Shown here in pieces: positions 1 to 32,562 of a stretch of 32,562 nucleotides of DNA (positions are counted from its first letter, which is position 1; the number at the start of each line of letters is the position of its first letter). Source of the stretch: Alphaproteobacteria bacterium (GTDB taxonomy: Bacteria > Pseudomonadota > Alphaproteobacteria > Elsterales > Elsteraceae); NCBI GenBank assembly GCA_013297545.1, contig JAAFHH010000001.1:1-32562 (forward strand), in the 5' to 3' direction. The notes under the pieces are model-generated. The model was not told the DNA's origin and did not search any database. It saw only the letters and a list, made by a program, of their open reading frames with translations. The translations under genes were made by a program, and so were the position numbers.

Positions 1-151
1 TCGTGTCCCGCCGCGTGGTGTAGGAGCTGTGGTCAACTGGCCCGCCGTAGCGCTCTCAGCGCCGGCGAAGGCGGGCCAGTTGTCCACAGTGGGGGTGGTC
101 ATCGTGGGTCTTCGATAAAGTCTGGTCACCACAACTCAACCCAACCGAAGG

Positions 152-1410
152 GTGACCACGATGACCGATGACATGATGACGCTTCGTTCGCTGCTGGAAA
201 AGAGCCCGGATGCGGACATGCTGCGGGAGATGATCGGATTTGCCGCCGAACGCCTGATGGAGCTCGAGGTTCAAGGCTTGACCGGCGCCGCCCACGGACA
301 GCGTTCGGCCGAACGCCGGGCGCAACGCAATGGCTACCGCGAGCGCGACTGGGAAACCCGAGCTGGCACAGTTGAACTGCGGATCCCAAAGCTACGCCAA
401 GGCAGCTACTTTCCCGGCTTCCTGGAGCCCAGGCGCTTGGCCGAAAAGGCGCTGACTGCCGTCATCCAAGAGGCCTACGTCCAAGGCATCTCAACGCGCT
501 CGGTCGATGATCTGGTGAAAGCACTTGGCATGAGCGGCATCTCGAAAAGCCAGGTCAGCCGGCTATGCGAGGATATCGACGAACGGGTGAAGACTTTCCT
601 GGAGCGGCCGATCGAGGGCGACTGGCCGTACGTCTGGCTCGACGCTACCTACGTAAAGGTGCGCCAGAACGGCCGCATCGTCTCTGTGGCGGTGACGATC
701 GCGGTGGCCGTCAACACCGACGGCCGGCGCGAGGTGCTGGGCATGGACATCGGTGCGTCGGAGGCCGAAACCTTCTGGATCGAGTTCCTGCGCACGCTCA
801 AACGCCGCGGCTTGGCTGGCGTGAAGCTGGTGATCTCCGACGCGCACGACGGCATCAAGGCGGCAGTTTCCAAGGTGTTTCGCGCGACCTGGCAGCGCTG
901 CCGGGTCCACCTGGCGACATTCCGGGCGCGCCCGGAATGCGCCGCATGCGCAACGCGCTCGCCCATGCCGGCAAGAGCGGGCGCCGCGTGGTGTCCGCTT
1001 TCATCGCCACCGCGTTTGCCCAGGATGATGCCGATCAGGCCAAAGCCCAGTGGCGCCAAGTTGCCGATCAGGTGCGCCCCAAGCTGCCGAAACTTGCAGC
1101 TCTGCTGGATCAGGCAGAACAAGATGTTCTGGCGTACATGACGTTTCCGAAAGAACACCGGGCGAAGATCCACTCGACCAATCCGCTTGAACGCCTCAAC
1201 GGCGAGATTAAGCGCCGCACCGATGTTGTTGGCATCTTCCCAAACGAGGCTGCGATCCGCCGTTTGGTTGGAGCAATACTGCTCGAACAAAACGATGCTG
1301 AGGCCGCAAAGCGGACGAAGGCCGTCCAGCGCGGGCGCTACATGACCCTGGAAACCATGGCGCCGCTCAGCGATGATCTGCACCTCGCGCTGCCCGCAGC
1401 GGCTGCGTGA
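152..1410 (+). pseudogene. IS256/mutator-family transposase, frameshifted
   Basis: The N-terminal ~250 aa lie in the 152 frame (..[25 protein letters not shown]). The C-terminal part lies in the 565 frame ([37 protein letters not shown]..). The two frames are separated by an extra ~32 nt at 914-945. Relative to copy B there is also an 18-nt in-frame indel at about 1298-1320. Confidence 0.9.
912..944. repeat. TGGCGAC + perfect 20-bp palindrome ATTCCGGGCGCGCCCGGAAT (919-938) + GCGCCG, interrupting the IS256 transposase reading frame
   Basis: Read directly from the sequence. The palindrome sits exactly between the conserved ..RCRVH and MRNALAH.. segments that are contiguous in this transposase family. 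Confidence 0.8.
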
Positions 1411-1480
1411 GCACCAGGATCAGGCCTGTCGGGACCTACACCACCCGTCCTGCTCCTACACCACGTCCAGGGACGTGACC

Positions 1481-1738
1481 GCAGCTGGAATTGCAGGCTG
1501 CTTGACCCCGACTGGCGAGCCGGAAACCAACTCCACGCGTCTTCTCCAAGACTTTGCAACAGAGCCCTTCGGAGCACCGTCCGACGTGGCGAACGCGGTC
1601 ACCTACTTCGCCTCTGCTGGCGGCGGCTTCATCACCGGCGAGACGCTGATTGTCGATGGCGGCAACCAGATCTGGGGCGACCGATGGACGATCCCGCGGC
1701 CAGCCTATTTCGACGGTCAGCAACCCAGCAGTCGGTGA
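1481..1738 (+). pseudogene. 3' remnant of a short-chain dehydrogenase/reductase gene, cut by IS256 copy A
   Basis: The frame immediately after the IS end reads ..PFGAPSDVANAVTYFASAGGGFITGETLIVDGGNQ.., a typical SDR C-terminus. There is no N-terminal Rossmann part; the IS end abuts at 1480/1481. Confidence 0.7.
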
Positions 1739-2844
1739 TGGACGGCATCGAGTGCAGCCAACGTCTGGTCTGCACTAAGACTGCCACGCAGGTGACGGCC
1801 GACGATCTCCCCGCCTTCGTTCTGCAAGGTCATGTATTTCGGGTAGCGCGGGCGGATAACGGCTGCCTCCAAGGTCGCCAGCGTGTCGCGGTAGAACTGC
1901 CCGGAGGACGCATTCAGCGCCTCACTCTGCCAGGCGGACCGATGAGCCGGCTGGCCTCCAGCAAGGCCGGTTGCGATCTGCACCTCGGCGCGGGTGAGGA
2001 AGGACGCGAACTCCAGGGCGAGGACGCGTTCAACGCAGCGGCGCGAAATCGCAAGGCCTGTGCCGCCGATGGTCGAGCCCGCTGGCGCGCCGCTGTCATC
2101 GGCGGAGGGCATGTCGGCAAAGGCGAGCTGGTGCGCGTACTTTCCCGGCAGTGCGTAGGAGACGTAACCGTAAACATACGGGCAGTAGGCGACGTTCTCG
2201 GAGCTCGCCATCGCCTCCTGCAGATCAATCGCGTTCCACTTGAGGGAGTGCGGGCGCCAATCACGCAAGGCCCGCAGGCGGGCGAGGGCCGTGTGGCCAG
2301 CCTCCCGCGCGACCAGCGGCTGATCACGCACAGAGCCCGGCGGCGCGCCAAGATTGCTGCACAAGGTGAAGAAGGTCATCAGCGAATGAACCGTGCCAAG
2401 CGCGACGCCAACCGGGACGGAGCGCGCGAGCACCACCACTTCGGACCAGGTGCGTGGCGGCCGACTGACCCGATCCGGCCGGTACACTGCAACCTGGCAG
2501 GCGGCATCAATCGGTACCGCCCAATGACCTTCGTAGCTATAGGTCGCAAAGCTTTTGCCGACGGTACCGCCTGCGATGCCGGCGAGATCAAGCGCGCCGG
2601 CCTCAGTTGTGAGGTCCAGCAAGCAACCGCTCTGTGCGACATCGCCCATGAACGGGTGGTCGAGGATGATGAGGTCGTAGCGGTCCGCCAGCTGCTCGAT
2701 CGGCGTTGATTCGAACCCGCGCAAGGGATGGGTGTCCCACAGCACCTCTGTCCCCGGATGCGCGCGCATGAAGTCGGCCGTCGCGGCGAACAGGCCCTCT
2801 CGCGCGCGCGGGTGATCCCAGGTGAGACCGCGGATGGTGCGCAT
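1717..2844 (-). CDS. Solute-binding-protein-fold protein (ABC family-1 like) without a recognisable signal peptide
   Basis: ORF 1717..2919. The start is taken at Met26 (MRTIRGLTWDHP..; ATG 2842-2844), 4 nt downstream of the upstream SDR stop. Length and composition resemble extracellular solute-binding proteins, but the N-terminus has no hydrophobic leader. Confidence 0.6.
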   Translation of the reverse strand: MRTIRGLTWDHPRAREGLFAATADFMRAHPGTEVLWDTHPLRGFESTPIEQLADRYDLIILDHPFMGDVAQSGCLLDLTTEAGALDLAGIAGGTVGKSFATYSYEGHWAVPIDAACQVAVYRPDRVSRPPRTWSEVVVLARSVPVGVALGTVHSLMTFFTLCSNLGAPPGSVRDQPLVAREAGHTALARLRALRDWRPHSLKWNAIDLQEAMASSENVAYCPYVYGYVSYALPGKYAHQLAFADMPSADDSGAPAGSTIGGTGLAISRRCVERVLALEFASFLTRAEVQIATGLAGGQPAHRSAWQSEALNASSGQFYRDTLATLEAAVIRPRYPKYMTLQNEGGEIVGRHLRGSLSADQTLAALDAVHHRLLGC

Positions 2845-2848
2845 AGGC

Positions 2849-3595
2849 CTAGTACGTCGCCCGGCCACCCGAGAGGTCGAACACCCCGCCGGTGGTGAAG
2901 CTGTTATCCTCACTGGCAAGCCACGCGATCATGGCGGCAGCCTCTTTGATTTCCAGGAACCGGCCGCGGGGGATCTTGGACAGCATGAAATTGATGTGCT
3001 CCGGCGCCATCTGATCAAAAATCCGCGTGCGCGCCGCCGCTGGGGTCACGCAGTTGACGGCGATGTTCTTCCCAGCGGTTTCCTTCCCCAAGGACTTGGT
3101 CAGCGCAATCACACCAGCTTTGGACGCTGAGTACGCCGCCGCGTTCGGGTTACCTTCCTTGCCAGCGATCGAGGCGATATTGACCACGCGCCCGTAGTCG
3201 CGCGCGATCATGCCGGGCACCACGGCTTTGCAGCAGTAGAACACGCCGTTGAGGTTGATATCGATGATCTGGCGCCATTCTTCGACCAAGTAGTCGACAA
3301 TCGGCCCGTTGGAGCCGGCGATGCCGGCGTTCGCGACCAAGATGTCAATCCGGCCGAGGGCAGCCTCGGTCGCCGGCACGGCGGCTGCCACCGCCGGGTA
3401 GTCGACCATATCGACGACTTGGAACACTGTGCCAGCGCCCAGGGTCTTGGCAGTCTGCTCGACCAGGCCTGCGTCGCGGTCCCACAGGCACACACGCGCA
3501 CCAGAAGCGACAAAGCGTTCCGCTACTGCCCGGCCGATGCCTTGGGCGCCGCCAGTGACCACAGCCATACGGCCGGACAAGTCGATCTTGTTCAT
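2849..3595 (-). CDS. Short-chain dehydrogenase/reductase (classical SDR; sugar or 2-keto-3-deoxy-acid dehydrogenase candidate)
   Basis: MNKIDLSGRMAVVTGGAQGIGRA (TGxxxGIG), NAG, and Y..SK in AAAYSASKAG. The start ATG 3593-3595 overlaps the mutarotase stop (ATGA). Confidence 0.85.
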   Translation of the reverse strand: MNKIDLSGRMAVVTGGAQGIGRAVAERFVASGARVCLWDRDAGLVEQTAKTLGAGTVFQVVDMVDYPAVAAAVPATEAALGRIDILVANAGIAGSNGPIVDYLVEEWRQIIDINLNGVFYCCKAVVPGMIARDYGRVVNIASIAGKEGNPNAAAYSASKAGVIALTKSLGKETAGKNIAVNCVTPAAARTRIFDQMAPEHINFMLSKIPRGRFLEIKEAAAMIAWLASEDNSFTTGGVFDLSGGRATY

Positions 3596-3930
3596 GCGTC
3601 GTCTCCCGTGTTGGTTTGGGTGAGGTCCCACTGTAGCTCCAAGAGCTGAGGGAAGCTCGTCTCAGGGTCGATGGTCTGGGTCATCAGGCCAGCCATGTGG
3701 GCCGACCAGCGCGCGCGCACCGCGCTTGCCGCCATGTGGCGGGCAGCCGCGATCGGATCGGCGCACTCGAAGCAGGCAAACAGGGTGAGGCCATCGCGAA
3801 AGATCGCGTAGCGGGTGAAGCCGGCCGCCTTCAGCTGGGCGACCATCTCCGGCCAGATCTGATCGTGGCGCTGTTTGTAGGCGGCCTCGCATCCCGGTGT
3901 CAGGCGGCCAGTCCAGGCGTAGGTTGGCAT
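3592..3930 (-). CDS. rhaM: L-rhamnose mutarotase family protein (RhaM/DUF718 fold)
   Basis: 112 aa. ..AYKQRHDQIWPEMVAQLKAAGFTRYAIFRDGLTLFACFE.. matches the RhaM pattern (H..IWPE.. ..NYSIF). The operon context is sugar acid genes. Confidence 0.75.
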   Translation of the reverse strand: MPTYAWTGRLTPGCEAAYKQRHDQIWPEMVAQLKAAGFTRYAIFRDGLTLFACFECADPIAAARHMAASAVRARWSAHMAGLMTQTIDPETSFPQLLELQWDLTQTNTGDDA

Positions 3931-3937
3931 CTCGCCC

Positions 3938-5095
3938 TCACGCGATCCGAACGGCGGGTGGGTCCGCCAGATGCGCCAGCACCTCCGCCGGCGGACTGTT
4001 GCCGGGACCCCGCGGCACAGACACCTGGCCGTGGTGGCGCCTCCCCTCCTCCCCCATCAGCCGGTAGAGTGCCGAGCCAGGGCCGCGGTCGACGAATTCG
4101 ACAATGGGATTGGTCTGCCGCGCGGCGGCCATGGCGAGTGCCCAAGGCTGCTCGCAGGTGTTGTGCAGAATGACCGGCACGCTGTCCGCCGCCGCCATCT
4201 CAAGAATGCGCAAGCCTTCCGTGATGCCGCCGGCCCAGGCGACATCGGGCTGCAGCACATCCACCAGCCGCTCGCGCACCAGCACTGCGCAATCCCAGCG
4301 GCTGAAGCAGAAGTTGCCCAGTGCCAACCGAACATCACCAAGGCCATGCTCCCGGATCCGGCGCAAACCGTCGAGATCGTGGGGCGGCAGCGGATCTTCG
4401 ATCCAGAAGAGGTCGAGGCCCTGGGCCGCGTCGGCAAAGCGTAGCGTGTAGTCGGCATCCCAGGCCATGAACGCATCCAGCATCACCGCACGGTTCGGGC
4501 CGGCGAGATTGCGAAAGCGCTGCATCAGCGCGACGTTCGCGGCCAGCCCCTCTGCGCCTGCTTCCGGCCCATAGGGCATCGCCGCTTTGAGGCCCCACCA
4601 GCCTGCCGCTGCTTGGGCCTCCGGCGTGTTGGTGGTAGCATAGCAGTCAAGCTGGTCCTGTTTAGCGCCGCCCAGCAGGTCGACCAGCGGCTTTCCCAGG
4701 GTTTTGGCGAGCAGATCCCACAGCGCAATGTCGATGCCGGCGACCGCCATCATCGAAAACCCGCCGCTGCCATAGGGCATCAGGGCGCTGACCATCTGAT
4801 CCCATACCTCGGCGATGTCGCCGATGCTCGCGATCGCCTGGCCGACCAGCAGGCGGGCGAGGTGATCGGCCACAATCGCTTGGCTGATTTCACCGCCGTT
4901 CGTGCAGGCCCACCCTACCCTGCCCTCGCTGCTATCGATGCGCACGAAGGTCTTCTTGGTCGGCCACATCCAGCTCGATCGACGTTCGGCAAACTGCGGC
5001 CAGCGCGCCATAGGCGAGGCGATGCGGCTTGTCTGCAGTGCTTGCTTCTGGAAGCCGACGTCAACGGCGACGGCGCGCACGGACGTGATCTTCAT
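3938..5095 (-). CDS. Enolase-superfamily acid-sugar dehydratase, L-rhamnonate dehydratase-like
   Basis: 385 aa. ..IASPMARW.., GIDIALWDLLAKTLGKPLVDLLGG, VMLDAFMAW, FWIEDPLPP, QPDVAWAGG and VILHNT correspond to the RhamD-type capping and barrel motifs as I recall them. Confidence 0.75.
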   Translation of the reverse strand: MKITSVRAVAVDVGFQKQALQTSRIASPMARWPQFAERRSSWMWPTKKTFVRIDSSEGRVGWACTNGGEISQAIVADHLARLLVGQAIASIGDIAEVWDQMVSALMPYGSGGFSMMAVAGIDIALWDLLAKTLGKPLVDLLGGAKQDQLDCYATTNTPEAQAAAGWWGLKAAMPYGPEAGAEGLAANVALMQRFRNLAGPNRAVMLDAFMAWDADYTLRFADAAQGLDLFWIEDPLPPHDLDGLRRIREHGLGDVRLALGNFCFSRWDCAVLVRERLVDVLQPDVAWAGGITEGLRILEMAAADSVPVILHNTCEQPWALAMAAARQTNPIVEFVDRGPGSALYRLMGEEGRRHHGQVSVPRGPGNSPPAEVLAHLADPPAVRIA

Positions 5096-5940
5096 CCCTT
5101 GACCGCTCCTTGCAGCAGGCCGCGGGTGAAGTAGCGCTGGCCGAAGATAAAGATGGCGAGGATCGGCAACGCAACCAAAGTCGCCGCAGCGCCAACCCGC
5201 TGAAACTCCAGCGAGAAATAGTCAACGAAGGAGGCAAGACCGATGGTCACGGTTTTGTTCGCGGTCGATTCAATCAAGATCGAGGCGAACGCAAATTCCG
5301 ACCAGGCACCCACGAAGTGCCACATCGCCGCGGTGATGAGAGACGGTGTTGCGAGCGGCAGCACGATGATCACCATCGACTGCAGCCGGCTCGCCCCATC
5401 CATCATTGCGGATTCTTCCAGTTCCACTGGGATTTCGCGCAGGCCGCTCGCGATGATCCAGGTCGCGAACGGCAGCCCGAAGGCGGAATAAAGCAAGATC
5501 AAGCCGAATAGCGAGTCTGACAGATCAAGCCAATTCATCAGCCGGAAAGTCGGCAGCAACAAGGCCGCACCCTGGAACATCCGGCTGACCAACAGCCCGC
5601 CCAGAATGAGGTCGCGGCCCGGAAACTTCAGGCGGCTGAAGGCGTAGCCAGCAATGGTGCCGAAGAACACGACGATCACGGTGGAGGCGACCGATACCAA
5701 GAGGCTGTTGCCGATCAAGGTTGGCCAATCGAGCAGCTGGTTCGATTGGCTGCCCCGCGCAAACAAATCCGTGTACGCCGCAAGCGATGGCTCGGCTGGC
5801 CAAAACGTGGCCGGCAGCCGGGCGAGTTCATCGCCCGATTTGAAGGAGGCCAGGAACAGCCAGAAAATCGGGAACAACACGAACAGGGCGATCACGATCC
5901 CGATCAGCGCGAACGCCGCCTCGGACAAAATGCGCTTCAT
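5092..5940 (-). CDS. Carbohydrate ABC transporter permease (MalG/CUT1 type)
   Basis: 282 aa, multi-pass hydrophobic. EAA-like loop ..ESAMMDGASRLQSMVIIVLP... Overlaps its neighbours by 4 nt at both ends. Confidence 0.85.
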   Translation of the reverse strand: MKRILSEAAFALIGIVIALFVLFPIFWLFLASFKSGDELARLPATFWPAEPSLAAYTDLFARGSQSNQLLDWPTLIGNSLLVSVASTVIVVFFGTIAGYAFSRLKFPGRDLILGGLLVSRMFQGAALLLPTFRLMNWLDLSDSLFGLILLYSAFGLPFATWIIASGLREIPVELEESAMMDGASRLQSMVIIVLPLATPSLITAAMWHFVGAWSEFAFASILIESTANKTVTIGLASFVDYFSLEFQRVGAAATLVALPILAIFIFGQRYFTRGLLQGAVKG

Positions 5941-6824
5941 GCCGACGCTCCCGACCGCCAGGACCGGCGCACGACATAGAGATAGAGCGACACGATACCC
6001 AGCAACATGACCAAGTTGATGACCGACATGGCTGAGCCAACCCCCCAGTTAAAAAACTGGAAGCTCTGCTGGTAGATGTAGGTCGACAGGATTTGGCTGG
6101 CGTTCGCCGGCCCGCCGCCCGTCATCACCCAGGGCAAGGTGAACTCCGCCGTGATCCAGATCATCGAGATGACCGAGACGGCCGTCAGCGAAAACGCGAT
6201 GTGCGGCAGCACGATGTAGCGAAACTGCTCCCAGCCATTCGCTCCGTCGAGGCGTGCCGCCTCAAAGTGTTCCTGCGGCACCGACCGGATCGCGGCACAC
6301 AGGATCAAGGCGACCAACGGCATCTTGCGCCACACCACCACGGCGACCAGCACCCACATCACCAGATCCGGATCGCCAAGCAGCGAGATCGGCTGATCAG
6401 ACAGGCCTGCTGCTTGAATGGTCTGGCCGATGATGCCGACTTGGCCGTGCAGCATCCACTTCCACGCCATCGCGGTTACCACATCGGGCAAGATCCAGGG
6501 CAGCAGAATGATCGCCCGCAGCGCGGTCGGCATCCGGCCATCCCGGGCGAGATAGGCCCCGACTCCAAGGCCGAGCAGCACACAGAAGAGGGTGCCGCCG
6601 AGGATCCAGATCGCCGTGTTGACCAGCACCAGCGTGAACAGCGGATCGGCAAACAGCGCACGGAAATTCACCAGCGTGCCAAAGCCGCGTTCCTGCCCCA
6701 TCACGAAGCGGGTGAAGCTCAAGGAAAACACGTCGTAAGTCGGCCCAACCACGAAGGCGAGCACGGCTGCGACCACCGGCAGAACCATCGCGTACGCCAG
6801 CCACCTGTCGCTCAATCGGCGCAT
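5937..6824 (-). CDS. Carbohydrate ABC transporter permease (MalF/CUT1 type)
   Basis: The start is taken at Met37 of ORF 5937..6932 (MRRLSDRWLAYAMVLPVV..). EAA loop ..FEAARLDGANGWEQFRYIVLP... Confidence 0.85.
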   Translation of the reverse strand: MRRLSDRWLAYAMVLPVVAAVLAFVVGPTYDVFSLSFTRFVMGQERGFGTLVNFRALFADPLFTLVLVNTAIWILGGTLFCVLLGLGVGAYLARDGRMPTALRAIILLPWILPDVVTAMAWKWMLHGQVGIIGQTIQAAGLSDQPISLLGDPDLVMWVLVAVVVWRKMPLVALILCAAIRSVPQEHFEAARLDGANGWEQFRYIVLPHIAFSLTAVSVISMIWITAEFTLPWVMTGGGPANASQILSTYIYQQSFQFFNWGVGSAMSVINLVMLLGIVSLYLYVVRRSWRSGASA

Positions 6825-6891
6825 GCAGAGTCCAGACACAAGAGGTGGAGGCGGTGGCCGCGCCCAAGGACAGGCGCGGCCACACTCGAAC

Positions 6892-8205
6892 TCAGCCGCG
6901 CAGTATGTCGATTTGCTGCTGGGCCGCCGCATTGGCCGCGTTCAGCGCATCGATGACCGACCGCTGGCCGAGCACGACCTGCTGCATCGCTGTGCCGAGG
7001 GCTGCTTCCACGACCGACACACCAATGAAGCGCGGCATCGGCTCCGCACCTTGGAACAAGGTGCCGGCCCGATAGGACTCAACCCAGCCCGGCCAGCGCT
7101 TGGCGAGGCCTTCCGACGCCCAAGCAATCTTGCCACCGGGAATGCGCGAGAACTCCGGCGCGTCACCCCACAGCGCCAACTGCTGATTTTGGGACCAGAA
7201 GTTCAAGTATTCCACCGCCGCGTCCGCATTGGTGGTGCGGGCCGATACCATCAGGATCGCAGTTGGATCCATCAGCGCGGCCACCGCCGGCTTCGATCCG
7301 GTCACCCGGTCGGGCCGCGGGAACGGCGTGCCAGTCCAGTTCAGCGTGTCCGGCGTACCCCACGGCGTGTTGAGCCAGGACATGCCCATCCACATGGCGC
7401 AGCGCCCTTGCGCGAACAGTGTTGCCGTGTCGCGGAAGTTGGTGCCGGTCATCGCCGTGCCGGGTGGCGTCGAGCCATCGGCAATCAGATCGGCGTAGAG
7501 CTGCAGGGCATCGACCATGCCCTTTTCATTCAGCATGACCTTCTTGGTCTCTTCGTCGAAAATGCGCGCGCCGTTGGCGTAGGCGATCGCCTCGAAGATG
7601 TTGATGTCGACCGGTGCGGTGGTGGCCGGAATGGCGATGCCCGGGCGGTTCGGCTTGGTCATCGCCTTGGCGTATTGGCGCAGCTCCGACCAAGTGGCCG
7701 GCGGGCGCGTGAAGCCGGCTTCCCGCATGGCGGTGAGGTCGATCGCCAGGAACGAGGCCATGTCGACATAGGTCGGCAGGCCATAGAGCGCGCCTTCGTG
7801 CATGCCCGACGCCAGCACTTCCGGCACCAGCCGGTCTTTCCAGCCGGCGATGCGGTTGCCCGCAATGCCTTCGAGCGGCTGGATCATACCAAAGCCCGCA
7901 AATTCCGGGATGTCTTGCCCGAACGCGATCACCACATCGGCCAGCTGGCGGGTTTGGAACCCGGCCAGGATCTTCTGCCGGCGGATCTGGCCGTTGAAGT
8001 AGGAATAGTTCAGCCGCACTGCCGGCTGCGAGGCTGAGAAGGCTGCGTCCTGCTTTGGCCAGAACTCGACTTCCCTGGGTGTGCCGCCGAATTTCCAAAC
8101 ATTGAGCCGGCCAGATGCGGCCTGCGCACCCTGAGGCAGGGCGGTCGTTGCCGCCAGCGCGGCCGCACCACCCATCAGGTGGCGACGGTTGATCGATGTG
8201 TGCAT
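6892..8205 (-). CDS. Carbohydrate ABC transporter substrate-binding protein with Tat-like signal
   Basis: The start is taken at Met28 (MHTSINRRHLMGGAAALAATTALPQGAQA; ATG 8203-8205), preceded by GGAGG (8211-8215 on the complement). The length is typical of a family-1 binding protein. Confidence 0.85.
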   Translation of the reverse strand: MHTSINRRHLMGGAAALAATTALPQGAQAASGRLNVWKFGGTPREVEFWPKQDAAFSASQPAVRLNYSYFNGQIRRQKILAGFQTRQLADVVIAFGQDIPEFAGFGMIQPLEGIAGNRIAGWKDRLVPEVLASGMHEGALYGLPTYVDMASFLAIDLTAMREAGFTRPPATWSELRQYAKAMTKPNRPGIAIPATTAPVDINIFEAIAYANGARIFDEETKKVMLNEKGMVDALQLYADLIADGSTPPGTAMTGTNFRDTATLFAQGRCAMWMGMSWLNTPWGTPDTLNWTGTPFPRPDRVTGSKPAVAALMDPTAILMVSARTTNADAAVEYLNFWSQNQQLALWGDAPEFSRIPGGKIAWASEGLAKRWPGWVESYRAGTLFQGAEPMPRFIGVSVVEAALGTAMQQVVLGQRSVIDALNAANAAAQQQIDILRG

Positions 8206-8241
8206 GGTTTCCTCCCCGAAACGACTGCACATCCACTGGAT

Positions 8242-8258
8242 CACGAATGATATTCGTG
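8242..8258. promoter_or_regulatory. Candidate LacI-family operator in the divergent promoter region: CACGAAT-GAT-ATTCGTG (7-3-7 inverted repeat)
   Basis: A perfect inverted repeat read in the 125-nt gap between the binding-protein gene and the LacI gene. A second palindrome, ATTCGAAT, lies at 8274-8281. Confidence 0.4.
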
Positions 8259-8330
8259 CGTCAAGCGGATGACATTCGAATCGCATTGGGTTAGACAGAG
8301 GTTCAGTACGTACCCGCGCGAGGAGAGCCT

Positions 8331-9350
8331 ATGCTCGCACCGCAGACCAAAGCGAAGACGTTGAAGGATGTGTCCGAGGCAGCCGGCCTCTCGCTCATCA
8401 CCGTCTCGCGCGCGTTGCGTCAGCCAGAGACGGTGCAGGAAGCAACGCGCGAGCGGGTGCTGCGCGCGATTGATGCGATTGGCTATGTGCCGAACCTGAC
8501 GGCGCGATCGCTGGTCTCCAGTCGGTCAAACATGATCGGCCTGGTCGTGCCGATCCTCTCAAGCTCGCTTTTTGCGGACCTGGCGCAAGGGGTTGCCAAC
8601 CACCTGCAGCGCCAGAACCTGCAAATGCTGCTCGGCGTCTCCCAGCGCAACGTCGACCTTGAGGCGGAAGCCGTGCGCACCTTCATCGGCCGGCAGGCGG
8701 ATGCGATCATCGTCACCGGCTTCACCCATTCGCCGGCCTGCCGCACCCTGCTCGCGTCGTTCGCGGGACCGGTGGTTGAGACCTGGAACTTGCGCGATGA
8801 CATGATCGACAGTGTCGTTGGCTACGACAACGTCGCCGCCGCCGCCGAGATGACCCGCTATCTGATCGCCAAGGGCTACCAGGACATCGCCGTGGTCGGC
8901 GGTGACTTCGAAAACAACGACCAAGCAGCCGACCGCCTGACCGGTTTTTTGACTGCCATGCGCGCAGCCGGGCGCTCGGTGCGGCGGGAGAACATCGCCT
9001 CCGTCGCGACACCCACCACGATGCACAGTGGCCGGGATGCGATGATGACGCTGATGCAGCGCAAACGCCCGCCCGATGCCGTGTTCTTCCAAGCCGAAAT
9101 CCCCGCACACGGCGCGATGCTCGCTTGCATCTCAGCTGGCATCGGGGTCCCAGGCCAAGTCGCGATCGCCGGCTTTGGCGACCTCAGCCTGTCACCACTG
9201 CTACCGGTACCGCTGACCACGATCAAAATCCGCTCCCACGAGATTGGCGAGGCCGCCGCACACCTGGTCGTCCAGCGGCTGACCGGTGGCGGGGCGAAAC
9301 ACAGCATCATCGACGTCGGCTACGAGCTGGTGGCGCGCGCAAGCGCGTGA
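8331..9350 (+). CDS. LacI/GalR-family transcriptional regulator
   Basis: N-terminal HTH ..TLKDVSEAAGLSLITVSRALRQP..VQEATRERVLRAIDAIGYVPNLTARSL.. followed by a periplasmic-binding-protein-like effector domain. AGGAG lies upstream of the ATG. Confidence 0.9.
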   Translation: MLAPQTKAKTLKDVSEAAGLSLITVSRALRQPETVQEATRERVLRAIDAIGYVPNLTARSLVSSRSNMIGLVVPILSSSLFADLAQGVANHLQRQNLQMLLGVSQRNVDLEAEAVRTFIGRQADAIIVTGFTHSPACRTLLASFAGPVVETWNLRDDMIDSVVGYDNVAAAAEMTRYLIAKGYQDIAVVGGDFENNDQAADRLTGFLTAMRAAGRSVRRENIASVATPTTMHSGRDAMMTLMQRKRPPDAVFFQAEIPAHGAMLACISAGIGVPGQVAIAGFGDLSLSPLLPVPLTTIKIRSHEIGEAAAHLVVQRLTGGGAKHSIIDVGYELVARASA

Positions 9351-9361
9351 GGGGACTGAAG

Positions 9362-10411
9362 ATGACGGGCACACCCTTGAAGGCCGCGATCATCGGTGCG
9401 GGCCACTTCGCCTTCCGCGTCCATATCCCAGTCCTCGCCGCCCGGCCGGAGGTGGTGCTGGACAGCGTGTGTCGTCTGGGTGCCGCGGACCTGCGCCTGG
9501 TGCAGAATGCCTTTGGGTTCGCCTTCGCGAGCGAAGACTGGCGCGCGGTTTTGGCGCGCGACATCGACATCGCGGTGATCGCAAGCCCGCACCACCGCCA
9601 CTTCGAGCAAGCCGCCGCGTTCCTGCGTAAGGGCTGCCACGTGTTGGTCGAAAAACCGATGTGCCTGGATCCTGGCGAGGCCTGGGATCTGGTTGCGATC
9701 GCCGAAGAGGCCGGGCGGCACCTCGTGGTCTCCCACGGCTGGCACTACAAGCCTGGCCTCAATCGGGCGCGGGATTTCATCAAGCGCATCGGGGCGATCG
9801 AGCATGTGGTCTGCCACATGGCATCCTTCACGCGCGGGGTGTTTGCAGGGGATGGCCGGGTCGCGCGCTGGGCCGCAACCGCGATCCAGCCAGACGCCAG
9901 CACCTGGCAGAACCCAGATGGTGGTGGTGGCTATGCCTATGGGCAGCTCAGCCACGCGCTCGGCCTGCTCTACTGGCTGACCGACTTGCGCGCGGCCGAA
10001 GTGCAGGCGATGACCTGGACGGGTGGGCCCGGCATCGACCTCCACGACAGCGCTGCCATTCGGTTTCGCAATGGTGCGACCGGTGTGCTGTCCGGCAGCT
10101 GTGGTGTGCCAGCAGGCCACGGCTTTGAACTTGAAATCCGCCTCTATGGCAGTGCGGGTGCTGTGACCCTCGACATCGAGCGCGAGACCTTAACCCTGAA
10201 GCTGGCCGACGGCGTGCGCGAAAGCGCTGATGCGCTGCCTGGTGCCTGGGCCTACAGCTGCGAGGGCCCCCCCAACGCGCTGGTCGACCTGGCACTCGGA
10301 TCCGGCCGCAATGAGAGCGATGGCACGGTGGGGGCGAAGACCGTGGAGACGCTGCATGCGCTGCTGGCAGCTGCGCTCAGCGGGCGCCCTCAACCGATCG
10401 AGAGCCGGTAA
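9362..10411 (+). CDS. Gfo/Idh/MocA-family NAD(P)-dependent oxidoreductase
   Basis: MTGTPLKAAIIGAGHFAFRVHIPVL.. (Rossmann GxGxxA) and ..VLVEKPM.. (EKP motif). The ATG at 9362 is 11 nt after the LacI stop. Confidence 0.8.
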   Translation: MTGTPLKAAIIGAGHFAFRVHIPVLAARPEVVLDSVCRLGAADLRLVQNAFGFAFASEDWRAVLARDIDIAVIASPHHRHFEQAAAFLRKGCHVLVEKPMCLDPGEAWDLVAIAEEAGRHLVVSHGWHYKPGLNRARDFIKRIGAIEHVVCHMASFTRGVFAGDGRVARWAATAIQPDASTWQNPDGGGGYAYGQLSHALGLLYWLTDLRAAEVQAMTWTGGPGIDLHDSAAIRFRNGATGVLSGSCGVPAGHGFELEIRLYGSAGAVTLDIERETLTLKLADGVRESADALPGAWAYSCEGPPNALVDLALGSGRNESDGTVGAKTVETLHALLAAALSGRPQPIESR

Positions 10412-11283
10412 AAGCGCCTGGCTGTCCTGCCGAAGATGGCATCGCGATCGGCCTCCGGCATGTCGCCGAGTGCTTCGAGCAGTCGTGGCACTTGGTGGCG
10501 CGCTGGCAGCATCACACGCTCGATCGGCAGATTGCTGCCGTACATGCAGCGCCCTGCCCCAAATGCGGACACGACATGGCGCACGAACGGCGCCAACACC
10601 TCCGGCCGCCAGGTCCGATCAATCGTCCATAAGCCCGAGAGCTTGACGCAGATGTTCGGCTCCGCCGCTGCCCGAGAGATGCCGTCGCGCCAGAGGCCAG
10701 CACCCGCGAAGTCGCTGGTGCGCGGCTGGCCGAGGTGATTGACGATAATCGCAAGGTCTGGGACGGCGCGGGCGAGATCGGCAAGCGGGTGCAGCTGGGC
10801 CGCGTGCACCACGACATCGAGCGAATAGCCGCCGCGCGCCAAGGTCGCCGCCAGATCATGCGCGGCCGCACTCTGCAGCAGTGCTGGGTCTGCGCATTGG
10901 CGCCAGCGCGGATCTGCATCGTAGCCCGCGAACAGCCGCACGCCGCGAAACGCGCGATACGCTGCGTGGCGCGCGATCGTATCCGCGAGCGCCAGATCTG
11001 CCAGCTGGACCTCGCCGACAATGGCAACTGGCCAGCCGCAATCCTGCGTCTGTTCGGCGACCCACGCCGTCTCGATCACCGGATCGCCAGCGCCGGCATT
11101 GGCTTGCACATGCACGCTGCCGACTATCGCCGCACCGCAGTCGGCGGCGTAGTCCGCTGGGTGGTAGTCGCGCTTGATCGACGTGTGATCGCCAAATGGC
11201 CGTGGGCCCGCCTCTGGCCGCAGCCAGGGATAGGGCAGCCGCGCGAGATCCCAGAGGTGGTGGTGAGCGTCGATGATCTGCAT
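10390..11283 (-). CDS. Amidohydrolase-2 (COG3618-type) metal-dependent hydrolase, sugar lactonase candidate
   Basis: MQIIDAHHHLWDL.. (HxH metal motif at the N-terminus), 297 aa. This family includes the characterised L-fucono-1,5-lactonase. The gene lies tail-to-tail with the oxidoreductase gene, overlapping by 22 nt. Confidence 0.75.
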   Translation of the reverse strand: MQIIDAHHHLWDLARLPYPWLRPEAGPRPFGDHTSIKRDYHPADYAADCGAAIVGSVHVQANAGAGDPVIETAWVAEQTQDCGWPVAIVGEVQLADLALADTIARHAAYRAFRGVRLFAGYDADPRWRQCADPALLQSAAAHDLAATLARGGYSLDVVVHAAQLHPLADLARAVPDLAIIVNHLGQPRTSDFAGAGLWRDGISRAAAEPNICVKLSGLWTIDRTWRPEVLAPFVRHVVSAFGAGRCMYGSNLPIERVMLPARHQVPRLLEALGDMPEADRDAIFGRTARRFYRLSIG

Positions 11284-11421
11284 TGGTCCGCGCGCGCTGT
11301 TGCAAGGCTAGGTGTGTCGCGGTGACACGCTCGTCAGCGCGCGCTCCTGGCAGGCCTCAGCCTTGATGATCTGCGCCATCTGAGCAAGGTTGGCGCACTG
11401 CCGCCGCTGCCTGACAGGACC

Positions 11422-12627
11422 ATGACCATGGATGCCTTTGTCTGCGACTACATCCGCACTCCGATTGGCCGCTTTGGCGGCGCACTCGCGTCCGTGCGGG
11501 CGGATGATCTGGGTGCCGTGCCCTTGAAGGCGCTGATGGCGCGCCACCCCTCTCTCGACTGGGCGGCGGTGGATGAGGTGTTCTACGGCTGCGCCAACCA
11601 GGCCGGCGAAGACAACCGCAACGTCGCGCGCATGAGCCTGCTGCTGGCAGGCCTGCCAGAGACGGTTCCCGGTACCACGATCAATCGGTTGTGCGGCTCC
11701 GGCATGGACGCAGTGATCGCGGCTGCGCGTGCGATCAAGGCCGGCGAGATCGAACTTGCCATCGCCGGCGGGGTTGAGAGCATGAGCCGCGCCCCGTTCG
11801 TGCTGCCGAAGGCCGACGCGGCGTTCTCGCGGCACGCCGAAATCCACGACACCACGATCGGCTGGCGCTTCATCAATCCGCTGATGAAAGCCCAGTACGG
11901 CGTCGACTCGATGCCGGAGACCGGCGAGAACGTTGCCGAGGCGTTTTCGGTCTCGCGCGACGCGCAGGATCGCTTCGCACTTGCCTCCCAAACCCGCGCA
12001 GCAGCGGCGATCGCACAGGGCGTGCTGGCGGCCGAGATCACACCGGTTGCGATCCCGCAACGCAAAGGGGATCCGGTGCTGGTCGAGCGTGACGAACACC
12101 CGCGCGCGACCACGCTGGACGCACTCGCGAAACTGCCAACCCTCTTCCGCGCGGGCGGTACAGTGACGGCTGGCAACGCATCCGGCGTGAATGACGGCGC
12201 GGCCGCCTTGATCATCGCGTCCGCCGCGGCCGTGCGCGCCCACGGCCTGACCCCGATCGCCCGGATCCTCGGCGGCGCAACAGCCGGTGTTGCACCGCGC
12301 ATCATGGGTATTGGGCCGGCTCCTGCGACCGAGAAGCTCTGCGCGCGGCTGCAGCTAACGCCGGCGGATTTCGCGGTGATAGAACTGAACGAGGCATTTG
12401 CGAGCCAGGGGATCGCGACACTCCGGCGGCTCGGGCTCCCGGAGGATGCGGGTCACGTCAACCCGAATGGTGGTGCCATCGCGCTTGGCCATCCGCTCGG
12501 CATGTCAGGTGCGCGGATCACCGGCACCGCCGCGTTTGAGCTTGCCCGCCGACAGGGCCGCTATGCGCTCGCCACCATGTGTGTGGGCGTCGGCCAGGGG
12601 ATCGCGGTGGCGCTGGAGCGGGTGTAG
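11422..12627 (+). CDS. Acetyl-CoA C-acyltransferase / 3-oxoadipyl-CoA thiolase type (PcaF/PaaJ-like)
   Basis: 401 aa. ..DAFVCDYIRTPIGRFGG.., NRLCGSGMDAV (active-site Cys), ..NEAFASQ.., NPNGGAIALGHPLGMSGAR, ATMCVGVGQGIA. Confidence 0.9.
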   Translation: MTMDAFVCDYIRTPIGRFGGALASVRADDLGAVPLKALMARHPSLDWAAVDEVFYGCANQAGEDNRNVARMSLLLAGLPETVPGTTINRLCGSGMDAVIAAARAIKAGEIELAIAGGVESMSRAPFVLPKADAAFSRHAEIHDTTIGWRFINPLMKAQYGVDSMPETGENVAEAFSVSRDAQDRFALASQTRAAAAIAQGVLAAEITPVAIPQRKGDPVLVERDEHPRATTLDALAKLPTLFRAGGTVTAGNASGVNDGAAALIIASAAAVRAHGLTPIARILGGATAGVAPRIMGIGPAPATEKLCARLQLTPADFAVIELNEAFASQGIATLRRLGLPEDAGHVNPNGGAIALGHPLGMSGARITGTAAFELARRQGRYALATMCVGVGQGIAVALERV

Positions 12628-12731
12628 TGGAGAGACTCAAGCGGCAAAGTTCATGGGACGATACACTAAGGTGCGCATTTTCTCAGGTAGGCAGAAAACT
12701 CACAACATCGCATATTATAGGTAACTCTAGA

Positions 12732-13877
12732 TCAGAACACCAGCTGATACCGCGTCCCGCGGCCAGCACCGAGGCGTTGGATCAAGCCAGCATCAACCAG
12801 GGAGCTGAGCGCGTTCTGGACGGTGCGACGCACCAAGCCAGTATCTGCCATCAGGTCGGCGGGCGTCAGGCGGCGCTCCGGCGCTGCGCGGAAGCAGGCC
12901 AGCACCCGGGTGGCACTTTCTGAGAGCCGCTGCAGAGCAGCATAGCGGGCGCGCAGCACGCCAACATCGCCGAGCGCCAAGTCCGTCATCTTCAGGAAAA
13001 ACCAGGCGAGCGGCTCAAGCTGGTAGGCACGCGGATCGGCGCGAAACAGGCCGTTCGAAGCCTGCTGCAGGGTGGTGTAGTAGATGGATCGATGTCGTTC
13101 GATCTGCCGGTCGATCGAGATGAACCGCACCACGCGGCGCAAGGCCAGATCATCACTGTGCATCAGCGCCAATAGAAACAGCGCGCGGCCGAGCCGGCCA
13201 TTGCCATCCTGGAAGGGGTGGATCGCAAGGAAGCGGAATACAAACTCGCTTGCCACCAGCAGCGGCCAGGGATGGGCTCGGATCGTTTCGTTGTACCAGA
13301 GCACCAGATCGCGCATGGCGGTTTCGGTTTGTGGACCTGGCGGAGTCGGGTCGAGGACAATCCGCTGCTCGCCCGTCTCGTGGTTCACCGACACGACCTG
13401 GTTTGGGCTCGCCTTGTAGCTGCCAGCGTAGCGCTCAGCGGCAGGGTAGTGCCGCAGCAGCTCCCGGTGCAGGCCGCGAATGATCGCCTCGGTCAGCGGA
13501 AACATCTCATCGGCCTGGACGTAGACGAGCGACAACAACTCGCGGCAGCCAACCACTTCCTCGATGCTGCGCTCGCGGTCTTTTGACAGCTTGTCGAGGA
13601 TCGCAGTCTTGGCTGCATCGAACGCCGAGGGGTGGTCATCGGCAGACAACGTGGTGTCCACCCACTCGATCTCGGCATCGGTAAGCACCGCGTTTTCGAT
13701 ACGCGTTGAAGCGCCGACGGTGCTGATCAGTGCCCAGCGCTGCAGCCAGGCGCGCTCGTCCCGGGCGATGCCGTCGATCTCACGCGCCAGGCGATCGAGC
13801 TCGGATTGGGTTTTCTTGAGCGCCAGTTCGAGTTTGAGACTGGGCTGGAAGGACAGGGCGGCTCGGACATCGAACAT
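12732..13877 (-). CDS. Fic-family protein (class II: N-terminal inhibitory motif, Fic core, C-terminal winged-helix)
   Basis: The start is taken at Met60 of ORF 12732..14054 (MFDVRAALSF..). Fic motif HPFQDGNGRLGR at 13185-13220. Inhibitory-helix motif S-T-R-I-E-N ((S/T)xxxE(G/N)) at 13692-13709. The C-terminal ..LTPADLMADTGLVRRTVQNALSSLVDAGLI.. looks like a wHTH. Confidence 0.85.
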   Translation of the reverse strand: MFDVRAALSFQPSLKLELALKKTQSELDRLAREIDGIARDERAWLQRWALISTVGASTRIENAVLTDAEIEWVDTTLSADDHPSAFDAAKTAILDKLSKDRERSIEEVVGCRELLSLVYVQADEMFPLTEAIIRGLHRELLRHYPAAERYAGSYKASPNQVVSVNHETGEQRIVLDPTPPGPQTETAMRDLVLWYNETIRAHPWPLLVASEFVFRFLAIHPFQDGNGRLGRALFLLALMHSDDLALRRVVRFISIDRQIERHRSIYYTTLQQASNGLFRADPRAYQLEPLAWFFLKMTDLALGDVGVLRARYAALQRLSESATRVLACFRAAPERRLTPADLMADTGLVRRTVQNALSSLVDAGLIQRLGAGRGTRYQLVF

Positions 13878-14452
13878 CGCACCATCATGCCGAATAACGC
13901 ACCACCTAGCAATAGTGCGATCTAGTGCGATAGTGGCATCAGATACACTATGCCCTGATCCGTATTGAAGATCTCTGGCTTGCCGTATCGGGCCAAGGCC
14001 TCCTCCAGCGCCTCGATGCAGAAGTCGGCTTCCATGGTGTTCGACAGTTTCCATGACAGTACCTTCCTGGTCGCCCAGTCCATCACCGCCACGAGGTACA
14101 GAAAACCTCGCCGCATCGGAATGTAGGTGATATCAGCGCACCAGACATGATTGGGGCGGGTGATCGCTAAGTCTTTGAGCAGATACTTGTATTTGCGGTG
14201 TTCCGGGTGCGGCACTGTCGTTCGAGGCCGCTGATAGATCGGAGCGAGCCCGATCTTTGCCATCAGCCGCCGTATCCGTTTGCGCCCGACCATATGACCT
14301 TGCCGGCGCAGATGCCTCGCCATTTGCCGGGAGCCGTACCATGGCGTCGCCATGAACTGCTCGTCGATCAGACGCATCAGTTCCAGGTTCAAGGCACTCT
14401 CCGGACACGGCTTCGAATACAGACCCGACCGGCTGATCCCAACCAGGCGGCA

Positions 14453-14492
14453 TGGCGACGAGTGGGCAGTCGCCCACTCGCGCCGGGGCGAC
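14453..14492. repeat. TGGCGAC + 20-nt hairpin GAGTGGGC-AGTC-GCCCACTC (14460-14479) + GCGCCGG + GGCGAC; extra segment inside IS3 orfB
   Basis: Read directly from the sequence. GGCGAC is directly repeated 33 nt apart (14454-14459 and 14487-14492). The flanks and spacing are the same as in the module at 912-944. Confidence 0.75.
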
Positions 14493-14545
14493 AACCGACA
14501 GCCGTGGGTGATCCGGCTCAACCATCAACCGCCTTCGAGCTAGGC

Positions 14546-14830
14546 TCATCGACCGAAGGCTTTGGCCAAAAAATCCCGTTCCACAACGAGCTGGCCGATC
14601 TTGGCGTGCAGTTTCTCTACGTCAGCCTCGCGGCCGACCTCAGCCGCTTCGGCCTTCCCGGAAAACACCGACGCCATGCCGTCGACGGCCTGCTTGCGCC
14701 ACGTGGAGATCATGGTCATGTGCACACCGTGCTTGGTCGCCAACTGCGCCAACGTCAGCTCGCCCTTCAAAGCGTCCAAGGCCACCTTCGCCTTGAATTC
14801 CGCCGAATACCGCTTCCTCGTGTTCGCCAT
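14546..14830 (-). CDS. IS3-family transposase OrfA (HTH, IS3/IS911 type)
   Basis: MANTRKRYSAEFKAKVALDALKGELTLAQLATKHGVHMTMISTWRKQ.. Typical OrfA with a leucine-zipper-like tail. Confidence 0.85.
   Translation of the reverse strand: MANTRKRYSAEFKAKVALDALKGELTLAQLATKHGVHMTMISTWRKQAVDGMASVFSGKAEAAEVGREADVEKLHAKIGQLVVERDFLAKAFGR
14567..14573 (-). promoter_or_regulatory. Programmed -1 ribosomal frameshift heptamer T TTT TTG at the OrfA/OrfB junction
   Basis: The minus strand reads GAT TTT TTG in the OrfA zero frame (X XXY YYZ). The -1 frame continues into OrfB-like sequence. Confidence 0.6.
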
Positions 14831-15118
14831 CGATATCGTCCTCTCGGTGGACCGATACCAGCTTAACCCCCCTGTCCGAAATCCGGGGTCCACCTCACCT
14901 GATGCCGGACCCCGAGGGCTGGGCGTCGCTGCTCGGCACCATGGCGGGCAGCGAGGCGGCCAGTGGGCTGGTCCGCCAGGGGGCGTCGGCCTTCCTGACC
15001 AACCTGACCAACAGCCCGCGCGAAGCCGGCTCGGTCCTGTCCACGGCGCAGCGCCATACCGAGTTCCTGCGCGGCCCGGCGATAGATACCGCCCTGTCCG
15101 GCTCTGACTTCCGGATGT

Positions 15119-15937
15119 CTAACCTCGTGTTTCCGCCATCCAGAGATCTGCCGCGTCGATCAGGTCGCGGGTTCGGCGCGCCAGGTCGGCAGCACCGTCG
15201 GCCTGCGGCGGCACCTGCGCGACATGGCCATCCTGCGGGGCATAGCCGATAGCACGGCGCGTGGCCTCAATATCCCAGCGCATACCTGGGTTGGCGGACA
15301 TCAGGTTTAGGACAGCGAAGCGCAGCCTCGATGGCGCCGCCACAGCCTTCTCGAAACCATCGCAGAGATCGCGGTCGGACAACCACATCTGCTGCCCCCA
15401 TTCGCCCCAGCCCATGTGCGGACCAGGCAGGTTTTCAGCACGCTGGCAGTAGCCGATGCGCAGACAGATCACAGACATTGCCCACCGATCCGCGTAGCTG
15501 CGCCCCATCCGTTCCGCCGCGAGCTTCGACATGCCGTAGGCATTGACCGGCCAAGGTGGCCGGTCGGTGGTCAGGTCCTCGCCTTGAAAGCGCCAGCCAG
15601 CCATCGTCCAGTTAGAGCTGGCAAAGATCACGCGCTTCGCCCCACCCCGCGCAGCGGCCTCGTAGACGTTCATCGGCAGGTCGAGATTAAGGCGCTGCAC
15701 TGACTGCCAACTCGCCTTCGGGCTCGGGTCGCCAGCCAGCAGGATCACCGCGTCCGCGCTGGCCATCTGCTGCACCCACGCTTCGTCCCAGACCGACAGG
15801 TCCGCCTCGATCACGTTCGGATCGCCAAGCGCCGCGACGTCCAGCAGCCGTAGCGTCCAGCCCAGTTGGGTGAAGTGGTCTCGCAGCTTGGCGCCGATGT
15901 TGCCGGTAGCACCGGTGATGACGACGGTCTTGCTCAT
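15119..15937 (-). CDS. NAD-dependent epimerase/dehydratase-family dehydrogenase, uronate dehydrogenase (Udh)-like
   Basis: MSKTVVITGATGNIGAKL.. (GxxGxxG), ..RVIFASSNWT.., YGMSKLAAE (YxxxK), ..ICLRIGYC... Size (272 aa) and motif order resemble Udh as I recall it. Confidence 0.65.
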   Translation of the reverse strand: MSKTVVITGATGNIGAKLRDHFTQLGWTLRLLDVAALGDPNVIEADLSVWDEAWVQQMASADAVILLAGDPSPKASWQSVQRLNLDLPMNVYEAAARGGAKRVIFASSNWTMAGWRFQGEDLTTDRPPWPVNAYGMSKLAAERMGRSYADRWAMSVICLRIGYCQRAENLPGPHMGWGEWGQQMWLSDRDLCDGFEKAVAAPSRLRFAVLNLMSANPGMRWDIEATRRAIGYAPQDGHVAQVPPQADGAADLARRTRDLIDAADLWMAETRG

Positions 15938-15943
15938 GGCGTC

Positions 15944-17149
15944 CTACCAGTTGGTGTGCGAACCATCGAGCCGCCGCAACATCGGCGGGTTCCAGTGTCG
16001 ATACGGCTCGGCGCGCAGCAGCTTTTCATTCACCTCGATGCCGAGCCCCGGCAGGTTCGAGACGGCAAAGCTCGTGCCCTCCAACGCTGGCGCCAGCGGG
16101 AACAGCTCCCGCTCGATCGGTGGCTGTGGCCGAAATGGCGAACGATTGTATTCGAGCCAGGTGAAATTCGGCACGACCGCGGAGAGGTGCAGGGACGCTG
16201 CTGTGCAGATCGGACCGAGCGGGTTGTGCGGGAAGATGTCCACATAGTGCGCCTCGCACCAACCGGCGACTTTCAGCGACTCGGTGAAGCCGCCGATGTT
16301 GCACACGTCGAGCCGCATGAACTGCGTCAGGCCCTGTTCAACAAATGGCAAGGCCTGCCATTTGGACGCGAACTCCTCGCCGATCGCGAAGGGCACGTCC
16401 ACGCAGCGCCGCAAAGCTTCGTAGGCGGCCGGGCTTTCGTCGCGGATCGGCTCCTCGAGGAAGTCGAGCGTACCCCTGGCCATGCGATGGCAGAACGAGA
16501 TCGCCTCCGCCACCGAGAGGCGGTGGTGGTAGTCCACGCCGAGCGTGATAGCTGCCCCAAAACGCTCCCGCGCCATGGTCAGGCAGCGCGCGGTCTCGGT
16601 GATCGAGTGCCGCGGCTCAAACACGTCTTCTTGATCTCCCGTGAAAGCAGGGTTGACGCGTCCGAAGCGCACCACGTCGAAGCCCGCCGCCACGAAGGCC
16701 TGCGCCTGTTCCAGCGCGACCTCTGGCGCCAGCGCGTTGGTGGTGGCAAGGCTCGGCACGCGATCACGCACGCGCCCACCAATCAGCTCGTGCACTGGCA
16801 GGCCGAGCGCCTTGCCTTTCAAGTCGTGCAGCGCGATGTCAATCGCCGATTGCGCGGCGGTCAAGACGCGGCCGCCTTCGAAGTATTGGCTGCGATACAA
16901 GCGCTGCCAGATATGGGCGATGCGGAACGGATCCTCGCCCAGCAACAGCTCGCGAAAGTGCTGAATGGCGCCCATCACCGCCAGTTCTCGCCCACTTAGG
17001 CCGGATTCACCCCAACCATGCGTGCCGTCATCGGCCGTGACTTTGACCAGCAGCTGGTTGCGGTGCCCGATCCAAACCGGAAACGCCTCGACGTCGCGGA
17101 TGGCGAGGCCTGATTTCACCGTTGGGGCTGGCGAGGAGTGCAGGGTCAT
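15944..17149 (-). CDS. Enolase-superfamily dehydratase, D-mannonate/D-gluconate dehydratase (ManD) subgroup-like
   Basis: 401 aa. ..WGESGLSGRE.., AIDIALHDLKGKALGLPVHELIGG, GVDYHHR, FLEEPI, AIGEEF, RLDVCNIGG, FPHNPLGP, and a C-terminal ..RRLDGSHTNW typical of ManD-type proteins. Confidence 0.75.
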   Translation of the reverse strand: MTLHSSPAPTVKSGLAIRDVEAFPVWIGHRNQLLVKVTADDGTHGWGESGLSGRELAVMGAIQHFRELLLGEDPFRIAHIWQRLYRSQYFEGGRVLTAAQSAIDIALHDLKGKALGLPVHELIGGRVRDRVPSLATTNALAPEVALEQAQAFVAAGFDVVRFGRVNPAFTGDQEDVFEPRHSITETARCLTMARERFGAAITLGVDYHHRLSVAEAISFCHRMARGTLDFLEEPIRDESPAAYEALRRCVDVPFAIGEEFASKWQALPFVEQGLTQFMRLDVCNIGGFTESLKVAGWCEAHYVDIFPHNPLGPICTAASLHLSAVVPNFTWLEYNRSPFRPQPPIERELFPLAPALEGTSFAVSNLPGLGIEVNEKLLRAEPYRHWNPPMLRRLDGSHTNW

Positions 17150-17874
17150 TGCGCCGCGTCCTTTTGCTGGCGTCCTGGCGCGGCAGCATCGAGCCAGGCC
17201 AGGTTTTCCTCAAGCGTGTGGAGCACGTGGCGCGCGCCGATGTCGGCCGCCGCGCCGCCATCGTGGCGTCGGATCGCATCCAGCAGCGCGTGATGCTCGG
17301 CGCGCACGCGCGGACCGTAGCTTGGTGCGAAACCGCTCCTGGCGCGGATCGAACCCGAGAGGTCGTAGTAGCGTTGAATGAGCGCCACCGCTTCGTCGTT
17401 GCCACTGCGGCCGTTGATCAGCGCGTGAAACAGTTTGTTGACGCGCAGTGCGGCCGGCAGGTCGCCTGTCTCGAACGCCGCGTCATGATCAACCTGCAGC
17501 TGCTCGAGCGCGCGGATCTCCCGCCCGGTGGCCTCCTCGGCGAAAAGCCGGGCCATGAAAGACTCAAGCGCTGCCCGGATTTCGAAGATGCGCACCAGGC
17601 GCTGCCGGTCGAGCCCGCGCACCTGCGCACCCCGGTTCGGATGCAGCTCAACCAAACCTTCGCCTTGCAGAACATGCAAAGCCTCCCGCACGGGCTGCAC
17701 GCTCACACCAAAGCGCGCGGCGAGCGCGGTTAGCCGCAGCCACGTGCCTGGGAGCACCTCGCTAGAGACGATCATGGCGCGGATACCTGCCGCGACCCGG
17801 GCGGCACCAAGTCCGGTGGGTTCTGATTCTGACCCCGGCGGATCGCTGAGTGGAGAAAGTGCGCGAAGGAGCAT
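17146..17874 (-). CDS. GntR-family (FadR/FCD subfamily) transcriptional regulator
   Basis: ..LPGTWLRLTALAARFGVSVQPVREALHVLQGEGLVELHPNRGAQV.. wHTH followed by an all-helical FCD-like domain. The stop overlaps the ManD start (ATGA). Confidence 0.85.
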   Translation of the reverse strand: MLLRALSPLSDPPGSESEPTGLGAARVAAGIRAMIVSSEVLPGTWLRLTALAARFGVSVQPVREALHVLQGEGLVELHPNRGAQVRGLDRQRLVRIFEIRAALESFMARLFAEEATGREIRALEQLQVDHDAAFETGDLPAALRVNKLFHALINGRSGNDEAVALIQRYYDLSGSIRARSGFAPSYGPRVRAEHHALLDAIRRHDGGAAADIGARHVLHTLEENLAWLDAAAPGRQQKDAAQ

Positions 17875-17985
17875 GGTCTGGTTTCTTGACCCCGATTATA
17901 TATGATCTTGACGGGTTTGATACGATCTACCACTCTCCCCGTCAACAGGCTGCTTCTAAGTCAGCCGACACTCGGGAGGGCTAAG

Positions 17986-19788
17986 ATGACTGAGCAATCC
18001 AAACCCAGCGGCTTCGGACCAAATCGGCGCGAGTTGGGCGTGTTGGCTGCTGGCGCTGTCGCCACTTCGGTCTTGCCTATTGGGCCGGCCGCCGCGCAAG
18101 AGCAGCTGGATCGCAGCGAGGTGTTGATCGCGGAGGCATGGCCGGCCGGATCCAGCTTCCGCAACTTCAACAATCTAAACCCGTTCGCTGTTGGCAACGA
18201 CCTGCGCAACCACGCCGTGTTCGTGATGGAGCCGCTCTTCTACTGGCTCAACCTCACGGGCGAGCACCTGCCCTATCTAGCTACGGGCCACAGCTACAAC
18301 CAAGATTTCACCTCGGTCACCGTCACGTTGCGCCAAGGCGTTACCTGGTCCGACGGACAGCCGTTCACTGCTGACGATGTGGTGTTTACGTTCGAGATGC
18401 TGCGGCGCAACGGCGCCGGGCGGAACGATCTGGTTTGGGCCCGTGACGTCACGACATCGCTGAAAGAAGCGGTGAAGGTCGATGCCCACACCGTGCGCTT
18501 CGACCTTCTCATGGGCGACCCGCGCTTCGTGCTGCGTCTGCTAACGGCGAAGTTTACGACCGGCATCTACCCGATGCCGAAGCACATCTGGGAAGGCGTG
18601 GAAGATCCAGCCGCGTTCCAGAACTTTGACCTGGCACGCGGCATGCCGGTTGGCACCGGCCCTTGGCGCATCACCGCCGCGCTGCCTGAGCGTATCGTGC
18701 TCGATCGGCGCGATGATTGGTGGGGCGCCAAGCCCGGTGTGTGGGGCACGCAGCAAGGCGCCTTCTACACCGATCTGCCGGAGGTTCGGCGGGTCATTAC
18801 GATCCCACGCGGCGATCCGCAGCAGGCAGCGCAGCTGATCGCCGCCCGCCAGGTGGACTGGATCGTCGAGGCGCCGGTGCCGGTCATGAAGCGGCTCTTG
18901 GCGCAGCATCCGTTCATCACGACGCTGACAGACCGCGACCCGCCCTGGGGCAATGTCGACTGGTGGGCGACTGCGCTGTTCTTCAACCACGCCTCGCCTG
19001 CCGTCGCCGATCTCAACGTGCGCAAGGCGCTCCTGCACACGGTAAACCCGCGCCAAATCATCGATGTGTTCCACGAGGGCGCGGCAGAACCGCTCTACCA
19101 GCCCTATCCCGACTTCCCTATCCTGCGCCCCTACATCGACGATCTGACGCCGCTCGCGCGCGAACGCGGCTTCCAGCAACCGGATGCGCGCCGTGCGGCG
19201 CAATACATGGAAGCGGCCGGCTACCGCCGCGACGCGCGCGGCTTCTGGGCGCGCGAAGGGCGCCGTTGGACCGCTGAAATCCACGGCTCGCCCGCCCTCG
19301 AAGCGATCGGACCAATCATCGTCGAGCAGCTGCGCCGCGGTGGCTTCGAGGCCAGCTGGCAGAAACGGCCAGACTTCCTGCAACATATCTTCACCGGCCG
19401 CGCCGACATGGTGCTGTGGGGCAACAACGGCTCGATCTTCGATGCCGAGGATACGATGCTGCTGTACCACAGCAAGTTCTGGCGCCCGGTTGGGGAAAGC
19501 ACGCCGCGCTTCCATCGCTGGCGCAACGCCCGCTTCGATGCGCTGACCGACCGTGTCGGCCAGCTGCCGCCGAACGACCCTGGCATCCGCGCACTCGTGA
19601 AGGAGGCGTTCACGATCTGGATGGACGAGGTGGTGCTGGTGCCGATCGCCCAGTGGTACCACCGCATCCCCTTCTCCACGGCCAATTGGACGGGCTGGCC
19701 CAGCACCGCCAATCCCTATGTGCCGCCAACCATCTCGGCCTTCACCAGTCCGCTCGTCGTGCACGGGCTACGCAAGGTGCGCGGATGA
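17986..19788 (+). CDS. ABC transporter substrate-binding protein, family 5 (Dpp/Opp/oligosaccharide type)
   Basis: The start is taken at Met29 (MTEQSKPSGFGPNRRELGVLAAGAVATSVLPIGPAAAQ; Tat/Sec-like leader), with GGGAGGG 7-13 nt upstream. About 600 aa, typical of family-5 binding proteins. Confidence 0.85.
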   Translation: MTEQSKPSGFGPNRRELGVLAAGAVATSVLPIGPAAAQEQLDRSEVLIAEAWPAGSSFRNFNNLNPFAVGNDLRNHAVFVMEPLFYWLNLTGEHLPYLATGHSYNQDFTSVTVTLRQGVTWSDGQPFTADDVVFTFEMLRRNGAGRNDLVWARDVTTSLKEAVKVDAHTVRFDLLMGDPRFVLRLLTAKFTTGIYPMPKHIWEGVEDPAAFQNFDLARGMPVGTGPWRITAALPERIVLDRRDDWWGAKPGVWGTQQGAFYTDLPEVRRVITIPRGDPQQAAQLIAARQVDWIVEAPVPVMKRLLAQHPFITTLTDRDPPWGNVDWWATALFFNHASPAVADLNVRKALLHTVNPRQIIDVFHEGAAEPLYQPYPDFPILRPYIDDLTPLARERGFQQPDARRAAQYMEAAGYRRDARGFWAREGRRWTAEIHGSPALEAIGPIIVEQLRRGGFEASWQKRPDFLQHIFTGRADMVLWGNNGSIFDAEDTMLLYHSKFWRPVGESTPRFHRWRNARFDALTDRVGQLPPNDPGIRALVKEAFTIWMDEVVLVPIAQWYHRIPFSTANWTGWPSTANPYVPPTISAFTSPLVVHGLRKVRG

Positions 19789-20789
19789 TCTTGTCACGCC
19801 TGCTGCGGCGACTACCGATGTTGCTGGCGGTGGTGGTCACCGCCGCAACCCTGAACTTTGCCCTGCCGAAGCTTGCGCCGAAGAACCCGGTCGAAACCAA
19901 GCTTTTGGAAATGGCGGAACAAGGCGGCTCGCTGACCGACATCAGCGGGCTGATCCGCAGCTACGAGGAACGCTTCGGCCTCGATCAGCCGGTGATTGTG
20001 CAGTACTTCAGCTACCTGAAGGGCCTGGCCACCTTCGACCTTGGCTATTCGCTCGCCTTCTACCCCACGCGGGTGGCGGACCTGATCTTGAAGGCTCTGC
20101 CCTGGACGATCGGGCTGCTGCTCACCTCCACCTTGATTGCCTTCGTGATCGGGCTGCTGTTTGGTGCGCTGATCGCCTGGAACCGCGCACCGCGGCTTGC
20201 ACGCGTAATCGCGCCGGGGGTGATGGCGCTTGCGGCCCTGCCCTACTACCTGCTCGGCCTCGCGCTGACCTACGTGTTCGCATTCATTTGGCAGATTTTC
20301 CCTCTTGGCGGCGGCTACTCCCTGATGGCCCTGCCCTCCTGGAGCTGGGCGTTCGCGCTCGACGTGTTCTATCACTCGCTGCTGCCGGCGCTGTCCATCG
20401 TGCTCGCCTCTATCGGCACCTGGGCGCTGACCACCCGCGGCCTCATGGTCACGGTCCAGGGCGAGGACTATATGGTTTACGCCGAAGCGAACGGCCTCAG
20501 CGAGCGACGACGCTTCCTGCACTACGGGTTGCGCAACGTGATGTTGCCCCAGGTCACCGCACTCGCGCTGCACCTCGGCCACATCGCCGCCGGCGCCGTG
20601 CTGGTGGAGCGGGTGTTTAACTACCCTGGTGTCGGCATGCTGCTGTTTCGGGCGATCGAGCAGTCGGACTACTTTGTCATCTACGGCGTGGTCTACATCG
20701 TCGTCCTAATGATCGCGATCGCGATGCTGATCGTGGACCTGATCTATCCCCTGCTTGATCCGCGCATCCGCGCTGAGGCACGCCAGTGA
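19785..20789 (+). CDS. ABC transporter permease (DppB/OppB type)
   Basis: MILSRLLRRLPMLLAVVV.. The ATG overlaps the upstream stop (ATGA). Multi-pass membrane protein of about 334 aa. Confidence 0.85.
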   Translation: MILSRLLRRLPMLLAVVVTAATLNFALPKLAPKNPVETKLLEMAEQGGSLTDISGLIRSYEERFGLDQPVIVQYFSYLKGLATFDLGYSLAFYPTRVADLILKALPWTIGLLLTSTLIAFVIGLLFGALIAWNRAPRLARVIAPGVMALAALPYYLLGLALTYVFAFIWQIFPLGGGYSLMALPSWSWAFALDVFYHSLLPALSIVLASIGTWALTTRGLMVTVQGEDYMVYAEANGLSERRRFLHYGLRNVMLPQVTALALHLGHIAAGAVLVERVFNYPGVGMLLFRAIEQSDYFVIYGVVYIVVLMIAIAMLIVDLIYPLLDPRIRAEARQ

Positions 20790-21634
20790 TCGCGCTGCTC
20801 CGCTATCTTATCGGCAACGCACGGCTTGCAGGCGGGCTGCTGCTGCTCGGTGGGCTGATCGCCTTCTCCGCCATCGGGCTCGTGGTGTACGACACCGAGC
20901 TTGCCTACCCGCTGTCGGCACCGATCGCCCGCGAGCCATCGGCGGCCCATCCGTTCGGCACGGACGCCTCGGGGCGCGACCTCCTCGCCGTGATGATCGC
21001 CGGCACGCTGCTGACCATGAAGGTTGGGCTGATCGCTGGCGCGCTTGGGGTTGGGATCGGCGCAGTGCTCGGCTTCGTGGCTGCGACCTATGGCGGCTGG
21101 GTTGACCGGATCATCAGCGGCACGGTTGATGTGCTGCTGACCGTGCCGGGTCTGCTGGTGCTGATCGTGCTCGCCTCGTCCATCCCTGGCGACCTCGACA
21201 CCACGGACATGGCGCTCGTCATCGCGGCACTGGCGTGGCGGGAGCCCGCGCGCCAGATCCGCGCCCAGGCGCTCGTGCTGCGAGAAGCGAACTACATTCG
21301 CATGTCGCGGTTGTCGGGTGCGGGCAATCTGTCGGTGATCTTTGCCGACATGATGCCGAACCTGCTGCCCTATCTTGGCGCCAGCCTGGTTGCCGCGGTG
21401 TCTGGCGCTGTGCTGTCTTCGGTTGGGCTTGAAGCGCTCGGCCTCGGCTCAAGAAGCGAGCCGACGCTTGGCATGACGATCTACTGGATGATGCTAGAGG
21501 GCGCCTTCATTCGCGGCCTGTGGTGGTGGGTGCTGGAGCCGATCGTGGTGCTGGTCGTGCTGTTCGTCGGCCTCTACCTCTTGTCCTCCGGTCTTGATGA
21601 ATTCGCCAACCCTCGCCTGCGGACGGCGTCGTGA
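20786..21634 (+). CDS. ABC transporter permease (DppC/OppC type)
   Basis: 282 aa, hydrophobic. A GTG start overlaps the upstream stop. Contains ..HPFGTDASGRDLLA.., typical of DppC N-terminal periplasmic loops. Confidence 0.85.
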   Translation: MIALLRYLIGNARLAGGLLLLGGLIAFSAIGLVVYDTELAYPLSAPIAREPSAAHPFGTDASGRDLLAVMIAGTLLTMKVGLIAGALGVGIGAVLGFVAATYGGWVDRIISGTVDVLLTVPGLLVLIVLASSIPGDLDTTDMALVIAALAWREPARQIRAQALVLREANYIRMSRLSGAGNLSVIFADMMPNLLPYLGASLVAAVSGAVLSSVGLEALGLGSRSEPTLGMTIYWMMLEGAFIRGLWWWVLEPIVVLVVLFVGLYLLSSGLDEFANPRLRTAS

Positions 21635-23313
21635 CCATGGCCGATGTGCTGCAGGTGCACGACCTCAGCGTCGACTATCAGCTGGCCACAGGCGCGGTCC
21701 ATGCGGCGCGGAACGTCAGCTTTACGATCGCGGCTGGGGAGCGCGTCGGCTTCGTTGGGGAATCCGGCTCTGGCAAGACTACCGTTGCGCTCGCGCTGCT
21801 CGGCATGCTGCGGCATCCGGGGCGGGTGGTCGGCGGCAGCGCTCAACTGGAGGGGACTGAGTTGATCGGTCTGCCCCGCGCGGCCCATGCCCAGCTTCGC
21901 TTGTCCCGGATCGCCTATGTGCCCCAAGGGGCGATGAACTCACTCAACCCGGTGCAGACAGTCCGCCGTTCGATCGCCGATGGCCTGGCCGACCATGGCC
22001 AGCCGCTCGCAGGCACAACGCTCACCGAGCGGGTGGCGCTGCTGCTGCAGCAAGTCGGATTGACGCCGGAGGTTGCCGATCGGTTCCCGCACGAGCTGTC
22101 CGGCGGCATGAAGCAGCGCGTGTGCATTGCGATCGCGATCTCACTCTCGCCCCGGTTAATCCTCGCGGACGAGCCGACCAGCGCGCTCGATGTGGTCACC
22201 CAGCGCCAGGTGATGGAAACCTTCGGCGACATCCGCGCCCGGCTCGGCAGCGCGCTCATGCTGATCGGCCACGACTTTGGCTTGATGGCGCAGACTGTCG
22301 ACCGGCTCGTCGTCATGAAGGATGGCCGCATCGTCGAAACCGGCGAGGTCCGGGACGTGTTGCGCCGCCCCGAGCATCCCTACACGCGCGACCTCATCGC
22401 GAGCGTACCGACACTCGGCGAACGGCGCAGCGGCGGCACGCTCGCCTCCACCGACGAGCGGTCGCCGGTGATCCACCTTGCGGGCGCTGGCCGGACCTAT
22501 GGCGCGGGTCTGCGCCGGCCGGGTGTGATGGCACTCCGGCCGCTCGATCTCGCACTCGGTGGCGAGCCACGGATTTTGTCCGTGGTCGGCCAGAGCGGCA
22601 GTGGCAAGACGACGCTTGGCGACATCGTGCTCGGGTTCGTTGACCCAACCGCGGGCGCGGCACTCTATCGCGGGCAACCAATCGCAAGCCTGCGCGGCGC
22701 GGCGCGGCAAGCGTATCGGCGCGATGTGCAGGCGGTGTTCCAAGACCCCTACAGCGCCTTCAACCCGTTCTACCGCGTCGACCGCGCCCTCGCACAACCC
22801 TTGCTCAAGCTCGGCATCGTGCGCACCCGATCTGAGGCAACGGCGCGGATGCAGGCAGCATGCGCCGAGGTTGGGCTCGACCCCGACCGCGTGCTCGGCC
22901 GCTTCGCGCACCAACTCTCCGGCGGGCAGCGCCAACGGCTGATGGTGGCGCGCGCGCTGATGCTGCGCCCGCGCGTTCTGGTGGCGGATGAGCCCGTGAG
23001 CATGGTCGACGCCTCGCTGCGCTTCGCGATCCTGGATGCCTTGCGCACGCTGCGCGACCGCCACGACGTGACGGTGCTGTACGTGACCCACGACCTCGCG
23101 ACGGCCTACCGCGTCAGCGACCACGTGATGGTGCTGCACAGTGGCGCGGTGGTGGAGGAAGGCACAGCGGAAGCCGTGCTCCGCGAACCCGCACACGCCT
23201 ACACACAGCTTCTGGTCGACTCGATCCCCTGGCCAGATCCTGATCGCGCCTGGGGCGGCTCCGCTTTGCGCAGTGATAACGGGTCCTCACCGCAGACGAA
23301 GACGGGCCGCTAG
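21631..23313 (+). CDS. Fused double ATP-binding-cassette protein (DppD-DppF type)
   Basis: Two Walker A motifs (GESGSGKT, GQSGSGKT), two signature motifs (LSGGMKQR, LSGGQRQR) and two Walker B motifs (LILADEPTSALD, VLVADEPVSMVD) in one 560-aa ORF. Confidence 0.9.
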   Translation: MTMADVLQVHDLSVDYQLATGAVHAARNVSFTIAAGERVGFVGESGSGKTTVALALLGMLRHPGRVVGGSAQLEGTELIGLPRAAHAQLRLSRIAYVPQGAMNSLNPVQTVRRSIADGLADHGQPLAGTTLTERVALLLQQVGLTPEVADRFPHELSGGMKQRVCIAIAISLSPRLILADEPTSALDVVTQRQVMETFGDIRARLGSALMLIGHDFGLMAQTVDRLVVMKDGRIVETGEVRDVLRRPEHPYTRDLIASVPTLGERRSGGTLASTDERSPVIHLAGAGRTYGAGLRRPGVMALRPLDLALGGEPRILSVVGQSGSGKTTLGDIVLGFVDPTAGAALYRGQPIASLRGAARQAYRRDVQAVFQDPYSAFNPFYRVDRALAQPLLKLGIVRTRSEATARMQAACAEVGLDPDRVLGRFAHQLSGGQRQRLMVARALMLRPRVLVADEPVSMVDASLRFAILDALRTLRDRHDVTVLYVTHDLATAYRVSDHVMVLHSGAVVEEGTAEAVLREPAHAYTQLLVDSIPWPDPDRAWGGSALRSDNGSSPQTKTGR

Positions 23314-23517
23314 AGCCTGATGTACTGAGGTGTGCTTTGTCTCAGAGAGCAGTTGGGCCTCACCCGCAGATACACTATGACTAATTCTGTATCAGCCGAA
23401 CGCCGGTACAGGCCCTGAATCCCAGGAAATCCGGCTGAAAGCGCCCTGCGCCGTGGTGGAACGTGGCGCGATGTGTTACAAAACTCACGGAAAATCTTTC
23501 AACGCGGATCGTGGCCG

Positions 23518-23835
23518 ATGCAGCTGTCCCTGTTCCCCGATCTGCCCACCCCCGCCCCGCGATCCCCTGGTGATCGGCCGGCGCCAGTCCCGGACCTGGT
23601 GCGCGCCGGCATCCTGCTCACCCGCATCCGGCCGGAGCAGAACGAGTGGCGGTTCTATCGCCTCGAGCTCTGGCCCGACCTCTTCGGCCAGGTCTGCCTC
23701 GTGCGCGAGTGGGGGCGCATCGGCCGACCAGGTCGCCTGCGCCTTGACCCATTTTCCGACAGTACGCGCGCGCGCAGTGCGCGCGATCGGCTCGCCGGCG
23801 CCAAGCGTCGGCGTGGCTATCAGGAGGTTGCGTGA
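23518..23835 (+). CDS. Small WGR-domain protein
   Basis: ..NEWRFYRLELWPDLFGQVCLVREWGRIGRPGRLRLDPF..RRGY.. shows the WGR signature. The start could instead be the upstream Met at 23473. The stop overlaps the next gene's GTG (GTGA). Confidence 0.75.
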   Translation: MQLSLFPDLPTPAPRSPGDRPAPVPDLVRAGILLTRIRPEQNEWRFYRLELWPDLFGQVCLVREWGRIGRPGRLRLDPFSDSTRARSARDRLAGAKRRRGYQEVA

Positions 23836-24440
23836 AGCCGCCCTCCCCCTCCCCCGCCGGCATGAGCCTGCATGCGGCCGATGGTTCTCGAAAATACCTC
23901 ACGGCCGCGGAGCGTTCGGACTTCCTCAAGGCGGCCGAGCGGGCCGATCGGCAAGTCCGCACCCTCTGCATGACCCTCACCTACTCCGGGTGTCGGATCT
24001 CGGAGGCGTTGGCGCTGACCGCTGATCGGGTGGACCTGGTGGCCGGCGTGCTGGTGTTTGAGAGCTTGAAGAAGCGGCGCAGCGGTGTGTGGCGAGCCGT
24101 GCCGGTGCCGCCTGCCCTGCTCGAGGCCCTCGACCTGGTGCATGGGGTGCGGGAGGCGCAAGGGCGGCGTGATCGTGGGAAGGCCCTGGTGCTGTGGCCC
24201 TGGAGCCGGATGACCGCTTGGCGGCGTGTGGCAGAGGTTATGGCCGAAGCGCGGCTCGAGGGCACGCAGGCGAGCCCCAAGGGGCTGCGACATGGGTTTG
24301 GTGTGGCGGCGGTGACCGCTGGTATCCCCCTGAACCTGGTGCAGAAGTGGTTGGGCCACGCCCAGCTCTCGACGACGGCGATTTACGCTGACGCTGTGGG
24401 GGCGGAGGAGCAGAACATTGCAGCGCGCATGTGGGGGTAG
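23832..24440 (+). CDS. Tyrosine recombinase/integrase, catalytic domain only (about 200 aa)
   Basis: ..LTYSGCRISEALAL.. (catalytic Arg box), ..GLRHGFG.. (H/R box), ..LGHAQLSTTAIYA.. (His and Tyr nucleophile). No N-terminal core-binding or arm-binding domain. CAGGAGG lies 5 nt upstream of the GTG. Confidence 0.8.
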   Translation: MKPPSPSPAGMSLHAADGSRKYLTAAERSDFLKAAERADRQVRTLCMTLTYSGCRISEALALTADRVDLVAGVLVFESLKKRRSGVWRAVPVPPALLEALDLVHGVREAQGRRDRGKALVLWPWSRMTAWRRVAEVMAEARLEGTQASPKGLRHGFGVAAVTAGIPLNLVQKWLGHAQLSTTAIYADAVGAEEQNIAARMWG

Positions 24441-24610
24441 ACCCTCAGCTTCGTGAGTTCAGTAGCTGGCGCCTCCCGCAACGTCGGTGCGAAGTAGTTG
24501 ACCAAAACATTATTGTGGTCTTAGCGTAAATCGCTGTCCACTATGCCAGCAGACCTCAGATTGCCTCCGGTAAACCTGGTGCTTTCAGGGGGACCTAACT
24601 GGAGGCGAGA

Positions 24611-25864
24611 ATGCGAAAAACATTGAGCCAAAGCGTCGCCGTGTCTCTGTGGCTGCTGGCTAGCTCGGTCGGTTTAGCCGCCGCAGATGATTTTCAGCGG
24701 GCTCAGAATGCTTTCGAGCGTGAGAACTTCGCCGCGGCCGCTGCATTGTATCGAAGTGTCGCGGAGCAGGGTGACGCTGACGCCCAATTCAATATGGGCC
24801 AAATGTACCATCAAGGCAGAGGCGTACTACAGAATGATGGTGAGGCTGTCGCCTGGTACCGGCGCGCAGCTTTACAGGGCCTCGATGTTGCCCAAACCAA
24901 TCTAGGCTGGATGTATGAAAATGGACGAGGAGTGCCGCAGAACTACACCGAGGCGGCTGTTTGGTACCGACGCGCAGCTTTGCAAGGTCATGCAGTTGCG
25001 CAATTCGGTCTTGGCTTGGCTTATCTCAATGGCCAGGGTGTAGAGCAGGATCCGATCGAAGCAGCTGATTGGTTTAGCCGTGCTGCTCACCGGGGGGTCG
25101 GGATGGCTCAATATAATCTAGGTGTACTTTATTTTGAGGGACATGGAGTAGTACAAGATTATAACCTTGCTGTAGTCTGGTATCTGCGTGCTGCAGATCA
25201 AGGCATTGCTATCGCCCAGTATAATCTGGGTGTTATGTATAGCACTGGTCAAGGTGTTCCAACGGATAAATCCGTGGCCGCCGCCTGGTATCAGCGCGCT
25301 GCAGAACAAGATTTCACTTCTGCCCAGAAAAACTTAGCTATAATGTACTTCGATGGAGATGGCGTATCGCAGAACTATGTCCAAGCGGCCGCTTGGTATC
25401 GGCGTGCCGCTGAGCAGGGCCATCCTCACGCCCAAGCTGCTCTGGGCATGATGTACTTTGAGGGTCATGGGGTGCCGCAGGACTATGCGCGGGCGCTTGA
25501 CTGGTACCGTTTGGCCGCCGACCAAGGTGACCCACAGGCGCAAAATCTCCTTGCAGTGATGTACCATCGTGGGTACGGCGTCACCCAGGATTATGACGAG
25601 GCAGTTGCTTGGTACCAACGCGCGGCTGATCAAGGGGAACCTCAAGCTCAAAACAGTCTTGGTTTCAGATATCAGAATGGGGAGGGCGTAACGCGGGATT
25701 TGGTGAAAGCGTACAAGTGGTTCTCGCTTTCTGCTGCCACACCAAACCCTACAATTAAGGTGATTGCAGAGAGAAATATAGACATGATTGCAGTCATGAT
25801 GAATAGCACACAGATTATAGAGGCGCAGCGCCTAGCACATGAGTGGCGTCCGAGCCGTCCGTAA
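24611..25864 (+). CDS. Secreted Sel1-like repeat (SLR/TPR-like) protein
   Basis: Signal peptide MRKTLSQSVAVSLWLLASSVGLAAA, then 9 full plus 1 partial 36-aa units of the pattern A..WYRRAA.QG...AQ..LG.MY..G.GV.QD. GGAGG lies upstream of the ATG. Confidence 0.9.
   Translation: MRKTLSQSVAVSLWLLASSVGLAAADDFQRAQNAFERENFAAAAALYRSVAEQGDADAQFNMGQMYHQGRGVLQNDGEAVAWYRRAALQGLDVAQTNLGWMYENGRGVPQNYTEAAVWYRRAALQGHAVAQFGLGLAYLNGQGVEQDPIEAADWFSRAAHRGVGMAQYNLGVLYFEGHGVVQDYNLAVVWYLRAADQGIAIAQYNLGVMYSTGQGVPTDKSVAAAWYQRAAEQDFTSAQKNLAIMYFDGDGVSQNYVQAAAWYRRAAEQGHPHAQAALGMMYFEGHGVPQDYARALDWYRLAADQGDPQAQNLLAVMYHRGYGVTQDYDEAVAWYQRAADQGEPQAQNSLGFRYQNGEGVTRDLVKAYKWFSLSAATPNPTIKVIAERNIDMIAVMMNSTQIIEAQRLAHEWRPSRP
24731..25708 (+). 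repeat. 108-nt (36-codon) tandem periodicity from the Sel1 repeats
   Basis: Recurrent ..GCNTGGTA(C/T)CGNCGNGCNGC.. / ..CA(G/A)GANTA.. blocks every 108 nt. The units are diverged at the DNA level. Confidence 0.8.
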
Positions 25865-25973
25865 CTTGCTGAAAACGCCACGCATGAGTGTCAGTTCGGC
25901 GCCAACCAGGCCCACTCATCGCCGTCCAGTGCCCTCAAGGCACGCCAGTCCACCGGTACTTCGAGGTGTCCAA

Positions 25974-28900
25974 ATGACTGATCTGGCCGCTGCGCTAAGA
26001 ACTCTCTGTAGCCGTACACTTGCTGGGTGGCTGGCCAATCCAGATCTCGTGGAGAAGGATGCTCGCGAGGAGCAGAATCTCCTAAGCACCGGCTATTACG
26101 ACAGGCAGATTTTCGAGCTCGTCCAGAATGCAGCAGATGCGGCTCTAAGATCCTCCTCGGCAACGATCGAACTCCGGCTCACGGCGACACACCTGTATGC
26201 TTCGAATACCGGAGAACCGCTGCAGGAGGCAGGCCTGAGGGCCCTTATCCTCGGTGGTGTCTCACCGAAGGGCGGTGAGGAGGTCGGGCGTTTTGGATTG
26301 GGGTTCCGCAGCCTGCGGAGGCTTGGCGGCGTCGTCGACATGTTCTCAGCCGGTATCGGCTTTCGGTTTGACCCGCCCTGGTGCGAAGAGGAAGGGCGCA
26401 AGGCGGCACAGCTACCGGACGGCGCCGATGCACCAGGCATGCGCTTAGCAAAGCCGCTCGATCCGGATCAGGAGCGTGATGGGGATCCCGTTCTTCGCGA
26501 GATGCTCGCGTGGGCCGACACCGTCATTCGCGCGGAGATCGCCGACGAGAACGTGCAGTTGGCAATGCTGAAGGAGCTCGACGCATTCCCTGCGGAGTTT
26601 CTCCTCTTCCCCAAGGCTGACCTGACGGTAAGCCTGCGTCGACCAGATGGCATCGCGCGAAAGCTACGTCGCAGTCGGCAAGGCGCGTTGATGGTGCTTC
26701 ACGATGGGGAAACGGAGCAACCATGGCATCTATTCGTACAGCGGTTCCCAGTTACCGATGCCGCGGCGCAGCTCGATGCTGGGAAGCTCCAAGCGCGGGA
26801 TGAAGTCACCATCTCCTGGGCTGTGCCGGCAGCTGGGGGAGACCGGCGAGCAGGTCAGTTTTGGAATGCCTTCCCGACACGGACGCCGAGCGTCGTACCT
26901 GGCATCCTTGATGCGCGCTGGAAACTCAACAGCGATCGCTCCTCCCTCACCGGTGACGCGTGGAATCCAGCACTCATGCGCAGTGCGGCAAAGCTGATCG
27001 CCGAAAGCCTTCCGCGCTTGGCGACACAGGATGACCCCGGGCGCCCCATCGACGCGCTGCCGAGACAACTCGACCGAAAGGACGACCCCGCTGCGCCGCT
27101 GCATGATGCAGTTTGGGCAGAGGCAAAACGCGTAGCGTTTATTGCTGCCGGGGGTGGTGCGTTAAAGTTGCCTTCTGACTTATTGCGACCGCCGACTGAC
27201 GATTCTGACCTTCAGGCGACCTGGTGCGCCATCGCCACGGAAGAAGTTAGAGATCGGCTGGTCCACCATACCTGCCTCAGCACGCGGGACCGCGCGTCAA
27301 GGCTAAAACACCTCACTATTGTATTAAATAGGGGTGATGGGGACGGTGAGGAAGACGCCCAGGAAAGCGAAAATGATGATAATGCCGAGTCCAAAGCCCG
27401 CCTGTCGCAGAGCAGCGCAAGTGATTGGCTGACTCAGGTTGCCAACGCTGACCCAGTCATTGGCCGCGATGTAATTCTGCTTGCTGGCCGTCTGGCGGCT
27501 GTTGCGTCGCTCGCGCCTTACATGCTCCGCCATCTTGCGATTGTTCCGACCCAGGATGGTCGCCTCGCCCCCCCGGGCAAGGTCGTCTTTCCGGATAGCG
27601 ATATGCTCGCCGCCGGGCTCCTCGTTGTGCACACCGATCTCGCCGGTGACGAGGCTGTGCGCGACGTTCTGACCAAGGTGTTCCAGGTCCGAGCCATGGA
27701 CGACGAGGCGTGGCTGCGAGCCTTGGACATCGCTTGGCCTCAATGGGGAAATCCATCGAGCTACGAGGAAGCATGGGATCTGCTTCGCTCCACGCCGGAT
27801 GCGGTTCGGCTCCGCTTCATGAAGGAGAAGCGGAGCAGGCTGCGCTTCAAGACCTGCGGCGGTCGTTGGAATGCGGTGGATGACGTTCTGCTTGTCGGTC
27901 GAATTGTTAGCGAGGCAGACGCCCCTGCGCATGCAGATATCGTCGTTGACGCGGACTTCGCGCGCGTCAACGGCTCCCTGCTGGAGGCGATTGGCGTCGA
28001 GGATGTTCCGCCCGATAGATGGATCACCGAGGTTCAACCAGCGTGTCTGAGTGAGCCGCAAAATGCTGCGACCAGAGAGTATCGGCAGAGGAAAGATGCT
28101 TGGCGCGCGCGCAGAGATACCTTGGGTTATGTCGGGACCGTTGAGCACCTGTCCGGCATCGGCCTTGTCGCGCGACTAAAGGCTGCCAGCCGCGCGCGTC
28201 TGACAAAAACGCTTCTGTCTCGCTTTTCGCAGAGGGCACCAACGAACACCCAGGTTGGGGGCCGCGGAGGTCAAGCGACGCAGGACCGCTATCCGCCTAT
28301 CCAGGTCCCGAATCCATCGGCTTGGTTACTGTGGAAGCACGGGACGGTGCAGATCGGCACGCATCTCGTTTCTCTAGCCGCATGCTCGGAGGTGAGGCGG
28401 AACCTCGAACCACAGGAGGTCGAGGCTCTCGCCAAATGGCTTCCTGACGACAGTGCTCTTAACGCGTGCTGGCCAAGTGGTTGGCCGAGACTTACAGAGC
28501 CGACAGACCCTGTCTGGAAAGCGCTGCTTTCCAGCCGCCACACACGGGACCATGCCGGATTGCTGCCAATCTGGGCGGCGGCGGCACGCCGCGGCTTTGT
28601 GCCGACCAAAGTACCTAGCTCCGACAGCGCCGGATACGCGCTACTCTCGGATTTCCTGGTGGCTGTCGATCCCTCTGACTTCGAACTTGCTATCAGGGCC
28701 CAGAGACCGTGCGCACTTCTTGATCGCGCTACTGCGGCCGTATGGATCAATCACGGCGCCGGCGATATTGAGCAGGAGATCGTGACCCGTGCTATTGGCC
28801 CTGCCGAGAGCCCAATGCGAGCCGTCGACTACATCCCAGGACTCGGTGAATTCCTGAACGGTGATGGGCCGTCCATTTGCTTGGTAGAAAGCGTCGAGCG

Positions 28901-30674
28901 GGTGCTGGGCACGGCAGCTACACTCGCCGCACTGCTCGTAGACGATGAGCAGATCTCAGTAAGTCAAGCTTGGCTGAGAACCACGTCGAGCACGGCCGTC
29001 TTGCGACCATTGCTGGAAGCGATCGGGACAGTTTCGAAGTTCAACCAGAGTATCGATGCCGTTTTCGCTGCTCTTGACATCAGCGAGATCAAGCGGCGGC
29101 GTGCCCAAGTCCGCGCCGAACCGGATCTGGCATCGCGACTTCTGCGGGCGGTAGGTCACGCCGAGATTCTCAAGGACTGCCTTCCAGCAGCGGCAAGTCG
29201 TGTGCTGACCCCTGATACGTCGAACTACACGCTTGCGACCTTATGTCTGGATATTCATGGCCCAGCTGCATTGCGCGAAGTGCAAGAGGCTTTGGAGCAG
29301 GAGGGGCTGCGGCCACCTCGGCGCTGGGGGGCAGACGAGGCGCAGCAATTTGTTCTGGCTCTGGGTTTTCCGCTCGCTTACGCCGGTGCCGCCAACCCGC
29401 GTCTGCCATCAGAGATCCAGGTGGCTGGCCCTCGCCCTCTCCCACCTCTCCATCCCTATCAGGAAGCCGCCTTGGCGGAACTGCGCGGCCTGATCGATTC
29501 CGGTGCAGGCCGACGGCGGTCAATCCTTAGCCTGCCTACCGGTGCAGGTAAGACGAGGGTCGCTGCTGAAGCAGCGGTCCGATCACTGCTCCGAGGCGAA
29601 ACTGGTCGCCCCTTCGTACTTTGGGTCGCGCAAACCGAGGAACTTGCCGAACAAGCTGTCGAAGCGTTTCGGCACGTCTGGGCTGTCGAAGGGGTGGAAG
29701 AAACAGAGCTCCGGATTATTCTCTTCTGGGGCGGGCAAAGGACGCCCCCGGAAGCCGATGCCACTCAGCCAACTGTGGTGGTGGCGCTGGTGCAGACGCT
29801 TGATGGCAGGATGGGGCTAGAAGATGCCGCCTGGCTTGCAAACGCCGGCATGGTCATCATCGATGAGAGCCATCACGCCATCGCTCCCACGTACACCAGC
29901 CTGCTCAACCGCGTCGGTGTCGCAACGGGAGCTCGGCAGCAGGCTCGCACGAAGACTGAAAAACGAGAGCCGGTACTTCTGGGACTAAGCGCGACACCAT
30001 TCCGCAGTAGTGGTGAGGAAGAGTCGCGCCGTCTAGCTGCACGTTTTGAAGCTAGCGTCGTACCAAAAGATCAGGAGGGCTTGTACTCGAGGCTCCGAGA
30101 GGGTGGGATCCTGTCCCGCGTCGCTATGGAGCCGCTGCGGATCGAGCAGGTGTTTCAGCTCACAGAGGATGAGCGTGCCGACTTCCGGCAATTCGGCGAG
30201 TTGCCAGAAAGTGCTCTCTCCCGTCTATCGGCTCTCGCTCCGCGCAATGACGCTATCCTTTCAGCGGTGGAGTCGGCGAAAGAGGAATCGATTCTTCTTT
30301 TTGCGAACAACGTCGATCACTCGACGGAACTGGCTGCACGTCTCAGTCTGCGCGGCATCCGCACCCGCGTCGTCAGCGGTCAGACTGACCGATCCGCACG
30401 GAGAGACGCAGTGGCCGCGTTCAAGCGACGGGAAGTAAGGGTTGTTTGTAACGCTGTGGTTTTTGCTACCGGCTTTGATGCGCCGGGCGTTGAGATGGTC
30501 TTGATCGCACGTCCTGTCTTTTCTCCGGTGCGATTCATGCAGATGGTGGGTCGCGGACTGCGTGGCCCCCGGAACGGCGGCACTGAGCGATGCAGAGTCG
30601 TGACTGTTCAGGACAACATTGAAGGATATGCCGATCGCGATCCGTTGGCTTGGTGGCGCAAATACTACGAATAG
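25974..30674 (+). CDS. Giant fusion protein (~1566 aa): N-terminal sacsin-like GHKL (Bergerat-fold) ATPase module, ~800-aa uncharacterised middle, C-terminal SF2 DExH helicase (ResIII/DEAD-like plus helicase-C)
   Basis: One uninterrupted ORF (25839..30674). The start is preferred at ATG 25974 (MTDLAAAL..) because GAGG lies 6-9 nt upstream and it does not overlap the Sel1 gene. Motifs are listed under the two domain features below. Confidence 0.85.
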   Translation: MTDLAAALRTLCSRTLAGWLANPDLVEKDAREEQNLLSTGYYDRQIFELVQNAADAALRSSSATIELRLTATHLYASNTGEPLQEAGLRALILGGVSPKGGEEVGRFGLGFRSLRRLGGVVDMFSAGIGFRFDPPWCEEEGRKAAQLPDGADAPGMRLAKPLDPDQERDGDPVLREMLAWADTVIRAEIADENVQLAMLKELDAFPAEFLLFPKADLTVSLRRPDGIARKLRRSRQGALMVLHDGETEQPWHLFVQRFPVTDAAAQLDAGKLQARDEVTISWAVPAAGGDRRAGQFWNAFPTRTPSVVPGILDARWKLNSDRSSLTGDAWNPALMRSAAKLIAESLPRLATQDDPGRPIDALPRQLDRKDDPAAPLHDAVWAEAKRVAFIAAGGGALKLPSDLLRPPTDDSDLQATWCAIATEEVRDRLVHHTCLSTRDRASRLKHLTIVLNRGDGDGEEDAQESENDDNAESKARLSQSSASDWLTQVANADPVIGRDVILLAGRLAAVASLAPYMLRHLAIVPTQDGRLAPPGKVVFPDSDMLAAGLLVVHTDLAGDEAVRDVLTKVFQVRAMDDEAWLRALDIAWPQWGNPSSYEEAWDLLRSTPDAVRLRFMKEKRSRLRFKTCGGRWNAVDDVLLVGRIVSEADAPAHADIVVDADFARVNGSLLEAIGVEDVPPDRWITEVQPACLSEPQNAATREYRQRKDAWRARRDTLGYVGTVEHLSGIGLVARLKAASRARLTKTLLSRFSQRAPTNTQVGGRGGQATQDRYPPIQVPNPSAWLLWKHGTVQIGTHLVSLAACSEVRRNLEPQEVEALAKWLPDDSALNACWPSGWPRLTEPTDPVWKALLSSRHTRDHAGLLPIWAAAARRGFVPTKVPSSDSAGYALLSDFLVAVDPSDFELAIRAQRPCALLDRATAAVWINHGAGDIEQEIVTRAIGPAESPMRAVDYIPGLGEFLNGDGPSICLVESVERVLGTAATLAALLVDDEQISVSQAWLRTTSSTAVLRPLLEAIGTVSKFNQSIDAVFAALDISEIKRRRAQVRAEPDLASRLLRAVGHAEILKDCLPAAASRVLTPDTSNYTLATLCLDIHGPAALREVQEALEQEGLRPPRRWGADEAQQFVLALGFPLAYAGAANPRLPSEIQVAGPRPLPPLHPYQEAALAELRGLIDSGAGRRRSILSLPTGAGKTRVAAEAAVRSLLRGETGRPFVLWVAQTEELAEQAVEAFRHVWAVEGVEETELRIILFWGGQRTPPEADATQPTVVVALVQTLDGRMGLEDAAWLANAGMVIIDESHHAIAPTYTSLLNRVGVATGARQQARTKTEKREPVLLGLSATPFRSSGEEESRRLAARFEASVVPKDQEGLYSRLREGGILSRVAMEPLRIEQVFQLTEDERADFRQFGELPESALSRLSALAPRNDAILSAVESAKEESILLFANNVDHSTELAARLSLRGIRTRVVSGQTDRSARRDAVAAFKRREVRVVCNAVVFATGFDAPGVEMVLIARPVFSPVRFMQMVGRGLRGPRNGGTERCRVVTVQDNIEGYADRDPLAWWRKYYE
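26091..27014 (+). other. Sacsin-like GHKL ATPase module of the giant protein
   Basis: N-box ELVQNAADA (26115-26141; ExxxNAxDA), ..LYASNTGEPL.., GRFGLGF (26286-26306), then ..FWNAFPTRTPSVVPGILDARWKLNSDRSSL..WNPALM... The order and spacing match sacsin/SRR-type HATPase regions as I recall them (ELxQNADDA .. GxFGxGF .. FP.. ..R..L ..WN..L). Confidence 0.65.
29448..30671 (+). other. SF2 helicase module of the giant protein
   Basis: LHPYQEAAL (Q/Ia-like), Walker A PTGAGKT (29535-29555), DESH (29862-29873), SATP (29988-29999), ..LLFANNVDHSTELA.., ..ATGFDAPGVE.., motif VI QMVGRGLRG (30540-30566). Confidence 0.9.
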
Positions 30675-30750
30675 GCGCCGCCAAGTTTGTGTAAGCGTCC
30701 GGTCAGCCCCGTGTTGCGGGGGATCGAGTGTCGGCCTGAGATGAGGCCGA

Positions 30751-30773
30751 CTCCTTCTGGAGTCCAGAAGGAG
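30751..30773 (+). promoter_or_regulatory. Perfect 10-bp stem / 3-nt loop (CTCCTTCTGG-AGT-CCAGAAGGAG) that sequesters the tnpA Shine-Dalgarno sequence
   Basis: Read directly from the sequence. The 3' arm contains AAGGAG (30768-30773), just upstream of the tnpA start (TTG 30778 or ATG 30784). Confidence 0.6.
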
Positions 30774-30777
30774 AATA

Positions 30778-31209
30778 TTGGACATGTCGGTCGAGGTGCT
30801 GGGGCCCGCCGAGCGTCGGCGTCGGTGGAGTGAAGCGAACAAGGCTGCCCTCGTGGCCGCGACTGATCAGTTCGGCGTCACCGCGGTCGCGCGCCAGCAC
30901 CGGGTTTCGACGAGCCTGCTCTACAATTGGCGCGCTGCGCGGCGTGCTGCCGCTGAGCTGGGTGTCCCTGGGTTGGCTGGCGAGCCGCCGATGTTTGTGC
31001 CGGTGCGGGTGGCGCCGCAAGCTGCTGATGCCAGATCAAGGCAACCACGACGCCCCCGTACCGTGGCGCGCATGGGGAAAGGCCAGGCATCGCCGGAGGC
31101 AGACGTGATCGAAATTGTTCTGCCTGATGGCGTCGCGCTGCGTATCGGCGGTGATGTCGCCGTCGAGCGCGTGGCTGCAGTGCTGGCCATGCTGCGCACG
31201 CAGCCGTGA
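30778..31209 (+). CDS. tnpA: IS66-family accessory protein TnpA (HTH)
   Basis: ..ERRRRWSEANKAALVAATDQFGVTAVARQHRVSTSLLYNWR.. The start is TTG 30778 or ATG 30784. Confidence 0.8.
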   Translation: MDMSVEVLGPAERRRRWSEANKAALVAATDQFGVTAVARQHRVSTSLLYNWRAARRAAAELGVPGLAGEPPMFVPVRVAPQAADARSRQPRRPRTVARMGKGQASPEADVIEIVLPDGVALRIGGDVAVERVAAVLAMLRTQP

Positions 31210-31559
31210 TCGCCTTCGCCCCCGGCACACGGGTGTTCCTCGCCTGTCAGCCGGTCGATCTGCGCAACGGGTTCGATGGTCTGTCGGCACTGGTCGCAAC
31301 CCGGCTGGCTGCCGATCCGTTTGGTGGTCAGATGTTCGTCTTCCGCGGCAAGCGCGGTGATCGCCTGAAGGTGCTGTACTGGGACGGCACCGGCCTGGTG
31401 CTGCTGGCCAAGCGCTTGGAGCAGGGCCGCTTCGTTTGGCCCGTGATCACAGCCGGCGGCGTTGCCTTGTCAGCCGCCCAGTTGGCGTTGCTGCTGGAAG
31501 GCATGGACTGGCGCCGCATCATCCTGCCAGCGCCGCCGCAGCGTCCTATCGCATCGTGA
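31206..31559 (+). CDS. tnpB: IS66-family Orf2 protein TnpB
   Basis: ..VFLACQPVDLRNGFDGLSALV...GQMFVFRGKRGDRLKVLYWDGTGLVLLAKRLEQGRFVWP.. is highly characteristic. The GTG start overlaps the tnpA stop. Confidence 0.9.
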   Translation: MIAFAPGTRVFLACQPVDLRNGFDGLSALVATRLAADPFGGQMFVFRGKRGDRLKVLYWDGTGLVLLAKRLEQGRFVWPVITAGGVALSAAQLALLLEGMDWRRIILPAPPQRPIAS

Positions 31560-31631
31560 TAAGCTGCTGTTTTTTCACGGAATTCTGGCGATTGTACGCG
31601 ACGGCCCCAGCGCATTTCGCTATCATAGGCC

Positions 31632-32270
31632 ATGTCGCTCGCGTTCGCAGACGTGCCCTCAGATCCGGCCGCATTGCGTGCCTTCGCCGCCGCCTGTCAG
31701 GCGGAATTGCAGGCCGCAGCCGTCGCCGTGCAGCGCAATACCCTCGAGATCGAGCGGCTGAAACTGCAGCTCGCCAAGCTGCGACGGATGGCGTTCGGCG
31801 CCTCCTCCGAACGGCTCAGCGGCGAAATCCGGCAACTCGAACTGCACCTCGAGGAACTTGAGGCGGAGCCAGCACCACCAGGTGCCGATGATCAGGCAGA
31901 CGATGGCGTGGCCGCAGAGGACGCTACCGAGCCAGCGCCGACGCGCCAGCAGCCGAAGCGGCGCCCATTGCCGGATCACCTGCCGCGCGAGGTCCTGATC
32001 CACCAGCCCGTGCTCGCAACCGACGGCACCTGCGGCTGTGGGCGCGGACGCTTCTCCGCTCTCGGCGAGGATGTCGTCGAGGTGCTGGAGTATGTCCCCG
32101 GCCAGTTCCGGGTCGTGCGGCACACAAGGCCGAAGTACGCCTGTACGGCCTGCGATATTATCGTTCAGGCACCCGCGGTTGCACTGCCGATCCCGCGCGG
32201 CCGGGCCGGGCCAGCACTGCTCGCCCATGTGCTGGTGTCGAAGTATGCCGATCACCTGCCGCTTTATCGT
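31632..32270 (+). pseudogene. tnpC: IS66-family transposase TnpC, N-terminal ~213 aa only (cut by the IS256 insertion)
   Basis: A leucine-zipper region ..LEIERLKLQLAKLRRMAFGASSE.., a zinc-finger-like C.C..C..C, and ..LLAHVLVSKYADHLPLYR. It is then replaced by the IS256 terminal sequence at 32271. Confidence 0.85.
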
Positions 32271-32562
32271 GGTCACGTCCCAGGACGTGGTGTAGGAGCA
32301 GGACGGGTGGTGTAGGTCCCGACAGGCCTGATCCTGGTGCTCATGCGGCCGCTGCGGGCAGCGCGAGGTGGAGATCATCGCTGAGCGGCGCCATGGTTTC
32401 CAGGGTCATGTAGCGGGCACGCTGGACGGCCCATTCATCGTTCTGCTCGAGCAGGATAGCGCCAACCAAGCGGCGGATCGCAGCCTCGTTCGGGAAGATG
32501 CCAACAACATCGGTGCGCCGCTTGATCTCGCCGTTGAGGCGTTCGAGCGGGTTGGTTGAGTG
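32271..32562 (-). mobile_element. IS256-family insertion sequence, copy B (right-end 292 nt; continues beyond the window)
   Basis: The reverse complement of 32271-32562 aligns with 1171-1480 of copy A, with several substitutions and the 18-nt indel. The terminal ~110 nt are near-identical. Confidence 0.85.
32341..32562 (-). CDS. IS256-family transposase, 3' end (partial at the window edge)
   Basis: The minus-strand translation ends ..[70 protein letters not shown] with stop TGA (complement of 32341-32343). Confidence 0.8.

Follow-up and report, generated by a model that had tools for sequence, protein, structure and literature searches.

Tiamat, a single-gene defence system whose mechanism is unknown (PMC12926258), has been described as one that contains PD-(D/E)XK (bioRxiv 10.1101/2024.10.26.620412); it is not mentioned in the preprint of Millman 2022. 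GHKL ATPases have also been found linked to SFII helicases in operons resembling restriction-modification (R-M) systems (Iyer, Abhiman and Aravind 2008, PMC2292703), and a single-polypeptide antiphage protein is driven to oligomerise when its fused GHKL domain binds ATP (bioRxiv 10.64898/2026.05.29.728809). A sacsin-type GHKL-helicase fusion was not found described in the part of the literature that we surveyed. Here we analyse such a fusion, encoded in a window of 32,562 nt from an alphaproteobacterial genome (contig JAAFHH010000001.1, positions 1 to 32,562). Built from three modules, it is probably a horizontally mobile protein that acts on its own against phages or plasmids, and we regard its family as an unnamed variant of both the GHKL-plus-helicase conflict systems and the Tiamat-like single-gene systems.

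The fusion is the product of one intact gene of about 4.7 kb at 25974..30674 on the plus strand, a single-gene unit of 1,566 codons plus stop, as the initial annotation had proposed. The longest reading of this ORF, 25839-30674 (+), gives 1611 aa from the first ATG. The start at 25974 (MTDLAAAL) assigned in that annotation is correct, because all full-length homologues begin there (among them P0001, with 1566 aa and 100% coverage) and the DNA identity to the nearest relative, L080, sets in at the same point. This identity (94.9%) covers only 25971-30670, from about 5 nt before the ATG to the stop, which indicates transfer of the ORF alone. Profile and structure searches confirmed that a GHKL ATPase is fused to an SF2 helicase, and the six motifs recognised earlier (ELVQNAADA, GRFGLGF, PTGAGKT, DESH, SATP and QMVGRGLRG) all lie where they had been placed and are invariant in alignments of 25 and of 61 homologues, so that the N-terminal and C-terminal ends alike carry invariant catalytic motifs. 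The protein consists of three modules, namely a GHKL head (aa 1-400), a middle region (aa ~401-1090) and an SF2 helicase (aa ~1091-1566).

Full-length homologues range from 1,547 to 1,730 aa. The complete architecture is kept in at least 120 proteins among those listed, in at least 169 species and at least eight phyla, with members in the Alpha-, Beta-, Gamma- and Deltaproteobacteria, Verrucomicrobiota, Planctomycetota, Chloroflexota, Gemmatimonadota, Spirochaetota and Actinomycetota. The distribution is patchy over these many phyla, with a member in only about 0.1% of species representatives. No full-length member was found on the 72,556 plasmids of PLSDB, which gave partial matches only, and the family was absent from 50,697 phage records; likewise, E. 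coli genomes contained no match at ≥85% DNA identity to the homologue from a Klebsiella MAG.

The first module (25974 to 27173, +) is a sacsin/Hsp90-type GHKL ATPase-like head with a transducer/middle-like second domain, and the GHKL fold suspected at the N-terminus was supported by NCBIfam, PDB profiles and AlphaFold/Foldseek. The NCBIfam model P_loop_sacsin (NF047352) scored 58.3 bits against a cutoff of 50. In the PDB profile search, sacsin SR1 ranked first for the N-terminus (5v47, E 1.8e-6), followed by Hsp90 N-domains, and the GRFGLGF motif lined up with GQFGVGF of Hsp82. The AlphaFold model of aa 1-410 (pLDDT 88, pTM 0.86) gave 94 Foldseek matches at E ≤ 1e-3, including Hsp90 N+M, GRP94, sacsin SR1, PMS2/MutL and TopoVI-B. 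The sacsin SR1 structures 5v46 and 5v44 matched this model at E about 1e-5, and about 300-420 columns were aligned with the PMS2 NTD and Hsp90 N+M, which indicates that an S5/transducer-like domain is present together with the GHKL domain. On the plus strand, the N-box or GHKL motif I (ELVQNAADA) is located at 26115..26141 (aa 48-56), with E48, N52 and D55 invariant; the motif II position, N78-T-G80, was located at 26205..26213 by alignment to sacsin, Hsp82 and TmtA, and is family-invariant, as are the lid residues S97-x-K99 and motif III, G105-R-F-G-L-G-F111, at 26262..26306 (aa 97-111). In the second domain, a WKLNSDR sequence at 26919..26939 (+; W316, K317, N319, D321 and R322 invariant) sits in a loop following a strand of the AlphaFold model, and the phosphate sensor of the transducer may be either K317 or R322; the Lys of this loop is not kept as Lys in the aligned TmtA.

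Eukaryotic sacsin SR1 and Hsp90 N+M thus include the best sequence-profile match in the PDB and are among the best structural matches, and they share the N-box and the GxFGxGF motif with the head. The identity is 12-16%, however, and the present protein differs from them in being fused to a helicase and in lacking the C-terminal dimerisation domain of Hsp90; of the other domains of sacsin, Pfam found neither UBL nor repeated SIRPT, DnaJ or HEPN domains in it. Alignments revealed that the adenine-contacting Asp of motif II in Hsp90 and MutL is replaced by Asn throughout the sacsin/TmtA clade. ATP binding by sacsin SR1 is itself disputed. Taken together, these two points suggest that the head may be a pseudo-ATPase or may bind another ligand, which speaks against our main explanation.

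Among defence proteins, the head is closest to TmtA of Tiamat. The PADLOC TmtA model (PDLC03964) matched aa 3-397 at E 1e-37, and hhalign against a bona fide TmtA gave a probability of 99% and E 4e-18 over columns 11-406. The two proteins begin with homologous GHKL heads of the sacsin type, each about 400 aa long and containing the ELVQNAADA and ANTG motifs, both are giant single chains (about 1,400-1,600 aa) with a long middle, and both are encoded by stand-alone genes, that of TmtA being found in islands and on plasmids. The resemblance ends with the head: our protein matches only positions 8-406 of the 1,538 positions in the TmtA profile (26%), whereas TmtA of Agrobacterium matches positions 6-1142 at 932 bits; the middles have no detectable homology, hhalign aligning nothing past column 406; and, according to Pfam, the C-terminus is NOV_C/DUF3883 (PD-(D/E)xK) in the Agrobacterium TmtA but an SF2 helicase without NOV_C in the present family. 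Giant neighbours were not found to be paralogues of either TmtA or the fusion protein. The claim that the architecture belongs to no named system therefore stands for the protein as a whole, which no PADLOC v2.0.0 model covers, but not for its parts, since the head is homologous to TmtA and homology to a protein of an Mza-like operon extends over the first ~800 aa. Members of the family carry no annotation beyond 'DEAD/DEAH box helicase' anywhere, and no PADLOC v2.0.0 model covers them, so that current defence censuses miss the family.

The third module (29244..30674, +) is a complete RadD/Res-type SF2 helicase or translocase, as judged from Pfam (ResIII, DEAD and Helicase_C) and PDB searches, and it carries an N-terminal extension of ~60 aa (GLxPPxRW...GFP). 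Its motif I (Walker A, PTGAGKT; 29535..29555, aa 1188-1194), motif II (DESHH; 29862..29876, aa 1297-1301) and motif VI (QMVGRGLRG; 30540..30566, aa 1523-1531) are invariant, and SATP is located at 29988..29999 (aa 1339-1342), all on the plus strand. The nearest solved structures are RadD, Hef, SauUSI and XPB. The module boundary is also visible in nature: stand-alone homologues of the helicase module begin at about aa 1090, and in one locus, L084, the gene is naturally split at the junction of middle and helicase.

Like the MORC/paraMORC operons, the family combines a GHKL-plus-transducer module with a Rad25/Res-type SFII helicase. Proteins with 30-34% identity to the helicase module, N-extension included, are encoded in GHKL-helicase-PLD operons (pOM4 and pSC52_2), and an operon with Dcm and MzaB/C/D-like genes encodes one protein homologous to the head and half of the middle. 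Unlike the MORC/paraMORC operons, the present protein fuses the GHKL and helicase modules in one chain, and its gene has no nuclease, methylase or conserved operon partner; its GHKL module belongs to the sacsin clade and resembles the MzaB/MORC clade at the motif level only. PADLOC found no match to MzaA-E, so that the distant head-and-middle relative in the Mza-like operon is the only link to Mza. For the helicases of DISARM, Druantia, Hachiman, Dpd, Pbe and type I and type IV restriction systems, neither a full-length model match nor conserved partners were found, and the remaining PADLOC matches were partial ones to the helicase core (mREase_IV 3.8e-14, PbeA 1.7e-13, DpdF 8e-6 and HamB 5e-3). 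The SLFN-pAgo-GHKL antiphage protein (bioRxiv 10.64898/2026.05.29.728809) provides a functional analogy only: in one chain, a fused GHKL ATPase lies beside sensor and effector modules, but its Argonaute sensor and Schlafen RNase effector are unrelated to the parts of the present protein.

The second module (27174..29243, +; aa 401-1090) is a family-specific, variable alpha/beta scaffold, delineated by AlphaFold and by sequence and fold searches. It folds confidently (pLDDT 90), yet Foldseek comparison of the model with PDB and BFVD returned nothing below E 0.3, which suggests that its folds may be new within the scope of these two libraries; if the family is a defence system, these about 700 aa would be a new structural target. 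A search of 1.84 billion representatives gave only 199 matches, nearly all of identical architecture, and neither sequence nor structure searches found relatives of the middle outside the family. Mean pairwise identity is 0.34-0.35 in the middle, compared with 0.55 in the head and 0.62 in the helicase core. The dN/dS ratio is 0.75 for aa 401-800 and about 0.2 for the protein ends (values above 1 come from few substitutions in one sequence pair), and aa 801-900 form a recombination patch. Low identity, the elevated dN/dS and the recombination patch fit the expectation for a recognition module in an arms race, and we propose that the middle is a recognition and regulatory region.

The absence of a nuclease motif, remarked on in the initial annotation, was borne out by Pfam (for both the full protein and aa 1-1160), PADLOC, NCBIfam, PDB sequence and profile searches and fold searches; a methylase domain was not found by Pfam, PADLOC or NCBIfam either. 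A nuclease hidden in the middle was considered and rejected, as Foldseek against PDB and BFVD gave no match below E 0.3 and the conserved residues of this region, chiefly W, G, P and L, include no acidic or His constellation in the alignments. It is improbable that an effector has been lost beyond the IS insertion, since a downstream partner is conserved nowhere in the family.

Genomic context analysis of 78 homologue loci supported the expectation of a defence-island association: at least 27 loci, by raw count, have genes of PDC-S68, DrmA/DrmB, BREX or type I R-M systems at a distance of up to 10 kb. PDC-S68, itself a candidate system, accounts for 12 loci, DrmA/DrmB with UvrD-like genes for about 9-11, and BREX on a TraG/TraH element for 4-5; at two loci the gene is placed between hsdM and hsdS. 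By model matches, the immediate neighbours also include AriA (PARIS) at three loci, mad3 (MADS) at three and HEC-01 at two. The other 51 loci have no recurrent annotated defence clusters, and their singleton neighbours were annotated in part.

In the defence reading, we infer that the head would work as an ATP-driven dimerisation or clamping switch, comparable to MutL, MORC and Hsp90, and that the middle would recognise a feature of the invader, either a DNA structure or a protein. Licensed by both, the helicase motor would be the output, translocating on or unwinding invader DNA or replication intermediates and thereby blocking replication; if DNA is destroyed at all, host nucleases or a helicase-nuclease encoded nearby would do this. 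The homology of the head to TmtA and the relatives in Mza-like and GHKL-helicase-PLD operons count for a defence function. Against it count the lack of a nuclease or other classical effector, the window without other defence genes together with the 51 loci without recurrent clusters, and the absence from PLSDB plasmids and phage records. If it is a defence system, the family would be a widespread single-gene addition with two ATP-driven modules and no nuclease, and one would have to ask how an invader can be stopped by nothing but a helicase motor. It would also make the sacsin-type GHKL head, whose biochemistry is unsettled in the human disease protein, accessible to study in a tractable bacterial system.

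Alternatively, the protein might be one component of a multi-gene system with a nuclease supplied in trans, either by the RecD-like PDC-S68 or by a partner lost or displaced by the IS66 element, a possibility that we consider unlikely. PDC-S68 adjoins the gene at its 12 loci and also the split gene in L084, often at a spacing of 2-50 nt or with a 4-nt overlap; every stand-alone relative of the helicase module is accompanied by a neighbouring PLD nuclease and GHKL gene; and in our window IS66 sets in 17 nt past the stop codon. On the other hand, PDC-S68 is missing from 66 of the 78 loci, its order and orientation are variable, and the search for its nuclease domain found a RecD2/Pif1-like core only. 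ORF clustering over the 78 loci yielded no conserved partner gene, the largest neighbour cluster comprising 12 loci and no other exceeding that number, and the 95%-identical copy has the ORF alone in common.

A bolder form of the defence reading, which we regard as doubtful, dispenses with a nuclease altogether. A phage protein or a replication structure would be the 'client' that the chaperone-like head and the fast-evolving middle detect, and ATP-driven closure would license the translocase, which would by itself abort the replication of phages or plasmids in that it strips or unwinds their DNA. If true, this would represent a new effector logic for single-protein defence, and the family would join Tiamat as a second bacterial lineage to show that immune machinery is the ancestor of the sacsin module in the human ataxia protein.

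An accessory role as a RadD-like helicase of DNA repair, recombination or replication restart, carried as mobile-element cargo and not immune, appears improbable. RadD (YejH) is the nearest solved and curated helicase (6jde, E 1e-28 in the profile search), all motifs of RadD and Hef/XPB cores are present, and MutL-type GHKL proteins work with helicases in repair (PMC2292703). However, the NCBIfam RadD model (NF053632) scored 87.6 bits, far under its cutoff of 720, and covered the helicase core only; the family lacks the RadD-specific C-terminal domain and is about 1,100 aa longer N-terminally. RadD is a core gene, whereas the present gene is an island gene, scattered over phyla at the low frequency given above and embedded in R-M, BREX and DISARM-like loci, and its product combines a head homologous to the Tiamat protein with a fast-evolving middle.

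Less probable still is a role in the service of the mobile element, such as helping it to establish, excluding rival elements or countering defences, in place of host protection. The recombinase and IS elements beside the gene in the window, its position on a TraG/TraH element in sphingomonads and its single-gene transfer would agree with such a role, but the family is absent from PLSDB plasmids and phage genomes, and chromosomal islands that carry classical defence genes make up the majority of loci. Since this reading overlaps with anti-plasmid defence, the two are hard to tell apart.

As for the surroundings in the window, the features reported earlier were all recovered. The G+C content is lower in the gene (0.608) and in the upstream Sel1-repeat gene (0.537) than in the flank (0.648), a tyrosine recombinase (Pfam Phage_integrase) lies upstream, IS66 and IS256 lie downstream, and a Fic gene is located 12 kb upstream. 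The Sel1 gene, recombinase and IS elements are window-specific, none being conserved beside homologues. A two-gene system formed with the Sel1-repeat protein (24611..25864, +; 417 aa, nine Pfam Sel1 repeats) is close to refuted, for although the genes are co-directional with a gap of about 110 nt and both lie below the flanks in G+C, the Sel1 gene is absent at all 78 homologue loci and on the contig of a 93%-identical copy, differs in G+C (0.54 versus 0.61) and encodes a signal-peptide-like N-terminus that suggests export. As this gene is confined to the window, the proposed comparison with and without it is unnecessary. The window contains no other defence genes, the remaining genes being mobile-element genes and a transporter; no tRNA gene was found in it, and a scan for promoters and terminators gave background level only. 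Downstream, IS66 occupies 30691..32562 (+; Pfam and sequence), with a GTAAGCG end, tnpA, tnpB and a truncated tnpC, and is interrupted at about 32320 by the IS256-type transposase gene on the minus strand. Upstream, 23473..24440 (+) was considered as a frameshifted integrase and rejected; here a small ORF overlaps the gene for a short tyrosine recombinase of 202 aa (23832-24440). A WGR-like motif was seen by eye in the small ORF.

The giant gene (window 25974-30674, + strand) encodes a protein of 1,566 amino acids built of three modules: a GHKL head with a transducer-like second domain (aa 1-400), a variable middle (aa ~401-1090), and an SF2 helicase with a short conserved N-extension (aa ~1091-1566). 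The start codon proposed in the initial annotation, 25974 (MTDLAAAL), was borne out by three concordant results: the 45 additional N-terminal residues of the listed ORF (25839-30674, + strand, 1611 aa) run into the end of the Sel1 gene, homologues begin at the same position (as in P0001, 1566 aa, with 93% identity and 100% coverage), and DNA identity to the closest relative sets in 5 nt ahead of the ATG. The motifs quoted earlier were all found at the expected positions, and none of them varies in alignments of 25 and of 61 homologues. Also never varying in these alignments are the N-box residues E48, N52 and D55, the lid residues S97-x-K99, G105-RFGLGF-111, T183, and the WKLNSDR loop (aa 316-322).

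Both profile and structure searches supported the GHKL fold suspected at the N-terminus. The NCBIfam sacsin N-terminal ATP-binding-like domain matched aa 43-118 (58.3 bits, cutoff 50), and a PDB search with a profile of 19 N-termini placed sacsin SR1 (5v47, E 1.8e-6) and the Hsp82/TRAP1 N-domains at the top. The AlphaFold model of aa 1-410 (pLDDT 88, pTM 0.86) returned 94 structural matches at E<=1e-3, including Hsp90 N+M (~416 columns aligned; 8eob, E 3.7e-6), GRP94, sacsin SR1, the PMS2/MutL 40-kDa fragment and TopoVI-B. The head departs from canonical GHKL proteins at Asn78, which sits where the adenine-contacting Asp of Hsp90 and MutL is, and Asn at this position is common to sacsin and TmtA, the single protein of the Tiamat defence system. 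With Asn for Asp in motif II, the head may bind nucleotide weakly or may bind something else.

In the helicase module, Pfam placed ResIII/DEAD at aa 1159-1344 and Helicase_C at aa 1427-1530, and the nearest solved relatives are RadD, Hef, SauUSI and XPB. The module boundary was set near aa 1090 because stand-alone helicase homologues begin there and because the gene on a metagenomic contig (L084:2963-7106) breaks exactly there into a head and middle ORF of 1,087 aa and an overlapping second ORF that opens exactly at the helicase N-extension (MRGALEAAGLQPPFRW...), which is a frameshift or else a version naturally made as two chains. None of the methods used detected a nuclease, methylase or other effector domain in the giant protein.

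The middle region appears to be structurally novel. It was modelled with high confidence as a mixed alpha/beta array (AlphaFold pLDDT 90, pTM 0.71), with no match below E 0.3 among 350,542 PDB chains or in BFVD. HMMER, run with aa 401-1150 on 1.84 billion representative proteins, indicated that the middle is private to the giant-protein family: there were 199 matches at E<=1e-3, and among the best 150 of these, ~70 are 1.45-1.83 kaa long and nearly all match at ~400-1150, while most of the remainder look like fragments. Conservation falls mainly on W, G, P and L residues, suggestive of a structural role and not a catalytic one. Pairwise identity averages 0.34-0.35 in the middle, compared with 0.55 in the head and 0.62 in the helicase core. 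Comparison with the 93%-identical relative gave a dN/dS of 0.75 across aa 401-800 and ~0.2 at both ends; for aa 601-800 it exceeds 1, a value from few sites in a single sequence pair. In addition, aa 801-900 (window 28374-28673) are only 71% identical to this relative with a dS of 0.58, compared with ~0.03-0.17 elsewhere in the gene, which points to a mosaic or recombination patch within the variable middle.

The initial annotation held that the protein matches no named system, which stands for the full length and fails for the first ~400 aa, which are homologous to TmtA. The PADLOC TmtA models matched this segment with a best E of 1e-37, covering only positions 8-406 of 1,538, whereas a bona fide TmtA from an Agrobacterium plasmid scored 932 bits across positions 6-1142 and carries a C-terminal Pfam NOV_C/DUF3883 domain. 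Similarly, a profile comparison of the Agrobacterium TmtA with the giant-protein family found homology in columns 11-406 only (probability 99%). One source lists Tiamat among single-gene systems and gives it a PD-(D/E)XK nuclease (bioRxiv 10.1101/2024.10.26.620412), and another gives its mechanism as unknown (PMC12926258). Since homology to TmtA stops at column 406 and the C-terminal domains differ, the two families have in common the head and the overall plan of head, long middle and C-terminal output, but differ in the middle and in the output, a nuclease in TmtA and a helicase in the giant proteins. Stand-alone relatives of the helicase module lie in three-gene operons (L083:5629-9976 and L082:3489-8408) on two alphaproteobacterial plasmids, Mesorhizobium pOM4 and Rhodobacteraceae pSC52_2, each encoding an MzaB-like GHKL ATPase, the module-3-related SF2 helicase and a PLD/DrmC-like nuclease; PADLOC matched these proteins only in part, with models made for other systems (MzaB, PbeA, DrmC). 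These operons are the restriction-like systems of GHKL ATPase, SFII helicase and nuclease predicted by Iyer, Abhiman and Aravind (PMC2292703); their GHKL protein belongs to another clade, with only motif-level similarity to the giant protein's head. From both comparisons, therefore, the giant-protein family is a fused, sacsin-headed, nuclease-less variant of this theme.

A word-indexed search with the giant protein retrieved 748 proteins at E<=1e-5, and the best 120 of these are nearly all 1,450-1,730 aa long, with >95% coverage and 35-58% identity, annotated in their sources merely as 'DEAD/DEAH box helicase' or 'superfamily II helicase'. No source annotation names the family, nor is there a full-length model or name in PADLOC v2.0.0 (2023), the 2025 Pfam or NCBIfam release 20 (June 2026). 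No description of it was found in the part of the full-text literature on sacsin or GHKL with helicase, phage and defence that was covered, and an earlier naming is possible. With two peptide patterns alone, at least 169 relatives were found among 185,579 species genomes, in Alpha-, Beta-, Gamma- and Deltaproteobacteria as well as Verrucomicrobiota, Planctomycetota, Chloroflexota, Gemmatimonadota, Spirochaetota, Latescibacterota and Actinomycetota; its occurrence is rare and patchy. Full-length members were absent from PLSDB plasmids and from the phage collection. The locus of the closest relative (L080) is 94.9% identical in DNA to the window across 25971-30670 and not beyond; the bare gene is the unit that transfers.

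The recurrent neighbours of the giant gene are defence genes. Scoring of 78 homologous loci, a check put forward in the initial annotation, found defence genes within 10 kb in 27 of them (27 of the 59 whose flanks reach 8 kb or more), counting recurrent annotated clusters only, a level that, taken qualitatively, is far above that of housekeeping genes. The PADLOC candidate PDC-S68, a RecD2/Pif1-like helicase protein, is present at 12 loci. DrmA/DrmB with UvrD-like and NERD-UvrD genes, sometimes with a WYL regulator, occur at ~9-11 loci, and BREX PglX/PglZ/BrxL at 4-5, on an element carrying TraG/TraH. Two loci, L006 and L023, have the giant gene lodged between type I hsdM and hsdS, a place typical of embedded defence genes. 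PADLOC hits among a further 97 immediate neighbours include GajB-like UvrD (4), mad3 of MADS (3), AriA of PARIS (3), HEC-01A/B (2) and type I S subunits (2).

On this evidence the giant protein is a reasonably probable defence candidate. GHKL heads of MutL, MORC, Hsp90 and topoisomerases dimerise upon ATP binding, and their transducer domain senses the gamma-phosphate. In a recent antiphage protein (bioRxiv 10.64898/2026.05.29.728809), just such an ATP-dependent switch for oligomerisation is provided by a fused GHKL domain. We tentatively propose, as a scheme that is doubtful when all its steps are taken together, that the variable middle would recognise an invader-specific DNA structure or protein, permitting ATP-driven closure of two heads; closure would either load the SF2 motor or set it free, and its translocation or unwinding would block invader replication, and any degradation would fall to host nucleases or a neighbouring helicase-nuclease.

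A multi-gene system requiring a nuclease in trans is an unlikely alternative for which PDC-S68, a PADLOC candidate defence system, is the best candidate. This RecD2/Pif1-like helicase protein (SF1B core, ~1,250 aa) adjoins the giant gene in 12 of the 78 loci and in L084 (L006, where it too is inserted between hsdM and hsdS, L012, L014, L025, L034, L040, L056, L058, L061, L063, L065, L067, L084), often 2-50 nt away or overlapping by 4 nt, in both orders and orientations, which may reflect functional cooperation or a common hotspot. However, the 66 loci lacking PDC-S68 and the transfer of the ORF by itself are left unexplained, and clustering of all ORFs within ±10 kb of the 78 loci revealed no partner that is conserved, and no neighbour cluster occurs in more than 12. 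A RadD-like repair helicase is improbable, being contradicted by distribution and context and by a sub-threshold NCBIfam RadD score (87.6 vs 720 bits). A role serving a mobile element is slightly less probable again, and it overlaps with anti-plasmid defence. A two-gene partnership with the Sel1 protein is essentially refuted, and the Sel1 gene of the window recurred at none of the loci in the same clustering. As a defence candidate, the family is well defined, widespread and experimentally tractable, with an unusual nuclease-free design, yet it is one among many unvalidated defence-island candidates.

The giant gene's own context in the window is one of mobile elements only, and its features agree with the initial description. 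The lower G+C was confirmed (0.608 for the giant gene and 0.537 for the Sel1 gene, against 0.648 for the left flank), as was the upstream recombinase: at 23473-24440, a small ORF with a WGR-like motif (WRFYRLE...REWGRIG, by eye) has a GTGA overlap with a tyrosine recombinase of 202 aa, catalytic domain only, and the two probably form a small mobile-element module. The Sel1-repeat protein (24611-25864) has 9 repeats, a signal-peptide-like N-terminus and partial NCBIfam matches to MerG, AlgK and ExoR-type repeat proteins; its gene, at 0.54 the poorest in G+C of the window, appears to be a separate acquisition. The IS66 element (30691-32562; tnpA, tnpB, tnpC) opens with GTAAGCG 17 nt past the stop codon, and at ~32320 a minus-strand IS256-type transposase cuts its tnpC short. 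The Fic gene (12732-14893), ~12 kb upstream, encodes a protein with a C-terminal winged-helix HTH; it adjoins an IS3-type transposase fragment, with sugar-acid and peptide-transport genes between it and the giant gene.
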